64,000 nt of DNA from Nannocystales bacterium (GCA_050633305.1 JBOEGF010000018.1:544001-608000); one strand, 5' to 3'. Positions 1-64,000 are shown, numbered from the stretch's first letter. Program-made: numbers and translations. The notes: a model not told the origin generated them from the sequence alone.

Positions 1-285
1 GACTGCAGCGGGGGCGGGAGTGGCCTCGGCTGGCGGAGGTGGTTGTGGGGGGGTCGCGGCTTCGACCTTGTCCGGGGTCTCCTCGGGCGCGGGCTCTGGA
101 AGCTCATGGACCCCTGCAGCGGCGACTTGCATTCGCGCCGCGGCGGCGGACGAAGGCGGGGGTGCGTGCGGGTGCGTACTCTGCTTGCCGCCGCTGAGCA
201 CCAGCGCTGCGACGCATGCCACGGCCAGGACCGGGAGCACGCGGGTCGACAGGACCGAAGCGGTCTGCGACTCGGCTTCGTTCAC
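1..285 (-). CDS. Partial CDS running off the window edge: N-terminal hydrophobic anchor plus Pro/Ala/Glu-rich linker
   Basis: GTG at 285 opens MNEAESQTASVLSTRVLPVLAVACVAALVLSGG...PEPAPEETP..., with no stop before position 1; not in the ORF track. Confidence 0.55.
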   Translation of the reverse strand, partial: MNEAESQTASVLSTRVLPVLAVACVAALVLSGGKQSTHPHAPPPSSAAAARMQVAAAGVHELPEPAPEETPDKVEAATPPQPPPPAEATPAPAAV

Positions 286-511
286 AAATCCGAGCCACAG
301 CCGGTCTGGGGTTTCTCGAGTGAACGGCAGCACGAGAACCGTTGTGGCTGGTCTTCGTGACAATCACGCAACGCTCAGGCGAACCAGGTGTCGCGATCGT
401 GCTGCCGTCTTGTGACGTTTGGAGCACGTCTCGTGACGGCCCGGGGCGGCCGAACCCCGAGACGGCACGTCGCGGGTCGTCGGGCCCGAAAGCGCCCTCG
501 CGAGACGGCCC

Positions 512-1159
512 CTAGTCGTCGAAATGGAGGACTTGCCGGCTTCCGCGCGCGTGGATCTCGGCTTGGGGCTCCTGTGGTGCGATCTCCATCTTGCCTTCGA
601 CTTGGTCGACCTTGGGCGGTGGCTCCGGAGGGGGCTCGGGCACCATCATGTCTCCGGCCAGCGGGATGGCCTCCGGCTCGCGAATCGGCGCCTCCCCCTC
701 GACCATCTCCAAGGATTCCCGGTGTGCATCCGGCTTCTTGGGCTTGTCGCAGGGCTCCTTCATCTCGATGCCGCCGTCGACCACCTCGATGTCGTCCATC
801 TTGGGGTCGTCACGGGGCGGGTCGCCATGCGGAGTACACGCGGCCAAGGCGACAGCCAGCCCCAAGCCCGCGGCGGCGGCGGCCGGCCGGCGGGACAGCC
901 GGCCGAGCGGAACGAGCTGGGTTGGAGGTTCGGGTTTGAACTGGACCGTGCCGTCCTTCCGTCGCGCGTAACTCACGCACAGGTTCTTCCCAGCATTCTC
1001 GCTCATGAACGCGCGAGCCTCCCGCTCGGTCATGTTGGACAGCACGTGCACGTTCTTCTCGCAGTGTCCGCAGTGGCTCCGTTTGGAGCGGCGGTCAAAC
1101 CCGATGGCGTCGAGATCGATGGGGCAGGGGCCGGTGATCGGGAGGTTCTTGCTGTCCAT
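512..1159 (-). CDS. Hypothetical membrane/lipoprotein with N-terminal Cys-rich domain
   Basis: PC...HCGHCEKNV...LCV Cys cluster, hydrophobic LGLAVALAAC segment, Pro/Glu-rich C-terminus. Confidence 0.7.
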   Translation of the reverse strand: MDSKNLPITGPCPIDLDAIGFDRRSKRSHCGHCEKNVHVLSNMTEREARAFMSENAGKNLCVSYARRKDGTVQFKPEPPTQLVPLGRLSRRPAAAAAGLGLAVALAACTPHGDPPRDDPKMDDIEVVDGGIEMKEPCDKPKKPDAHRESLEMVEGEAPIREPEAIPLAGDMMVPEPPPEPPPKVDQVEGKMEIAPQEPQAEIHARGSRQVLHFDD

Positions 1160-1257
1160 CGTGAAGAGTCGGCACGGATCAGGGTGCGATCCGATCTACC
1201 GATCAGCATCTTTTTTCCCCGTGCCGTGGTGGGCCGTAGCGTGCGGTATCGTCGCGA

Positions 1258-2721
1258 ATGGTCGCGGATACCGAAGAGGGCACCTTCTCGCCGGGTACGG
1301 TCTTCGAGGCCAAGTACCGGATCGAGCGGATCCTGGGCCGGGGCGGGATGGGGGAGGTCTACGCGGCCACCCATACGCTCTTGGACAAGGCCGTAGCCGT
1401 GAAGGTCTTGCTGCCCGAGTACGCCGCCGACACTGCAATGGTGTCCCGGATGACGAGGGAGGCTCGGGCCGCGAGTGCGACCGGTCACCCCAACATCGCA
1501 TTGGTCACCGACATGGGCTGGACCGGAGACCGGCCGTTCATCGTGATGGAGATGATCGAGGGCGAGACGCTCGAGAGCCGAATCGAGCGGGGTCTCGTTC
1601 CGGTGGATCTGGCGCTGACCTGGATGGATCAGATCCTCGACGCACTGGAGGCCGTTCACGCGAAGGAACTCATCCACCGAGACCTCAAACCAGCCAACCT
1701 CATGCTGACCCCGTCTCGCGAGGGGCCCCTGATGATCAAGGTGCTGGACTTCGGAATTTCGAAGAGCACCCAGGCCGACGCGGATGGAACCGGACATACC
1801 GGGACCGGACAGATCGTCGGCACGCCGCGCGCCATGGCACCCGAACAGGCGCGCGCGCTCTCCGATCTCGACGCACGGGCCGACGTTCACGCCGCCGGGG
1901 CGGTGCTCTACACGATGCTCACCGGGGCCTCGCCGTTTGCCGGGCCCACGATCATGGCCGTCTTGGCGAGGTTGCTCGAAGGGCGGTTCGAACCGGCATC
2001 CTCGCTCAATCCGTCGGTCCCGCCCATTCTCGATACGGTGATCGCCAAGGCGTTGGCCGTCGAACGCGAACATCGGTATTCGAGTGCTCGTGCGATGCGG
2101 CTCGCGCTGGCCGATGTGCGGACGCAACTCGATCGGGGAGTCGCGCGCGCTTCGATGGGCCCGCCCTCGATTCAAAGCGACGTGGACTTACCCCGAGACC
2201 GGACGCTGGAGACGCCCACTGGATCTCCGACGGCGGTGGAGCAACCCACGATCACCTCTGTGGCCGAGTCCTTCGAGACCCAACCGTCGGCGGCTGGCGA
2301 ACCCTCGCTTCAGCTTGATGTCCCCGATGGATGGGTCCCCGGTCAGTCCGCGGCGGCAACCTCGACGGCGCCACGTCGCGCACGGGTCTCGATCAATTGG
2401 GGCTGGTGGGTGACGGTCTCGGTCCTCTTGGCGGTTGCGGTGACCGCGTGGCTCAACTGGGACGCGCTGACCCTTGCCGCCGGGGACGTGGTCGATGAAG
2501 CAGGCTCGTCGGATCCGGTCTTGATCTTGGTCGACACCAAGCCAAAGGGGGCCATCGTCTTTGTCGACGGGGTTCAAAACGATGACCGGCCTCTGCAGAT
2601 CCCGCGCTCCCAGACCCCTGTGAAGCTCCGGGTCGTGGCGGAGGGCTATGAGCCTCGGGTGATGCAGGTCGTCCCCGAGCGGACGCGTCGGCTGAAGATC
2701 GAGCTCACCCGGAGCCGATAG
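1258..2721 (+). CDS. Hanks-type Ser/Thr protein kinase with TM helix and C-terminal PEGA-like domain
   Basis: GRGGMGEVY, VAVK, HRDLKPAN, DFG, APE motifs; TM WWVTVSVLLAVAV; TKPKGAIVFVDG. Confidence 0.95.
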   Translation: MVADTEEGTFSPGTVFEAKYRIERILGRGGMGEVYAATHTLLDKAVAVKVLLPEYAADTAMVSRMTREARAASATGHPNIALVTDMGWTGDRPFIVMEMIEGETLESRIERGLVPVDLALTWMDQILDALEAVHAKELIHRDLKPANLMLTPSREGPLMIKVLDFGISKSTQADADGTGHTGTGQIVGTPRAMAPEQARALSDLDARADVHAAGAVLYTMLTGASPFAGPTIMAVLARLLEGRFEPASSLNPSVPPILDTVIAKALAVEREHRYSSARAMRLALADVRTQLDRGVARASMGPPSIQSDVDLPRDRTLETPTGSPTAVEQPTITSVAESFETQPSAAGEPSLQLDVPDGWVPGQSAAATSTAPRRARVSINWGWWVTVSVLLAVAVTAWLNWDALTLAAGDVVDEAGSSDPVLILVDTKPKGAIVFVDGVQNDDRPLQIPRSQTPVKLRVVAEGYEPRVMQVVPERTRRLKIELTRSR

Positions 2722-2762
2722 GTGCGCGCCGGCCCGTCACTTCGTCGGCCGCCGGTCGGCAG

Positions 2763-3821
2763 TTAGTCGGAAGACTTCAGTTCACCCGCCAGCGTCGACA
2801 GGTCGAACTGTCGCGTGACCATGGTGAGCTCGTTGACCTCGATGATGTCGAGCTCGCGGACCATGGTGTAGTCGGGCTCGTCGAAATCCCCCGGGACGAC
2901 CTCGACGAACTCGGAGAGGTCGAGGGCAGGGACGTCGGCATCGTGGTGTTGCGCCGCTGCGGGCCGCGGCGCGGGCTTGGGCGGCGGCGGCGGGGCGAAG
3001 GAGGTTTGCACCGCGAGGAGGCGGGCGTTGTTGGGGTTCCAGTTCAGCCCGCGTTCGACCAGACGCTTGGCCTCGTCCCGCGACGCCTCACTCTGGCTGA
3101 GCATGACCGCGAGGCGCGAGACCACCTCGGCGGCCTTGTCCTTGCGACCGAGCTCGGCGAAGGTTTCGGCCATGCGCTCGAGCGCGTCGGCGTCCCCGGG
3201 TCGCTGGTCGAGTAGGCTTTGAATCGTGACGGCCGCCCGGTGCAGGTCCTTTCGCTGCAGGTGCGCGCGCATCAGCATGCGCAGCGTGGGGATGTCGGCG
3301 GGGCGGTGCGTGAGGAGTTGGTCGGCGACGAAGATGAACCCTTCGTAGGCCTCGTTGCGGAACAGCTCAGTCGAAGCCTCTTCGAGTGCTCGGACCATCT
3401 CTGTGTGCTTGCCCAGGTTGACGTACCAGTCCATCACCTGTCGCCAGCGCGCGGGTGTGGGTTCCGCCATGGCGGCGAGGCGGTAGGCGTGTAAGCCGAC
3501 CTCGACCTTGCCTTGCTGCAACGCCACGTTGGCGGCCTGGTCGAGGGTGGTCGCGGCTTCGCGGGGCCGGTCGGCGCGATAGAGCATCTCGCCGACCTTG
3601 AGCTGCGTCTCGGAGTGCGGGCCTTCGAGACGCACGATCTCCGCATAGGCGCGCAGGGCGTTGCGAAAGTTTCCACGTTCCTCGGCCGCAGCGGCAGCTG
3701 TCCGGTACAAGCCGATCGCGGGCACCGTGTGTCCCTGACTGAGGAACGCCGCGGCCTGGGCCATGTGAACCTCGAAGTCGGACTGCTGCTGAGGCAGCGG
3801 TGGGGACGCGTATCGAGCCAT
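2763..3821 (-). CDS. Tetratricopeptide-repeat protein
   Basis: Helical repeats with TPR-like A/Y/L/P pattern; ATG at 3821 (the longer ORF overlaps the next gene). Confidence 0.75.
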   Translation of the reverse strand: MARYASPPLPQQQSDFEVHMAQAAAFLSQGHTVPAIGLYRTAAAAAEERGNFRNALRAYAEIVRLEGPHSETQLKVGEMLYRADRPREAATTLDQAANVALQQGKVEVGLHAYRLAAMAEPTPARWRQVMDWYVNLGKHTEMVRALEEASTELFRNEAYEGFIFVADQLLTHRPADIPTLRMLMRAHLQRKDLHRAAVTIQSLLDQRPGDADALERMAETFAELGRKDKAAEVVSRLAVMLSQSEASRDEAKRLVERGLNWNPNNARLLAVQTSFAPPPPPKPAPRPAAAQHHDADVPALDLSEFVEVVPGDFDEPDYTMVRELDIIEVNELTMVTRQFDLSTLAGELKSSD

Positions 3822-3986
3822 GCGAGGGTCTCGGGACCAAGGGCACCGGGGGCCGTTCGGCTCGCGGTCCGACCAGGGTATCAGGCCGGACCGCGCGACG
3901 GATCTAGGTTTTTGCGGCGCGGAATCGTCGCGGCAACGGCCCGACTTCGGCCTGAAAGACGGGTGATATCGGTCGATGCCGGGTCC

Positions 3987-5549
3987 ATGCATCGTGCGCT
4001 GTCGTCGCTGGCCTGGGTCTTCTTCGTACTGCCCGCCTGCGGGGGAACATCCGCTGCTGATGAGCCGCTGGGGGGCGGCCAAGGTGGAACAGGGGGTGTT
4101 GCAGATCCGTCGACTTCGGGGGAGGTCGACGGGAGCGAGGGATCGGAGGAATCCGGTCGCGGCGGCAGCGCGGGTGGTGCGACCGATGGCGATGACTCCT
4201 CGGGCGGATCGAGCAGCGGCGCCGCCGTGGAGGGGTTCTGCGGCGACGGGGTCTTGGACATCGGAGAGTTCTGTGATGACGGAAACGTCGACCCCGGTGA
4301 CGGCTGCGACCCTGACTGTACTCGCTCCGAAGGCGTCGCTTCGTTCTCCGTGGGGGCTTCTCACACATGCGCTGTGTCCTTCGAAGGCAGGGTCCGGTGC
4401 TTTGGTGACAACACGTACGGCCAACTCGGCACCGGAAGCACGAGGATGATCGGAGATGACGAAACCCCGCTCGATGCCGGGCTCGACGTGCAGCTTCCGC
4501 CCGTGACCCAGGTCGCCGCTGGAGACCGCCACACGTGCGCGGTCACCACGGAGCACGAGGTTTACTGTTGGGGGGCGAACGAGTCCGGCCAGCTCGGCCT
4601 CGGACACGACAAGACGTGGGGCGATGCTCCCGATGAGCCCCTGGAACCGGTCGGATTGGACGGCTTGGTCGGCGCCGTCACGGTTGGCGCTTCGCACACC
4701 TGTGCACGGATGTTCGGTGGAACCATTCGGTGCTGGGGCGACAGCTCGCACGGCCAACTCGGTCACGGGGATGCCTTCGCCGGGACGGTCGGAGCGGGGG
4801 AGGAGCCATACCCCGACGCCGTTGACAGTCCCGCGGTGGACTTCGGACCCGACAAGTCGGTTCGAGAACTCTCGGCTGGACGAGGAAACCACACCTGCGC
4901 GGTGGCGGCCTCCGGTGATGCTTTCTGCTGGGGCGCATCACAAGATGGACAGCTGGGGATCGGTTCTGGCAACCCTGCAGGACTCGATCGGACGCCGGCA
5001 CAGGCCGGGCCGGTGGGTGCTGGCTCGCCCGCCCGTCTCACCGTCGCGTCGACCCGGCACACGTGTTTGGTGACCACGGACTTCCAGCTCTCCTGCTTTG
5101 GTGACAACACATCCGGTCAGCTCGGCCTCGGGCACACGGACACGATCGGAGACGACGAAACGCCGGCCGCATCGCGGGTCGAACTGGGGGACGAACTCGT
5201 CCTCAACGCCGCGCTCAGCGACCATTCCACTTGCGCCCTCACATCCCACGGGACCGTCTTCTGCTGGGGTTCAGGCGCCTTTGGCCAACTGGGAGCCGGG
5301 TCGACGGAGGTCATCGGGGACGACGAGACGCCGGTCGAATCGGACGGGTTCAGCCCGGTCAAACTCTTCGGCGAGACGACCTCGATCTCCGCGGGTGCGG
5401 AGCACGTCTGCGCCCGAAGCGAGGACTCCCGCTTGCGCTGCTGGGGCCGCGGTGACGACGGACGTCTCGGACAAGGCGATGCCGAACTCGGGGCCTACGG
5501 TGACGATGCCGACGAGCGCGAGCCGCTGGTCGTGCGAATCTTCCGCTAG
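3987..5549 (+). CDS. RCC1-repeat beta-propeller lipoprotein with myxobacterial Cys-rich repeat
   Basis: Lipobox LPAC; CGDGVLDIGEFCDDGN..GDGC; about 7 repeats of HTCA...CWG.N..GQLG. Confidence 0.9.
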   Translation: MHRALSSLAWVFFVLPACGGTSAADEPLGGGQGGTGGVADPSTSGEVDGSEGSEESGRGGSAGGATDGDDSSGGSSSGAAVEGFCGDGVLDIGEFCDDGNVDPGDGCDPDCTRSEGVASFSVGASHTCAVSFEGRVRCFGDNTYGQLGTGSTRMIGDDETPLDAGLDVQLPPVTQVAAGDRHTCAVTTEHEVYCWGANESGQLGLGHDKTWGDAPDEPLEPVGLDGLVGAVTVGASHTCARMFGGTIRCWGDSSHGQLGHGDAFAGTVGAGEEPYPDAVDSPAVDFGPDKSVRELSAGRGNHTCAVAASGDAFCWGASQDGQLGIGSGNPAGLDRTPAQAGPVGAGSPARLTVASTRHTCLVTTDFQLSCFGDNTSGQLGLGHTDTIGDDETPAASRVELGDELVLNAALSDHSTCALTSHGTVFCWGSGAFGQLGAGSTEVIGDDETPVESDGFSPVKLFGETTSISAGAEHVCARSEDSRLRCWGRGDDGRLGQGDAELGAYGDDADEREPLVVRIFR

Positions 5550-5713
5550 CGCGGCGACCGGTTTTGAATCCGGCCTGCAACGCACGCCTCTGGTCACTTC
5601 TGGCTGCGTTGCTCGGCGCTCGACGGACCTCCAGTCCGCCTTCGGCCTCCCGCCTTGCCAAAAGCGCCCAGCGACGCACTCTGCAGGCCGTTTCAAACCG
5701 ATCGCCGCTCTAG
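5546..5713. mobile_element. MITE-like element 1, CTAG-bounded
   Basis: Imperfect ~35-bp terminal inverted repeats CTAGCGCGGCGACCGGTTTTGAATCCGGCCTGCA vs reverse complement CTAGAGCGGCGATCGGTTTGAAACGGCCTGCA; internal IR TGCGTTGCTCGGCGCT/AGCGCCCAGCGACGCA. Confidence 0.7.
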
Positions 5714-5910
5714 TACCTCACGCCCGAAGTTTCGTGCCGGGTTTCTGCGGCCCCCCCTTCGGGTGTGGGCGCCCTCCGAAAACCCGCGGTCGGTCAGGCC
5801 TGCGTTCGGTACTTTCCGTCTTTTCCGCTCCGCATCCCTCCGGGACGCCTCGCTCTGTTGCTCCGAACTCGTCGGAGAACCCGGAACGAACTTCGGAACT
5901 GAAGTGCGAG
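5710..5910. mobile_element. Degenerate MITE-like element 2
   Basis: Left CTAGTACCTCACGCCCGAAGTTTCGTGCCGGGTTTCT aligns with reverse complement of right end CTCGCACTTCAGTTCCGAAGTTCGTTCCGGGTTCT. Confidence 0.55.
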
Positions 5911-5940
5911 TCCAGCTTTCCTGTCGGCCCTCGTCGACTT

Positions 5941-6498
5941 CTAGTCGATTCGGCGGCCCCGCAGGACCTTGCGGCTCTTCTTGCGGGTTCCGGCCGCGTT
6001 GCGCTTGATCTGCAGCGTGGCATCGAAGCCTGGAGAGGCGAGGACCCAGCCACGCTCATTGAACTCCACGACGGGGGCTCCCAGGGGCCCCTGTGTCGTT
6101 CGGAGCCGATACAAGACCGTGCCATACCGGTTGGCCTCGGCCTTCGTGAACACGAGGGATGTGCCTTCTTCGAAGCTCACGGAGACCCAGTCCTCGCCCC
6201 ATTCGGTCGCGATGCCCGGTGTTCCTCGTCGGATGACGACCTGTTCGATCATCCGACCCCGGCGCACGATGATTCGGCCACCGTTGATTCGCTCGTTGCG
6301 TGACTTCGCCTCCCGCTCGAGCACGATGCGATGCGCGGCGAAGTACTGAAGCGAGTCTTCGGCGTCCGCAGCTCCGGCGCCTCCTTCGAGCCCGTCGCGT
6401 ACAGACTGCGAGAAGTAAATGCGTTGCGTACAGCCCACGCTCGAGATGAGCAGGCCCACCATTAGCCAGTGTTTGGCGACCACCACGTCTGCCACCAT
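5941..6498 (-). CDS. Hypothetical lipoprotein
   Basis: Signal with SVGC lipobox-like site; basic C-terminus; plausible globular composition. Confidence 0.7.
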   Translation of the reverse strand: MVADVVVAKHWLMVGLLISSVGCTQRIYFSQSVRDGLEGGAGAADAEDSLQYFAAHRIVLEREAKSRNERINGGRIIVRRGRMIEQVVIRRGTPGIATEWGEDWVSVSFEEGTSLVFTKAEANRYGTVLYRLRTTQGPLGAPVVEFNERGWVLASPGFDATLQIKRNAAGTRKKSRKVLRGRRID

Positions 6499-6587
6499 GT
6501 TGCGTGGCGGGCGGCGGAGCCAGCGAGCTGCAGCACACGGTGACCCACTGCACGCTACCTGTGGGATCCATGCAACGGTTCGCGCGG

Positions 6588-7499
6588 CTAAGGAGGAGGG
6601 GTGCGAAGTTCCATCGATGCGTGGCTCTCTCCGGGCCCTGGTACGTCATACCAAGGGAGCCCCACGAGGTCGTTGCGTTCGAGTTCTGCGATGACCTCGG
6701 CACCGATGAGCACGATGATGGCCGCGACTTCGAGTCCGAGCAGCAGAACAACGACGGTCGCGAGCGAGCCGTAGATGACCTCGACCAGTGACAGGTTTGC
6801 GAAGTACCAGGCGAGCGCCGAGCGGGCGGCCTCCCACAGCACGGCGGCGACCACCCCACCGACGACGGCACGGCGGAACTTGACGTTGACGACCGGGAGC
6901 ACCCAGTAGAAAGAGGTGAGCAACAAGACGAGCCCGAAGAAGCCGAGCAGCTTGATGAGCGGGATGCTGAGCTCGGGGCCGCCGAGCCGCCGTCCGAATA
7001 GCATCAGGCCGGCGCTGGGAAGGGTGTCGAGCGCAACCATCAGCCCGGTGAGGACGAAGATGACCGCGGTCATCACACTGACGTACCCCAGCGGCAGGAT
7101 CGCCGAGACCCACCAGCTTCGAGCGTGCGCAGGACGGTCGCGGCGAAACACCGCCGCCATCGCGTCTTCCAGCATGCGGAACGCGAGGGAGCTGAACACG
7201 AGCATCGCGCCGACGCCGACGGTGCCGACGACCTGTTTCTGATCGAGGAACGCCTCGAACGCGGTGGTCAGGTCTTCGGCGCGCCCGGGCAAGATCGTTT
7301 GGGCCTGCGCCGCCAGCGTCGCCATGAGCTGGGCCTCGTCGAACACTGCGGAGAGTACGACGAGGATCAGCGCGATGAGGGGCACCATCGACAGCAAGGC
7401 GTTGTAGCCCAGGGCGCCCGCGAGTAGCAGACCGTTGTTGCGGCGGAAGTTGCCGAGGATCCGGCGGAGAAACCGGAGCAGCCGCCGGACCCACGTCAT
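6588..7499 (-). CDS. YihY/virulence factor BrkB family membrane protein
   Basis: LAGALGYNALLSMVP; YGSLATVVVLLL...IGAE; about 6 TM helices. Confidence 0.9.
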   Translation of the reverse strand: MTWVRRLLRFLRRILGNFRRNNGLLLAGALGYNALLSMVPLIALILVVLSAVFDEAQLMATLAAQAQTILPGRAEDLTTAFEAFLDQKQVVGTVGVGAMLVFSSLAFRMLEDAMAAVFRRDRPAHARSWWVSAILPLGYVSVMTAVIFVLTGLMVALDTLPSAGLMLFGRRLGGPELSIPLIKLLGFFGLVLLLTSFYWVLPVVNVKFRRAVVGGVVAAVLWEAARSALAWYFANLSLVEVIYGSLATVVVLLLGLEVAAIIVLIGAEVIAELERNDLVGLPWYDVPGPGESHASMELRTPPP

Positions 7500-8986
7500 G
7501 ACGGGGGCTCCTCGGGGGCCTCGAGCATTCCTGAGACGAGGGCCTTGCGAAGGAAATCGAGCACCGCGGATTCGACCCGGGCAGGCTCGTCGGAACAGGA
7601 TTCGGCGTAGGCCTCGATCAAGTCGCCGACGGTGTCGGTTTGGCCCGCAAGCTCGAGCAGTCGCGCGGCGGCGTCGCTGAGCTCTTGGTCTGGGACGCGC
7701 GCGCCCGGGCAGACGAGGCGAAGTCCAGATGGCGTGTCGTCCTCAAACGGCTGGGCTTGCACAAGCTGTGCGCCGGCAGGGGGACGAAGCCGTTGTACTC
7801 GTAGATCCTCAAGCGAAAGGCTCGCGATGGCGAGGGCTGCATCGAGTCGTGCCAGGTCGCGTGCGCCATAGGGCGAGCGACCCCGAGGTTCGACACTGAC
7901 CGCCCAGCTCGCATCGCCGGGTACCGGCCTCCGAACGACGACGAGTGCATGCCGAGTTTGCTCGATCTTCAGGGTGGCGAGGTGAGCCGCGTAGCGACGG
8001 GCCGCGTCGGCATACACGGGCCCCAAGGTGCTGTCGGCTGCCGCGGCGTACCCCAGCGCGAGTTCGTCGGCGCGGTGCCCGGGCGCGTCGACGACCGACA
8101 CTTGAAGAGGAACGTCGGGAAGTGCGGTACGAACTCGGTCGAGCGCGGACCCCTTCTCGGGCGCGGTGTCCATGAGCACGAGCGCTTGGCCACCAGGGCA
8201 GAGGACGTCAGGGAGACCTCCGAGGAGTCGCAGGGCCAGTTCGTCGCCGCGGGACCCACCATGGAGGTAGGTCGTGGCCTCGACGTCGGGCGGCTGAGGC
8301 ACGAAGGGCGGCTGCGCAAAAACGAGGTCGAAGCTCTCGCCCCGGACCGGTTCGAGCAGGTCGCCCACGCGAACGGAGATCTCCAGCTCGTTGAGGCGAG
8401 CGTTCCACGCGGTGAGCGCGACCGCGCGGGGGTCGAGGTCGATCGCCGTCACCGAAGTTGCGCCGCGGTGAGCGGCGACGAGGGCGAGCGAGCCGGCACC
8501 ACAGCCGACATCGAGCACACGCTCGGGCAGCGACCCCGGCAGGGTGTTCAGCAGTTCCTGGGTCGTCGCGCCGGGCCCCATCACCGGGTTGTGCTGGGCG
8601 TCCGCGTCGTCCGAGCCGATCCAGACGCCGCCGAAAGGGATGAGCCGAAGCAAGCTGCGCACCCGTTCGCCCTCCCGAATGAGGACCCCGCACGCCTCGA
8701 GGGCACCGGCCAACTCGGGGTTGAGGGCCCGCGTGACATCGTCGCGGCCCAGGGCGTCTCGGTACGCGAAGAGCCGGGCGAGGACCGCTCCGGGTCCGGG
8801 TTGGGTTGCGAGCGACGCCTGCACGAGCGGCAAACGGACCGCGTCGAACTGCTTCGGAGCGATGGACTCCGCCATCGACAGCATACGGGCGTCATAGCCC
8901 GCGGTTCGCAAGGCCTCGCGCAAGGCCACCAACTGGCGGTCCGACAGCGACGAGAGCGCTTCGAGATCCAAGAGATCGCCGATCAC
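7496..8986 (-). CDS. HemK/MTS-like class I SAM methyltransferase with C-terminal PqqD-like winged helix
   Basis: VLDVGCGAG, IDLDPRA, FDLVFAQPPFVP; ATGA overlap with the YihY gene; GTG start chosen at 8986. Confidence 0.85.
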   Translation of the reverse strand: MIGDLLDLEALSSLSDRQLVALREALRTAGYDARMLSMAESIAPKQFDAVRLPLVQASLATQPGPGAVLARLFAYRDALGRDDVTRALNPELAGALEACGVLIREGERVRSLLRLIPFGGVWIGSDDADAQHNPVMGPGATTQELLNTLPGSLPERVLDVGCGAGSLALVAAHRGATSVTAIDLDPRAVALTAWNARLNELEISVRVGDLLEPVRGESFDLVFAQPPFVPQPPDVEATTYLHGGSRGDELALRLLGGLPDVLCPGGQALVLMDTAPEKGSALDRVRTALPDVPLQVSVVDAPGHRADELALGYAAAADSTLGPVYADAARRYAAHLATLKIEQTRHALVVVRRPVPGDASWAVSVEPRGRSPYGARDLARLDAALAIASLSLEDLRVQRLRPPAGAQLVQAQPFEDDTPSGLRLVCPGARVPDQELSDAAARLLELAGQTDTVGDLIEAYAESCSDEPARVESAVLDFLRKALVSGMLEAPEEPPS

Positions 8987-9270
8987 CGCGGGACAAGGGG
9001 TACCACGCCCAGCCTGCGACGGGTCCGCGGGCGGCCGTGGTGCGGCGTGGGGCGAAGCACGATCCGGCCGCCTCGTTCGTCCGCTTTCTCGCCGAGGACG
9101 GGCCGAAAGCTCTCGGTACGGCCGCTGGTGGGGCGTTTCGTCTACGAGGCAGAGCGCGCACGATCCGGCAACCCCCCGGGAAGGCGTCCAACGTGGGCCA
9201 CATGGTGGGTGATTCTCACGCCCGCCGCTCGTCCGCGAACCCACACCCTGCTATATAGCCTCACCGTCGC

Positions 9271-9894
9271 ATGGACGATTCCGTGGACCTCGATGCTTCC
9301 GATTCCGGGTCTGAGCCCGCCTTGGACCCGGCTCCCCTCGTGGGTGCAGCCGTTCCGCTGCGCCGTATGGCGTTGGCGTTCATCGCGGCGGTTCTGATCG
9401 TCCTCGTCGCCGGACTGACCGGGTCCGTCATCCGCGGACCCAGCGGTCCTTGGCTGGGTGAGTACTACGAAGGCAAGGAGTTCGAGGGCGACATCCGCAT
9501 CCGATACAGCCGGAAGCTCGAGTTCGACTGGGGCAAGGACCGGCCGTTCCGCGGCATGCCCAAGGACGAGTGGTCCGCGGTCTACACGACCTGTCTCGTT
9601 GTCGAGGAAGAGGCCGAGTACCGATTCCGAATCACGTCCGACGACGGCAGCCGGCTGTACGTCGATGACGAAAAGTTGATCGAGAACTGGGGAGCCCACG
9701 CCCCGCGGACCCGGACCGGGAAGCTGTTGCTGGAGCCCGGCACGTACGAGCTTGCCGTCGAGTACTTCGAGGCGACGCACGGCGCTACCCTCAAACTCGT
9801 CGTTGCGATCGGCGAGGACGGCAAGCACGAGACGCTACCTCCGAGCATGCTGCGCCAACCCTCCGATGACCCCGACGCCCGCTGCGGCGGTTGA
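9271..9894 (+). CDS. Membrane-anchored PA14 domain protein
   Basis: FDWG, YRFRITSDDGSRLYVD, VEYFE motifs after one TM helix. Confidence 0.85.
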   Translation: MDDSVDLDASDSGSEPALDPAPLVGAAVPLRRMALAFIAAVLIVLVAGLTGSVIRGPSGPWLGEYYEGKEFEGDIRIRYSRKLEFDWGKDRPFRGMPKDEWSAVYTTCLVVEEEAEYRFRITSDDGSRLYVDDEKLIENWGAHAPRTRTGKLLLEPGTYELAVEYFEATHGATLKLVVAIGEDGKHETLPPSMLRQPSDDPDARCGG

Positions 9895-10117
9895 GTCGGA
9901 CGCCCAAGCCCGGGCTTGAGCCACCGAATCGGTGCGCCGAGCGCCTCCGGGCAGCGCCCTCGGCGGCGGCCCCAGCTGGCGGGCGCGAAGGCGGCGCTTC
10001 TGCGGAAGACTCGAAGTCCTCGCCATTCGTGCCGCGCGACGGCCCCCGAGCGCTCGAGGATCCGCGGCCTACGGGTTGACCCTCTTACCCTCGCATTGGT
10101 AGGCATCAGAGCACTGC

Positions 10118-11146
10118 ATGGCATCGTCAGCTCTCACCCCTGTGACGGTCATTGGTGGCTTTCTCGGCGCAGGCAAGACGACGCTGCTCAATGCGCTCAT
10201 CTCGGGCGAAAGCGACCGTCGCCTTGGAGTCCTCGTCAACGACTTTGGGGCGATCAACATCGACGCCGAGCTGGTGGTCGGCGTCGACGGGGACATGGTC
10301 AGCCTTGGCGGCGGCTGCATCTGTTGCAGCATTCGAGAAGACTTGGCCAGCTCGATCATTGAGATGCTTTCGCGCGGTGACGCTCCGGAGCATCTCGTCA
10401 TCGAGGCGAGCGGGGTCAGTGACCCTGCCGCCGTGGCTCGAGCAATCGAGGGGCCACGGCTGCAAAACCACGTCTCGCTCGATGGCGTGGTGGTGGTCGT
10501 GGATGCCGAGGCTCACCTTGGCGCCGGATTCCGTCAGCGGGTGGTGATCGGGGGCCAGCTGAAGGCCGCGGACATCGTCGTGCTCAGCAAGGTCGACTTG
10601 TTGGACACCCCGCAGCTCGAAGAGGTCGAGGCCAAGGTTCGCAAGACCGTACCGCAGGCCCGAGTCGTCGCCGCTCGCCACGGGGATGTCCCGGCAGCGT
10701 TGGTGTTGGGGATCGGGACGGAGGCTGTTCCGGAACGAGGGAACCTTCCGGTGACCCTTCACCACGCCGGTGACGATGCGGTCGAACCCGACCACTCTGC
10801 TGCGTACACGACGTGGAGCTACACCACCGACGTGCCGCTGTCCCCCAAGCGCCTCAAGCGAATGATCAACACGCTCCCTCCCTCGGTGTTTCGCGTAAAG
10901 GGCGTGGTACAGGTGGCGCGAGAGCGAGTGCAGAAGGCGGTCTTGCACGTGGTCGGCCGTCGCGCGGAACTCGAACTCGGCGCGCCTTGGGGCGACATGA
11001 CACCCCAGTCGCGGTTGGTTTTCATCGGTGCCCCTGGGAGCGTAGACCCTGTGTCCCTGACAGACATGCTCCGCGGATGTGAGGCTCCCGCCTCCGAAGG
11101 GGACGAGTCTGGGGGCGTGATGCGCTGGTTCCGAGAACTCTTCTAG
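10118..11146 (+). CDS. CobW/COG0523 G3E metallochaperone GTPase
   Basis: GFLGAGKTT, VNDFG, GCICC, EASG, SKVD; CobW_C RVKG. Confidence 0.93.
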   Translation: MASSALTPVTVIGGFLGAGKTTLLNALISGESDRRLGVLVNDFGAINIDAELVVGVDGDMVSLGGGCICCSIREDLASSIIEMLSRGDAPEHLVIEASGVSDPAAVARAIEGPRLQNHVSLDGVVVVVDAEAHLGAGFRQRVVIGGQLKAADIVVLSKVDLLDTPQLEEVEAKVRKTVPQARVVAARHGDVPAALVLGIGTEAVPERGNLPVTLHHAGDDAVEPDHSAAYTTWSYTTDVPLSPKRLKRMINTLPPSVFRVKGVVQVARERVQKAVLHVVGRRAELELGAPWGDMTPQSRLVFIGAPGSVDPVSLTDMLRGCEAPASEGDESGGVMRWFRELF

Positions 11147-11268
11147 CCAGGCCGAAAATAGGCGGGCCGCGGCGGAACTTGAGGGGACGTGGGGCCCGAG
11201 AGGGATGGGCGGTTTCGTGCCTTGAACCTCCGCTGGGACGGGCGTCGGTCGTGGTCTACCATCAATCG

Positions 11269-12465
11269 GTGAACCCGCCGGACCCGAGCCCCGCCGCCGA
11301 GCCTGTTGCTCATCACCGAGTCTCGGCGTGGAAGATGATCGGCGCGTCGTGTGCTGCGGGCGTCTTGAACTTCGGCGTCTTCATCTCCGTGGACGGAGGT
11401 GTGGTCGACAATGGTGTGGTGATGGCGGCCTTCTCGTTGCTGGCCCTTGCACAGTTGGTATTTGCGGTGAGTGCGATCGTGTACGCGGTCAAGTCGCTTG
11501 TTGCGAAGCAAGGCGGGGTGGGCCCGCTCCTGCTCGGGCTTCTGGCCTCCTTCGGTGCTGCTTCCGGGTGGTTTGTTGGGTTGTTGACCTCGAGCCTCGC
11601 GGGGATGGGCGGCGCCTGGGGCCGTCCGCTACGGATCCGGGGCCGCCAACTCCATCCGAACCTGCGTGAGGGCACGGACTGGACCCGCGGTGATCGACCC
11701 GACGGAGCCGGCCTCGACGCGCCCACGCGCGAGGCGCTCGGGGCGTTGTGGCTGCATGACGCGCAGAAGGAACACGCATCCGTGCCCGCGTTCTCGCGAA
11801 TCTCGTGGATGCTCGCGGCCGTGGGGGCTCCGGCGGAGTTGATGGAGGGCGCACACAAGGCAGCGCTGGAGGAAATCGAACACACCCGGCTGTGTTTCGC
11901 GCTTGCGGCGGGCTACCAGGGTCGCTCGAAGAGCGTGGAAGCGATGCCGGATCTGTTGCTCGGTATGGACTTCGGCAAGGACCCGCTCATCACGCTCGCC
12001 ATCGAGAGTCTCGAGGATGGCTGTCTGCTCGAGGACTACAATGCAGACGTCGCGGCGGCGTGTGCCCAGGAGTGTCGAGAGCCGGTCACGCGGAGCGTGT
12101 TGGAGACCATCGCGATCGAGGAGCGGTCGCACGCGGACTACTCATGGGACGTGCTCGCCTGGGTTCTCGAGCGGGAGCCGGCCCGAGTCGGTGCCGCTGT
12201 CGAGAAGGCGCTGACGCAGCTCACTGGGTATCCACGGCCGACTGCGGTGAGTGACGACAAGCGTGAACTGCTGGCTCGCGCGGACGCGGATGCGTTGCGT
12301 GCTCATGGACGGTTGCCCGACGCGGTTTGGGCTGAGCTGTGGAGTGTGAGGCAGGCGGAGACGGTTCTGCGGGTGCGTGCGTTGCTCGAACGGGTTCGGT
12401 CGGGCGCTCAACCGGGTGTGTCCGATTCGCAGGGGATCCGTGTGGGCGGTCAGTCCGCGGCCTGA
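11269..12465 (+). CDS. Membrane-anchored ferritin-like (di-iron) domain protein
   Basis: N-terminal TM helices then EHASVPAF, EEIEH, EERSH ExxH-type motifs. Confidence 0.75.
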   Translation: MNPPDPSPAAEPVAHHRVSAWKMIGASCAAGVLNFGVFISVDGGVVDNGVVMAAFSLLALAQLVFAVSAIVYAVKSLVAKQGGVGPLLLGLLASFGAASGWFVGLLTSSLAGMGGAWGRPLRIRGRQLHPNLREGTDWTRGDRPDGAGLDAPTREALGALWLHDAQKEHASVPAFSRISWMLAAVGAPAELMEGAHKAALEEIEHTRLCFALAAGYQGRSKSVEAMPDLLLGMDFGKDPLITLAIESLEDGCLLEDYNADVAAACAQECREPVTRSVLETIAIEERSHADYSWDVLAWVLEREPARVGAAVEKALTQLTGYPRPTAVSDDKRELLARADADALRAHGRLPDAVWAELWSVRQAETVLRVRALLERVRSGAQPGVSDSQGIRVGGQSAA

Positions 12466-12508
12466 GTGTTGGAGCCGTCACACGGGGTGGCGATGCTAGG
12501 CTGCGAGG

Positions 12509-13114
12509 ATGATGCTTGGTCGGGTCGTGAGCACTTCGTTCGTTGCCGCTGTGCTTGCCGGGTGCTTCGCAGAACCCGGTGGCGACAGCGACGCGGCGGG
12601 CGGGACCGCTGAGAGCTCGGGCACTGGAACCCAGGCGTCGAGCGGGGCTGAGCCCGTCTCGTCGTCTGGCTCGGGTTCCTCGATGTCGGCGTCTGGGACC
12701 GGGACGGGGGGTGGTACGAGCAGCGCCGGAACGAGCGTGGGCACCAGCGGGGGTGTCACGTCGGGCTCAACGGGGGAAACGAGCGGAGGAAGCACGGAGA
12801 CCGCGACTGGCCAGCAGCCGCTGGAGTGTGACGATGGATTCGGGGAACTCTCGGTCCTGACTGTGGGTGAAGCCCAGACCGTGAGCTTCTTCGATGCGTT
12901 TCCCCAGACCGAGGTCGGGGTTTTTCTCGAGCAAGGTGGGGCCGTGCTCGCATTCGAGTATGGCGATGTCGAAGCCGGGGGCGCCGGCTTCACCTGGACG
13001 TTTTCCGCAACGATTCCCGAGTCCTTCGTCCCGGGGCCGGCGCTCCTGCGGTTCAACGGACTCGGAGAGAACGGCGTGCCATTCGAGTCGAGTTGCGAGA
13101 TCGTGCTCGACTAG
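12509..13114 (+). CDS. Hypothetical lipoprotein with Ser/Gly/Thr linker
   Basis: Lipobox LAGC; low-complexity linker; small C-terminal domain with 2 Cys. Confidence 0.7.
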   Translation: MMLGRVVSTSFVAAVLAGCFAEPGGDSDAAGGTAESSGTGTQASSGAEPVSSSGSGSSMSASGTGTGGGTSSAGTSVGTSGGVTSGSTGETSGGSTETATGQQPLECDDGFGELSVLTVGEAQTVSFFDAFPQTEVGVFLEQGGAVLAFEYGDVEAGGAGFTWTFSATIPESFVPGPALLRFNGLGENGVPFESSCEIVLD

Positions 13115-13138
13115 AAAGATCCGGCTTGGCCGGTCGCA

Positions 13139-13930
13139 TCAAAGCGGACCGATCAGCTGGGCCCAGATCTCGAGCCCGCACAAGATCAGCATGTACGCGC
13201 CGGTTGCTTGCAGAGCGACGCGGCGCAGGGTCCACTGCGGCGCAGGGTCCTCTTCCGTCGGTTCATCGATGATGAAGAGCATCGGTAGGCCAACGATGAA
13301 GTAGACGGCGTAGCCCCACGAACCCAGCAGGAGCATCCGGGTGCGGTCCGCGTAGGAAAACGCGTCGGCGATGAGCGGGTTGGCCATTGCGAGGGTCTCG
13401 GCGACGGCCATGCCGTAGGCGAGGCCGAGCACGAGCAGGGCACGCCCCACGGGTTTCAAAGTGTGGCCAAAGCGGCGGTAGGCCACGGTCAGCAACACGA
13501 AGTAGCTGACGAAGTACGCCTGGGTCAGCGGATACATGAACAGCGGGACCCGGCCACCTTGCCGACCGACGACCGGGGACTCGAAGGTCCAACTCACGTC
13601 GAACCCGTATCGCATGCCCATGAGGTCGAAGAAGTACGCGGTGCCAAAGTAGGTTCCGCCCACGACCAAGATCGCCGACCAAACGTTGAGCTTGAACCAA
13701 TAGCTGCGCCACCACGGACGCTGCTTGTTCCGGTCTGCCATGGCCGGAACCACGAGCGCCGGAGCAGCGACCGCGGTGGAGAACGCCATGAACCCGATGT
13801 CGCCGAAGGTGTGAATCCATCCGGTGACCATCACCAGTCCGACCGCCGCCATCCACACCGGGGTGTAGAGCAGAAACAAGCGCTCCGCCCACGCTTTGTC
13901 GGGGTTGGCCGACAACCAGGGCGCGCTCAT
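13139..13930 (-). CDS. Cycloeucalenol cycloisomerase (cyclopropylsterol isomerase, CPI1-like)
   Basis: WLSANPDKAWAERLFLLYTPVW, YWFKLNVW, YFF..GM.Y.F, YAVYFIVGLPM...DE...W match plant CPI1 as I recall it, end to end. Confidence 0.85.
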   Translation of the reverse strand: MSAPWLSANPDKAWAERLFLLYTPVWMAAVGLVMVTGWIHTFGDIGFMAFSTAVAAPALVVPAMADRNKQRPWWRSYWFKLNVWSAILVVGGTYFGTAYFFDLMGMRYGFDVSWTFESPVVGRQGGRVPLFMYPLTQAYFVSYFVLLTVAYRRFGHTLKPVGRALLVLGLAYGMAVAETLAMANPLIADAFSYADRTRMLLLGSWGYAVYFIVGLPMLFIIDEPTEEDPAPQWTLRRVALQATGAYMLILCGLEIWAQLIGPL

Positions 13931-14853
13931 GCGGACGTGCCGTGGGCTGAGAGCCAGGCGTGGGGTTTGGGATACAGGCGCCGGAAGAGACCATCATCCA
14001 TCCGGTCGAGCGCCTGCTCGACAAGCAGCGCGGACATGTCTTCGTCTCCGCGTCGGTCGTGCGCCCATCCCAGCAGTGTGAGCGCGAGCTCGGCGGAGGT
14101 TGTGTCCAAGGCCAGGCGCGTCCAATCGTGCAGGTCCGGTGGGAGCACCGATACATCATCGGCCGCAAACGCGACCATGAGCCGCACGTTGAGTCGGAGG
14201 ATTTCGAAGTACTCCCCCTCTGGCGCGGCCTGGAGGTCTTCGAGCGCGCTGCGGGCCTCGGCAAGTCTGCCCACCTGGGCGAGGAGCAACGCCTCGTTGA
14301 AGCGGTTGATCCAGGGCCAAGGCCCCGCTGCGTGCCGACGGGTGCTGGTCAGGAGTTCGCGTGCGCGCTGCACATGTTGGAGCGCTGTGTTGGGGTTGCC
14401 CCGCCGCATCTCCACACCACCGAGGTTGTGCCAAGCCAGGGCGCGAACCATCTTGGACGCAGTGCGAGCTTGGGCAAGTTTCTGGAGTTCGACCTCGGCT
14501 GGGTCGAGCTGCTCTGCGGCGACCATGGCGGCGGCAGCCTTGAGTCGTTCGCCGTGTCGCCACGCGTTACCCACCACACCCAGCGCTCCGACGTACAACA
14601 AGCTGAGCCAGGGCATACCGACCGCGAAGCACAAGCCAATGCCTGCCAATCCGAGTCCGCCCGCCGTGCTCAAGGCAACGGCCCGGCCGACCTTGTACCG
14701 CCACGCGGGGCGGACCTCGCCGTTGCGTCCGACGTAGACGAACTCGTCGCGGGCGGCGGACCGCAGCGAGTCGGACAGCTTCATCTCGGCGGGCTGCGTG
14801 GCGCGCTCACGGACCGCAAGGGCCCGGGTCGCTGCATCATCCTCACCGGTCAT
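13927..14853 (-). CDS. Membrane-anchored TPR-like protein
   Basis: Two N-terminal TM helices, helical repeats (AWHNLGGV); ATGA overlap with the CPI gene. Confidence 0.7.
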   Translation of the reverse strand: MTGEDDAATRALAVRERATQPAEMKLSDSLRSAARDEFVYVGRNGEVRPAWRYKVGRAVALSTAGGLGLAGIGLCFAVGMPWLSLLYVGALGVVGNAWRHGERLKAAAAMVAAEQLDPAEVELQKLAQARTASKMVRALAWHNLGGVEMRRGNPNTALQHVQRARELLTSTRRHAAGPWPWINRFNEALLLAQVGRLAEARSALEDLQAAPEGEYFEILRLNVRLMVAFAADDVSVLPPDLHDWTRLALDTTSAELALTLLGWAHDRRGDEDMSALLVEQALDRMDDGLFRRLYPKPHAWLSAHGTSA

Positions 14854-14891
14854 GCGGACCGAGAGTGGCCGGGCCGGGGTCCGTCGTCAAT

Positions 14892-15185
14892 TCACCGATG
14901 AGCGACGACCGACTCGGCCGGGCTGGAGCCGCTCACGGAGACTGCGACCAGCGCGAGGGCGCAGGCGCAGGCGCCGGCGAGTGTTGCCAGGCCCAGGGAG
15001 CGGCCACGGGCTCGTACCCACTGGCCCCAGCCGACGAACTCCAGGGCGACGGCCGCGACGAGCAACATCCCCGCGATCACGGTCATGGGTCCACGCGCTG
15101 CAAGCAGGCCGCACAGGCCGAGGAGGCCGGCAAGCATGGGGAGCAAGCGGACCGACCAGAACCTAACAGGCGTGTCGTGGCGCAT
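14892..15185 (-). CDS. Small hypothetical membrane protein
   Basis: Three hydrophobic segments; co-oriented with downstream genes. Confidence 0.55.
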   Translation of the reverse strand: MRHDTPVRFWSVRLLPMLAGLLGLCGLLAARGPMTVIAGMLLVAAVALEFVGWGQWVRARGRSLGLATLAGACACALALVAVSVSGSSPAESVVAHR

Positions 15186-15239
15186 GCTTCATGGGTATCG
15201 GAGCCGCAGCGGAACCCCAAAAAACCGTAGACTGCTGCC

Positions 15240-16466
15240 GTGCCGGCGCTGAGCGGAACCCGAGTCGTCGACTTTACCCAGAACCTCCCAGGGCCGTACA
15301 CCACGATGGTGCTGCGCTCGATGGGGGCGGAGGTCGTGAAGATCGAGCCGCCCCGGGGTGACCCGGCACGCGTGTTTCCTCGTCTGTTCGACATTCTCAA
15401 CGCCGGCAAGGACAGCGTTGTGGCTGACCTTCGTGAGACCTCGATTCGAGACGCGGTACGGGCTCTCATCGCCGAGGCGGACGTGGTCGTCGAGGGCTTT
15501 CGGCCGGGGGTGATGGCGCGATTCGGCCTGGGTCCGGACGAGATCGCGAAGGCGTTTCCCAAGGTCGTCTACTGTTCGATCAGCGGGTACGGGCAGGAGG
15601 GCCCGTACCGCGACCATCCTGGGCATGACCTCAACTTCCAAGCGCTGACGGGCGTGTGCCACATGCTTCGGGATGACCGGGGCCGTCCGCTCGGTGGGGC
15701 GCTGCCGTTCGGCGACCTGTCCGCCGCAATGACCGCGACCACCGGAATCCTCGGGGCTCTCCTCGAGCGCGTACGGACCGGGCAGGGACAGATCCTCGAC
15801 GTGGCGATCGTCGATGCGCTGCTGAGCTGGACGTACGTGTGGACCGAGGGGCTCACGCCGGGGGATGCGAGTCTTGCCGACGCGGCTGAGCCCACCGCGA
15901 ACGCCATGCGCCGCGCCTCCGAGGCGCTCCCAGGCGCTCTGGGCTCCATCGTCGGCAAGTTGGCCGACAGCCTCTCGCAGGGGAGGGGACGGGCAACGTT
16001 GGAGGCCGTGGGCGAGCGGTTGCGGCAGACGAAGCGGGTGCAGAACATGGAACGGCTGCGGCTGCACACGCTCCCGCACTACACCGTGTACCGAACCTCG
16101 GACGAGCGATACCTCAGCATCGGCGTGGTCGACGAGGACAAGTTCTGGCGGAAGACGTGCGAGGTCCTCGACCTCTCGGGAGCCGCGGGCCTCCCGCTGT
16201 GGGGACGCTTTTTGGCTGCGGCCCCGCTGCGAACTCGCATCGCGGTGCGGATCGAAGAACAGCCGCTCGCGCTGTGGATCGAACGTTTTCGGGAGGCGGG
16301 CGTCCCCGTGGCTCCGGTCTTGTCCGTGGACGAAGCTATGCAGGACGCTCAGCTACAGACTCGTCGTCCCAGCAGCGGCCCCGTCCGTGGACCGTTCTCC
16401 CTGGGAGAGCCCGTCGATGCCGCGCCGCCGCGTCTCGGTGAGCACACGCAGCGCTGGCTGTCTTGA
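15240..16466 (+). CDS. CaiB/BaiF class III CoA-transferase / alpha-methylacyl-CoA racemase-like
   Basis: LPGPY, GAEVVKIEPP.GDP, EGFRPGV, SISGYGQ.GP, GHDLN. Confidence 0.92.
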   Translation: MPALSGTRVVDFTQNLPGPYTTMVLRSMGAEVVKIEPPRGDPARVFPRLFDILNAGKDSVVADLRETSIRDAVRALIAEADVVVEGFRPGVMARFGLGPDEIAKAFPKVVYCSISGYGQEGPYRDHPGHDLNFQALTGVCHMLRDDRGRPLGGALPFGDLSAAMTATTGILGALLERVRTGQGQILDVAIVDALLSWTYVWTEGLTPGDASLADAAEPTANAMRRASEALPGALGSIVGKLADSLSQGRGRATLEAVGERLRQTKRVQNMERLRLHTLPHYTVYRTSDERYLSIGVVDEDKFWRKTCEVLDLSGAAGLPLWGRFLAAAPLRTRIAVRIEEQPLALWIERFREAGVPVAPVLSVDEAMQDAQLQTRRPSSGPVRGPFSLGEPVDAAPPRLGEHTQRWLS

Positions 16467-16485
16467 GTCTTTGGCCGGCCGGCGC

Positions 16486-17067
16486 TCAGACGCGCTGCCA
16501 GTGGTCGAGCTCGTCTTCGATGCTCGACAGTTCGATCGCCGCGGTCGCGAATGCGTCGCCGAAGTAGGCGACGTCGCAGAAGAGGTTGCAGTCCGCGGTG
16601 TCGCATTCGCCTGCGATGCCGCACTCGAGCTGAAGCGCCCATCCGGCGCAGTCGAGCGTATCCCAGCCGTCTGGGTCAGCGTCGGTCTGCGACGTCGGTT
16701 CATCGTCGGTGGCCGACGGAATGGTGTCTTCCTCGTCTGCTTGGTCCGCGGCGACGCTCAGCGAGCGGACCCGGCCCTCGGTGCAGGACAGGTCGAGCAG
16801 GACGCTCTGGGAGTCTTCGGCCATGTTCCCGGAGGCCGAGAAGTTGACCTGGTACTCGCGCTCCGTCGCGACGAGATGTACGGCGCTCAGGGTCCCCGAG
16901 AGTCCCTCGCGCAACAACAACACGCTGGTCCCTGTGGTCGAGGCGCCATCCCAGCCGCCGACGAGGCGTTCTTCGATCTGCTCTTCGTCCCCGACGAGAC
17001 CGCCGGAGGAGGAGCATCCACCGAGCAGGAGGGATGCACAGACGATTCGAGCTGCAATGCGCTTCAT
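16486..17067 (-). CDS. Hypothetical lipoprotein
   Basis: MKRIAARIVCASLLLGGC lipobox; acidic Cys-containing mature part. Confidence 0.65.
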   Translation of the reverse strand: MKRIAARIVCASLLLGGCSSSGGLVGDEEQIEERLVGGWDGASTTGTSVLLLREGLSGTLSAVHLVATEREYQVNFSASGNMAEDSQSVLLDLSCTEGRVRSLSVAADQADEEDTIPSATDDEPTSQTDADPDGWDTLDCAGWALQLECGIAGECDTADCNLFCDVAYFGDAFATAAIELSSIEDELDHWQRV

Positions 17068-17131
17068 GAGGAACCCACTGCGGCATAGCGTGTCCCTGGC
17101 TTGCACCAAAATTTTCGGCAGAGGTAGGAGC

Positions 17132-18466
17132 ATGTCATACGCCCGCCCGATGCAAACGAAGCACGCACTGAAGGTCCTCGCGGGCGTCTGCACCGGGCTT
17201 CTGGCCGGCTGCGGGAGTGACTTCACGGCCGCGGGAGAGACCGAGGGGGGCACGGAAACGGGAGACGTTGATGTCCCCAATCCCACCGGCGTCAGCGCGG
17301 GTTGGGACGAAGACGAGACGACGGCCGCGGACGGCAGCGGCGGTGTCGGTGGGTGCGGCGAAGAACCAGCATGTTCGGGCGCAACTCCGTTCTGCGTCGA
17401 CGCAGTGTGCGTGGGATGCGACGCACTCGAGAACCCCGACGAAGCGTGCGTCTCCCTCGACCCGGAGCATCCCGTGTGCTCGCCGGACGGATGTGTGCAG
17501 TGCGGCGAGTTCGACGACTCGTTGTGTATTGAAGACACGCCGGTCTGCTCGGACGATGGGCAGTGCCGGGGATGCAGCGCGCATGATGAGTGTGAAACCG
17601 CGTGTGATTTGGAGACGGGTTGGTGCTTCGACGAAGCCGTCGTCGTCGGGGAAGATGGCATGACCACAGCGGGGGCGCTCTCGGCCGCGATCGAAGGCGT
17701 TCCGCCGGGCGGTCGCATCGCCGTCCGTTGGTCACCGGGGGCGCAGTGCATCCTGGACACGTTGAGCATCACCGACGGTCGGTCGGTCGCGTTGCTTGGC
17801 GAACCGGGCGCCCGTCCATGCATGACCTCCTGGGACGATCAGGCGGCAATCACGGTCTCCGAGGGCAGTTCGCTGTACCTGGTGGACGTCCGTATCGAAG
17901 AATCGTACGGAACTGCGGTCGAGGTTCGCGGTGCATCACTCTACGCAGAGCGGGTGGAGTTGGTGAACAACAGCGGAGGCGCGGTATCGATCAGCCAGGA
18001 CGCCTACCTCAGTTTGCGCAACGCGATGGTCGGTGGCGACCGCAACAACGTCTCCGTGTTGCGAAGCCATACCTCGACGCTCGATGTCGCCTACTCGAGC
18101 ATCGTGGCGGGATATGGCGATGCCCAGGGGATCGTCTGCGACGGCGACAACGCGGTCTCCGTACGCAACAGCATTGTCCTCAGCGAGGGGTCGGTGGGGG
18201 AGATCGACTGCCCTCAGGCTGACGTCAGCTACAGTGCCTTGGAGGCGGTCTTCGGCGAAGGGAACGTCGCGGTCGGCGCGGTGGATACGGGCCGCTGGTT
18301 CGAGGACTACCCGGCCGGAGACCTTCACCTTCGGTACGACACGCTCGGGATGCCGTTCGAGGATGTCGCGCAGTGGGCCAAGGGAGACCCGCTCGTCGAC
18401 CTCGATGGTGATCCTCGGCCTGGGGTCTCGGACGCGCAAGACTGGGCCGGAGCCGACATCCCATAG
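17132..18466 (+). CDS. Cys-rich lipoprotein with right-handed beta-helix
   Basis: AGGAG RBS; LAGC lipobox; TPFC..CVGC repeats; beta-helix-like region ending DLDGDPR...GAD. Confidence 0.8.
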
Positions 18467-18495
18467 CCTCCCCAGGCTGCGGTACCGTGAGTGGG

Positions 18496-19611
18496 ATGAA
18501 GACGAAGGCCGCCGTCGCACACAAAGCCGGAGCACCCCTGTCGATCGAGGAGGTCGAACTCGACGCCCCGCGGGCCGGGGAAGTGTTGATCGAGATGAAG
18601 GCGACCGGCGTCTGCCACACGGACGCGTACACGATGTCGGGTGCCGATCCGGAGGGGATTTTCCCTTCAGTCCTCGGACACGAAGGCGCCGGAGTTGTGG
18701 TCGAAGTCGGCGCCGATGTCCGCTCGCTCAAGGTGGGCGACCACGTCATTCCGCTGTACACGCCGGAGTGCCGAGAGTGTTCGTATTGCACCTCGGGCAA
18801 GACGAACCTTTGCCAGGCAATTCGCTCGACGCAAGGCAAGGGACTGATGCCTGATGGAACCTCGCGTTTGTCGATCGGGAACGAGCGACTGTACCACTAC
18901 ATGGGAACCTCGACGTTCGCCAACCATGCGGTGGTTCCCGAGATCGCGGTCGCCAAGATCCGCGAGGACGCTCCGTTCGACAAGGTCTGCTACATCGGCT
19001 GCGGTGTCACCACGGGGATCGGAGCGGTGATCAACACCGCCAAGGTCGCCCCGGGGGACAACGTTGTGGTGTTTGGTTTGGGTGGGATTGGTCTCAACGT
19101 GATCCAGGGCGCTCGGATGGCAGGGGCGAACATGATCGTCGGGGTCGACCTCAACCCGCGACGCCAAGCGCTGGCCGAGAAGTTCGGCATGACGCACTTC
19201 GTCAACGCCGGTGACGTCCCCGAAGGTGAGCTCGTCCCGCACCTGGTCAACCTCACCGGTGGGGGCGCGGACTACTCGTTCGAGTGTGTCGGGAACGTCA
19301 AGGTGATGCGTGACGCCCTCGAGTGCTGCCACAAGGGGTGGGGCACTTCGATCATCATCGGGGTCGCTGGGGCGGGCGAGGAAATCTCCACCCGGCCGTT
19401 CCAACTCGTCACGGGCCGGAACTGGCGAGGTTCTGCGTTCGGTGGTGCGAAGGGCCGGACCGACGTGCCGAAGATCGTGGATTGGTACATGGACGGAAAA
19501 ATCGAGATCGACGACCTCATCACGCACACCATGCCGCTGCAGGACATCAACAAGGCGTTCGACTTGATGCACCAAGGCGAATCGATCCGTTCGGTTGTCA
19601 CCTTCGATTGA
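18496..19611 (+). CDS. frmA: S-(hydroxymethyl)glutathione dehydrogenase / class III alcohol dehydrogenase
   Basis: [53 protein letters not shown]. Confidence 0.97.
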
Positions 19612-19624
19612 GACGAACACCTCG

Positions 19625-20305
19625 ATGTTTATCCATCAGTACGAACTCGGGCCTTGGGACAACTTCCAGTACTTCATCGGGGACCGCGAGAAGCGGGTCG
19701 CGGCGGTCGTTGATCCTGCTTGGCACCTCAAGTCGATCCTCGACCAGGAGGGCGAACTCGATGTTCGCATCGAGGCGATCTTGTGCACCCACAGCCACTT
19801 CGACCATGTGGACCAGGTCGAGCACCTGTTGAAGGAGCGTGATGTACCGGTCTACATGCTCCGCGAGGAGATCGACTTCTCTGGGTTCCGTTGCGAAAAC
19901 CTGCGCCCGGTCTCTCCTGGAGAAACCCTGAATGTCGGCGGCGTCGCGATCGACGTCTTGCACACGCCCGGGCATACCCCGGGGTCGGTGTGCTTTCGTG
20001 TGCAAGACAATCTGGTGACCGGGGACACGCTCTTCGTCGATGGTTGCGGACGCTGTGACTTCGTCGGCGGGGACCCCGAAATCATGTTCGCGACGTTGCG
20101 CAAGTTGATCGATGACCTGCCGTCGGAGACCACGATGTATCCCGGGCACCACTACGGGCCGACACCCGCAGCTACGCTTGATGCTCAGCTGAAGTCCAAC
20201 CCATACCTCAAGCTCGGAACCGTGGCTGAGTTTGTCGCGCACCGAATGAGCGGGAAGAACCCGGGGGCAGTCGTTCCGCCGCCGCCGGATTGGGCGCCCT
20301 CCTAG
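19625..20305 (+). CDS. Metallo-beta-lactamase fold hydrolase, glyoxalase II-like
   Basis: THSHFDH, HTPGHTPG, TGDTLFVDGCGR, YPGH. Confidence 0.9.
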   Translation: MFIHQYELGPWDNFQYFIGDREKRVAAVVDPAWHLKSILDQEGELDVRIEAILCTHSHFDHVDQVEHLLKERDVPVYMLREEIDFSGFRCENLRPVSPGETLNVGGVAIDVLHTPGHTPGSVCFRVQDNLVTGDTLFVDGCGRCDFVGGDPEIMFATLRKLIDDLPSETTMYPGHHYGPTPAATLDAQLKSNPYLKLGTVAEFVAHRMSGKNPGAVVPPPPDWAPS

Positions 20306-20365
20306 CCATCGAGCGCGCAAGGGAACCTTCATCCTCGTTGAACGCACCTTCACGGGAGCACGAGG

Positions 20366-21475
20366 ATGCGGACGATGAACCGAGCGCTTTCGACCCAGGC
20401 ATGGATCCTGCTGGCCTGCTTGGCAGGGTGCGACGGGGAGTCCTCCGGACCTGCAGAAACCGACCCCTCGAGGGGAAACGACGTCTCGTCGAGCCCGGGG
20501 GAGCCTTCCGCGTCGACGGGGACCGCATCGACGACAGGCGGTGGACCCCAAGGGGAAGGGACGTCGAACGCTACGAGGGGCGCCACGTCCAGCCAGAGCG
20601 ACGGTGAGGGCGCGGGACCCGAGACTACGGACGACCCCGGTTCGGGGTTCTGTCCTGCTGGGACACTTCCTCCAGGTCGCTACGATGGTGTGTCGTTGGA
20701 ACATGGCGGGCTGAGTCGGACCTACGACCTCTACATCCCCGAGACCGTCGACGTCACTCAGCCCGCGACGCTGGTGCTGAACTTCCACGGTCTGCTCGGT
20801 AACCCGGCGCAGCAGGCGGTGTTTTCCCTGTACGACGCGGCTGCCGCCGACGCGGGAGTGATCGTGGCGTACCCGGCTGGAACTTCGAACTCTTGGAACT
20901 CCGGCCTGTGCTGCGGAGGTGCACAGAGCTCTGGGATCGACGATGTCGGGTTTGCGCGCACGGTCGTTCAGCACATCGGGCTGGGCTCATGTGTCGACAC
21001 CGCGAAGGTCTTCGCGATCGGGATGTCCAACGGTGGTCACATGGCGCACCGTCTGGCGTGCGAGGCTGCGGATGTTTTTGCAGGGGTTGCTTCCGTTGCG
21101 GGTGTGTTGACGATGCTGGAGTGCAGCCCAGCCCGACCGATCTCGGTGCAGCAGTTCCACGGGACCGCGGACACGATCGTTCGGTATGATGGCGTCGGAC
21201 CCGGCTTCCCGGGCGCTCGCGACACGATGCAGAGTTGGGCCGCCCGCAACGGCTGTGCCCCGGTTCCCAATGTCACCCATCAACAAGGGGACTCGACGTG
21301 CGAGACTTGGACAGCGTGTGACGACGGCGTGGAGGTGACGTTGTGCACGGTGGAGGGCGGTGGGCATTGTTGGCCCGGGAACGCGAGCTGCACCTTCGGG
21401 TCCAGCACCACGGATGTGGCCGCGAACGACGTGTTCGCGCAACTGATGGCGAGTCAGTCTCTCCCCGGAGGCTGA
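20366..21475 (+). CDS. LpqC/PHB-depolymerase family esterase lipoprotein
   Basis: LAGC lipobox; LNFHG, WNSGLCC, GMSNGG nucleophile elbow, HGTAD, GGGHCW. Confidence 0.88.
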   Translation: MRTMNRALSTQAWILLACLAGCDGESSGPAETDPSRGNDVSSSPGEPSASTGTASTTGGGPQGEGTSNATRGATSSQSDGEGAGPETTDDPGSGFCPAGTLPPGRYDGVSLEHGGLSRTYDLYIPETVDVTQPATLVLNFHGLLGNPAQQAVFSLYDAAAADAGVIVAYPAGTSNSWNSGLCCGGAQSSGIDDVGFARTVVQHIGLGSCVDTAKVFAIGMSNGGHMAHRLACEAADVFAGVASVAGVLTMLECSPARPISVQQFHGTADTIVRYDGVGPGFPGARDTMQSWAARNGCAPVPNVTHQQGDSTCETWTACDDGVEVTLCTVEGGGHCWPGNASCTFGSSTTDVAANDVFAQLMASQSLPGG

Positions 21476-21705
21476 CATGCTGTGAGCCTCGGCTCGCGTT
21501 TCGGACCGCCCGGGCATGCCCGGGAGGTCGAGGGCGGAGTGTTGCGGCGCCCGCGGGGGGACAGCCGATTCTCGGCGACGTGGAACTCTCCGGCGATTTC
21601 GACCCGTTTTCGGACGGGTTTGGGGGGGATTGGCTTCACTTTCAGCCCGATGCCGGGGCGTCCCGCTGCGATGATCCTCAGAGATGAGTGCGGGTCCGTG
21701 GGAGG

Positions 21706-21837
21706 ATGAAGGGCGTGGGGAACACCGAGGTCTGCAGGATGTCCGAGCGGCTCGCGCCTGCTGCGGTGATACGTGCCCTGGAGAACAGGCCTCGCTCGGC
21801 CGCGGCTGTCTCGGTGAAGGAGGCTGTGGATGAGTGA
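21706..21837 (+). pseudogene. 43-aa ORF resembling the N-terminus of an H-NOX/heme-NO-binding protein (remnant or mini-protein)
   Basis: GGAGG immediately before ATG; MKGVGNTEVCRMSE fits MKG(I/V)VFTEFLEMVE register; stop overlaps kinase start (ATGAGTGA). Confidence 0.5.
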
Positions 21838-23956
21838 TTCGCCCGACGAGCTGTCGCGATGGAAACGGATCGCTCAAGAAGAGGTCAGCGCACGCAAGGA
21901 GGCTGAGCTGCGTCTGACGCAGAGGACCTCCGAACTCCAAGAGGGGAAGGCCCAGTGGGACCGGGACATGGCGACGCGGACGGCCGAACTCGTTCGCGCG
22001 CGGGACGAGGCGATTGCAGCAGGCCGAGCTCGAACCGACTTCTTGGCCCGGATGAGCCACGAAATTCGCACTCCGATGAACGCGGTCATCGGGATGGCGG
22101 AGCTTCTGTTGATGGAGAAGCTCGACCCGACGGTCAACCAGGGAATCCAGACGATCCGCAGCGCATCGGATGCACTGCTCGAACTGGTCAACGACATCCT
22201 CGACTTCTCCAAGATCGAGGCCGGCGGGCTGTCGCTGTGTCCCGAGGAGTTCAACCTGGGCGAGCAGGTCAGCAGCATCATCGAGCTGATGGCGGTGCCC
22301 GCGAGAAAGCGGGGGCTCGAACTCCGTGTGGACATGGATCCTCGGACGAGCGGCGTGATGTTCGGGGACGAGTCGCGGCTTCGACAGGTGTTGCTCAACC
22401 TGATCGGCAACGCCGTCAAGTTCACCGAGAAGGGGTTTGTCGAGTTGCGGATTGGCGTGGCCGAGGCCCAGGGAGACCGGCTGTGCCTCGAATTCTGCGT
22501 CTCCGATTCGGGGCCAGGAATCCCCAAGGAATCGCACGAGGCGGTGTTCGAGGTCTTCGAGCAAGTCGACGGGTCTTCGACGCGTCGCCATGGCGGGACG
22601 GGGTTGGGGCTCGCCATCTCGCGCCGACTCGTCGACCTCTTTGGCGGGCGGATGTGGGTGCAAAGCGAGGTGGGGCAGGGCGCCGAGTTCTACTTCACCG
22701 TTTGGCTGCGACGGGTTCGCAATGCGACACAGGTACCGATCCCCCCGTGGAGTGTGCTGCTGATGACCCAGGACGCTTCGATCATCGACGCGACGCGCCG
22801 GTTGGTTCGGCCAACAGGGGGAACTGTGCTCGCGGTCGCAGGGGGCCTCGCTGCGGTCTGCCAACTCGCCAACGCGGCCGCGGTCGGCCGTTCGTTCGAC
22901 GTGGTCATGCTCAGTGGTGACAGCGTTGAGGTCGGGACGGTACTTCCGACGATCCGGTCGCTCCCGGAGTTGTCCTCCATACGCACGGTTGGCTTTGGCG
23001 TGCCGGACTCGTCGGACCTGGAGTTGACCCACTCGGTTGCGACGGACATGACCGACGTCGCCGTCGGAGCGGCACTGCGAGCGCTCGCCAACGCCGAGGG
23101 GAAACGCGCCGATGTGCCCCTTCCTGTTGTCGGGACACGGGGCGCGACCATCTTGATTGTTGACGACAACCCCGCCAACCGAGCGATCACGGCCCGGCTG
23201 TTGGAGAAGGTCGGGTATGTCGTGCAGACGGCCCGCGATGGTGGTGAAGCGCTCTCGGCTGCGACGTCGAGCGACTTCGATCTGATCTTCATGGATGTGC
23301 AGATGCCCGGGCTCGATGGAGTCGCGGCGACGGAGCGCATCCGTGGATGGGAGTCCATGCGGGGCCGACCCAAGGTCCCCATCGTAGGTCTCTCCGCGCT
23401 GACCGCCCCCGAGGAACTCGCGCGTTGCCGACTCGCGGGGATGGACGACTTCCTCACCAAGCCCGTTCGCGCGGCGGCGTTGTTCGAGACCGTGCAGCGG
23501 GTCTTGAGCGAGGCGGAGGCCATGGCGTTGGCGGCGGGAGAACCTCAGAGGCCGACCCTGGCCGAGCGACTCGCTTCGGACGAAGTTTCCGAGAAATTTG
23601 GCGACGACGCGGAGTCGGTTCGGCTGTGCCTCGAAGTTTTTCTCGCGTCGAAGCCGGAGTACGTGGAGCAGATTCGTTCAGGGGTCACCGCCGGGGATCC
23701 GGAGGCGCTGCGGCGGGTGGGCCATTCGCTTGCGGGATCGTTCGTAGGGATCCTCAGGCCTCATCTTCTCGAACACGCTCGCGCACTCGAAGGCGAAGCG
23801 CGGGCCACGGCGCGATCCGAAGGCTCGCTGGATGGGGCCATCGAGCTTTCGGAGCGGTTGATAGGGGTTCTCGAAGAGATCGAGCGCGAGGTTCGGATGC
23901 ACATGGAGGCCGGGCAGCCCATCGGCACCCCAGAGGAGCCGCGCCAGGTCACATGA
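21830..23956 (+). CDS. Cytoplasmic hybrid histidine kinase (HisKA-HATPase-REC-Hpt)
   Basis: MSHEIRTPMN, NLIGNAVKFT, GGTGLGL, IVDDN, FMDVQMP, KP; Hpt GHSLAGS. Confidence 0.95.
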   Translation: MSDSPDELSRWKRIAQEEVSARKEAELRLTQRTSELQEGKAQWDRDMATRTAELVRARDEAIAAGRARTDFLARMSHEIRTPMNAVIGMAELLLMEKLDPTVNQGIQTIRSASDALLELVNDILDFSKIEAGGLSLCPEEFNLGEQVSSIIELMAVPARKRGLELRVDMDPRTSGVMFGDESRLRQVLLNLIGNAVKFTEKGFVELRIGVAEAQGDRLCLEFCVSDSGPGIPKESHEAVFEVFEQVDGSSTRRHGGTGLGLAISRRLVDLFGGRMWVQSEVGQGAEFYFTVWLRRVRNATQVPIPPWSVLLMTQDASIIDATRRLVRPTGGTVLAVAGGLAAVCQLANAAAVGRSFDVVMLSGDSVEVGTVLPTIRSLPELSSIRTVGFGVPDSSDLELTHSVATDMTDVAVGAALRALANAEGKRADVPLPVVGTRGATILIVDDNPANRAITARLLEKVGYVVQTARDGGEALSAATSSDFDLIFMDVQMPGLDGVAATERIRGWESMRGRPKVPIVGLSALTAPEELARCRLAGMDDFLTKPVRAAALFETVQRVLSEAEAMALAAGEPQRPTLAERLASDEVSEKFGDDAESVRLCLEVFLASKPEYVEQIRSGVTAGDPEALRRVGHSLAGSFVGILRPHLLEHARALEGEARATARSEGSLDGAIELSERLIGVLEEIEREVRMHMEAGQPIGTPEEPRQVT

Positions 23957-24030
23957 GGGCGTCAGCGGCTTGACCCATCGGTGTTGCGCGAACCTCGCTC
24001 GGTCCGGATAATCCGCCGTTCCGAGGATCT

Positions 24031-25608
24031 GTGAGCAGCACCAGCCCTGTAACGAAAAGTGGACACCCCAAGGGCCTGTACGTGCTCTTCGGGGCCGAGA
24101 TGTTCGAGCGCCTTTGCTACTACGGCATGCGAGCGCTGCTGGTCCTGTACCTGACCAAGTCGCTGCTCAAGGGCGACCTCGAAGCGTTTGGCATTTACGG
24201 TGCTTACACGGCGTTGGTGTACGCGGCTCCGGTCGCGGGCGGAAAAATCGCGGACAGCATCCTCGGCTACAGGCGCGCGGTGATCCTCGGCGGCCTCATG
24301 ATGGCGGTCGGGGAGTTCATGATCCTCGGCGGCAACGAGTTCTTCTTGTTTGCTGGGATGGCCGTGATCATCATCGGCAACGGGTACTTCAAGGCCAATA
24401 TCTCGACGATCGTGGGTCGCCTCTACGAAGATGGCGACCCTCGTCGAGACTCGGGCTTCACCATCTTCTACATGGGCATCAACCTCGGTGCCTTCCTCGC
24501 CACAGCGCCGCTGTTTGGCGTGGGTCCGCTCGGCGAGCGCTTCGGCTTCACGATCGGCTTCGGCATCGCCGGAGTCGGCATGCTCATCGGCGTCGCGGTG
24601 TTCATCTTGGGCTCGAAGCACTTCGAGGGGACGGGCGACATTCCGGACAAGGAGCGCTACCGCAAGTGGGCGATGCCGACGTACATCGGCTCGATTGCTG
24701 CGGCCCCGGTCCTGTTCATGCTGCTTCGGTACGGCCAAGCGGTCGTTGGCTATGCGCTGGGCGCCATCTTGGTGTTCGTGGTTGCATCCCTGCTGCGTGA
24801 GGCGTTCAAGTCGTCGAAGGAACAGCGCGACCGGATCTTGGTCTTGCTGGTCCTCATGGTCTTCAACGTGACGTTCTGGGCCTGTTTCGAGCAGGCTGGA
24901 AGCTCGCTGACGTTGTTTGCCGACCGAAACGTGGACCGGAACTTCCTCGGTCTGTTCGAGTTCAGCGCTTCGGGAACGCAGTCCTTCAACCCGATCTTCA
25001 TCTTGCTGCTGGGCTCGGTGTTCACGTGGATGTGGGTTGCGCTCGATCGCCGGGGACTCAACCCCAACATCCCGATGAAGTTCGGATTGGGGATTCTGCA
25101 GCTGGGTGTCGGCTACCTGCTGGTCCTCGTCGGTAGCTCGATGGCCGGCGATGCTTCGCTCGTCCCGATCTACATCCTCATGTTCATGTACATGCTGCAC
25201 ACGATGGGAGAGCTGTTCCTCTCGCCGATCGGGCTCAGCATGGTCACGAAGCTTGCGCCCAAGCACATGACTGGCTCGGTCATGGGGGCCTGGTTCCTCA
25301 GTTTCGCGTTCTCGAACTACCTCGCGGCCGCGTTGGCCAAGCTGACGGGCGGCGAGGAAGGCGGCGGCGGACCGATCGAGTCCATCGTTGGCCTTGCCGA
25401 CCGGCACATCAACCCGCCGGGACCCGTGCAGTCGATCGTCGAGAGCGCAGACAAGATTCTCACCCCGGACTTCCTCGAGAAGGCCGCCGAGAGCCTCACC
25501 ACTTACACCGACGCGTATTCCACGATGGGCTACGTCACCGTCGGCATCGGCGTCTTGTTGGTCGCCCTATCCTCACCACTCAACAAGATGATGCACGGCG
25601 TGAAGTGA
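24031..25608 (+). CDS. POT/PTR family proton-dependent oligopeptide transporter
   Basis: GHPKGL, EMFERLCYYGMR (ExxER), FYMGINLG, ELFLSPIGLS. Confidence 0.95.
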   Translation: MSSTSPVTKSGHPKGLYVLFGAEMFERLCYYGMRALLVLYLTKSLLKGDLEAFGIYGAYTALVYAAPVAGGKIADSILGYRRAVILGGLMMAVGEFMILGGNEFFLFAGMAVIIIGNGYFKANISTIVGRLYEDGDPRRDSGFTIFYMGINLGAFLATAPLFGVGPLGERFGFTIGFGIAGVGMLIGVAVFILGSKHFEGTGDIPDKERYRKWAMPTYIGSIAAAPVLFMLLRYGQAVVGYALGAILVFVVASLLREAFKSSKEQRDRILVLLVLMVFNVTFWACFEQAGSSLTLFADRNVDRNFLGLFEFSASGTQSFNPIFILLLGSVFTWMWVALDRRGLNPNIPMKFGLGILQLGVGYLLVLVGSSMAGDASLVPIYILMFMYMLHTMGELFLSPIGLSMVTKLAPKHMTGSVMGAWFLSFAFSNYLAAALAKLTGGEEGGGGPIESIVGLADRHINPPGPVQSIVESADKILTPDFLEKAAESLTTYTDAYSTMGYVTVGIGVLLVALSSPLNKMMHGVK

Positions 25609-25640
25609 GCCGGCCCGAGCACCCTCAAGGAAACAGAATT

Positions 25641-25910
25641 ATGAAGAACGCGACTCTCATCCTCGGCCTGTGCACGCTCGTTCTCGGTTGCGACAGCAAC
25701 CCCAAATGCGACGAACTCGCCGAACACGTGACGAAGGTACTCGCTGCGGAAAAGGGCGAGGAAATCCCCGACGAGGCCAAGGACAAGGCCAAGAAGGACA
25801 TCGTGGGCGCGTGCAACTCCGAAGCACCGCCAGCTGAAGCGCTCGACTGCGCGCTCAAGGCCGAGACCAAGGCGGCCCTCGTCGCTTGCGACGAACTCGT
25901 CAAGGAGTAG
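25641..25910 (+). CDS. Small Cys-containing helical lipoprotein
   Basis: MKNATLILGLCTLVLGC lipobox; four further Cys. Confidence 0.75.
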   Translation: MKNATLILGLCTLVLGCDSNPKCDELAEHVTKVLAAEKGEEIPDEAKDKAKKDIVGACNSEAPPAEALDCALKAETKAALVACDELVKE

Positions 25911-25919
25911 CAGCGCCCT

Positions 25920-26369
25920 TCACCCGTCTCTCGACGGGGGTGGCTCTGAGGACGTTTGGCGGACGGCCGCCTCGTCCCCGGGCCACTGCGGATGCTGCGG
26001 CAAGGCGTCCGTGATCTCGTGCCACGGGGACTTGGAGTCCACGAAAATGTGAGCCTGCGGTGTGCTGCCTGGGTGTTGGTCGAGTCCTCCCAGCGGGAGG
26101 CCGACCACGGTGGGTCGGTTCGCGTAGGTGCTGATGAGGTTGGAGCCGCACGTCCCGCAGAAGTGTTTGGTGACGTTGCCTTGTTTGTAGCCACGCACGC
26201 TGCCCTCACCCCGAACCCAGCGGAACTGATGCGCGGCTACGGATGCTCGGGTGCGGAACGCACTTCCGTGCCACCGTCGACACTTTGAGCAGTGGCAGTT
26301 GAAGATGGGTCCGAGTTCTCCGGCGACCTCGTAGGCGACCGCTTCACACAAACACCGACCGGTGAGCAT
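25920..26369 (-). CDS. GFA/CENP-V family protein
   Basis: CLC, CHCSKCRR, FCGTCGS, HIFVDSKSPW. Confidence 0.9.
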   Translation of the reverse strand: MLTGRCLCEAVAYEVAGELGPIFNCHCSKCRRWHGSAFRTRASVAAHQFRWVRGEGSVRGYKQGNVTKHFCGTCGSNLISTYANRPTVVGLPLGGLDQHPGSTPQAHIFVDSKSPWHEITDALPQHPQWPGDEAAVRQTSSEPPPSRDG

Positions 26370-26460
26370 GGCGGATTCTCGCAGCTGGGCTGCGATGCGG
26401 CAATCGTGTCCGGGTGGCGCGCTGGGCGGGAGGTGTCTTGTTCGTTACCCTCCGCGTTCG

Positions 26461-27297
26461 GTGGGCACGGGCGAAGTCGAGGAGTACTACGAGGCCAATA
26501 CGAAGCGTTTCCTTCGCTTTGGCCAAGGGGGCACTGTCGGCGCAATTCATCGCGCCGTGTGGGGCCCGGGCGTTCGAACACGAGCCGGGGCGTTTCACTA
26601 CGTTCATGAGCGCTTGCTCGAACGGATGCAGCCGCAGACGCGACGGGTTCTCGATCTTGGATGCGGCGTCGGGGCCTCGCTCGAGTACCTGGCGCAGCAG
26701 CGAGACTTCACAGGGGTGGGGGTCACGATCAGCGAGTCTCAGGTGCAGTTGGCGAACGAGCGGTTCGCCCGGGCGGGTCTCTCCAAGCGCCTTCAGTGTG
26801 TGCAGGCCGACTTCACCAAGCTCCCGGCCGAGCTGGAACCCGTGGACGTTGCGTTTGGCATCGAGTCGTTCGTGCACGCGCCGCAGCCCCGGCCGTTCTT
26901 CGCGGAGGCAGCCCGAGTCGTTCGCTCCGGGGGCGTGTTGGCGCTTTGCGACGACTTCGCGTCACAACGGGTTGAACAAGGGCAACTCTCGACGCGGGAA
27001 GCCCGTTGGGTCCGCGAGTTCCGGAAGGGTTGGAACGTCGGGTCGCTGCTCTCTCCGTCGACCGCCGTAGCCCTCGCCGGGGAACACGGCTTCGACCTCG
27101 TGCAGGACGACGACCTGACTGCGGACGTCGAACTGCGGCGGCCTCGTGATCGAGCCATCACGGCGCTGGTCCGGCTGGGCCGTCACATCCCGACGCGCAA
27201 CCCGTGGTGGCTCAACATGCTGGGCGGAAATGCCCTGCAGATGGCGTTGCAGCGGCGGTTGTTTACGTATCGGTTGCTCGTATGGACGAAGCGGTGA
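26461..27297 (+). CDS. Class I SAM methyltransferase (sterol/tocopherol MT-like)
   Basis: YY..N..., IHRAVW, VLDLGCGVG, GVTIS..Q, IESFVH; start uncertain. Confidence 0.85.
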   Translation: MGTGEVEEYYEANTKRFLRFGQGGTVGAIHRAVWGPGVRTRAGAFHYVHERLLERMQPQTRRVLDLGCGVGASLEYLAQQRDFTGVGVTISESQVQLANERFARAGLSKRLQCVQADFTKLPAELEPVDVAFGIESFVHAPQPRPFFAEAARVVRSGGVLALCDDFASQRVEQGQLSTREARWVREFRKGWNVGSLLSPSTAVALAGEHGFDLVQDDDLTADVELRRPRDRAITALVRLGRHIPTRNPWWLNMLGGNALQMALQRRLFTYRLLVWTKR

Positions 27298-27307
27298 GCG
27301 CCGAGGC

Positions 27308-28198
27308 TCAGCCTCCGCGGCGGACCGCAAAGTCCAGCTGGTGCGCGATGTAGACCAGCTCTCCGGACTCGACCTGGGCGTGGCGAAGCTCGCCCCAACC
27401 ACGAACCGAATCCCCCAGCTGGGGATGTGCGCGAAGCTCTTGCTCGACCGTGTGGATGATGTGGTGGGCAAAGTAGGCTTCGTCAGCCTCGTAACCCTCC
27501 GCGTCGCCGAACACGACCCAGTCGGAACTCCCCGCGCGCAGGATGGAGCCACCCGAGGCACGAATGTGGCCAAACAGCTCCCGTCCCGCCGTTGACGATC
27601 CGGCGGGTTGTCCGTCTCGAACCCGCTCGTCCATGCTGAGGTGGTAGGCGTCCATCAGCGGACGGTCGGCGGGGTCCTTGGGAAGGAAGATCGTCTCGCC
27701 GTCGAAGTTGATCGTCGGCCAGAACACGCCCTTCGGCGCCAACCGCTGCAACAAGCGGGGTAGCACTGCCTTCACATCCACCAGATCGAGGACCGCGTGC
27801 GCGATGATGAGGTCGAACGTCTCGTCCCCTTGTGTAAGCCAGTCCTCGAGGGGTGCGTGTCGGGTCGTCACGTCGAAGGAGACGGCCGCCGCAGCCGCAG
27901 GGGAGGTTGTGTGGCGTGTCAGGCCCTGCCTCCATTGTGGAGCGAGGCTCTGCGCTTCTTCGAGGAACTCGGCCTCGGTGTCGACGATGACGTAGTCCGC
28001 ACGCGAGATACGCTTCGTTTCGATGAGGCGGTCCACCATCGTCCCAACGCCGCCGCCCAGCTCGGCGATTTGGGCCGGGCGATCGCTGGGTAGGCCCGCG
28101 AGGACGGTCTCCATGACATCGCGGTTCAGCGCCCGGTCGTCGACCGTTCGCTTGGCACGGAGGTATCGCGGGTAGGTGTATTGCTCTGGGACAGGCAT
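27308..28198 (-). CDS. Class I SAM methyltransferase
   Basis: YLRAKRTVDDRALN, ELGGGVG, FDLIIAHAVLDL, GSSDW, HQLD. Confidence 0.85.
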   Translation of the reverse strand: MPVPEQYTYPRYLRAKRTVDDRALNRDVMETVLAGLPSDRPAQIAELGGGVGTMVDRLIETKRISRADYVIVDTEAEFLEEAQSLAPQWRQGLTRHTTSPAAAAAVSFDVTTRHAPLEDWLTQGDETFDLIIAHAVLDLVDVKAVLPRLLQRLAPKGVFWPTINFDGETIFLPKDPADRPLMDAYHLSMDERVRDGQPAGSSTAGRELFGHIRASGGSILRAGSSDWVVFGDAEGYEADEAYFAHHIIHTVEQELRAHPQLGDSVRGWGELRHAQVESGELVYIAHQLDFAVRRGG

Positions 28199-28221
28199 CG
28201 CGGGGTCGGGGCGCCGTTGGA

Positions 28222-29883
28222 CTACTCGTACAGGGACGTGAGCGGGACGTTGTCGAGCTCGAGCACTGTGCTGGGCGCGGTTGTGCCGTACCGATTCCAT
28301 GCGTCCACCTCGTGCGTGGTCATGTGGAGCTCGTAGAACAACAACGCAGCATCAGCGCGAGACAGGGGCGCCGGTTCGAGCCCCTGCGGCCATCGGTCTT
28401 CTCGAGCGTACTGCCGACGGGCGAGCTCGTGGAGGTCGTGCAGGTGGAGCTGGCCGGGTTGCTCGGGCAGGACCCCACCGACAGCGTGGCCCCAGAAGCC
28501 GCGGTTGAGTCCGAGACGAGCCGCACCTCGGGGTCCGCCAACGAGAGGGGCGTACTGCGACAGGCCCAGGGTCGGCGCATCTCGAATCCCGATCGCCCCC
28601 GGAGCGAGCAGCAACCCCAACAACACCGGCTGCATCCACCGACGCCTGGCGGTGGGGACTTCGGCCAGCCGCCACAGACGGGACCAAGCCTCGACGCACA
28701 GCAACGCCAAGAACGGGTAGGCGGTGATCCAGTGCTTTGTACCGCCGAAGATCGGGGTCGAGGGCAGGCTGATCAGGACGATGGGAAACGTGGCAAACAA
28801 GCCGTACAGCAACGAGTCGCGGCTTGGCAACGCCTCGGGGCGTGGGTGCCAGAAGCTGGTGGGAACCTCGGCGAGCACGGGCGCGTGCGCATCGACGCGG
28901 GCCTGCAGCACCAGCCCGAGCAAGCCCAGCACCAGAAGCACCGCCGGGACGGTCGCGATGGTCATCACCCATGGGTAGCTCGAGGGCATCGGGGGCTGGT
29001 TGTGGTTCAGCCCGAGGAACTCCATGTTGTACCAGCTGTGCTGGCTGTGAAAGGTGACGTACTCCTGCAGGCGCGTCGCTGGGTCGGCCCACATCCATGG
29101 CCAGCACGCCCAGGCGACGAGCGGGGCGAGGACCATCATGCTGAGGAGCGGCAGCGGGAGCCAGGTGCTCTTCGGGGCAACTCTCCCGTGTCGTAGGCGG
29201 TCGAGCGTGAGCTGCAGCGTGTGGTGCAGCGCGAGGAGAGGCCCCACGAACAGCGCATTGTGTTTGACGGCGATCGCGATGCCCAACAGGACCCCCGTGG
29301 CGAGGCTCCAACCGACCGAACTCTGGGCTCGGCGGTACGCCAAGACGACGGCCAAGATCATCGCTGCAACCGGGACGTCGAACGCGTGAAGGCCAGCGTT
29401 GAACCAGACCCGCGGGAGCAGGATGAACGCGCCGCTGGCCAGAAGCCCGGCCAGGACGCCCGCCCGTCGAAAACCGGCGAGGAACAGAAGCGCTGCTCCG
29501 AGGCCGGCCATGGCCTGCGCGGGCAACCGCATCGCGGCGCCTTCGGGCATAGAGCCCTTGCGGGCTGGCGAGCCGTTCTTGGCGGGCGCGGAGCCCAGCC
29601 ATCGCGCCGAGACCCCGCCGAGGGTCTTCATCAAGGCGGGGTGCTCGTGATTGGGTGCGAAGTGGCGGTCGCGAACCTTTCGCTTCATCGCCTGACTCGG
29701 CTCGCTCAGGAGCCGGTCGACCCACGCGGCGTAGCTACGACTGGCCTGAAAGTAGATGCCCTCGTCGCGGACGTATCCGGTGCCTCGATGCGTGGTGGAG
29801 AGGGCACCGGTCACGAGGACGGCGATCAGCAACGCTCCGAGCCAGGGGCCCAATCGGCGGACCCACGCGGGGACATCGGTCAC
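28222..29883 (-). CDS. GT-C fold (ArnT/PMT-like) membrane glycosyltransferase
   Basis: RDEGIY after TM1, EHPALMK, AVKHN; many TM helices. Confidence 0.8.
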   Translation of the reverse strand: MTDVPAWVRRLGPWLGALLIAVLVTGALSTTHRGTGYVRDEGIYFQASRSYAAWVDRLLSEPSQAMKRKVRDRHFAPNHEHPALMKTLGGVSARWLGSAPAKNGSPARKGSMPEGAAMRLPAQAMAGLGAALLFLAGFRRAGVLAGLLASGAFILLPRVWFNAGLHAFDVPVAAMILAVVLAYRRAQSSVGWSLATGVLLGIAIAVKHNALFVGPLLALHHTLQLTLDRLRHGRVAPKSTWLPLPLLSMMVLAPLVAWACWPWMWADPATRLQEYVTFHSQHSWYNMEFLGLNHNQPPMPSSYPWVMTIATVPAVLLVLGLLGLVLQARVDAHAPVLAEVPTSFWHPRPEALPSRDSLLYGLFATFPIVLISLPSTPIFGGTKHWITAYPFLALLCVEAWSRLWRLAEVPTARRRWMQPVLLGLLLAPGAIGIRDAPTLGLSQYAPLVGGPRGAARLGLNRGFWGHAVGGVLPEQPGQLHLHDLHELARRQYAREDRWPQGLEPAPLSRADAALLFYELHMTTHEVDAWNRYGTTAPSTVLELDNVPLTSLYE

Positions 29884-30764
29884 GAGCCACCCCCGAGCAC
29901 CCGAAGCTCAAAGCAGACCTTGCGGCGGCCTCCGGGATTGTGACCCTCGCGTCCCCAGGTGCCTCGCACGGTATCGGTCAGCTCCACGCGCACGTCATGC
30001 TCGCCTGGCTCCGTCTTGACGGAGAACGGTCGCCAGCCTTGGGCGTCGGTCACCACGAACTGACCGACGGGGACATCATCGATGAACGTCCGGACCCGAA
30101 TCGGGGCATCGCTGCGCAGGCGGCTGTTGAAGTCGGTCACACCGATGTGACCACGCAGGGAGGTCCCCAGGGCCAGCTTATCCTCGAATGTGAGTGGTGT
30201 GTTGTCGCTGAGCGCGAACTGAAAACACCGGCGTGGGCGGTAGTTGACCTCCGCGAATCCCACACTGACCGCGCCCTCTTTGCAGGCCCAGGAGGCCCCT
30301 TTTTTTCGACAGTTGCCCGTGGGCGTGGAGAGCTTGGGAGGGGCGGAGATCCAGCTGCGCAGGGTCGTGGGCGCATCGTCGAAACGGTAGCGACCGACCT
30401 CGAAGGGACCGAGATTCTCCAGCGAGAGCCGTGGCGGACGTCGTCGGCCTTCGAGTTCCTGGTCCAGTGCGTCGGACCAAGGCTCTCCCAGACCGATGAC
30501 GGTCAGCGTCTCGATGCCGTGAAGATCGGGCGCCGCGGCAGAGCGAGGAGCAGCGAGGGCAGGGAGCTCCATGCGGGCGCGAGGCCCGAGCCAGGTCGTG
30601 GCAAGCATGACGGCATCCGCGTCGTCCTGCGCGACGGCGTCCGCGAGTGCGTCCCAGTCCGCGTCCTCGATGGCGTCCCGGTACGAAAGCCCACCCAAGA
30701 CCAACTCGGCGGCCGCAATGGCTGCGAGTCCACCCAGGGTCCAGCGGGCCCAGCTCTTGCTCAT
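29880..30764 (-). CDS. Hypothetical membrane-anchored periplasmic protein
   Basis: N-terminal TM; beta-rich C-terminus; 4-bp overlaps with both neighbours. Confidence 0.7.
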   Translation of the reverse strand: MSKSWARWTLGGLAAIAAAELVLGGLSYRDAIEDADWDALADAVAQDDADAVMLATTWLGPRARMELPALAAPRSAAAPDLHGIETLTVIGLGEPWSDALDQELEGRRRPPRLSLENLGPFEVGRYRFDDAPTTLRSWISAPPKLSTPTGNCRKKGASWACKEGAVSVGFAEVNYRPRRCFQFALSDNTPLTFEDKLALGTSLRGHIGVTDFNSRLRSDAPIRVRTFIDDVPVGQFVVTDAQGWRPFSVKTEPGEHDVRVELTDTVRGTWGREGHNPGGRRKVCFELRVLGGGS

Positions 30765-33397
30765 GCGCCTCCTCCATCGAGGTCCAATGCGACCCCGAGC
30801 TCCGGCGCACGCTTTCCGTCGGCCACGGAGGAGATGCGGACATCGACGAGTTGTCCGGCCAAGTCCCCCAGCGGGAGTTGCACGGGGATCCTGCCAGCGC
30901 GGTGTGTGAGCCGTTTGTCGAAGAGCGGGGTCCAGTCCCCCGTGCCGGCGGCTCGGACCTCGATGCGGACGGACACGCTGCCTTGGCGCTTTCGTTTCGT
31001 GTCATCGTCCTCGAGTGCAATCCACCCGGTGATCTCGTCGCCGGGCACGACCCCTTCGAACGCTGCAATCGCGGGTTGGCTGTGTCGTCGGTCAAAGACG
31101 AGCGCGGGACGGATCAGCATGTCCGCCTTGGTGAATCCCGGCCGGACATGGTTGAGGACCGAAGCGCGCCCGCTGTTGGCAAGTCCCACGGCTCGGTGGG
31201 CTTCCGCCGCCTGGCCGCGCCGCACCTTCATGAACAGACCCCCAGACAGAGCGACTGCGGCCGCCGCCCACACGATCGGGTGGCCGAGGGTGGAGAGCGG
31301 CTGCAGCAGCTGCGTGAACAGCTCGCGGATCCGGCTCGCTCGGCGGGGCCATCCGAGGAGAGCGATGGTGAGGCCAACGGCCAGGAGCGAGACGAGCGCT
31401 GCGAGGAGGTCTGTGGGTTGCCAGCGTTGGTATGTGAGGGTGTACTCGCCGTCGGTCACGTCGGCCGCGACCAACGTGGGCTCGGTCCCGTCGTCTCCGT
31501 TGACCTTGCCACCTCGCTCGGACCCTTCGAGGCGTTCCTGTTGGCTCGCGCCGGGCCCGTACCCAGCCGCCGGTGCTTCGACCCAATCGACCGGCCCGAG
31601 CGGCCCTTCGAGCGACCACCGTGGAAAACCAGCCACACCGAACAGCAGCCGTGTTGGTTCCTGTGTCCCATGGACCCGGACTCGGATGCGTCCGGCGGAC
31701 ACGTCGTTCTCGAGGACCTCCACCGTCCCGTCTCCGTGCAGCTCGGCGATCGATGTTTTGGGCCACGAGGGCCGCTCGATCACGGAGAGCATGCCAAATC
31801 GGGCGACCTCACCGCGTCGCTTGCGTTGGCCCCGTCGAATCTCGTAGCGGACCTGCGCACGGTCGAGCAGGTCTCGCGGACCTCGTTCGGGCTTGTGCAC
31901 GAAGTTGTCGCCGGGCGTGAAGCCCAGCTTGAGGATGGGCGCGCCGCCTGTGGCGACCGGCAGGTCCATGAACCAGTGGATGTTGCGCTGGTCATGCACG
32001 ACAAACCGGTAGTCCCGATCGCGGGCTCGCCACGCTTCGCGCATCCAAGCCTCGAGTGCCGCGTAGTCCTCGTCGAGTTCGGGCAGTCGAGGGATCCGGG
32101 TTCGCTGGATCTCCGAAACCGGGTTCTTGTCGAATTCCTCGCCCTGTTGTTTGCCGATAAAGCCGATCGTCGCGAGGACAAGCGCGACCGACACTCCGCT
32201 GAGAGCGCGGGGAGCGGTTCCGCCGAGTGTCCACAACTTGCGGGCGAGGTGCGCAACGCCCCCGACCATCGCACCCGCCATCAGGAACAGTCCGGGCTTC
32301 GCCGCGGTCAGGAACCGCTGGTACTGCAGGTGAGTGAACCCCTCGCTGACGAGGTCGAGGCGGAACTCCCAAGGAATGTCCCGGGACGACATCACCCAAA
32401 GCCCAAGGGCGACGACGGCGAATGACCGCGCGGGTCGATTCCCCACCACGGCGACCAACACAATGCCGGCGGTCACGCAGTGTCCGGCCAAGGAGGGCAT
32501 GGATTGGGCCCACTGTCCTTCGAGGGCTCGCTCGAGCAGCGTGTCGAGCGGCTGCCACAGCCAGCCGTAGCTCGCCATCCATGCTTGGTGCCTGAGCATC
32601 GGGGCAACCCACCACAGCGCGAGCGCGACGCCGAGCGCTCCGGTCACCAGCCCGCGAGCGGTGGACCTGCGAAGTCTCGCCGCCGAACCGACTCCGGTCA
32701 CAAACACCACGGTCGGGCCGGCCAGGGCGAGGACCGCCATGGACATCGGGTGTGCGAGGAGAGCGGCACCCATCGCTGCGGCTGCGCGGGCGACCGTATT
32801 GCGCACCTCGGTGGGGGTCTTTGCGTCGGGAAGCCGGCTCAGTTCGGCCAGGCCCAGCCACGTGAAGCTGGTGGCCAGGGCCTGGGGCCACACGCCGTAG
32901 TAGACGGTGTAGATGAAGCCGCCTTCGCGGTACGAGCCGACGTCGACGAGGGCGAGTGTGGCGGCGACGAGGCCTGGCACGACACCCCACCCCATCACAC
33001 GGCCCGCCCGGAGCAGGACCCAACCCTGGGTCAGGAAGACGAGCGTGAAGCCCAAGGCGTAGGCCGACGACCAGTCGAGGAACCCCAGCGACAGCACTCG
33101 GACGCCGATGACGATCGCATCGCCGAGGACCGGGTAGAGCTCCCCGACCGGGGTGCCGAAGAACCACACCGGGCTCCAGCCTCGGATGTCGCCGTTGCCG
33201 AGCTCTTGCGCCCACATCCAGGTGCGGGTGAGGTGAACCGTATGGTCGGCCGACAGTGGCATCTGTCCCAGCGGGATCGGCCACAGCAGGGCGAGCCCGA
33301 TGAGTGTGACGAGCAGCGTGGGCCACCACCGGGCGACACGCGTCAGGTGGCCGAGGCGAGGCACCAGCGCCCGCATCCTGTCAGCGGGCAGGGGCAC
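30761..33397 (-). CDS. Large multi-TM GT-C-like protein (PTPS-related/YfhO-like membrane family)
   Basis: DHTVH...GWSPVWFFGTPVGELYP motif; more than 10 TM helices plus periplasmic domains. Confidence 0.7.
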   Translation of the reverse strand: MPLPADRMRALVPRLGHLTRVARWWPTLLVTLIGLALLWPIPLGQMPLSADHTVHLTRTWMWAQELGNGDIRGWSPVWFFGTPVGELYPVLGDAIVIGVRVLSLGFLDWSSAYALGFTLVFLTQGWVLLRAGRVMGWGVVPGLVAATLALVDVGSYREGGFIYTVYYGVWPQALATSFTWLGLAELSRLPDAKTPTEVRNTVARAAAAMGAALLAHPMSMAVLALAGPTVVFVTGVGSAARLRRSTARGLVTGALGVALALWWVAPMLRHQAWMASYGWLWQPLDTLLERALEGQWAQSMPSLAGHCVTAGIVLVAVVGNRPARSFAVVALGLWVMSSRDIPWEFRLDLVSEGFTHLQYQRFLTAAKPGLFLMAGAMVGGVAHLARKLWTLGGTAPRALSGVSVALVLATIGFIGKQQGEEFDKNPVSEIQRTRIPRLPELDEDYAALEAWMREAWRARDRDYRFVVHDQRNIHWFMDLPVATGGAPILKLGFTPGDNFVHKPERGPRDLLDRAQVRYEIRRGQRKRRGEVARFGMLSVIERPSWPKTSIAELHGDGTVEVLENDVSAGRIRVRVHGTQEPTRLLFGVAGFPRWSLEGPLGPVDWVEAPAAGYGPGASQQERLEGSERGGKVNGDDGTEPTLVAADVTDGEYTLTYQRWQPTDLLAALVSLLAVGLTIALLGWPRRASRIRELFTQLLQPLSTLGHPIVWAAAAVALSGGLFMKVRRGQAAEAHRAVGLANSGRASVLNHVRPGFTKADMLIRPALVFDRRHSQPAIAAFEGVVPGDEITGWIALEDDDTKRKRQGSVSVRIEVRAAGTGDWTPLFDKRLTHRAGRIPVQLPLGDLAGQLVDVRISSVADGKRAPELGVALDLDGGGA

Positions 33398-33983
33398 CGA
33401 GCAGCATCGTCCACGGCAGCGGGGAGCGCCGCTGGAGAATCGACAGGTGTCGGCCGGCCAGCGTCTCGAGCCCGCGCCGCGAGAAATGCTGGATGTGGCC
33501 GGGCGTGTTGCCGAGGTGAGTCAGGTATTTGCCACGGGCCATGTTCATGGCCCGCCAGATCGGCTCTCGCGGGGTGGAGACCAGGACTCGATGTTTGGCC
33601 ACCCGGGTGACCTCGGCGAGCCCCGCCTCCGGATCTTCGAGGTGTTCGAGAACCTCACAGCACACGACGAGGTCGAACGATGCGTCGGGGTAGGGAAGCT
33701 CGTAGACGTCGGCTTGCTTGGGTTCGAGCGGCGCGGGGAGATCGGCAGGAACGCGACCGATGTCGAGGTCGGTGATCTCGAAACGCGAAGGCTTGGACGC
33801 ACTGGCGAGCAGAGCCCGCGCGAGATGCCCTTCGCCGCACCCGACCTCGAGCACAGTGTCGGCCGCAGCCATCCGGTACAGCGAGGTTGCCCCCCGCATG
33901 AAGCCGGCCATCAGCGCGCGCGCGATCGGGTTGCTCGTCCCGTACTTGTTGTAGTGGTTGCCCACCACGTTGGCTGTGCTCAT
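33381..33983 (-). CDS. Class I SAM methyltransferase (Methyltransf_11-like)
   Basis: GNHYNKY, LEVGCGEG, FDLVVCCEVLEH, TPGHIQHF; ATGA overlap with GT2. Confidence 0.88.
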   Translation of the reverse strand: MSTANVVGNHYNKYGTSNPIARALMAGFMRGATSLYRMAAADTVLEVGCGEGHLARALLASASKPSRFEITDLDIGRVPADLPAPLEPKQADVYELPYPDASFDLVVCCEVLEHLEDPEAGLAEVTRVAKHRVLVSTPREPIWRAMNMARGKYLTHLGNTPGHIQHFSRRGLETLAGRHLSILQRRSPLPWTMLLGAPAR

Positions 33984-35008
33984 GGGCTGTCCTCCGCGTG
34001 CCAGGGCTTGGCCTCGGTGGACTCCACGCCTTCGACGGCCTCGCCATCCCCGGCGACTCGGGCGTCGAGGCGACGGACCCGGTGCAGTAACTCTTCGGTG
34101 AGTCGGCGGTTGCTTGCGAGCAGGTCTCCGAGCAACGCCATCAGGCCCACCAGGAACGCGAGGATGAACGCGCCGACCCCGACCAGCAACGACTGGATGT
34201 GTCCGCTGTAGTCCGGGTTTTGTAGATAGAAGTACGTGAATCGGCCGCCCAAGGAGAGGCCGATGAGCAGCAGCACCAGCGCGACGAACCCAAAGGTCTG
34301 CACGGGCCAGTACATGTTGTAGGCCCGCAGGATGACCGCGCCGTTGCGTCGCAGGTATTCGGGGATCGAGCCGAAGAGCCGAGACTCCCGCGTCTTGGGG
34401 TTGGTCGTGATCGGGACGTTCGCGATCACGAGTCCGGCTTGTCCGGCCTGAATGATGGTCTCGAGCGTGTACGTGAATCGGTTGTGGACGAAGAAGTGGT
34501 ACGCCGCGTGTCGGTTGAACGCTCGAAATCCGCTGGTCGAGTCGGCGACTTCGGTCCCCGAAGCTCGCCGCACCACCTGAGAGCCCCAGCGCTGCAGGAC
34601 CTTCTTCAACAACGAAAAGTGCTCGATCGTATCGGTCTGCCGGTCGCCGATCACGACGTCGGCGCTGCCCTCGACCAGCGGCTCCACCAGGCGTGCGATG
34701 TCCGAGCCTTTGTATTGGTTGTCGGCGTCGGTGTTGACGATCACATCCGCCCCGAGCCGGATGCACGCGTCGATGCCAGCCATGTGTGCGGCCGCGAGAC
34801 CCTGGTTCCTCGGGAACGAAATGATGTGATGGACGCCAAGCTCGCGGGCGAGGGCGGCGGTCCCATCGGTGCTTCCGTCGTCAATGATCAAGACCTCGAT
34901 ACTCCCCACCCCGGGGATGGAGCGGGGAAGGTCGGCGAACGTGCCGCCCAAATGATCGCGCTCGTTGAGGCACGGGATCTGGATCAGCAGCTTCAGGGGA
35001 CGACTCAT
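33980..35008 (-). CDS. GT2 polyprenol-phosphate glycosyltransferase (DPM1/GtrB-like)
   Basis: IPCLNE, IDDGSTDGT, NTDADNQY, DSTSGFRA; two C-terminal TM helices. Confidence 0.92.
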   Translation of the reverse strand: MSRPLKLLIQIPCLNERDHLGGTFADLPRSIPGVGSIEVLIIDDGSTDGTAALARELGVHHIISFPRNQGLAAAHMAGIDACIRLGADVIVNTDADNQYKGSDIARLVEPLVEGSADVVIGDRQTDTIEHFSLLKKVLQRWGSQVVRRASGTEVADSTSGFRAFNRHAAYHFFVHNRFTYTLETIIQAGQAGLVIANVPITTNPKTRESRLFGSIPEYLRRNGAVILRAYNMYWPVQTFGFVALVLLLIGLSLGGRFTYFYLQNPDYSGHIQSLLVGVGAFILAFLVGLMALLGDLLASNRRLTEELLHRVRRLDARVAGDGEAVEGVESTEAKPWHAEDSP

Positions 35009-35114
35009 ACGGAGGCTGTTGGCCGGTTGTACCAAGGCTGCCGCCGGGGCGGTAGGATGCCGCATCGACGCTTCGAGCACCCCGCCGACCCCCAGTCGAG
35101 TCACGCCCCTGGCC

Positions 35115-36698
35115 ATGGTGCTGGTGCTGGCCATCCTCGCCGCCTTCGTGGTGCAGGCGCGCGCGTGGGCGTTTCTTTGCGATGACGCCTTCATCTCGTT
35201 CCGGTACGCGGAACATCTGGGCCAGTACGGGATGCCGGTGTTCAACGTGGTGGACCCGCCCGAGCGGGTCGAGGGCTACACGAACTTCTCCTGGGTGGTC
35301 CTGCTGGCGTTGGGCTCGGCGGTCGGGCTCGAGCCAACGTCGTGGGCTCCCGTCCTGACCGTTCTCTCGGCGGGCTTCATCTTGGTTCTGTCGGTCTTGC
35401 TGCTACGGGCGCTCCGGGAGGAATGGGGCGCACCTCTTCGGCCGCTTCACCTCGCGCCTGCAATGCTCTTGGTCGCGCTGCCCGAGGTGATGGTGTGGAG
35501 CGGGAGCGGCCTCGAGACGAGTTTCGCTGCGGCGGTTGTGTTGGGCTCGATGCTGGCGTGGTCGCGCGGACGAATGGTGACTGCGGGAGCGATGGCCGCC
35601 CTCGCTGGCCTGACGCGGCCCGATGCTCTGTTGCCTATCTCGATGTACGGGGTCGGATGGCTGGTCGCACAGATCGTCGCGCAGCGTCGCATCGCGGTTC
35701 GCGACGTACCTTGGAGGAAGATCGGGCTGGCAAGCGTCGTGTTCGCAGCACCGCTGCTCGCCCACCTGCTGTGGCGGCATGGGTACTACGGAGCGTGGGT
35801 GCCGAACACCTGGCCGATCAAGGCCCACGGGATGCTCCTGCGCGACACCTACGGGGTCGCCTACGTCGAAGCTTGGGTCACGCATGTGCACCTGTGGTGG
35901 TTTGCGCCCCTGGCCTTGGCACTTCGACCTCGCCATACGTGCGCGTTGCTCCCGGTCGCGGCCGTGGTGGGCTACGGATACGCGGTCGGTGGAGACTTCA
36001 TGGCGTACTCGCGTTTCTACATCGTCGCGACGGCTGCGCTCGCGGTGTTGGTGGGATGGCTGCTCGCCGATGTGGCGGATTGGGCGGCCTCCAAGTTGGG
36101 CGCGCGCGCTCGTTGGGGCGCCCTCGCAGCGGTCGTCGTGGTCTCCGGGTTGTTGGGTCGGGAAGCGCGGGCTCGGCACGCGCATGACGTCGCTCAAGGC
36201 GGAAAGTGGATCGACGGGAAGTGGGAAGGCACGGTCGCGATGGACCGCTTTGCCAAGGTCGGGTTGGCAGCCGGGCGATGGATGCACTCGAACCTCCCTG
36301 CCGACACCTGGATCGCGGTGGGCGCGGCCGGGGCCGTGCCGTACGGGGCCAAGTTGCCGACGATCGATGCGTACGGGTTGATCGACCCGGTCATCGCGAC
36401 GATGCCGGAAGCCGGCCCCTACACAGGAAAAGGGGCACGCCCCGGCCATCAGCTCCAAGCTCCACGCGACTACATCCTCAGTCGCGATCCTGACCTGCTC
36501 TGTCACGTCGGATACCGCGGGCCGAGGCCGCCCTCGGAGCGAAGGAAGCCGAGGGGGTACGGGCGCAACTACCGCTGGGCCTGCATCGACCTCCCCGAGA
36601 TCGAGGACCGCCACGGCGAACCGCTGCCCGCGGGTGTGTACTGCTGTCGTCGACCTGCCGAGCGCGCGGTCGGTCCGTTCGGCCAGGAGACGCGATGA
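35115..36698 (+). CDS. GT-C membrane glycosyltransferase, AftB-like
   Basis: DDAFISFRYA...ERVEGYTNF, SGLET, TRPD, PNT..K, ID.YGL.D, GH; start uncertain. Confidence 0.75.
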   Translation: MVLVLAILAAFVVQARAWAFLCDDAFISFRYAEHLGQYGMPVFNVVDPPERVEGYTNFSWVVLLALGSAVGLEPTSWAPVLTVLSAGFILVLSVLLLRALREEWGAPLRPLHLAPAMLLVALPEVMVWSGSGLETSFAAAVVLGSMLAWSRGRMVTAGAMAALAGLTRPDALLPISMYGVGWLVAQIVAQRRIAVRDVPWRKIGLASVVFAAPLLAHLLWRHGYYGAWVPNTWPIKAHGMLLRDTYGVAYVEAWVTHVHLWWFAPLALALRPRHTCALLPVAAVVGYGYAVGGDFMAYSRFYIVATAALAVLVGWLLADVADWAASKLGARARWGALAAVVVVSGLLGREARARHAHDVAQGGKWIDGKWEGTVAMDRFAKVGLAAGRWMHSNLPADTWIAVGAAGAVPYGAKLPTIDAYGLIDPVIATMPEAGPYTGKGARPGHQLQAPRDYILSRDPDLLCHVGYRGPRPPSERRKPRGYGRNYRWACIDLPEIEDRHGEPLPAGVYCCRRPAERAVGPFGQETR

Positions 36699-38698
36699 GC
36701 CGAATCCTCGTCGGTGTCTCCATCGTCGTCATCAGCGTGGTCTTGCTGGTGATGGTGCTGCGCATCGGGTTTCCGTTGGAACTCGAGTGGATGGAAGGCG
36801 GCGTCCTGCACCAGGCCCAACGTTTTGCGCACGGGGAGGCTCTATATCCGCCTCCGGGTCGCGACTTCGTTCCGTTTCTGTACACCCCGGGGTTCGCGGT
36901 CTTGCTCGGGTCGCTCGGCAAGGTGTTCGGGGTGAGTTACACGCTCGGTCGATTGATCAGCATCGTCTCCTGCGTGGCGATCGGTTGGGCGATCTGGCGA
37001 GCGGTCGAGCTTGCGGGCAAGCCCCGGGCGCACCGCATCGCGGCCGTCGCCCTGTTCGCCTCCGGCTATGTGTTCACGTTTCGCTGGCTCGACTTGGCGC
37101 GACCGGACACGCTCGCCATGGCCCTGTGTGTCTGGGCGCTCGTGGTGCTGCGCGATGCTCGGGGAAGTCACCGGAAGGCGATCTTCGCCGGAGTGCTGAT
37201 GGCGCTCTCGTTTTGGACCAAACAAACCGCGGCGACGTTTGTGATCGCCAGCGGTGTGGGGGCGCTGCTCGTGGCGCCCCGGCAACTCCCCGCCTACGCG
37301 CTGAGCATCGCGGTGATCGACGGAGGAGGCGTGCTTGTGGGCAACGCGCTCACCGAGGGTCGCTTGTGGCACTACATCTACGAGCTCCACCAGAGCCACG
37401 CGTTTAACGACGAGCGCTTCGAGAAGAAGACTTGGGGCATGTTTCTGCACGCAGGCCCGTTCGTGCTGCTCGCGGCCAGTGTGAGTCTCGGTGCCTGGCT
37501 CAACCGACTGAGGACCTCCAGCGAACGGTGGGTGGAGGCAGCCGAGCCGGCGTACTGGGGGCTGATGGCGTTCACCGGTCTGCTCGTGTCGGCGCTGGGA
37601 TACTCCACCCAGTGGGCCGAGCCCAACGCGTTCATTCCCGGGGTGCTGATGGGCTCGATCGCCGTCGGTGTTCTCCTCCCGACATCGGGTCGTTTGAGCT
37701 TGGTGGGGAAGGGGCTGGTGGGTCTTCAGTTGTGCTTCGCCCTGGCGGTGGAGCCGATGTATCAGCCGATCCAGAACAAGGGGTTCGCGGGCCTCGAGCG
37801 GAGCTATGCCTGGCAGTCATGGGCACGAACCGTCCCCTCCGATGAACGGCGGGCACGGGCGGACACCCTACGCAAAGAGCTCGAGGCCGGGCCCGGACCG
37901 GTGCTCGCACTTCAACGGCCGTGGTGGACCGTCTTGGCCGGCGGGGAAGGGCACGTGGGGAGCATGGGCATCACCGACGTGTTGCCCGAGGACCGGGCCG
38001 CCATAGAGAAAGCGTTGGTGGGGGAGCTGCGCGACGGGCAGTTCGCGCAGGTTTGGACCGAAGGCGATCCCCCACGGTGGATGATGCGGGGATTGAGTGG
38101 GTACAGCCTCGGCCGGAGGCTTCATGGTGCGCAACGGGTTCGCCCGATGTCGGGGTACATGTCCGATGCTGGCATGGTGACGCGGTACCGGGCGGACCAG
38201 CTGCAGTTCGTTCCCGCCGGGCCCCGTCCTTTGCCGGAGGGGACGGTGGTGGTTGCCGACTTCGAGTCGGGTCGGGCTGACGGATTCACGGCGCGAGGGC
38301 GCGCGTTTGGACGACGCGCCACCCGGAGCGTCAACTCGTCCTTCCCTGCAGTAGGTCCCACGGGCGGCCGCTACTACTACTCGAGCGCTGGGCTTCGGGG
38401 CGACTTGAAGGCGACGGGCTCGTCTCGTTCGGCCCCGTTTGTGTTGCCTCGCGATGGCAGCGTCGAACTGCTCCTCGGGGCTGTCGGCAAGCACGACCGG
38501 CTCGCGGTCGCGCTGGTCGGAGGAGAGGACCGGGTGCCGCTTGCGATTCCGCCAACGCACCTCTCGATGGCTCCGGTTCGATGGAACGTGCCGCCGGAGT
38601 GGGCCGACCGAGAGGTGGTGCTCGAGTTGCGCGACGACGCGAAAAACGCCGCGCTGTTCGTGGACGACGTTCGGCTGTTGCCGACGTCCCTCCCTTGA
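36695..38698 (+). CDS. GT-C (ArnT-like) membrane glycosyltransferase with C-terminal beta-sandwich domain
   Basis: ELEWMEG, LYTP, ARPD, TKQT; C-terminal ADFE...VDDV domain; ATGA overlap. Confidence 0.72.
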   Translation: MSRILVGVSIVVISVVLLVMVLRIGFPLELEWMEGGVLHQAQRFAHGEALYPPPGRDFVPFLYTPGFAVLLGSLGKVFGVSYTLGRLISIVSCVAIGWAIWRAVELAGKPRAHRIAAVALFASGYVFTFRWLDLARPDTLAMALCVWALVVLRDARGSHRKAIFAGVLMALSFWTKQTAATFVIASGVGALLVAPRQLPAYALSIAVIDGGGVLVGNALTEGRLWHYIYELHQSHAFNDERFEKKTWGMFLHAGPFVLLAASVSLGAWLNRLRTSSERWVEAAEPAYWGLMAFTGLLVSALGYSTQWAEPNAFIPGVLMGSIAVGVLLPTSGRLSLVGKGLVGLQLCFALAVEPMYQPIQNKGFAGLERSYAWQSWARTVPSDERRARADTLRKELEAGPGPVLALQRPWWTVLAGGEGHVGSMGITDVLPEDRAAIEKALVGELRDGQFAQVWTEGDPPRWMMRGLSGYSLGRRLHGAQRVRPMSGYMSDAGMVTRYRADQLQFVPAGPRPLPEGTVVVADFESGRADGFTARGRAFGRRATRSVNSSFPAVGPTGGRYYYSSAGLRGDLKATGSSRSAPFVLPRDGSVELLLGAVGKHDRLAVALVGGEDRVPLAIPPTHLSMAPVRWNVPPEWADREVVLELRDDAKNAALFVDDVRLLPTSLP

Positions 38699-38734
38699 GG
38701 GATTTCGAAGCGACCCACCACCAACGGACAACGT

Positions 38735-38766
38735 AAAACGCCACAGACCGAAGCCCGTGGCGTGTT
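38735..38766. terminator. Hairpin between convergent genes, possible bidirectional terminator
   Basis: AAAACGCCAC-N12-GTGGCGTGTT. Confidence 0.45.
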
Positions 38767-38844
38767 CGCGTTGGAGTCTGTTCGACGTTGTCGACCTTGC
38801 CGGGCCGAGATCAACAGACGCTGTATCCGCTGTCTTGACGGCCG

Positions 38845-39276
38845 CTAGTACCGCACGCGGACGATGTCGCGGGTCACGAAGACCCGCTTCTTGCCGCCGC
38901 ACGGGTAGGCGAGCTCCATCTCGAAGCTCGAGCCAGGCTCGCCGCGGATCGCCGACGCCCACTGCTCGACCGAGCGCAGACGCTCGCCCTCGATGCGGAG
39001 GAGTCGTGCGCCGGGGAGGATCTTGCCGTCTGCCGGGGAACCTTTGATGACGCGAGACACGACCACGTGCCCCCGCTCTCGCTCGATGACCACTCCGATT
39101 CCGCTGTACGTGTACGCGCGGTTGACCTGGTGCTGCATGCCGCACTGCGTCGCAGCCATGCGGTACATCACGGCGCCGGACGTGGCGACGGTCCCTGCCA
39201 GGAGAATCGAACCGAGGACAACACGCCGACCGAGGCGCCAGCGCTGAAGAGAGGAGCGAGTTTCGCGAGAGCTCAT
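38845..39276 (-). CDS. Membrane-anchored single PDZ domain protein
   Basis: YSGIGV, VIKGSPADG.ILPG, IRGEPGS (CtpA-like PDZ, no protease domain). Confidence 0.8.
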   Translation of the reverse strand: MSSRETRSSLQRWRLGRRVVLGSILLAGTVATSGAVMYRMAATQCGMQHQVNRAYTYSGIGVVIERERGHVVVSRVIKGSPADGKILPGARLLRIEGERLRSVEQWASAIRGEPGSSFEMELAYPCGGKKRVFVTRDIVRVRY

Positions 39277-39537
39277 GTGTGGGTTGTTCCGAACGCGTTG
39301 AGAGAACCAGCACGCCCAGGATCCCGGGCGACATCCTCATTCTTCCACATGGCGAGAGTTGTTGCCACCCCTCGATCGGTCCACAGCCGGACCAAAATGC
39401 TAAGCGTTTCCGGCGCCTTCGGAGATCCGCCGGGTCGCAGGCTGCGCCAGTCCCGCGGACAGCGCACGACCGGGTGGACCGCTCCAGAGTTTCTGCGTTA
39501 TTTCGGCGGGCCCTCTAACCGGGATAGCGTTCCAACC

Positions 39538-40491
39538 ATGACCCGAGCCTCTGCGGTCACGCCCCTCCTCCTCCTCGCTCTCTGCGTGAGCGGATGCGAC
39601 AAGAGTTCGACCCCTGCCGCGGCGGGTTCGGATGCCACCGTTGCGGAGGCTCCTGCGCCTTCCGAGCCTGCGCCCGAGCCCAAGGCCGAAGCTCCGACGC
39701 CCGCGGACGAGCCAACCCTCGCCAACGCCGCTGTGGATGCGTCCAGTTTGGCCAAGGCCGAGCCTGCACCCGAGGCCGAAGCCGCGCCGGAGCCCGCCGA
39801 GCCAGAAGAGCCAGCAGAGCTACCGACGTACAAGGTACTTATCCTCGGCGATAGCCTGATCGCGACGGGCTTCGGAGCACTGCTCGAGAAGAGCCTCGAC
39901 GCGCATCCGCAGGTCACCTGCTACCGCAAGGGCAAGTCGTCCTCGGGTCTGGCGCGACCGGACTTCTTCGACTGGATTGCCGAGGCCAAGCGCCAGGTTG
40001 ACCTCCGCAAGCCCGACCTCGTCGTCGTTCTGATGGGCGGCAACGACGGGCAGGACCTCACGCACCGGAACAAGAAGGCCGGGCGGCGCGTCACGTGGAA
40101 GCATGAGAACTGGGAAGCCGGGTACCGGGAACGGGTGGATAGCCTTCTCGCGCAGGTCTCCGCCCCCGACCGCGACATCGTGTGGCTCGGGATGCCGACG
40201 ATGGGCCTTCGTAGCCTGGAGAAGAAACTCGTCACGATCCGCGGTGTGCAGAAAGCTGCGGTCGAGGCCCACGAGTCGGCCTCGTACGTCGACACGGCAC
40301 CGTTCGTCTCCAATGACGATGGCGGCATGCTCACCCATGCAGTGGTGGGCCCCAGAAAAAAGAAGAAGGCCATCCGCGCAGACGACCGGATCCACTTCAC
40401 GATGGCCGGCAGCCAGTTCTTCGCCGACGCGGTGTACCCCGAGGTTCTCGCGGCGCTGGAGGTCGAGGATGTGGTCGCGGACGAGGACTGA
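39538..40491 (+). CDS. DUF459/SGNH-GDSL hydrolase family lipoprotein
   Basis: VSGC lipobox; GDSL, SSGLARPDFFDW, GGND, DRIH. Confidence 0.88.
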   Translation: MTRASAVTPLLLLALCVSGCDKSSTPAAAGSDATVAEAPAPSEPAPEPKAEAPTPADEPTLANAAVDASSLAKAEPAPEAEAAPEPAEPEEPAELPTYKVLILGDSLIATGFGALLEKSLDAHPQVTCYRKGKSSSGLARPDFFDWIAEAKRQVDLRKPDLVVVLMGGNDGQDLTHRNKKAGRRVTWKHENWEAGYRERVDSLLAQVSAPDRDIVWLGMPTMGLRSLEKKLVTIRGVQKAAVEAHESASYVDTAPFVSNDDGGMLTHAVVGPRKKKKAIRADDRIHFTMAGSQFFADAVYPEVLAALEVEDVVADED

Positions 40492-40554
40492 GGCCGCCGC
40501 GAACATTTCGACTCCGCGGTCGTCTGAACTGAAGATGACCCGAGGAGGCCAGCG

Positions 40555-41691
40555 GTGAACCCCCGCGCTCTGCTGCTCTGTGCCGCAGTGTGGGTGGCTG
40601 GATGTGCGACGCCTGGCGCATGGAGTCGTTCGGGACTCGGCTCGGCGCGTGCGGACGCAGGTGCGGCCGAGTTCGGTGCCGGGAAGGGCGAAGAGACCGA
40701 GCGTCCTTGGGTGAAGCACAAGGTCGTTCCACGGGAGCGTATCGAGGACATCGAGAACCGCTACGGCGTGTCCAAGAAGGAGCTCATCCGATGGAACAAG
40801 CGGCTGAAGCAGAAACAGTGGATCTACGCGGGCCAGGTCCTGCGCATCAAGGCGCGCCGTGTTCCTCCGCCCCGCGAGAAGATCACCTACGTCGTCAAGC
40901 GCGGCGACCGGTGGGTCGAGATCGCGAAGGCCCACAACATTCGGGAGAGCGACCTGCGCTCATGGAACCGCAAGGTTCCGCGCGCCTTCAAGGTCGGGCA
41001 GAAGCTGACCGTCTACACCAACCCGCTCGAGGTGGTGGCGCCGCCGTCCGATGACGAGGGAGAGCCGGCGGGCTCGGGTTCGAACCCTGACCGTCTCAGT
41101 GTGCGCTCCAATGCCTTGTCGATCGGCAAGCCCAACCGAGGTCGGATCCAGAACGGAATCCAGCTTCCACAGAGTGAGCACTACACCCTGCGGGATCCAG
41201 ACCGCTCGTATGGCTCCTCGCACGCGGTTACGATCATTCACGATTCGATCGCAGCGTTTCGAGCTGAGACCGGGTACCGCGGCGAGATCAAGATCGCGGA
41301 CATGAGCAAGAAGGGGGGCGGACGGCTTCGCCCGCACGGCTCGCATCAGGCGGGCCGCGACGTCGACATCCGATTGCCCCGTCGCGCAGGCGTGTCCACG
41401 GACAACAAGAGCATCTCCGCGATGGACTGGGACCTGTCCTGGGCGTTGGTGAAGGCGTTCATCGACACCGGCGAGATCGAGTACATCTTCTTGGAGACGG
41501 GCCGGCAGAAGGCGCTTCGGAAGGCCGCGCAACGAGCCGGTGCGTCGGCGTCGGAGCTGGCGCGCGCGATCCAATACCCGAGCAAGCGCGGCACCAACAA
41601 GGGCATTGTTCGGCATGCCAGCGGACACCGGATCCACATCCACATCCGGATCAAGTGCGCCAAGAGCAACAGCCGCTGCAAGTCCTACTGA
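40555..41691 (+). CDS. Lipoprotein with 2 LysM domains and MepA-type penicillin-insensitive murein endopeptidase domain
   Basis: VAGC; two LysM-like repeats; SIG.P..G.I..G, DMSKKGGG..PHGSHQAGRDVD, HIH. Confidence 0.88.
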   Translation: MNPRALLLCAAVWVAGCATPGAWSRSGLGSARADAGAAEFGAGKGEETERPWVKHKVVPRERIEDIENRYGVSKKELIRWNKRLKQKQWIYAGQVLRIKARRVPPPREKITYVVKRGDRWVEIAKAHNIRESDLRSWNRKVPRAFKVGQKLTVYTNPLEVVAPPSDDEGEPAGSGSNPDRLSVRSNALSIGKPNRGRIQNGIQLPQSEHYTLRDPDRSYGSSHAVTIIHDSIAAFRAETGYRGEIKIADMSKKGGGRLRPHGSHQAGRDVDIRLPRRAGVSTDNKSISAMDWDLSWALVKAFIDTGEIEYIFLETGRQKALRKAAQRAGASASELARAIQYPSKRGTNKGIVRHASGHRIHIHIRIKCAKSNSRCKSY

Positions 41692-41803
41692 GCGCGGCCC
41701 CAAGCTTTGATGACGGTCCCGCGGCCTGCTCGGAGTCCGAGCCGTTGTTCTCGGTGGCTGTGCTGGCCCGAGGTGTCCCAGTCTTTTTCTTGCTGCGCTA
41801 CAC

Positions 41804-41832
41804 TTGACGCTCGTGAGCTACGCTTGTAGCTT
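41804..41832 (+). promoter_or_regulatory. sigma70 promoter with overlapping BlaI/CopY-type operator
   Basis: TTGACG(41804-09)-N17-TAGCTT(41827-32); palindrome AGCTAC-GCTT-GTAGCT (41816-31) matches TACAnnTGTA with one mismatch. Confidence 0.75.
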
Positions 41833-41838
41833 TGATTC

Positions 41839-42192
41839 GTGACTGACGCTGAGTGGGACATTCTTGAGGTGCTGTGGCGCCTTGAACAGGCAACGAGCTC
41901 TCAGGTTGCGGAGGCGCTCGCGCAGACCCGCGGGTGGGCGCCATCCACCGTCCGAACGTTCCTGTCCCGGATGAAGGACAAGGGGATGCTCAAGGCGGAC
42001 CGCGTAGGAAAGAACTGGGTCTACCGGGCGGCGAGCGACCCGACGGAGACCCGTCGGTCGGCCTGGCAGAGCTTTGCCCAGACCGCGTTTGGCTCGGTCG
42101 GTGGGGCGCTTCGCTTCCTCGCCGAGGACGCCAAGCTCACCCGAACGCAGAGGACTCGGCTGCTCGAGATGTTGGAGGCCAAAGATGACTGA
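41839..42192 (+). CDS. BlaI/MecI/CopY family transcriptional repressor
   Basis: TDAEWDILEVLW...WAPSTVRTFLSRM..KG.L. Confidence 0.93.
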   Translation: MTDAEWDILEVLWRLEQATSSQVAEALAQTRGWAPSTVRTFLSRMKDKGMLKADRVGKNWVYRAASDPTETRRSAWQSFAQTAFGSVGGALRFLAEDAKLTRTQRTRLLEMLEAKDD

Positions 42193-43615
42193 TCCATGGT
42201 CCTGGTTGTGGTCTGCGACGCTGTTGACCGGCTTGGTGTACGCGGTGGTTCGTCTCTGCGAGGTGACGTTCGGCCGGCGAATCCCCGCGGTGGTGCGCAT
42301 GGCCGGATACGCGCTGGTGTTCTTTCGACTGTTGACGCCGGCCACTGCGACGCACAGCGCAGCGGTGCTGCCCAAGGAGGTGCTGGCGGTCTCCGTCACA
42401 ACCGCGGAGGCTGTTTCAACCGATTCTTCCGTTTCCCACGAGCTCAAGGCCACGTCGAACTCTGGCAGACCGCTGCCATGGACGCAGACCCTGTACGGGG
42501 CAGGTGTCCTGGTGGTCTTGGGGACCGCGGTGGTGGGCCGACGCCGCGAGCGTTCGTTGCTTCGTACATCGACGCGCGAGATGGGCACCGACGGGGCCCC
42601 GGTTTGGGTCCATCCCACCGCCGGCCCCTGCGTCGTCGGCACGTTTCGGCCCCGTATTGTGGTGCCGGTCGAATTCCGGGAGCTGCCTCACTCGGTACGC
42701 TTGTGCATTCTGGCTCACGAGCGGGCGCACGTTCGTGGCCGTGACCCCTGGATCATGGCGGCACTTCAAGTCGCCGTCGCGGTCTCGTGGCCAGTCGTTC
42801 CATGCTGGCTCGCGGCGGCTCGCATACGAGCGCTCCTCGAGGTGCGGGCGGATGCGACGGCGGTCCGAACACTCGACTCCAACGCCACGCTCTACGGACG
42901 GGCGCTGATTGGGATGGCGTCCGTTCGGCCGCTGGGGAGTCTCCCTGGCCTGTCGGGCTACCGTGCCCTCGCCGAGAGGATTGCGGCCGTGGCGGCAGGT
43001 CCGTCGTCCCCACGGGGGTCCGGCGGTCTGCTGTTGGGGCTCAGCGTTGCAGCCCTCGCATGCAGCGTGCAGGCGGAGTCCTACCCAGCCGTGGAGGCCT
43101 CCGCCGTATCACCGGCCGAACCGCTTCCGGTTTCAGCACGACCCAGCGGTCTGGTGCAGGTTCAGGGCAGCGATGTCTTGCGGGTGGCCCACCCCGAACT
43201 CGCTTGGGCCACCCCCGCCGTCGCTCGAGAACTCGCCGACCTTGCAGCACGCCTTCGATTGAGCAGCCCCGGGGCGATCCTCACGGTCGGCGACCTGAGT
43301 CGGCGTGGCGGAGGACGCTTCCCACCGCACAAGAGCCATCGCGATGGACGGGAGGTGGATCTCCCATGGCCGGTCGATGAGGACGGTCAACTCCTCGCCC
43401 CCCAGGCTTGGGAGCTTCTGCAGGCGTTGGCGGAGAGCGGGAGTGTCGAGGCCATCGTCATCGATGGCGAGTTGCACGAGGGGATTCGCGAGGCAGCAAT
43501 CGCCGACGGAGCGACGGCGGAGGCCCTCGCGGCGCTGTTGCCAGAGCCGTCGGAGGATCCGACGCACCGCTCTCGACACGTTCATGTGCGCTTCCGTGCG
43601 GGCGGAGCGTCCTGA
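42185..43615 (+). CDS. BlaR1/MecR1-type M56 metallopeptidase sensor fused to C-terminal MepA-like domain
   Basis: GP.VVG..RP.I.VP, HERAH, EVRAD, YG.AL; C-terminal GDLSRRGGGRFPPHKSHRDGREVD...HVH; 8-bp overlap with repressor. Confidence 0.85.
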   Translation: MTDPWSWLWSATLLTGLVYAVVRLCEVTFGRRIPAVVRMAGYALVFFRLLTPATATHSAAVLPKEVLAVSVTTAEAVSTDSSVSHELKATSNSGRPLPWTQTLYGAGVLVVLGTAVVGRRRERSLLRTSTREMGTDGAPVWVHPTAGPCVVGTFRPRIVVPVEFRELPHSVRLCILAHERAHVRGRDPWIMAALQVAVAVSWPVVPCWLAAARIRALLEVRADATAVRTLDSNATLYGRALIGMASVRPLGSLPGLSGYRALAERIAAVAAGPSSPRGSGGLLLGLSVAALACSVQAESYPAVEASAVSPAEPLPVSARPSGLVQVQGSDVLRVAHPELAWATPAVARELADLAARLRLSSPGAILTVGDLSRRGGGRFPPHKSHRDGREVDLPWPVDEDGQLLAPQAWELLQALAESGSVEAIVIDGELHEGIREAAIADGATAEALAALLPEPSEDPTHRSRHVHVRFRAGGAS

Positions 43616-43682
43616 GGACCGGAACAGTCGGTTCCGCCGCGGGGGCCTCGCAAGTCGGGCAATGCGTGGCAGCCTGGCGGCC

Positions 43683-44648
43683 ATGGGACACCTGTTCGAA
43701 GGCACCTGGCGGACCGAGGACCACTTTCCGACAGACAGTGAAGGCCGGTTCGTCCGGAAATCTGCGAGCTTTCGCAACCAGGTGAAAGCTGATGGATCGA
43801 CGCCCTATACGCCCGAGGCAGGTCGTTACCACCTCTACGTCTCGTACGCCTGTCCGTGGGCGCATCGTACGTTGATCGCGCGGGCGCTGCTCGGTCTCGA
43901 GGATGCGATCTCGGTCTCGGTCTGCCACCCGCTGATGCTCGAGGACGGTTGGGTGTTCTCCGAGGGCAAGGCCGAGGTCGCCGACACCGTCAATGGCATC
44001 GACTTCCTCCATCAGCTCTACTCGAAGGCCGACTCCAGCTACACCGGCCGCGCCACGGTGCCGGTGTTGTGGGACAAGAAGACCGGGACGCTGGTCAACA
44101 ACGAGTCGCGGGACATCCTTCGCATGCTCACGACAGAGTTTCGTGGGCTGTGGACTCGCGAGTTGGAGCTGGCACCGACGGGGTTGGTCGGGGAGATCGA
44201 CGAGGTGGCGGCGTCTTTCTACAACGAGATCAACAACGGGGTTTACCGCTCTGGCTTCGCTCGAACCCAAGAGGCCTACGAGAGCGCGGTGACCGAGCTG
44301 TTCGGGGCGCTGGATCACTGGGAAGAGCATCTGTCCACGCGACGGTTCCTCGTGGGCAATCGTTTCACCGAGGCCGACCTCTGCCTCTTCCCTACGCTGC
44401 TGCGGTTCGATCCTGTCTACGTCACCCATTTCAAGTGCAACATCCGGCGACTCGTCGACTACCCGAACCTGTGGGGCTACACGCGCGACATCTTCCAGGT
44501 GCCCGGCGTCGCTTCGACGTGCAGCTTCGAACACATCAAGGCCCACTACTATGGGTCACACGAATCGGTGAACCCGTTCGGAATCGTGCCGCTTGGACCG
44601 GAACTCGATCACACGGCGCCGCATGGCCGTGAGTCGCTCTCCGCGTAG
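43683..44648 (+). CDS. yqjG: Glutathionyl-hydroquinone reductase (GST Xi class)
   Basis: RYHLYVSYACPWAHR, TVPVLWD, NNES, NNGVY.SGFA, LRFDPVY. Confidence 0.93.
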   Translation: MGHLFEGTWRTEDHFPTDSEGRFVRKSASFRNQVKADGSTPYTPEAGRYHLYVSYACPWAHRTLIARALLGLEDAISVSVCHPLMLEDGWVFSEGKAEVADTVNGIDFLHQLYSKADSSYTGRATVPVLWDKKTGTLVNNESRDILRMLTTEFRGLWTRELELAPTGLVGEIDEVAASFYNEINNGVYRSGFARTQEAYESAVTELFGALDHWEEHLSTRRFLVGNRFTEADLCLFPTLLRFDPVYVTHFKCNIRRLVDYPNLWGYTRDIFQVPGVASTCSFEHIKAHYYGSHESVNPFGIVPLGPELDHTAPHGRESLSA

Positions 44649-44723
44649 CGCCGCCGATCGGTCAAGAAGCCCGCCTCGGGGTTCCGAGGGCGGTGGGTCC
44701 GGTGCCGCCAACGGCAGGAGCTA

Positions 44724-45191
44724 TCAGGGATGTTCGAGCTTGTCGGTTTTTGCTTCGCGCTCGCACACCCAGGCCTGCGCGGTGAACACGAGATTCCCAT
44801 TCATCGCCCGCAACTCGTCGAGTTCATGGATCAGGTAGCGGGGACGGTCGGCGGTGTCCCCGGGCCCGAACAAGGTCATCAAGAACGCATGCGGCAACAG
44901 TTCCCGGAAGATCCGCAGGGAGAGCGCGAGGTTGCTGTGGAGTTGGGTGGAGCCTTGCAGTGTCCAGAGATAGGCTTCCTCGAGGTCTCCGCGCTCGTGT
45001 TCGCCACGGACTTCTTCCATGAAGCGGGTGAACAGCTCTCCGAGTCGGTGTTCGGCTTCTTCGGCCCGAAGCAAAACCCGGATCGTTGCGCGCTGGTGAG
45101 GCTCGGCCGGAGGGCCGAACCCCGGGTCGAGGACACGAATTTGGGTTGAGTCGACGGCGGCGTTGGACGCGAAACACTCCATGGCGAGCAC
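44724..45191 (-). CDS. Hypothetical protein
   Basis: Globular composition; fills gap; start uncertain. Confidence 0.55.
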   Translation of the reverse strand: MLAMECFASNAAVDSTQIRVLDPGFGPPAEPHQRATIRVLLRAEEAEHRLGELFTRFMEEVRGEHERGDLEEAYLWTLQGSTQLHSNLALSLRIFRELLPHAFLMTLFGPGDTADRPRYLIHELDELRAMNGNLVFTAQAWVCEREAKTDKLEHP

Positions 45192-45272
45192 ACCCGGGCG
45201 GGCCGTTCAGTCTCCGTCGCGCCATGACGCTGGGCAAACATCTCGGCGTCCAAGGGACACCCTCCCCCCGGA

Positions 45273-46109
45273 TCAGTCGACGAACGGGCCCCGGTGCACG
45301 ATGGGCTCGCCGTGCGGTCGTCCGCTCAGGAACGCGAATCGGCTTCCGCGCGCTCCGCCGACGTCGAGGACCCCCGGTTCGAGCAGCAGCGCTTCTCCCC
45401 GCCGAGCTGTATGGGCACCCACTGTGACCGCGCCTTCGATGGCGTACACAAGGGAGTTTCGGCCCGCGGGGATCGTGGTCGACCAGCTCTGGGCGAGCAG
45501 TGTGACGTCTCGATAGTCGACCTCGGTGTGCAACGCTACTGGGGAGCGGCTCCCCGAGATGACACGGGTGCGTTCATCGGAACTCTCGAGGAGCGGCAAG
45601 GCGTTGCTCTGGTGTCCGGTGTACTCCGGCTCCATCCGCTTGAGTCTGCGCGGAAGGTTGACCCACAACTGCAAGCCCCGGTTGCTACCCGCGCTCGCGG
45701 GCATCTCGGAGTGTTTCGCCCCGCGGCCGGAGTTGAACCGTTGCGTGCCGCCGGAGGTGATCTTCGAGACGTTGCCCATCGTATCGCGGTGCTCGAACGC
45801 GCCCTCGATCATGTAGGTGAAGGCCTCGAACCCGCGGTGGGGATGGGTCGGGAACCCCGCTGGCGATCGCACGTCGAAGTCGTCCATGAGGACGAACGGG
45901 TCGAAGTTGCGGAGCTGGGGCGAGGGGAAGATACGGGCCAGCGTGGCACCATCGCCGTCGGTCGTGCCGCGGGCGTGGATCTTGGTCCGTACGGACGACG
46001 TCGGACCGCGCTCCTGCTCGACCGGTGGGGCTGGCTTTCCACGACATGCAGGAAGCCACAGGCTCAACATGCTGCCGGCCCCCAGTTCGAGCACTTCGCG
46101 TCGTTGCAT
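45273..46109 (-). CDS. Pirin family protein with Tat/lipoprotein-like signal
   Basis: DPFVLMD, GFPTHPHRGFE..TY, HSEMP, LQLWVNLP, GPFV; N-terminus QRREVL...LPAC. Confidence 0.92.
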   Translation of the reverse strand: MQRREVLELGAGSMLSLWLPACRGKPAPPVEQERGPTSSVRTKIHARGTTDGDGATLARIFPSPQLRNFDPFVLMDDFDVRSPAGFPTHPHRGFEAFTYMIEGAFEHRDTMGNVSKITSGGTQRFNSGRGAKHSEMPASAGSNRGLQLWVNLPRRLKRMEPEYTGHQSNALPLLESSDERTRVISGSRSPVALHTEVDYRDVTLLAQSWSTTIPAGRNSLVYAIEGAVTVGAHTARRGEALLLEPGVLDVGGARGSRFAFLSGRPHGEPIVHRGPFVD

Positions 46110-46171
46110 GCCCTGAGGCTACCGTGGAAGTCGCGACACGCGGCGGAACGCACCGTTGCGGCGGGCGAATC

Positions 46172-47275
46172 TCAGTCTGAAGATGCTGCGAGCTCGTCCT
46201 CGTGCCGCTCGGCGAGGTTCTTCTGCGCGAGTCTCGTGACCACGGGCTCGAGCGCGTGCACGAAGGCCGCGAGCATAGCTTGTGCGTCCATCTCCGGGAG
46301 ACGCTCACCAAAGGCGCTGTGCAGCTCGATCGCGCCGTCGACCGGTCGGGCGAGTTCGTCCGCCGTATCTCCCCATCGCAGAATATGGCCGGCGAGGACA
46401 TGGCGTACGGTGGGCCCCAACAGGCGCGGCGCCCGTTGTTCGAGGACGGCGCCGAGCAGTGCCACGATCTCCTCGGGCAGGGCTTGACCGAGCAGCCTCG
46501 TTGGCGCGGCAGGGAGCGGCGCGGCGGGACCCACGGGAGTTCCGTCGGCTTCGAAACTGAGGACGTCGTGCCAACGGATACCACCAAGATCGACGTAGGC
46601 GACCCAGCGGTCCCCTTCGGCGCGAAGCCTGCGTGTCCCGAGCTGGTGGAGGGCGTAGCTACGGCCTTCGATGTACACGCGCTCCAGCCCGTCGCGAAGC
46701 TGTACGCACACGTGTTCGGTAGGCCAGTGCCATTCGAACGGTGCCGGGTGGAACGGCACACCGACCTCGACCATGGAACCGCGAATCGCACGAGACTCGA
46801 CGTCCTGCGTGAATCGTTCCAGGGCCGCGGGTGGATCGTCGACTCGAAAACTGTGGGTGAGGGCGTCGAACAGGGTGGCGGTGGGGTAGGGGCCGCGGTA
46901 GCGCAGCGAACTCGCGCCCGAGCGCTGGGCCGACCCGGAGAGCCAGTTCAGCAGAGCCGATCCCGCACCTGAGGGCAGAGCACCCGGCACGTCGACGGGG
47001 GGAATGTGCGTGGGCCGACTCCACTGCGTCTGACCGCACTTGGCCACGATGGTCTCGGCGAAGCGGAGATCGTGTGCGCGGTGAAACAACGGGTGTGGGC
47101 TCGCCTCGCCCTGCAGGACGAGCGCAGAACGGTCTGGTCGAAACAGGGTGAGCGTGTGAAGGGCGTCCCCGTTCCACCGGGCGGCCCAGACCTCGTGCCC
47201 ATGCCGGTCCACGGCTCGTCGCACGCGACCGCCGGCGGAGTGAATCACCGTGCCGTGAAGGAGCGAGGTCTCCAT
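46172..47275 (-). CDS. Hypothetical protein
   Basis: Long ORF with normal composition (LRYRGPYPTATLF); no motif recognised. Confidence 0.7.
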   Translation of the reverse strand: METSLLHGTVIHSAGGRVRRAVDRHGHEVWAARWNGDALHTLTLFRPDRSALVLQGEASPHPLFHRAHDLRFAETIVAKCGQTQWSRPTHIPPVDVPGALPSGAGSALLNWLSGSAQRSGASSLRYRGPYPTATLFDALTHSFRVDDPPAALERFTQDVESRAIRGSMVEVGVPFHPAPFEWHWPTEHVCVQLRDGLERVYIEGRSYALHQLGTRRLRAEGDRWVAYVDLGGIRWHDVLSFEADGTPVGPAAPLPAAPTRLLGQALPEEIVALLGAVLEQRAPRLLGPTVRHVLAGHILRWGDTADELARPVDGAIELHSAFGERLPEMDAQAMLAAFVHALEPVVTRLAQKNLAERHEDELAASSD

Positions 47276-47342
47276 GCGCGCCGAACCCTACTGCACCCGG
47301 CGGCCTCGGGCGAACCAACCTCCCGCCTGAGGCTCAGGACAC

Positions 47343-47380
47343 AAAAAAACGAGCGGGGAACCCGGGGGCTCCACCGCTCG
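47343..47380 (-). terminator. Rho-independent terminator
   Basis: Minus strand CGAGCGGTGGAG...TTCCCCGCTCG followed by T7, 18 nt after stop at 47399. Confidence 0.8.
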
Positions 47381-47398
47381 CTCTTGCGAAGAGGGGTC

Positions 47399-47977
47399 TC
47401 AACCGTCGCAGGCGGGGCACATGCCAGCTTGGCAGCCCGAGAGCGCGAGCACGGCAGGGGGAAGCCCGACGACGTCGCACTCCGTCTGACACGCGGGGAG
47501 CGCTTTGGTGCCCATGTCCATGACGTCAAGGCAGTCGAGGATGCAGTTGCAGTCCTCGTCGTCGCGGCAGGCCTGCAGCTCATCGCAGCAGGTGGTCTTG
47601 AGGCACGTCGAGCACTCGTCGTCGTCCTTGGCGGCTTCGCATGCTGCGTTGTCGCCACCGCCGGTGGTGTCGGCACCGCCGGTGGAGGTGTCGGCGCCGG
47701 TGGTCGCGCTGTCGGTCGCGGTCTCAGTTGCGGTCTCGGACGCGCTTTCGGATGCGGACTCGCTCGCGCTCTCGGACTCGGACGCGGTTGCGCTGGCGGT
47801 CTCGGACTCCGACGCGCTGGCGGTCTCAGTGTCGCTGGCGGTCGCGGTTTCGGTTCCGGCGCCGGTCGAGGATGCCGTGGCGGTGGCACCGGTATCGCCG
47901 TCGCCGCCGTCGTCACCGCAGGCGGCGAGAGGAAGGGCGAGAGCGAGACCGAGGAAGAGGCAGACGTTACGGGTCAT
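47399..47977 (-). CDS. Lipoprotein with (TASASESE)n linker and Cys-rich C-terminal domain
   Basis: LAAC lipobox; Ser/Thr/Ala/Glu repeats; more than 12 Cys in C-terminal domain. Confidence 0.8.
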   Translation of the reverse strand: MTRNVCLFLGLALALPLAACGDDGGDGDTGATATASSTGAGTETATASDTETASASESETASATASESESASESASESASETATETATDSATTGADTSTGGADTTGGGDNAACEAAKDDDECSTCLKTTCCDELQACRDDEDCNCILDCLDVMDMGTKALPACQTECDVVGLPPAVLALSGCQAGMCPACDG

Positions 47978-48227
47978 GTCGAGTTTCCAATTGAAAGGGA
48001 GCCGGGAAAGACCGACTCCGCGACGTCTTCTATCGAACGCCCCTCGCGTTGCCAAGGTCCGGGCGGATCGCCGGGCTCGTGCCGGTGGCTATCCTAGGTT
48101 TGTGAGTCTGCAAAGCAGAATGAGCTGAGACGACCGTGGTGTGCGGAGACATTTCGGCGGGCTCCGGTCGTACGGCCCGACCCCCACGCCCGTGCAGATC
48201 GGGTTGAGCCCGACCCGAACCAGCCGC

Positions 48228-48833
48228 CTACGGCCCGCCGACGGAGGCGAGGTAGGCCAGCGGAATCGCGATGCCAGCGAGGACCAACACCGCGCCCCGG
48301 CCCCGCAGCCCCTTGCGACCGGGAATCATGAACATGCCCGAGACCGCCAGCAGCAGCAGAGCGCCCGCGTATCCGTCGGCGAAGTAGGTCCACGCCTTCT
48401 TGCCGCGGTTGAGGTGGAGCCAGTTGGCCGCTCTGAGGGCGAAGCGCTCCTGCTGGCCCTCCTCGTAGACCTTGCCCGTCCTTGTGGCGACAAACAGGGT
48501 GCTCTTCTCCAACGTGATCTCCAGCTCGCCCTCGGCCGGGCTGTAGACGTCCAATGGGACTTCGTCGATCCCCACCGAGTACATGACGACCGCGGCCGCT
48601 TCCTGTTCGTCCTCCGGGAGTGGAGCCTCGACGACGAACTCACGCTCGAAGTTGGTGAAGTTGGGATCCCAGTCCGCGATGTGGTTCACCGCGAGGCCGC
48701 TCAGAGCGTAAACAAAGGTGAGGCCGACCGCGAGGTAGCCGAAGTCGCGGTGCAACGCCCGAAGCCAGGGGCGCCACTTGAACTTCTTCTTTCGGTCGGT
48801 CTTGCCCGGTGAGGGAGGCGCCTCTTCAGGCAT
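48228..48833 (-). CDS. PepSY-associated TM-helix protein
   Basis: LHRDFGY...YALSGLAVNH, WLHLNR..WTYFAD, SGMFM. Confidence 0.85.
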   Translation of the reverse strand: MPEEAPPSPGKTDRKKKFKWRPWLRALHRDFGYLAVGLTFVYALSGLAVNHIADWDPNFTNFEREFVVEAPLPEDEQEAAAVVMYSVGIDEVPLDVYSPAEGELEITLEKSTLFVATRTGKVYEEGQQERFALRAANWLHLNRGKKAWTYFADGYAGALLLLAVSGMFMIPGRKGLRGRGAVLVLAGIAIPLAYLASVGGP

Positions 48834-49536
48834 ACCGCTCTTCTTTCCACGGGTCGGCGTGGTTGTTGTAGCCGCGGGTCTCCCAGTAGCCCGGTTGGTC
48901 TCGCCGGGTGAACCGGATACCGGTGAGCCACTTGGAGCTCTTCCAGAAGTAGAGATCGGGGACGAGCGCGCGGACCGGGGCTCCGTGGGGGCGACGCAGC
49001 GGGCGACCGTCGTGCTCCCAGGCGACCATCACGTTGTCGGCGAGCCCCTCGTCGAGCCGGACGTTGGCGGTGTAGCCGTGGGCGGACTCGAAGATGACGT
49101 GCCGGGCGGAGTCTTTGAGGCCCGCCTTTTCGGCGAGGTCCTTGACCCGTACGCCTTTCCAGCGCGCGTCGAGCATCGTCCAGCCGGTCACGCAGTGAAC
49201 GTCGGCGTTGGTTTCGACGGCGTCCATGCCGAGGAGCTGGCGAAAGTCCACCTCGAACGGACGCTCGACCTCGCCGTGGATCTTGATCTTGACGTTGCTG
49301 CGCGCCGGATCGCCGGGTTGGCCACCCATCGGTTTGAGGGCTGAGATGACACGCTGACCCGGCGGTACGCGAGCGCGGCCATCGGCCCTGGACTGTGCTT
49401 TCGCCTCGCTGGTGAGGTGGTCGCTGATCGTGTACAGGCCACCACCCATAGCGGCGATCACGGTGCCGGAGGCAGCCTTGCGGATGAAGTCGCGGCGGGC
49501 GATCGTTTTGGCGAGGGACGGAGCTGGGTCGGTCAT
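48826..49536 (-). CDS. Tat-exported sulfite-oxidase-family molybdoenzyme (Oxidored_molyb)
   Basis: ARRDFI Tat motif; DVHCVTGW, HGAPVR.LVP.LYFWKSSKWL, GYWE..GY. Confidence 0.9.
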   Translation of the reverse strand: MTDPAPSLAKTIARRDFIRKAASGTVIAAMGGGLYTISDHLTSEAKAQSRADGRARVPPGQRVISALKPMGGQPGDPARSNVKIKIHGEVERPFEVDFRQLLGMDAVETNADVHCVTGWTMLDARWKGVRVKDLAEKAGLKDSARHVIFESAHGYTANVRLDEGLADNVMVAWEHDGRPLRRPHGAPVRALVPDLYFWKSSKWLTGIRFTRRDQPGYWETRGYNNHADPWKEERYA

Positions 49537-49661
49537 GGTCGTCGTCCTTGGGCAAGGGTGCGGCACTGGGGAGACGGGTGCCATCGAGATGGTGTTACGG
49601 GCGCCGAGGTGGCGTTTTGCGGCGCACTTCGAGTATCCCTGAGGACGCGTCGCGGTTACCC

Positions 49662-50741
49662 ATGCGAATTCTGTACGTCGAGCCGTTCGAGAGTGGATCA
49701 CATGCGGCGTTCTCGCGGGTCCTCACCCGCGCGATTGACGCAAGGTGGACGTCCCTGACGCTTCCGGGTCGCCATTGGAAGTGGCGGATGCGTGGGAGTG
49801 CGGCCTACTTCGCACTGGCGCACGCCGAGGCGCTCGCGAAGCCCTACGACCTCGTGGTCGCGTCCTCGTACGTGCCGTTGGCCGAGCTGGTCGGACTCGT
49901 GCCGGCGCTACGAGACGTGCCCCGGGTGCTGTACTTCCACGAGAACCAGCTCGCGTTTCCGACGCTGGGACCTGCGGAGCCTCGTGACCACCACTTCGGG
50001 TTCACGCAGCTGGTCTCGGCACTGGCCGCCGACCGGTGCGTGTTCAACTCCGCGTTCAATCGGGACTCGTTCCTCGATGCGGGGGATGCGTTGCTCCGAC
50101 GGATGCCGGACGCGGTGCCCTGCGGGTGGGTTCAACGCATTCGGGACCGCTCCTGTGTCCTCGGCGTACCGCTCGAGCTGACTTCGGACCCCGTTGCGGA
50201 GGCTTCGGACGATCCGGAGGGGCCGCTGCTGCTGTGGAACCATCGCTGGGAGCACGACAAGAACCCGCAGACCTGCCTGGAGGGCCTTGCCCAAGTCGCC
50301 TCCGAGGGACGGGCGTTTCGTGTCGCCGTGTGTGGCCAGCGGTTCTCCCGCGTACCGCCCGTCTTCGCAGCGACCGAATCCGCGCTGCGCTCGCGGGCTG
50401 TGCAGTGGGGTCCAGCAGACGCGGCGGGCTATCGGGCGTTGCTCGATCGTGCCGACGTCGTGTTGTCGACCGCGCATCACGAGTTCTTCGGTGTCTCGGT
50501 GATGGAGGCAGTCCACCACGGGGCGCGCCCGCTGGTACCCGACCGCCTCGCGTACCGCGAGCTGTGGCCTGAAGAGTTCCGCTACGAGGATGACGCGGCG
50601 TTCGTTCCCACACTGCGCGCGCTGCTGGACTCTGGGGCTCCGTTGCGGGCGGACCGTCGTGACCTCACGAAGCCATTCTCGGCACCCAAGCTCATTCCGC
50701 GTTTCGCGGAGCTGTTCGACGAACTCGTCTCGAAAGCTTGA
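49662..50741 (+). CDS. DUF3524/GTDC1 (QTMAN)-like GT-B glycosyltransferase
   Basis: EPF..GSH, WKWRMRGSA, YFHENQL, WNHRWEHDKNP, HEFFG. Confidence 0.88.
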   Translation: MRILYVEPFESGSHAAFSRVLTRAIDARWTSLTLPGRHWKWRMRGSAAYFALAHAEALAKPYDLVVASSYVPLAELVGLVPALRDVPRVLYFHENQLAFPTLGPAEPRDHHFGFTQLVSALAADRCVFNSAFNRDSFLDAGDALLRRMPDAVPCGWVQRIRDRSCVLGVPLELTSDPVAEASDDPEGPLLLWNHRWEHDKNPQTCLEGLAQVASEGRAFRVAVCGQRFSRVPPVFAATESALRSRAVQWGPADAAGYRALLDRADVVLSTAHHEFFGVSVMEAVHHGARPLVPDRLAYRELWPEEFRYEDDAAFVPTLRALLDSGAPLRADRRDLTKPFSAPKLIPRFAELFDELVSKA

Positions 50742-50765
50742 ACGGGCCGCGATACAGTCCGCCCG

Positions 50766-51887
50766 ATGTCCGTCGCCCGCCCGTACAACTTCTCCGCTGG
50801 CCCCGCGATTCTGCCCACGTCGGTGTTCGAAGAGACCGCGGCCGCCGTCCGGCAGCTCAACGTCCCCGGTGACGAGTCGCTCGAGTCCAAGCTCTCCATC
50901 CTCGAGATCTCGCACCGAAGCAAGACGTTCGACGCGATTCACAACGATGCCATCGCGCTCGTGCACGAGGTGCTCGGTGTGCCCGACGACTACGAGGTGC
51001 TGTTGCTTCAGGGCGGGGCGAGCCTGCAGTTCGCGATGCTTCCGATGAACCTGGGCGTCCAAGGCAAACCCGCTGCCTACGTGGACACCGGAGCCTGGTC
51101 TGCCAAGGCGATCAAGGAGAGCAAGGGCTTGGGCGACACGCTCGTCGTCGCGTCGAGCAAAGAGACGACCTACGACCACATCCCTGCGCGGGATACGTGG
51201 TCCGACTTCGCCGGGTCCAGCTACCTGCACGTCACGTCGAACAACACGATCTACGGCACCGAGTTCGCCGAACTCCCCGAGTCCGGCGATGTGCCGCTCA
51301 TCGTCGACCTCAGCAGCAACATCGGCAGCCGTCCCATGGCGCTCGAGAACGTCGCGCTGGGCTATGCGGGCGCGCAGAAGAACCTCGGCCCCTCTGGGGT
51401 CACTCTCGTCTTCGCGCGCAAGGACCTGCTGGCACGCGAGGCGCCCGGCTACGTGCCCACGATCCTTCGCTACGGGACGCACGTCGAGAAGAACAGCCTG
51501 TTCAACACGCCCAACACGTTCGGCATCCTCGTTCTGCGCAACGTGCTTCGATGGGTCAAGCGAAGCGGTGGGGTCGAGGCCGTGGGCAAGGTCAACGCCG
51601 CAAAGGCGGGCAAGCTCTACGCTGCTCTGGATGAGAGCAGCTTGTTCGGCGCTCACGCCAAGGATGGGAGTCGCTCCCAGATGAACGTGACGTGGACCCT
51701 CCAGGGCGATGAGAGCGGGGAGAAAACCAAGGCCTTCCTCGCCGCCACGGCACAAGCCGGCCTCAGTGGCCTCAAGGGACACCGATCGGTGGGGGGCTGT
51801 CGCGCCTCGATCTACAACGCGTTCCCCGAAGATGGCGTCGATGCCCTCGTCGAGTTCATGCGAGAGTTTGAGCGTACGCAAGGATGA
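50766..51887 (+). CDS. serC: Phosphoserine aminotransferase
   Basis: NFSAGPA, EISHRS, QGGA, NNTIYG, AGAQKN.GP, GHRSVGG.RASIYNA. Confidence 0.97.
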   Translation: MSVARPYNFSAGPAILPTSVFEETAAAVRQLNVPGDESLESKLSILEISHRSKTFDAIHNDAIALVHEVLGVPDDYEVLLLQGGASLQFAMLPMNLGVQGKPAAYVDTGAWSAKAIKESKGLGDTLVVASSKETTYDHIPARDTWSDFAGSSYLHVTSNNTIYGTEFAELPESGDVPLIVDLSSNIGSRPMALENVALGYAGAQKNLGPSGVTLVFARKDLLAREAPGYVPTILRYGTHVEKNSLFNTPNTFGILVLRNVLRWVKRSGGVEAVGKVNAAKAGKLYAALDESSLFGAHAKDGSRSQMNVTWTLQGDESGEKTKAFLAATAQAGLSGLKGHRSVGGCRASIYNAFPEDGVDALVEFMREFERTQG

Positions 51888-52573
51888 GCGCGCAGTACCC
51901 AGTCGAGGCCCCCGGGTGGGCCGCGCTCGACCGTGTCGGGCTCACGATCTACCCAGGGCAAACCCCGCACCAGTTCGCGAGCCAGACCGGCTACGACCTC
52001 GATAGTCCCAACCCGCTCCCCGCGATCTGTGTGTGGGAGGGCTCCAATCCGGAGCATTGGCACTACGTCACCTATGGCCTGACCGAGCTGTTCGAAAAGT
52101 CATCGGACGACCCCAAGGTCTCGGGCTTCGGATTTGAGATCACGTTTCGGCTGCCTCGAGCGGCTGACGAGACCCAGCCTCCGACCTGGCCGATCCACAT
52201 GCTGCAAGGCATCGGGCACTACGCACTGTCCGGTCATGGTGGGTTCGACACCGGGCACATGATCGACCTCGGGGGTCCACTGGCCGCAGTGTCAGAGGGC
52301 GGAGAACCCTCGAAGTTGCACGGAGTGATCACCATCCCGGATCCCAGTTTCGGCAAGGTCGACACCCAGTTCGGCTCGATTCTGTTTCTGCAACTGTTCG
52401 GGATCACATCCGAAGAACTCGAGTCCATGCAGAACTGGCCGATGGAGCGGCGGGTGGGGCTGGTGCGCGAGGTCGAGCCTTTCGGGCTGACTCGCGTGGA
52501 GCGCGGCGCGTTCTCGGAGAGCCGCGAGACCGCGGCGGCTTGGCGTCGCCATGCGCTGGGTGTGTTGGTGTAG
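51884..52573 (+). CDS. Suppressor-of-fused (SUFU) domain protein
   Basis: YPGQ.P, HWHYVTYGLTEL, SGFGFEITFRL, PPTWP, FLQLFGIT. Confidence 0.88.
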   Translation: MSAQYPVEAPGWAALDRVGLTIYPGQTPHQFASQTGYDLDSPNPLPAICVWEGSNPEHWHYVTYGLTELFEKSSDDPKVSGFGFEITFRLPRAADETQPPTWPIHMLQGIGHYALSGHGGFDTGHMIDLGGPLAAVSEGGEPSKLHGVITIPDPSFGKVDTQFGSILFLQLFGITSEELESMQNWPMERRVGLVREVEPFGLTRVERGAFSESRETAAAWRRHALGVLV

Positions 52574-52631
52574 GGACATCTTTCGCTCAGCGCTTGGGTC
52601 CGCACGACTCGGTGCGCTATCGTTGCTTCGG

Positions 52632-53489
52632 ATGCGGGTTTGGACGGACTCCTTGCGGTGCTTGGTGGCGTGTGTGCTGCCGATGACTGCGTGCGCGGGG
52701 GGTGCGGACGTCGACAGCGGCAACTGTGGGACGTTCGGTCAAGGCTGTGTCAACGACTCCGCGTCCATGACGGAAGGATCCGCCACGTCCGGCACTGCGC
52801 CGACCTCGGGCGGCAACAGCAACACCGACAGCAACTCGGGTTTCGTCACCACGGGGATGGGCTCGAGTTCGGGGACCGGCGGGGGCCCCGGCGGCAACTG
52901 CATCGACGTCGATGGCGATGGCTACGGGGAAGGCTGCGTGCCTGGGGACGACTGCGACGACGACAACGTCGACATCAACCCTGGGGTCATGGAGCAGTGT
53001 GATGCCATCGACTGGAACTGCGACGACGATCCCGCAGCCGGGTGCGAGTGCGAGGACGACGGCGTGGGGAGCAACTGCAACCTTCCTTTCGACCTCGGCG
53101 TGATCGCTGTCGACACCTCGAAGACCGGGGTGGTGGGCAACGTGCCAGTCGAGAACAACTTCGACTGGTACCAGGTCAGCTTCCCCACGGAGGGGAGACC
53201 CGGCGAGGGCACCCCGACGATCGGATTCGCGGTCAACACCGAGGAGCAGTTCGTCTTCGATGTCCTGACCGACCAGTGTGGCGCCGGCGGGATGCCATGC
53301 GGTAACGCGGGCGCCCCCGAAGGGCTGGCCGAGGGACTCACCGACTTCAGCTTTGTCGACGACGACCCTGGATGCTGTACCGAGCCGATGCACGCTTTGG
53401 TTCAGTGGCCTGACCTCGTCTACATCCGTGTCTATCGGACGACACCCGGCAGCAGCTGCGCCGTCTACCAGCTCGAAGTTTCGCGCTGA
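52632..53489 (+). CDS. Cys/Asp-rich lipoprotein with putative metal-binding (MopE-related) repeat
   Basis: DVDGDGY...DCDD..INPG..EQCD.ID.NCD. Confidence 0.8.
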   Translation: MRVWTDSLRCLVACVLPMTACAGGADVDSGNCGTFGQGCVNDSASMTEGSATSGTAPTSGGNSNTDSNSGFVTTGMGSSSGTGGGPGGNCIDVDGDGYGEGCVPGDDCDDDNVDINPGVMEQCDAIDWNCDDDPAAGCECEDDGVGSNCNLPFDLGVIAVDTSKTGVVGNVPVENNFDWYQVSFPTEGRPGEGTPTIGFAVNTEEQFVFDVLTDQCGAGGMPCGNAGAPEGLAEGLTDFSFVDDDPGCCTEPMHALVQWPDLVYIRVYRTTPGSSCAVYQLEVSR

Positions 53490-53513
53490 GTCGCCCCGCC
53501 CAACCCTGACCGG

Positions 53514-54368
53514 CTACTCGTGCACCGCCCAGAACGTGTTGCTGGCTGAGTACACTGCCGCGGGGTCCTCGACGTGCGGATAGTGGCCGATGTTGGGGAT
53601 GTGTACGACGTCGGCGTCAGGCACGAGGTCTGCGTACCGTTGTGCCGCATGTCGGCCTGAGACCGGGTCGGCGTTGCCGTTGATCACACGAGTGGGGACC
53701 AGGTTGTCCAGGAGCGGGCGCACCCATCGCTCACGGTGCGTCTTTCGCTCCTCCATGTAGCGGATCAAGTGCGGCAGGGCGGTGCGTCCTCCGTCGGCGA
53801 CGAGCAGCGCCCAGCTCCCGCGAAGGAAGGCGTCGCTCGGCGGCGTGTCCGGCCCGAAGATGCGCTCCATCGAACGCCGAAACGTGCGCTCGCTCGACAG
53901 CCGAGCGACCCACCGCCCCAGCGGGGAGATCAGCAAGCGCTGAATGGGCCTTGGTCGATGCGTCTCGGGGAACAATCCGCCGTTGAGGAACACCGCCGAC
54001 GTCCACTTGATGTGGCTCGAGCCGTCGGCTTGGCGGGCGAGGAGCTCCTGCCCTACGCTGTCGCCAAGGTCGTGGCAAAAGAGGTGCGCCTGCTTCACGC
54101 CACAGGACTCGAGCACCGCCTCGGCGAGATCGGCTTGCTGCGAGACGGGGAGTGGGCGGTCTGGCTTAGAGGCCCGACCGAGTCCGAACAGGTCGAATGC
54201 GATGGCGCGACGGTGCGCGGTCAGGTCGGCCCACAGCGGCTCGAAGTCCCACGACGATGTCGGAAACCCGTGCAGGCACAAGACGGCTGGACCATCGCCT
54301 TCGTCACGAACCACGGTCGAGTCGGAGCCATGTTGCAACCGGTTGGTGTGTGCGTACCAATCGTCCAC
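53514..54368 (-). CDS. Alpha/beta hydrolase, MEST/epoxide-hydrolase-like
   Basis: HGFPTSSWD, HDLGDSV (Asp nucleophile), LNGGLFPE.HRP, DPVSG, GHYP. Confidence 0.9.
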   Translation of the reverse strand: MDDWYAHTNRLQHGSDSTVVRDEGDGPAVLCLHGFPTSSWDFEPLWADLTAHRRAIAFDLFGLGRASKPDRPLPVSQQADLAEAVLESCGVKQAHLFCHDLGDSVGQELLARQADGSSHIKWTSAVFLNGGLFPETHRPRPIQRLLISPLGRWVARLSSERTFRRSMERIFGPDTPPSDAFLRGSWALLVADGGRTALPHLIRYMEERKTHRERWVRPLLDNLVPTRVINGNADPVSGRHAAQRYADLVPDADVVHIPNIGHYPHVEDPAAVYSASNTFWAVHE

Positions 54369-54562
54369 CGCGGCAGGCTAGCACCGGCGGACCTCGCGTC
54401 TCGGGGTCCCTTGGCCCCGACTCGGGCGACGGCTCGGCTTGGGTGCCGAGTTGGGTTCAATCGAGGCCGGGTTGGTGGAACCCCCAACGCGAGGTTGCTG
54501 CCGAAGGGGGAACCATCCTTGGTGCGGACGGCACGCCGGCCGTCGTCACCGAACGCCCGAGC

Positions 54563-55150
54563 TCACCCAGACGTTGTGCCGCCCGTGCTGGTGTCCGTGC
54601 CCGTGCTGGTGTCCGTGCCCGTGCTGGTGTCCGTGCCCGTGCTGGTGGCAGTGCCCGTTCCGCTGGTGCCGTCCCCATCCGTATCGTCACCTCCATCGGA
54701 CCCGGTTGACACATAGGTGTCCTGGGGGGGGACGCAACCGTCGTAGAATCCAAACGACAGCTCGCGGCTATTCTGGTCCGGACAGACTGCGCCGGTTGTG
54801 CTCAATGCGCTCTCGTCGCAGTCTTGGTATCGGGCGAAAACTTCGATCGGCTGCCCCGCGCCCTCGTAGATGAAACACGCGCCTTGGGTGCAGTTCTCCG
54901 CCGGGGTTCGGGGGCCGCCCGCGACGCTGTATTCGACCTCTGCGGACACCAATCCTCCGGTGTTGAGCGCGAGCCAGACGACAACGGTGGGTTGCATCGA
55001 ACAGTCCGTGGGCGTCGCTCCGCTGGAGGCATTCCCTGTACCGCCGGAACCGACGCCTGCGGTGTCGGTCTCGCCGGCTTGCGGGGATGAACCCCCGCAC
55101 CCTACGGCACACATCACTATCAACAGTCCAATCCTGGATAAGCTATTCAT
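54563..55150 (-). CDS. Hypothetical lipoprotein with C-terminal (TSTGTD)n tail
   Basis: AVGC lipobox; 6-Cys domain; Thr/Ser/Gly repeats. Confidence 0.7.
   Translation of the reverse strand: MNSLSRIGLLIVMCAVGCGGSSPQAGETDTAGVGSGGTGNASSGATPTDCSMQPTVVVWLALNTGGLVSAEVEYSVAGGPRTPAENCTQGACFIYEGAGQPIEVFARYQDCDESALSTTGAVCPDQNSRELSFGFYDGCVPPQDTYVSTGSDGGDDTDGDGTSGTGTATSTGTDTSTGTDTSTGTDTSTGGTTSG
54581..54652. repeat. 18-bp tandem repeat, coding
   Basis: GCCCGTGCTGGTGTCCGT x3 exact plus one variant. Confidence 0.9.
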
Positions 55151-55289
55151 AGTGTCACAATAGCATGTGGCCGAGGCATCTCGATGCCTCATCTGCAGCC
55201 AGGGACACCCCGCTCCGGCCCGAGAGCGCAACCCGCTGCGGGGGGCACACGGCCGACGTCATTGCTGGTTCAAGGGCAGTGCAGCCCGC

Positions 55290-56726
55290 CTACTCGCGCA
55301 TGCCCAACTCGCATGTCAGGCGTCCGTTTTTTTTGACGATTTCCCATGGCGGAAGTGGGGGCAAGGGCTGCGCAGCGTCGGTGCAGCCGGGATCGGCGCC
55401 ATCGGCTTCGTGGTCGAAGTCGTTGTCGACCTGGTCGGTGCACGCCGTCGTGGAATCCTTGGACTCCGGGTCGGGGTTTGCGGTGAGCCAGGTATCGGGA
55501 ATGTCGTTCCACAACATCTCGAAGAACGTCTCGTACTGCTTCGCGAGCGCAGGGCTGTGCACGATGATGGTGTTTTCGTCGTTCTTCGTATCACCCGAGG
55601 AGGTCCAGTTCATCGAGCCGGTGACCACGGTCTCACCGTCGATGACGGCGGACTTCATGTGCATCTTGCCGCCCCAGTTCTCAACCTTGACGGCGATACC
55701 CGCGGCCCGCAGCAACTCGTGCTTGGTGTAGCCGTTCTTGGCCCCTGTCGCGTCCATGATCACGCGCACTCGAACGCCGCGGCGGTAGGCATCGATGAGG
55801 TCGGCGACGACGTGCTTGTGCGTCAGGAAGAACACGGCGATGTCGATCCTGCTCTGCGCGTTGCGAAGGAGCGGCCGTAGTCGTGAGCTGATCGGGGACT
55901 CTTGCGGGGAGAAGTAGACCTCCAACTCGGCGTCCGGGAGTTTGAGCTTCTTCTCCCCTCTCGGCTTGGGCTTACGCCCGTGGTACCGGCCGTCCTCGTA
56001 CATCTGCTCGAACTCTTCGGTGTACCAGGCGGCGAGTGTCTTCGACTCGACCACGGTGACGAGGTTGGCATTGTAGCCACCGGTGCCGGAGTCACTGACG
56101 TTGGTCGACCCGGTCCAGACGTGGCGCCCATCCACGATGAAGAACTTGTCGTGCATGATCTTGGCGCCGCCTTCGATGGGCTCGCGGCTGGCATGGGCCG
56201 CGAGCAGACACGATTCTCCGAGGTCGTAGGCGAGGCACTGCAACGGCCCTTCAAATCCGTCGGGGCGGTCGCACTTGGGCTCGCGGTCGTAGCGTGCCCG
56301 AGCTTCCTGCTTGGCGATCTTGCGGTCGGCTTTGAGGTCGCTACGGACGTTCTCAATCACCGCGACGAGCTCCTCGGTGCTCGAGTAGTAGTTCTGCCCT
56401 TCGAGGTCTCGATCGACGACACCCCGGACCTCAACGCCGCGGGACTTGGCCGCGACCAGGGCGGTCTTGATCACGGTTTGGTTTCGCATCCCATAGATCG
56501 CGAAGTCGATGCTGGTCTGTGCGCTCTCGATCAGCCCGAGGAGCGCCTTGCAGTGCTCGGCCTCGCAGATATCCTGCGGGCGGTCGAACTGCGTGGGGTC
56601 GTTGAGGATGAGCTGGATCGAGCCGTCTTCGATGACCGGCTTGCCGTCCATAGGCAGGTCGGATGCTGTCTTGGGCTCGCAGCCGAGGAGGCCGAGCAGA
56701 GGGAGCAGGGGCAACGCCGTGCGCAC
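55290..56726 (-). CDS. Phospholipase D/Nuc-family lipoprotein with two HKD motifs
   Basis: LLGC lipobox; [13 protein letters not shown] and [17 protein letters not shown]. Confidence 0.9.
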
Positions 56727-56815
56727 CGGCCCAGTCTACTCCGCCCGGTGTCCTCCTGCTGCCTCGGTCAGTTCTCGGTCGCACGGTACCGATGGCATCG
56801 GCTACTGTGGACGCC

Positions 56816-57388
56816 ATGCACGGCCAAGGCAACGGTGGCGGACAGTGGGGGAATGGACAGCCGCCCGGCGGACAGCCTCCGCAGCCCGGGCATCCTCAGC
56901 AAGGCTACCCGCAGCCGGGTCATCCTCAGCAGGGCTACCCGCAGCCAGGTCATCCGCAGCAGGGGCATCCGCAGCCGGGCCATCCGCCGCAAGGGTATCC
57001 ACAGCCGGGGCATCCGCCCCCAGGCCATCCGCCCCCAGGCCATCCGCAGCAACCCTACGCGGGACCACCTGCTCAACTCACGTCCGGGCTGTACATCACC
57101 GCGGAGTTCATCTTCTTGCAGTGGATGCTCCTGATGACCAACCCGGTGGTCACCGTGTATGGCAGGCCGATCCCGTTCAAATGGAATCGCCCGCAAGTGG
57201 TCCCGCTGCCACCGGGCAACCACCCGATCAACATCCACTTTCCGTGGGTGTTTCAGAAGGGCAACAGCACGGACGCGGTTGTCCCGGTTCACCCCGGGCA
57301 CGCCACCGAGCTGAAGTACAGCACCGCGCTGTTCGTCTTCACCTCAGGAACGATCGTCCCACGCGGCTTTCGCCCGTGGGGGACCTAA
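56816..57388 (+). CDS. Hypothetical protein with Pro/Gln/Gly/His repeat N-terminus
   Basis: [10 protein letters not shown] repeats then about 100-aa beta-rich domain. Confidence 0.75.
56879..57058 (+). repeat. 15-bp unit tandem repeat (12 units), coding
   Basis: [10 protein letters not shown] alternation drifting to PPPGH. Confidence 0.85.
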
Positions 57389-57415
57389 GGCTGAGGCTCC
57401 GCCACACTCGCCGCG

Positions 57416-57611
57416 TCCATCGTTGAGCCGCGAGGAGTGATCGGAGTTTCCCTGCCTCTTTTCTTCTGCCTTCGGGGTCGAAACGCACCTGGAATGGCCG
57501 CGGTTCGACGCTGAGCCAAGGAGAGCAGGGTCTTCCCCCAGGTGCGGTGCGACCGAGCGTCACGGCTCGACGCGTTGGAACCAGCCGAGTTATTGTGCGC
57601 GCTCTCGGCTG
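57416..57611. ncRNA. Candidate structured RNA of unknown class
   Basis: Nested stems 57421-30/57563-72, 57476-80/57550-54, 57484-92/57538-46; extra hairpin 57582-611. Confidence 0.3.
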
Positions 57612-57628
57612 CAGGCTGGAGCGACGAG

Positions 57629-59143
57629 ATGCACGACGACAAGGATTCCAAGACGAGCACTCTGGGTAGGATGGGTGCGGAGGCGCGCGTTCGAGGAGTC
57701 TTGGCGGCGCTGCCTGACTTGATGTTCGTCATCTCGAGAGACCTGGTCTTCGAGGAGTACCAAACCCCGGATCCTGAGAAATTGCTGATGCCGCCGAGCA
57801 GTTTCGTCGGCAAGCGGGTGGACGAGGTCCTGCCGCCGGATGTGGCGAGTCGAGTGAACGATGCGGTGCGCGGGACCCTCGCGGACGGGGAGCGCCGAAC
57901 GGTCCCGTACGCGCTCGACTTCCCCGACGGACGACAGTGGTTCGAGGCAATCTCCGGTCTGTGTGATGAAGACTCTGTTCTCTTTGTCGTTCGCGATCGA
58001 ACACGACAGGTGCTCCTCGAGGAGCGCCTTCGGATGCGAGATCGGATGGCATCCCTGGGGACGCTCGCCTCGGGCGTCGCCCATGAGATCAACAACCCTC
58101 TGACCTACGTCTTGGGCAATCTCGACTTCATCCGCGACTCCATTGAGCCAGGCGGAGATGAGGACCTCCTCGGTGCGTTCTCGGACGTCGTCCACGGGCT
58201 CGAGCAGGTGTCAGGGTTGATCGCGGACCTTCGGGTGTTCTCGCACCCAGGAAGCACCGAGCCCACGGCTGTCGATCTCAACCACGTCGTTGAAGCGACC
58301 CTTCGTCTCGCCAAGGGGGCGCTCAATCGACACGCCGTGTGGACGTACGAGGCTCAAGAGCTCCCTGCGGTCGCCGGGAATGCCAGCCAGGTGGGCCAGG
58401 TCGTGCTGAACCTCGTGACCAACGCGATCGACGCCATCGGGTCGGGCGCGGCGACCGACAACGAGATTCGCATCGAGACGCATCACGATGACGAGAGGGT
58501 CACGTTGACCGTCAGCGACACGGGCGCTGGGATTCCTCCGGAGATCCGAGAACGCATCTTCGACCCCTTCGTCACGAGCCAAACGGTCGGCACGGGCACT
58601 GGGCTGGCACTCGCGGTCTGTCGCAGCCTCGTCGTGTCGCTCGGCGGCACCATTCGTGCTGAGTGTCGTTCGCCTCGCGGTACTGTGGTCACCGTCGCGT
58701 TCCCCCGCCACGAGGCCAAACCGACCGCCGTCCCCGAACGCAAGACCGAGCCGTGCACGTTCGCGCCGCAAGAGGCACGAATCCTCGTGGTGGACGACGA
58801 TGATCGCGTCGCACAGGTCACGGCCCGGGCCCTGGAGGGCTACGAAGTTGTTGTCGCCCTCGATGGAAGGGCTGCCCTCGAGGAGATTCGGCGAGGTCAG
58901 GCGTTCGACCTGGTGCTGTGCGACCTCATGATGCCGGGGATGACGGGCATGGAGCTGTACCGGGCCGTCGAGGACTCGGACCCCGACTTGGCCGGGCGTT
59001 TCGTTTTCATGACCGGTGCGGCCTACAGCCCCGACGCTCGCTCTTTTGTCGAGTCGACTGCCCGTCCGTTGCTGCAGAAGCCGTTCGCGCTCGCGAGCCT
59101 TCGGATGACGATCGCCGAACGGCTCCGCGTCTCACAGGCGTAG
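57629..59143 (+). CDS. PAS-domain hybrid histidine kinase with REC
   Basis: ALPDLMF PAS; GVAHEINNPL, NLVTNA, DTGAGI, VVDDD, LCDLMMP, KP. Confidence 0.93.
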   Translation: MHDDKDSKTSTLGRMGAEARVRGVLAALPDLMFVISRDLVFEEYQTPDPEKLLMPPSSFVGKRVDEVLPPDVASRVNDAVRGTLADGERRTVPYALDFPDGRQWFEAISGLCDEDSVLFVVRDRTRQVLLEERLRMRDRMASLGTLASGVAHEINNPLTYVLGNLDFIRDSIEPGGDEDLLGAFSDVVHGLEQVSGLIADLRVFSHPGSTEPTAVDLNHVVEATLRLAKGALNRHAVWTYEAQELPAVAGNASQVGQVVLNLVTNAIDAIGSGAATDNEIRIETHHDDERVTLTVSDTGAGIPPEIRERIFDPFVTSQTVGTGTGLALAVCRSLVVSLGGTIRAECRSPRGTVVTVAFPRHEAKPTAVPERKTEPCTFAPQEARILVVDDDDRVAQVTARALEGYEVVVALDGRAALEEIRRGQAFDLVLCDLMMPGMTGMELYRAVEDSDPDLAGRFVFMTGAAYSPDARSFVESTARPLLQKPFALASLRMTIAERLRVSQA

Positions 59144-59185
59144 CCAGCTGGCGTCTGTCTCGGCTTGGATGGGCGAGGCCGACGC

Positions 59186-60112
59186 CTACTTCTCGTGGCA
59201 GCTGTAGTCGAGCTTGGCTCGGCCTTTTTGTACGGTATCGCCGTTGCCGAGCGTGACCGACATTGCGATCACATTGCCTTGGTCGTCGTAGCGGTAGTCC
59301 AGCCGCCGATCCGTCGAGCCGTCGCTGCCGTGGTCTTCCTTGATGCGCTCGAGTTGCCCGACCTTGCTGTAGCCGAAGGTGACCGTCATCGGCTCGCCCT
59401 GCCAGGGCTTCTTCACGGTGGCTTTTCGAGCGATACCTTGTCGCAGGTAGACCTTCGCGTCCTTGCGCTTGGCGTAGATCGGATAGCCAGGAGTGAGCCC
59501 GGTGAACCCCGCAACTTCGACCAGCGTGACGTCGCGCGACTTGCCGCCCTCGTCGAAGCTGGCGGTCGCGACGTTGGACTTGGGGTCGTAGGTGGGCTCG
59601 ATCGTGGATTCGACCGAGTCGTCACAGCCCTCGTCGATCTCGACCTTGGTGGTCTTGCCCTCGGCGATGGTGAACGTGCCACAGGCCTCGGGTTTACCGT
59701 TGCCGTCGCTATCCACCTTGACCGTGCCGCCCTCGCCCTCGTACGCGAACGTGAGCTTGGCTCCGGTGCTCCAGGTGACCTTGCAGGGGCCGGGATACGC
59801 AGCCTCGGCGTGCGGCACCTCTTCGGGAAGCGGCTCTTCAGGATCGATGGCCGCGACTTCGGGGTCCACGGCCTCGTCTGCCGTGTCTCCAGCGGGCGCC
59901 TCCCACTCACCGCCCTCCGCCGAGCCGTCCCCCAAGTCCGCCTTGGCGTCGCCGTCGGCATCGGGCTCAGCCTTGTCACCCGCGGTGTCGACCTTGGGGG
60001 CTGCTTTGGAGTCACCGGCGGTCGCGGCCGTTTGCCCAGGGGCGTCTTTGTCGCTGCCGCAGGCGAGGGTGGCGATTCCGAAGAGGGCGAGGGCGAGGGC
60101 GCGCGTGCTCAT
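59186..60112 (-). CDS. Lipoprotein with DxDxDG-like loops and YD-like repeats
   Basis: TLAC lipobox; DSDGNGKPE, DHGSDGSTD, YRYDDQGN; ATGA overlap with upstream rSAM gene. Confidence 0.75.
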   Translation of the reverse strand: MSTRALALALFGIATLACGSDKDAPGQTAATAGDSKAAPKVDTAGDKAEPDADGDAKADLGDGSAEGGEWEAPAGDTADEAVDPEVAAIDPEEPLPEEVPHAEAAYPGPCKVTWSTGAKLTFAYEGEGGTVKVDSDGNGKPEACGTFTIAEGKTTKVEIDEGCDDSVESTIEPTYDPKSNVATASFDEGGKSRDVTLVEVAGFTGLTPGYPIYAKRKDAKVYLRQGIARKATVKKPWQGEPMTVTFGYSKVGQLERIKEDHGSDGSTDRRLDYRYDDQGNVIAMSVTLGNGDTVQKGRAKLDYSCHEK

Positions 60113-61929
60113 GAGGGGTCCGTGGGCAGGTCCGTAGAGGTTGAACGATCGAGAACGGGGCGCAGCGCTTCGGTTCCGTAAAGATCTGCATAGCCCCGCC
60201 TGAGGCCGAAGCAGCGGGTTTGTAGCACACAAGATGCGCATCCTGCGGGCTTCACGAACTCCTCTGTGCTCAAACCGTGGACGGCGTCCGCCAACGGGAC
60301 GAAGCGACGCAGGTCGCCGGGGACCAGGCACAAGGGAAGTCCGCACATCGACTCGAACCCATCGACGGTCAATCCCGCATCTTCGCCCAGTCGCATGCCC
60401 TCGCCGACGAGCGGAAGCACCTCCTCGTAGCGGGGAATCAGCGCACGTGTGCGGGGGACGAGGTCCGTGGATGGAGCCACGAACGAGACATTGACCGCCG
60501 CCGAGGGCCACCGAGCGGCGACCATGCGAATGAACCCGGGGAACTGCCGGTAGTTGAGCTGGCACAACACGAAGTTCAGCCGGAGTTCGATCGGTGTCGC
60601 GGCAAGCGCATCGATCCCGGCGACCGTCGCCTCGAAGGTTCCCGGCGCCTCGGTCACCTTGTCGGAAGTCTCGGCGTCGGTGCCGTGCAATGAGATGAAG
60701 GCGCGGTCCACCCCGGCATCGGCCAGCTTCGCGGCCAGGTCGTCTTTCGCCAGCCGGGTTGCGTTGGTCTGAAGCTCGACCTCGGCGACCCCGCGTTGCT
60801 TTGCGTAGCGTACGTACTCCAACAGTCGGCGGTTGAGCGTGGGCTCGCCGCCGGAGAGCGCGAGACTGCCGCGCTCGGCGGCGATGGCATCGATCGCCTT
60901 GCGCACGTCTGCGTCTGCAGGGTCGGGGAGGTGAGTGCTGACGAAGCAGAACGTACAGCTCTGGTTGCAGCGGAAGTTCACGCGAACGATCGCCGCGGGC
61001 ACCGAGGACCCGTCGGGTCGTCGGTAGACTTCGCGAGTCACCAGCTCCCGCTGCGCCTGGGCTGCAGCGGTCCCGATGACGGTTAAGCGTCGCCTCAGCG
61101 TGGACGACGACAGTGGGCGTGCTCGATGCTGAAGTCCAATTGGGAGACCGGGGCAGCGTTCCCGCACAACGCATGTTTCGCACTCGGGTGCTTGTGCGAA
61201 CTTGCTGCGGGTGCCCGCACCTGGGTTCAGGGCGAACACATGGGCGACCCTCGAGGGATGCTCGAAGGCGCACGGAGGAACGAACGCTGCAGGGTCGAGG
61301 CTTGCCGGGAGTTCGACGCGACGCGCCGCGCGAACGAAGGCTTCAGCGATGGCCGTCGCTTCCGAGAGCTCGGCCAGTGCTTCGGTCCGTGGGGACGATG
61401 TGGGAACGCCGAACCAAAGAGTTCGCGGGGACAGGCCATGGTCAGCGAGCCGCTCGGGCAGCGCGGCCACGTCTTGGAGGTTGTCTGACACGACCGGTGT
61501 TGCCGTCTCGTAGTCCAGCGTCGAGCCCTCGAGCGCGAGAAGTGTCTCGAGGACCGCAGCGCCTGTGCCCGCCTGACCGGTGAACGCATCGAGGTCTGGG
61601 CCCCATGCTGGAAGATGAACGCGCACCACGTCGAGGCCTGCGTCCTGCAGCGCCCCGAGGTCGAGGTGAGCGCCGTGGGTCTCCAGGACCAACTCAGCGT
61701 CCGTCCGCGCCCGCGTCCACGCTACCAGGCGAACCAAGTCATCTCGCAGGGTTGGCTCGCCACCACTGAGCACGAGCGTGTGCGGCGAGGCCTCCATGGC
61801 CTTGAGCAAGGCTGCTCGAAGTGCGGGCCCCCCGGCGACCTCGGCCCTCTCTTGATCGCGACGCCCGTTGCAAAACCGGCAGCGCAGGTCACAGGTCTCG
61901 TTGGTCAGGACCCGAAGTGTGCGACTCAC
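60109..61929 (-). CDS. Tandem double radical SAM protein (HxsC-like domains)
   Basis: CDLRCRFC (61870-93) and CNQSCTFC (60946-69), each followed by SGGEPT, PxC and CxxCx5CxG. Confidence 0.9.
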   Translation of the reverse strand: MSRTLRVLTNETCDLRCRFCNGRRDQERAEVAGGPALRAALLKAMEASPHTLVLSGGEPTLRDDLVRLVAWTRARTDAELVLETHGAHLDLGALQDAGLDVVRVHLPAWGPDLDAFTGQAGTGAAVLETLLALEGSTLDYETATPVVSDNLQDVAALPERLADHGLSPRTLWFGVPTSSPRTEALAELSEATAIAEAFVRAARRVELPASLDPAAFVPPCAFEHPSRVAHVFALNPGAGTRSKFAQAPECETCVVRERCPGLPIGLQHRARPLSSSTLRRRLTVIGTAAAQAQRELVTREVYRRPDGSSVPAAIVRVNFRCNQSCTFCFVSTHLPDPADADVRKAIDAIAAERGSLALSGGEPTLNRRLLEYVRYAKQRGVAEVELQTNATRLAKDDLAAKLADAGVDRAFISLHGTDAETSDKVTEAPGTFEATVAGIDALAATPIELRLNFVLCQLNYRQFPGFIRMVAARWPSAAVNVSFVAPSTDLVPRTRALIPRYEEVLPLVGEGMRLGEDAGLTVDGFESMCGLPLCLVPGDLRRFVPLADAVHGLSTEEFVKPAGCASCVLQTRCFGLRRGYADLYGTEALRPVLDRSTSTDLPTDPS

Positions 61930-62813
61930 AGGAGGTCCTCCACACGCGCAGGAGCGCCGGATGCCCATGCACGGGCCTGAGCTGCGAAGAGGGTGCACCA
62001 GGTGTTCCGGTCCGCCGAGTCTGGTTCGTAACGAACGGCCCCCTGCTCGTCGGTCAGCGAGTCCAAGAATGCGAGACCTCGGTCGATCGACCCGCGGTGT
62101 CCCTCCGGGTCATGGAGGACCCAAAGTCGAATCGCCTGCGCTGTCCCATCGGCACGGCTAGGGCCCCCGTCGCTCCAGGCCGGGATGCCGCCGTCCTCCC
62201 GTTGAACGCGACATAGGAACTCGATTGCTCCATCGATGTCGACCGGGGCTGGGACGTCCAAGGCGCGGAGGGCGAGCAGTCCTTCACAGGCGTAGGCGTG
62301 TGCGTGGACATAGGTTGGTTCGTGGGGGGGCGTCCGCAGGCGGCCGGTTGCATCTTGTTGGACTCGTACGTCTGCCAGTCGGTCCAGGGTTGGCGTGCTC
62401 CAGCCGCGCTGGGCCCGTGCGGCGCACCCCACGGCCAGCTTCAGCATGTGGGGTCCCGCGACCGAGCTCCAGCGGGGGGGCGCGGCAGGGTGGACAACTG
62501 GGGTGGTGGTCAGGCGCCGACGCGCTTCGGTCCATCGCGGGTCTTCGTGTTCGTCGAGCGTCTCCAGTCCAGCCAGGGCGACTGCGGTGTCGAATGCGTA
62601 GACGAGTCCGTCTCGGCCAACCCGCCCTTCGTCGACCTGTATGGCGAGTCGCGTCGTGACGTCTCGGGGCGCGGGGATGCCTTGAAGCGCGAACCATCGA
62701 AGCAGGAGTCCGGCCGCCTCGGGATACGCGTACCCGCGGTGATCCGGGTTGACCCACGACAGGACGGCGTCGCCGTGCACGGCATGCTCCGATAGCCAGG
62801 CCTCGGGGTTCAC
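61926..62813 (-). CDS. Alpha/alpha-barrel enzyme with prenyltransferase/terpene-cyclase-like repeats
   Basis: YPEAAG, YAFDTA, HAHAYACEGL, QREDGG, DGTAQAIRL, NTWCTLFA; GTGA overlaps on both sides. Confidence 0.65.
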   Translation of the reverse strand: MNPEAWLSEHAVHGDAVLSWVNPDHRGYAYPEAAGLLLRWFALQGIPAPRDVTTRLAIQVDEGRVGRDGLVYAFDTAVALAGLETLDEHEDPRWTEARRRLTTTPVVHPAAPPRWSSVAGPHMLKLAVGCAARAQRGWSTPTLDRLADVRVQQDATGRLRTPPHEPTYVHAHAYACEGLLALRALDVPAPVDIDGAIEFLCRVQREDGGIPAWSDGGPSRADGTAQAIRLWVLHDPEGHRGSIDRGLAFLDSLTDEQGAVRYEPDSADRNTWCTLFAAQARAWASGAPARVEDLL

Positions 62814-63883
62814 GGCGTCCCCCTGGCACGTACCCGCTGCAGCAGTCGGCGGGCGGTGACGGTGGCGGTCCGCAGGGGAGCGCCGGCAAGAGCCGGGTAG
62901 GCCTCGCATGCGCTGAAGCAGCCGCCGCACGACAACGACTCGATATCGCGCCGCGCCTGCTTCACATCGTCCCCGTGCCACAGCGATTCGAAGGCCTGCT
63001 CGCGAAGGTTTCCCAACGGACGGTCGTAGAGGTGGCACGGGTACAGGTCGCCCTCGGGGGCGATGAACGCCGCACTGCGCAGGGCTTGGCAAGGCACGCC
63101 CGATGGCTCCCCGGCCGCAACGGCATCGAGGTTGACCAGGTACACGGACTCCATCAACTCCACGAGCGTCCGCGGGAGGCCGCGGCGAGCCATGTGACGC
63201 TGGAGGAGGTCCCCCGGTGGCACAGCCTGGGGACCGATGTCTTCGTTGCCGAAGAAGTGCGCGGAGGTCTGTAGCCAGTTCCAGTGCCAGCGCCGGAGGT
63301 CGAACCCTTCGGCGCGCAGCATCGCCTCTGTCCTCGGCAGCGCATCAACCGTTTGGCTGGAGACCGTGGTGCCCACGTGCACCTCCACCCCACGTAACGC
63401 CTGCAGACGCCGCAGTGTTTCCAACGCACGTTCTGCGGAGCCGGACCGTCCGCGTACCTCGTCGTGCACGTCGGGCGGTCCGTCGAGGCTGACCGTCACG
63501 ATCAGCTCGATGTCCTCGCGCGCCGCCCGAACGGCGGCCGTCACGGCTTCGACGCGCTCCGTCATCCATCCGTTGGTTTGGTAGTGCAGCACCGTGAGGG
63601 CATTGGGGATCGTGGCCGCAGCCCGCAGCACCCGCTCGATGTCCGGGCGGACAAAGGGCTCGCCCCCGGTGACATCGAGCCAGGTCAGTCGTCCCAACTG
63701 ACCGAAGATGGTCTCGATCTCCTCCGCCGTGAGCGCGCCTGTGCCCGGGTGTTCCCAAGTCCGGCACATCGAGCACCGCAGGTTGCACCGCCGCGTGACG
63801 TCGAACACCACCCGGGTCGGGGTCGGCGGTCGATGCACCCATGTCTCCGCGAGACGGGCGATCATCTCCAAACGACGCGGCAC
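62810..63883 (-). CDS. Radical SAM protein with SPASM/twitch domain
   Basis: CNLRCSMC (63764-87), TGGEPF, TNG, SLDG; C-terminal C...GDLYPC...CGGCFSAC. Confidence 0.92.
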   Translation of the reverse strand: MPRRLEMIARLAETWVHRPPTPTRVVFDVTRRCNLRCSMCRTWEHPGTGALTAEEIETIFGQLGRLTWLDVTGGEPFVRPDIERVLRAAATIPNALTVLHYQTNGWMTERVEAVTAAVRAAREDIELIVTVSLDGPPDVHDEVRGRSGSAERALETLRRLQALRGVEVHVGTTVSSQTVDALPRTEAMLRAEGFDLRRWHWNWLQTSAHFFGNEDIGPQAVPPGDLLQRHMARRGLPRTLVELMESVYLVNLDAVAAGEPSGVPCQALRSAAFIAPEGDLYPCHLYDRPLGNLREQAFESLWHGDDVKQARRDIESLSCGGCFSACEAYPALAGAPLRTATVTARRLLQRVRARGTP

Positions 63884-64000
63884 CCGGTGAGCATGCCACG
63901 GACCCAGTGCGGCGAGGCCGTCTCGACGATCTTGCTACAATGCGGGGGCGAATGGATGTTGCGCCCCAATGCTGAGACGCCACGCCAAGCAGGTGGTGCT

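Follow-up and report, generated by a model that had tools for sequence, protein, structure and literature searches.

Organisation of the locus

Analysis of the window, a 64 kb stretch of DNA from a member of the Nannocystales, revealed a BlaI/BlaR-type gene pair downstream of two lipoprotein genes, all on the plus strand. The first gene (39538-40491) encodes a DUF459/SGNH-fold lipoprotein (PF04311, 2.8e-54) that also matches a PatB-like NCBIfam model, but weakly, at 74 bits where the cut-off is 580. It is followed by a gene (40555-41691) for a lipoprotein with two LysM repeats (PF01476, 1.6e-17) and a full-length M74 domain (PF03411, 2.9e-14; PDB MepA 1tzp, 3.7e-8). The third gene, blaI (41839-42192), encodes a winged-helix repressor of the BlaI/MecI/CopY family (PF03965, E 3.4e-26, 92.3 bits against a cut-off of 22.6), and inspection of its product sequence revealed no CopY-type cysteine motif. 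The blaI stop overlaps by 8 bases the ATG start, at 42185, of blaR (42185-43615), whose product of 476 aa (P0001) combines an M56 (BlaR-type) membrane metalloprotease (PF05569, E 7.8e-17, 61.8 bits against a cut-off of 31) with a MepA-like ectodomain. An earlier interpretation of the DNA alone, here called the sequence-only reading, had recognised both lipoproteins and the overlap of a BlaI repressor gene with an M56 gene, and the Pfam matches agree with it on these points.

A putative BlaI operator and promoter region (41797-41830, plus strand) ends 8 bases short of the blaI start. It contains a perfect palindrome of the TACA/TGTA type, GCTACGCTTGTAGC, at 41817-41830 and a related half-site, GCTACACTTGACGC, at 41797-41810; for the CopY family, which is related to BlaI, the consensus is given as TACANNTGTA (PMC7253601). 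The putative operator is kept at three loci, namely this one and the metagenome loci L114 and L115 (in L115 as TACAGTTGTA), where blaI is 90-91% identical. The window holds a single exact copy of the palindrome, the one upstream of blaI, and neither the DUF459 nor the LysM-M74 gene is preceded by an operator copy. Across the 11 Mb genome the operator pattern has four matches, just one of which directly precedes a blaI start, and the blaI site alone has this spacer; the genome scan found no operator copy beside a plausible target elsewhere and no wider BlaI regulon. Because the conserved palindrome was found only upstream of blaI, the blaI-blaR pair is predicted to be an autoregulated unit, controlled via this putative operator.

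The M56 domain carries the zinc motif HERAH (residues 178-182; 42716-42730, plus strand), placed as the sequence-only reading had it, and as third zinc ligand Glu219 of the ExxAD motif EVRAD (42839-42841, plus strand), 37 residues after the second His of HERAH. These zinc-site residues are invariant in all eight full-length fusions (44-100% identity). Hydropathy predicts a re-entrant hydrophobic helix at residues 189-212 and transmembrane helix 4 at residues 278-298 (43016-43078, plus strand). Six Lys/Arg lie within the first 15 residues after predicted helix 3, for which reason this loop is assigned to the cytoplasm, and none within the first 15 after predicted helix 4; the tail of the protein is net acidic (16 K/R vs 26 D/E). 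Hydropathy peaks and charge bias fit a four-helix layout in which the M56 site would be cytoplasmic and the C-terminal domain periplasmic, so that a cytoplasmic location, which would have spoken against the sequence-only reading, is not what is predicted. A Pro/Ala/Glu-rich linker of ~25 residues joins helix 4 to the MepA-like domain. The full-length model (pLDDT 52) is too poor to reveal interdomain contact.

Helix 4 also contains a lipobox-like L-A-C-S with Cys293 (43061-43063, plus strand). Its sequence, GLLLGLSVAALAC-S, fits the lipobox [LVI][ASTVI][GAS]C, and the helix is predicted to run N-in/C-out; C293 and S294 are invariant in the eight full-length fusions. A canonical lipobox occurs at this place in 80 of 138 proteins of the M56 clade, compared with 5 of 72 control M56 ORFs. 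The helix that carries it is internal (278-298 of 476), unlike the N-terminal signal peptide of bacterial lipoproteins, where Lgt attaches the lipid and LspA cleaves. Given this lipobox, the ectodomain may possibly be severed from the protease, and a conformational relay of the BlaR1 kind would then be lost.

The C-terminal domain

The ectodomain comprises residues about 321-476 (~155 residues; 43145-43612, plus strand). The fusion protein has no match to the penicillin-binding domain PF00905 in Pfam, and the NCBIfam model blaR1_generic reaches 20.3 bits against a cut-off of 400, over the M56 part only. The best single stretch of PF03411 (Peptidase_M74) scores 22.8 bits against a cut-off of 25 (E 7.7e-5), and the pieces in the whole frame together reach 28.2 bits; of the two Pfam domains which the sequence-only reading had expected, Peptidase_M56 is therefore found above its cut-off and Peptidase_M74, as a single stretch, below it. 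In BLASTP the ectodomain matches the M74 domain of the neighbouring LysM-M74 gene at 6e-18 and 29% identity.

Escherichia coli MepA is a penicillin-insensitive murein DD-/LD-endopeptidase of the Peptidase_M74 family (PDB 1tzp/1u10). It was the sole PDB match of a 58-row ectodomain profile (1tzp, E 8.4e-20), with an alignment that pairs PHKSHRDGREVD of the ectodomain with GHASHQTGLDVD of MepA, and HxH with HMH. Modelled with AlphaFold2, residues 310-476 reach a mean pLDDT of 89.8; the top Foldseek matches of the model are MepA 1tzp/1u10 (E 6.7e-8, TM 0.69), followed by Hedgehog N-terminal domains (E 3e-4 to 1e-2) and, weakly, by LdcB/VanY-like structures (E 0.04-0.1), all of them LAS folds. Profile and model thus side with the earlier claim that the domain resembles MepA rather than a penicillin-binding domain. 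A canonical BlaR1/MecR1 beta-lactam sensor was ruled out, as PF00905 is missing and the C-terminal domain has a LAS fold.

The active-site residues lie in an H-x2-H-x6-D motif (43328-43360, plus strand) and an HVH motif (43577-43585, plus strand). LAS enzymes share the motifs H-x(3-6)-D and H-x-H, the first His of H-x-H being catalytic (PMC4087270), and the corresponding zinc-site pattern in the ectodomain is H385-x6-D392 plus H465-V-H467. H382, H385, D392, H465, and H467 are invariant in the eight full-length fusions, and the M74 family-invariant S, G, H, H, G, D, W, H, and R are all kept, so the site appears intact, as had been proposed from the zinc-ligand pattern. In the distant fusion P0016, Met replaces the catalytic first His of HxH. 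By sequence and model, the C-terminal domain of the M56 fusion is predicted to be a compact MepA-type LAS zinc peptidase.

The ligand of such a domain may be other than cross-linked peptidoglycan. LAS folds bind varied D-amino-acid peptides, LdcB/VanY-like structures are among the fold matches, and the fused domains form a long-branched clade with ~20% identity to characterised MepA, so the specificity of MepA is not transferable. As for VanX/VanY-type LAS proteins, the ligand could be free D-Ala-D-Ala termini, those of lipid II or of uncross-linked pentapeptides; a peptide antibiotic and periplasmic zinc, bound at the metal site, would be other candidates. We consider this improbable, as MepA is by far the best match in both sequence and structure, no metal- or antibiotic-resistance genes were found beside the blaI-blaR cassette, and BlaI lacks the CopY-type cysteine motif.

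Distribution, selection, and descent

The M56-M74 fusion is rare, being present in 1 of 72 genomes of the family and 1 of 400 genomes of the class; in a search of 1.84 billion protein representatives, 4 of the best 150 hits spanned both domains. The fusion nevertheless recurs in relatives, with identities from 36% (P0016, longest tblastn segment) to 77% (P0002, ectodomain), and L114 and L115 hold it at the same place; its absence from relatives would, according to the sequence-only reading, have pointed to a chance fusion or an assembly artefact. With dS near saturation, dN/dS was 0.10-0.14 for the M74 part, 0.13-0.19 for the cytoplasmic M56 part, and 0.16-0.20 for the whole of blaR. The M74 part is the best conserved within the protein (76-81% identity). 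Judged by these comparisons, the fusion is genuine, is maintained by purifying selection, and represents a functional gene rather than an artefact.

In the tree, all ten fused M74 domains form one group (SH-aLRT 98), the sister group of which consists of short secreted M74 proteins of 216-280 aa (P0105, P0107, P0114, P0124, P0133, P0152, and P0154). The tree thus indicates an origin of the fused domain from short secreted M74 proteins. Descent as a copy of the neighbouring LysM-M74 gene was considered and rejected on account of this grouping; the domain of that neighbour falls in a different M74 clade.

Neighbouring genes and history of the cassette

The DUF459 gene adjoins the LysM-M74 gene in six of six same-genus genomes, and the LysM-M74 lipoprotein is 90% identical in L114; the pair represents ancestral synteny outside the inserted cassette. 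The cassette itself is a segment of 1.9 kb with two genes (41701-43607, plus strand), present here, in L114, and in L115, and the corresponding query bases (2902-4808) had no match in any of the six same-genus genomes. In three of these the LysM-M74 gene is joined straight to a GST gene. The gap between the flanks of the missing cassette is 26 bp in G001, 74 bp in G002, and 174 bp in G006. It widens to 1237 bp in G004, where it holds an unrelated ORF, and in another relative four unrelated genes separate the LysM-M74 and GST genes. The blaI-blaR cassette is, from these alignments, a two-gene indel at a variable spot, and the adjacency of blaR to the LysM-M74 gene is for this reason considered positional. 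The LysM-MepA neighbour cited in the sequence-only reading is indeed directly adjacent but lends less support to its functional claim, since the link stems from an indel, no operator copy precedes that gene, and its M74 domain belongs to a different clade. No beta-lactamase or PBP gene is linked to blaI-blaR.

A rare indel that is missing from all six same-genus genomes might also be a decaying or functionless passenger of a variable locus. In the relative P0009 the entire M56 domain was lost in frame and the lipobox Cys is replaced by Tyr, and blaR diverges faster than its surroundings, with 74% identity to the L114 copy compared with 80-97% for the neighbours. However, the frames are intact and all motifs present in the eight full-length proteins, the operator is conserved, and the whole-gene dN/dS, even with dS near saturation, is low enough to argue against decay. 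We regard a passenger as very improbable.

Proposed function

Repressor-protease pairs of this family are known for turning on penicillin resistance. As the place of the penicillin sensor is here taken by a type of zinc enzyme that cuts cell-wall cross-links, the blaI-blaR system probably monitors the cell wall or acts on it, and peptidoglycan sensing by the ectodomain is plausible. Our tentative interpretation, to which we give not quite an even chance, is an autoregulated switch of the BlaI/BlaR family whose ectodomain recognises a peptidoglycan peptide and signals via helix 4 to the M56 domain. The ligand would be the peptide part of peptidoglycan, either D-Ala-mDAP cross-links or free stem peptides, and could come from the cell's own sacculus or from wall fragments. 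As in BlaR1, helix 4 would pass on the occupancy or position of the ectodomain to the M56 domain; M56 would then cleave BlaI, and the cleavage would derepress at least blaI-blaR itself.

The intact catalytic site fits an enzyme output as well as a receptor, which weakens the support for the receptor function that the sequence-only reading had assigned to the domain; moreover, a substrate that is cleaved and released would be a poor stable signal. The MepA-like domain may hence be mainly an output, an active DD-endopeptidase, either anchored at the inner membrane or set free as a lipoprotein. BlaI and M56 would set its amount, and the signal would be read elsewhere, for example by extracellular loop 2, in the membrane, or as a cytoplasmic wall fragment acting on BlaI; the BlaI pathway of Bacillus licheniformis is reportedly triggered by a cytoplasmic peptidoglycan fragment (PMC3305447). 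Such an output is consistent with the invariance of the catalytic and zinc-binding residues, with the M74 part being the most conserved part of the protein, and with free secreted enzymes being its nearest relatives. The sole operator found is the cassette's own, so that induction can be predicted for BlaI and the fusion alone, and the genome contains ~21 M74 genes (22 PF03411 matches), which suggests that the fold is used as an enzyme in this genome. On the other hand, the C-terminal ectodomain is the input in every BlaR studied, and some members of the same M56 clade carry very different, non-enzymatic helical ectodomains at the C-terminal position, as would fit an exchangeable input module. 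The loss of the catalytic His in P0016 would argue for binding without catalysis in that protein, and lineages differ. On balance we rate an output function as a serious, somewhat less likely alternative to the sensing switch.

Returning to the autoregulated switch with a peptidoglycan-recognising ectodomain, a single domain may serve as both input and output, since the induced product bears the endopeptidase domain. In that case, wall stress would yield more of a membrane-tethered endopeptidase.

Comparison with known systems

As in BlaR1/BlaI and MecR1/MecI of Staphylococcus aureus and B. licheniformis, the repressor gene lies upstream of, and overlaps, the M56 gene, and as in BlaI/BlaR1 a TACA/TGTA-type palindromic operator, here putative, lies at the pair's own promoter. 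The predicted architecture also corresponds to that described for BlaR1/MecR1, with four transmembrane helices and an additional re-entrant one, the HExxH...E site in the cytoplasm, and a C-terminal domain that faces outward after helix 4 (PMC9834060). The 37-residue distance between the second His of HERAH and Glu219 likewise agrees with BlaR1. In contrast, the ectodomain of BlaR1 is class-D-beta-lactamase-like and has ~250 residues, whereas here it is a predicted LAS zinc peptidase of ~155 residues; helix 4 ends in a lipobox instead of the type I signal-peptidase site of BlaR1; and, unlike BlaR1 systems, the pair has no linked beta-lactamase or PBP gene and resides in a diderm host of the Myxococcota.

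The ectodomain and E. coli MepA have the LAS fold in common, along with the H-x2-H-x6-D and H-x-H motifs, and both are periplasmic (by prediction in the case of the ectodomain). The ectodomain is ~20% identical to MepA, however, and ~100 residues shorter; it forms part of a membrane protease instead of being a free protein, and it lacks both the N-terminal 'GxPNxGxL' segment and the Cys-rich tail found at the C-terminus of long forms. The short secreted M74-like metagenome proteins have the same compact domain, 'AWGTP' motif, and HxHVRFR ending as the ectodomain, but are free, have an ordinary N-terminal signal peptide, and lack M56. The Hedgehog N-terminal domain, the second-best group of fold matches, is likewise a LAS-fold zinc domain, and one that serves signalling rather than, or besides, catalysis; it is eukaryotic, its context is unrelated, and the likeness is at fold level only.

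CenIR of Clostridioides difficile is another BlaIR-family pair that lacks a penicillin-binding domain and is connected with the physiology of the cell envelope, although the CenR tail is short, largely disordered, and without an enzyme fold (PMC13492132, J Bacteriol 2026). The same paper surveyed 254 M56 architectures and reports that 96% of the M56 proteins lie within 5 genes of BlaI; in the present genome all six M56 genes adjoin a BlaI-like gene, and a second M56 protein carries an SLT lytic-transglycosylase domain (PF01464, 1.5e-22). M56+M23 and M56+Amidase_3, with at least 100 entries each, are among the nine commonest InterPro M56 architectures (PMC13492132). With M56+SLT in this genome and these two common, cell-wall-enzyme folds recur as BlaR ectodomains. 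The sequence-only reading knew of no characterised example of the architecture, and none of the hydrolase-bearing M56 architectures surveyed in PMC13492132 is known to have been characterised experimentally; as a class, however, such proteins had already been catalogued there. The terms 'M74' and 'PF03411' each occur zero times in the main text of that paper, and the M74 fusion described here represents a further variant beside the catalogued M56 fusions to the cell-wall enzymes M23 and Amidase_3.

Gene Order and the M56 Protein

Between 38.8 and 44.7 kb of the window, the locus carries a small PDZ protein gene on the minus strand (38845-39276), a gene for a DUF459/SGNH lipoprotein (39538-40491; PF04311, 2.8e-54) and one for a lipoprotein that combines an M74 domain with two LysM repeats (40555-41691; PF01476, 1.6e-17; PF03411, 2.9e-14; MepA structure 1tzp in the PDB, 3.7e-8). 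After a spacer of 147 bases follow blaI (41839-42192; PF03965, 3.4e-26), the M56 gene and, as the last gene of the region, a gene for a Xi-class-like GST. The M56 gene overlaps the final codons of blaI, where its ATG lies at 42185, and extends to 43615. Its product, P0001 (476 aa), matched PF05569 with an E value of 7.8e-17; the HERAH motif occupies residues 178-182 (42716-42730), and the Glu of the ExxAD motif lies 37 residues beyond the second His. The domain matches thus confirmed the gene order of the sequence-only reading, in which a BlaI repressor gene overlaps an M56 gene with this HERAH motif, and a LysM-MepA lipoprotein and an SGNH/DUF459 lipoprotein are encoded upstream. All M56 genes of the genome (6/6) adjoin a BlaI-like gene. 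Further upstream, two large membrane proteins are encoded on the plus strand (34965-38698), both conserved in the metagenome locus L114; the second (36695-38698) showed a PMT_2 glycosyltransferase match (1.7e-7).

The Ectodomain Resembles MepA

The Pfam M74 signal in the C-terminus of P0001 was weak, at 22.8 bits vs. a cut-off of 25; the in-frame pieces summed to 28.2 bits. Against the M74 domain of the neighboring LysM-M74 gene, the ectodomain scored 6e-18 at 29% identity. A profile was assembled from 58 sequences. Besides the window domain, these were 9 further fusions or fusion fragments, 11 metagenome M74 proteins, of which 7 are short and carry a signal peptide of their own, and 37 M74 domains from this genome and its relatives. 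The sole PDB match of this profile was MepA (E 8.4e-20); in the alignment PHKSHRDGREVD pairs with GHASHQTGLDVD, and HVHVRF with HMHVRL. An AlphaFold2 model of the ectodomain computed from the same alignment reached a pLDDT of 89.8 and a pTM of 0.84, and Foldseek ranked MepA (1tzp/1u10) first (E 6.7e-8, query TM 0.69), followed by Hedgehog N-terminal domains and LdcB/VanY, that is, by the LAS superfamily. The LAS signature, described as H-x(3-6)-D plus H-x-H with a catalytic first His (PMC4087270, in part), is complete in P0001 (H385-x6-D392 and H465-V-H467), and all nine columns that are invariant over the 58 rows are kept in the window domain (9/9). The earlier assignment of the C-terminal domain as MepA-like, with the LAS zinc-ligand pattern, therefore stands. 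A model of full-length P0001, based on an 8-row alignment, had a pLDDT of 52 and was set aside.

According to a hydropathy and charge calculation of our own, used in place of a dedicated predictor, P0001 is predicted to contain helices at about residues 8-27, 35-51, 101-119, and 278-298, and between the last two a re-entrant segment, also hydrophobic, at 189-212. The first 15 residues past helix 3 include 6 Lys/Arg, while the tail past helix 4 starts with none and is net acidic. As this predicted pattern is the layout of BlaR1, the MepA-like domain is expected on the periplasmic side, joined to helix 4 by a Pro/Ala/Glu-rich linker of ~25 residues. Hydropathy and charge bias thus agree with the outward-facing sensor domain proposed before, and would place the ectodomain outside the cytoplasm.

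M74 domains are frequent in this genome, with 22 PF03411 matches in ~21 genes, many of which also encode LysM repeats. With the ectodomain as query, each family genome gave 5-21 matches (23/23 genomes); in 16 genomes from elsewhere in the class, outside this family, the range was 0-4. Judged by these matches, the MepA-like enzymes are a large family-specific expansion.

Occurrence and Conservation of the Fusion

A word-indexed search returned eight full-length fusions (P0001-P0008) with identities of 44-100%. The same search yielded P0009 (306 aa, metagenome), which lacks the entire M56 part: BlaI is in frame with helix 4 and M74, and Tyr stands at the position of the lipobox Cys. P0009 arose either by natural deletion or as an artefact of assembly. 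When a profile was run exhaustively against 1.84 billion representatives, 35,582 matches were obtained at E values up to 0.001. Four of the best 150 cover both domains, P0015 as a fragment and P0003, P0008, and P0016 in full, and the rest are M56 or M74 alone. With the ectodomain as the only query, 11 proteins were recovered: seven with M56 (six close relatives and P0016), P0009, and three LysM-M74 proteins.

Among 72 genomes of the family, a match across both parts was seen in the window’s genome only. Matches in four family genomes (G070, G071, G074, and G045), beginning at profile position 271-283, were considered as distant fusions and rejected, as they turned out on reading to be LysM-M74 proteins. 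In a stricter first look at 400 genomes of the class, a sample that did not include the genome of P0016, the window’s genome was again the only one spanning both parts. A scan of genome contigs with patterns drawn from the M56 part retrieved general M56 relatives only and no close fusion.

The fusion is also present in two metagenome loci, L114 (74% identical) and L115 (69% identical). L114 is colinear with the window from ~34 to 47 kb, and the neighboring proteins share 80-97% amino-acid identity. Between the window, L114, and L115, dN/dS was 0.10-0.14 for the M74 domain, 0.13-0.19 for the cytoplasmic M56 part and 0.21-0.34 for helices 1-3, values that are rough, with dS near 1. Conservation within the protein is highest in the M74 domain (76-81% identity). 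With eight full-length proteins, two metagenome loci and such a dN/dS in its ectodomain, the fusion is not absent from relatives, an absence which the sequence-only reading had associated with a chance fusion or assembly artefact. The most distant fusion, P0016 (520 aa), keeps the zinc ligands, but in its H-x-H motif the first, catalytic His is replaced by Met (MVHVRF); its M56 part is 48% identical to a paralogue in another genome of the comparison (G020) vs. 36% to the window protein.

Origin of the Fusion and Variability of the Locus

In a quick maximum-likelihood tree of 58 domains (SH-aLRT support only, midpoint root, rows of our choosing), all ten fused domains (10/10) fell on one side of a branch with a support of 98, adjoined by short free secreted M74 proteins; the domain of the neighboring LysM-M74 gene belongs to a distant group of 21 rows. 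Given this grouping, a single origin of the M56-M74 fusion would be the simplest reading of the sequences, with the neighboring gene not the donor. Descent of the fused domain from a copy of that gene was likewise rejected (25-29% identity, separate clades).

In six genomes of the same genus, the DNA is conserved on both sides of the cassette, and the 1.9 kb with blaI-blaR are unmatched. The flanks are separated by 26 bases in G001, 74 in G002, and 174 in G006; G004 has an unrelated 190-aa ORF in a gap of 1237 bases, and in G003 and G005 the flanks lie on different contigs. At L115:560-3580, four minus-strand genes separate LysM-M74 from blaI; by translation only, they encode a small Cys-rich lipoprotein, an anti-sigma-like protein, an ECF sigma factor, and a possible outer-membrane protein. 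As the gaps differ among the same-genus genomes and L115 has additional genes, the blaI-blaR cassette sits in a variable insertion site. A chance landing beside an M74 gene is unlikely, at <1% by our estimate (assuming ~21 M74 genes, 11 Mb, and ~9,000 genes).

A Candidate Operator Upstream of blaI

Within the spacer between the LysM-M74 gene and blaI, the only part strongly conserved in the window, L114, and L115 is the 34 bases before blaI, where the palindrome GCTAC-GCTT-GTAGC occurs together with GCTACACTTGACGC. Boxes of BlaI/MecI repressors belong to the same type as the CopY operator core. The L115 counterpart reads TACAGTTGTA, which is an exact TACANNTGTA, the core of the operators in the related CopY family (PMC7253601, in part). 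The palindrome is single-copy in the 64-kb window. Its 14-base pattern has four exact sites in the genome, vs. ~12 expected from base composition, and only the one in the cassette is directly upstream of a blaI start. When up to 2 mismatches were allowed, 24 sites were found in the window (15.3 expected), none of them upstream of the DUF459 or LysM-M74 genes, and a sigma-70 consensus scan of 38700-44000 gave 0 sites. The association of blaI-blaR with LysM-M74 is without support from shared regulation. Other BlaI paralogues of the genome adjoin CTAC-N4-GTAG repeats of their own: three tandem boxes precede the blaI of contig C10 (G000:C10:798937-798976), and related repeats precede that of contig C2 (G000:C2:265834).

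The MepA-like Domain as a Possible Sensor or Output

The CenIR paper of 2026 describes about 15,000 M56 proteins in 254 architectures, of which ~6% have a penicillin-binding domain; most BlaR-like proteases are without a penicillin sensor, and M56+M23 and M56+Amidase_3 both belong to the nine architectures that have 100 entries or more (PMC13492132, in part). The M56+M23 combination is also mentioned, with no function assigned, in an M23 review (PMC9662197). M74 does not appear in the main text of the CenIR paper (PMC13492132). The earlier statement that no characterized example of this architecture was known thus holds for M74 as far as that text goes, and needs qualifying in its broader sense, since M56 proteins with other cell-wall enzyme domains are already catalogued, although uncharacterized. 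The M56-M74 fusion is a rare new variant in a recognized but uncharacterized class.

Elsewhere in the genome, outside the window (L203, G000:C8:229708-231261), a second BlaI/M56 pair carries a C-terminal SLT lytic-transglycosylase domain (PF01464, 1.5e-22) with the Glu-Ser catalytic motif, and in a third M56 protein, on contig C23, one stretch weakly resembles ExbD (E 0.0088). As an SLT-bearing M56 protein occurs in the same genome and M56+M23 and M56+amidase proteins are common, findings on P0001 would bear on the whole class of cell-wall enzymes on a BlaR chassis. An outer-domain fold whose known substrate is peptidoglycan cross-links provides a concrete ligand hypothesis for one BlaR branch, and raises the question of whether an apparently active hydrolase acts as receptor, output, or both.

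We tentatively propose, as a reading close to an even chance, that the MepA-like domain would be the wall-directed input of a BlaR1-like relay, in which self-induction would supply more of the same membrane-tethered endopeptidase, its activity being predicted. The main alternative, rather less likely, is that the domain would be the output enzyme and the signal would be read elsewhere. Its intact catalytic site, its enzyme-like relatives and the lack of any other predicted target of BlaI agree with such an output; however, ectodomains are exchangeable within the same M56 clade, and P0016 has lost the catalytic His, both of which favor an input. In the same-clade loci L111-L113, the ectodomains are long regions with neither a Pfam match nor M74, judged helical from sequence. 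The input and output models may both be true at once.

A Lipobox at the End of Helix 4

Helix 4 of P0001 (43016-43078) ends with L-A-C-S, and its Cys293 (43061-43063) is invariant in the fusions. The motif at the end of the last helix in the clade is L-[AV]-[AG]-C-[SAGT], also across P0002-P0162. We compared 138 clade proteins with HExxH and a helix-4-like segment to 72 control M56 ORFs, mostly from Clostridia. In a position-aware count, a Cys at the outer end of helix 4 was found in 98/138 clade proteins vs. 25/72 control ORFs, and a canonical lipobox with S/A/G/T at +2 in 80/138 vs. 5/72. This count replaced a first control count of 33/72, which was confounded because Oscillibacter-type proteins have a Cys where helix 4 begins on the cytoplasmic side. 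Of 1492 windows from other parts of the clade proteins, 44 contained a looser form of the motif. The helix-4 lipobox is conserved irrespective of the ectodomain that follows, and the predicted orientation of helix 4 is that of a signal peptide.

In Staphylococcus aureus, the type I signal peptidase SpsB cleaves BlaR1 beyond its last helix (PMC9834060, in part). Together with this precedent, the enrichment of the lipobox and the orientation of helix 4 make lipidation, and possibly LspA cleavage, of the ectodomains a plausible subject for test. In its full form the idea is improbable in our judgment: helix 4 of P0001 and of a large Myxococcota-type M56 clade would be an internal lipoprotein signal peptide, whose invariant Cys would be lipidated by Lgt and which LspA would cut, either constitutively or in a regulated manner. 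The cut would turn the MepA-like domain into a lipid-anchored protein of its own that reads or cuts peptidoglycan, and this type II signal-peptidase step would set or reset the switch. If so, one gene would give rise to both a polytopic protease and a lipoprotein, and a functional lipobox would alter the view of how BlaR-type switches are built and turned over. The term ‘internal lipobox’ was not found in a limited search of the literature on BlaR-like proteins, which is no proof of its absence. Compared with S. aureus BlaR1, the LspA cut would represent the lipoprotein counterpart of sensor shedding by SpsB.
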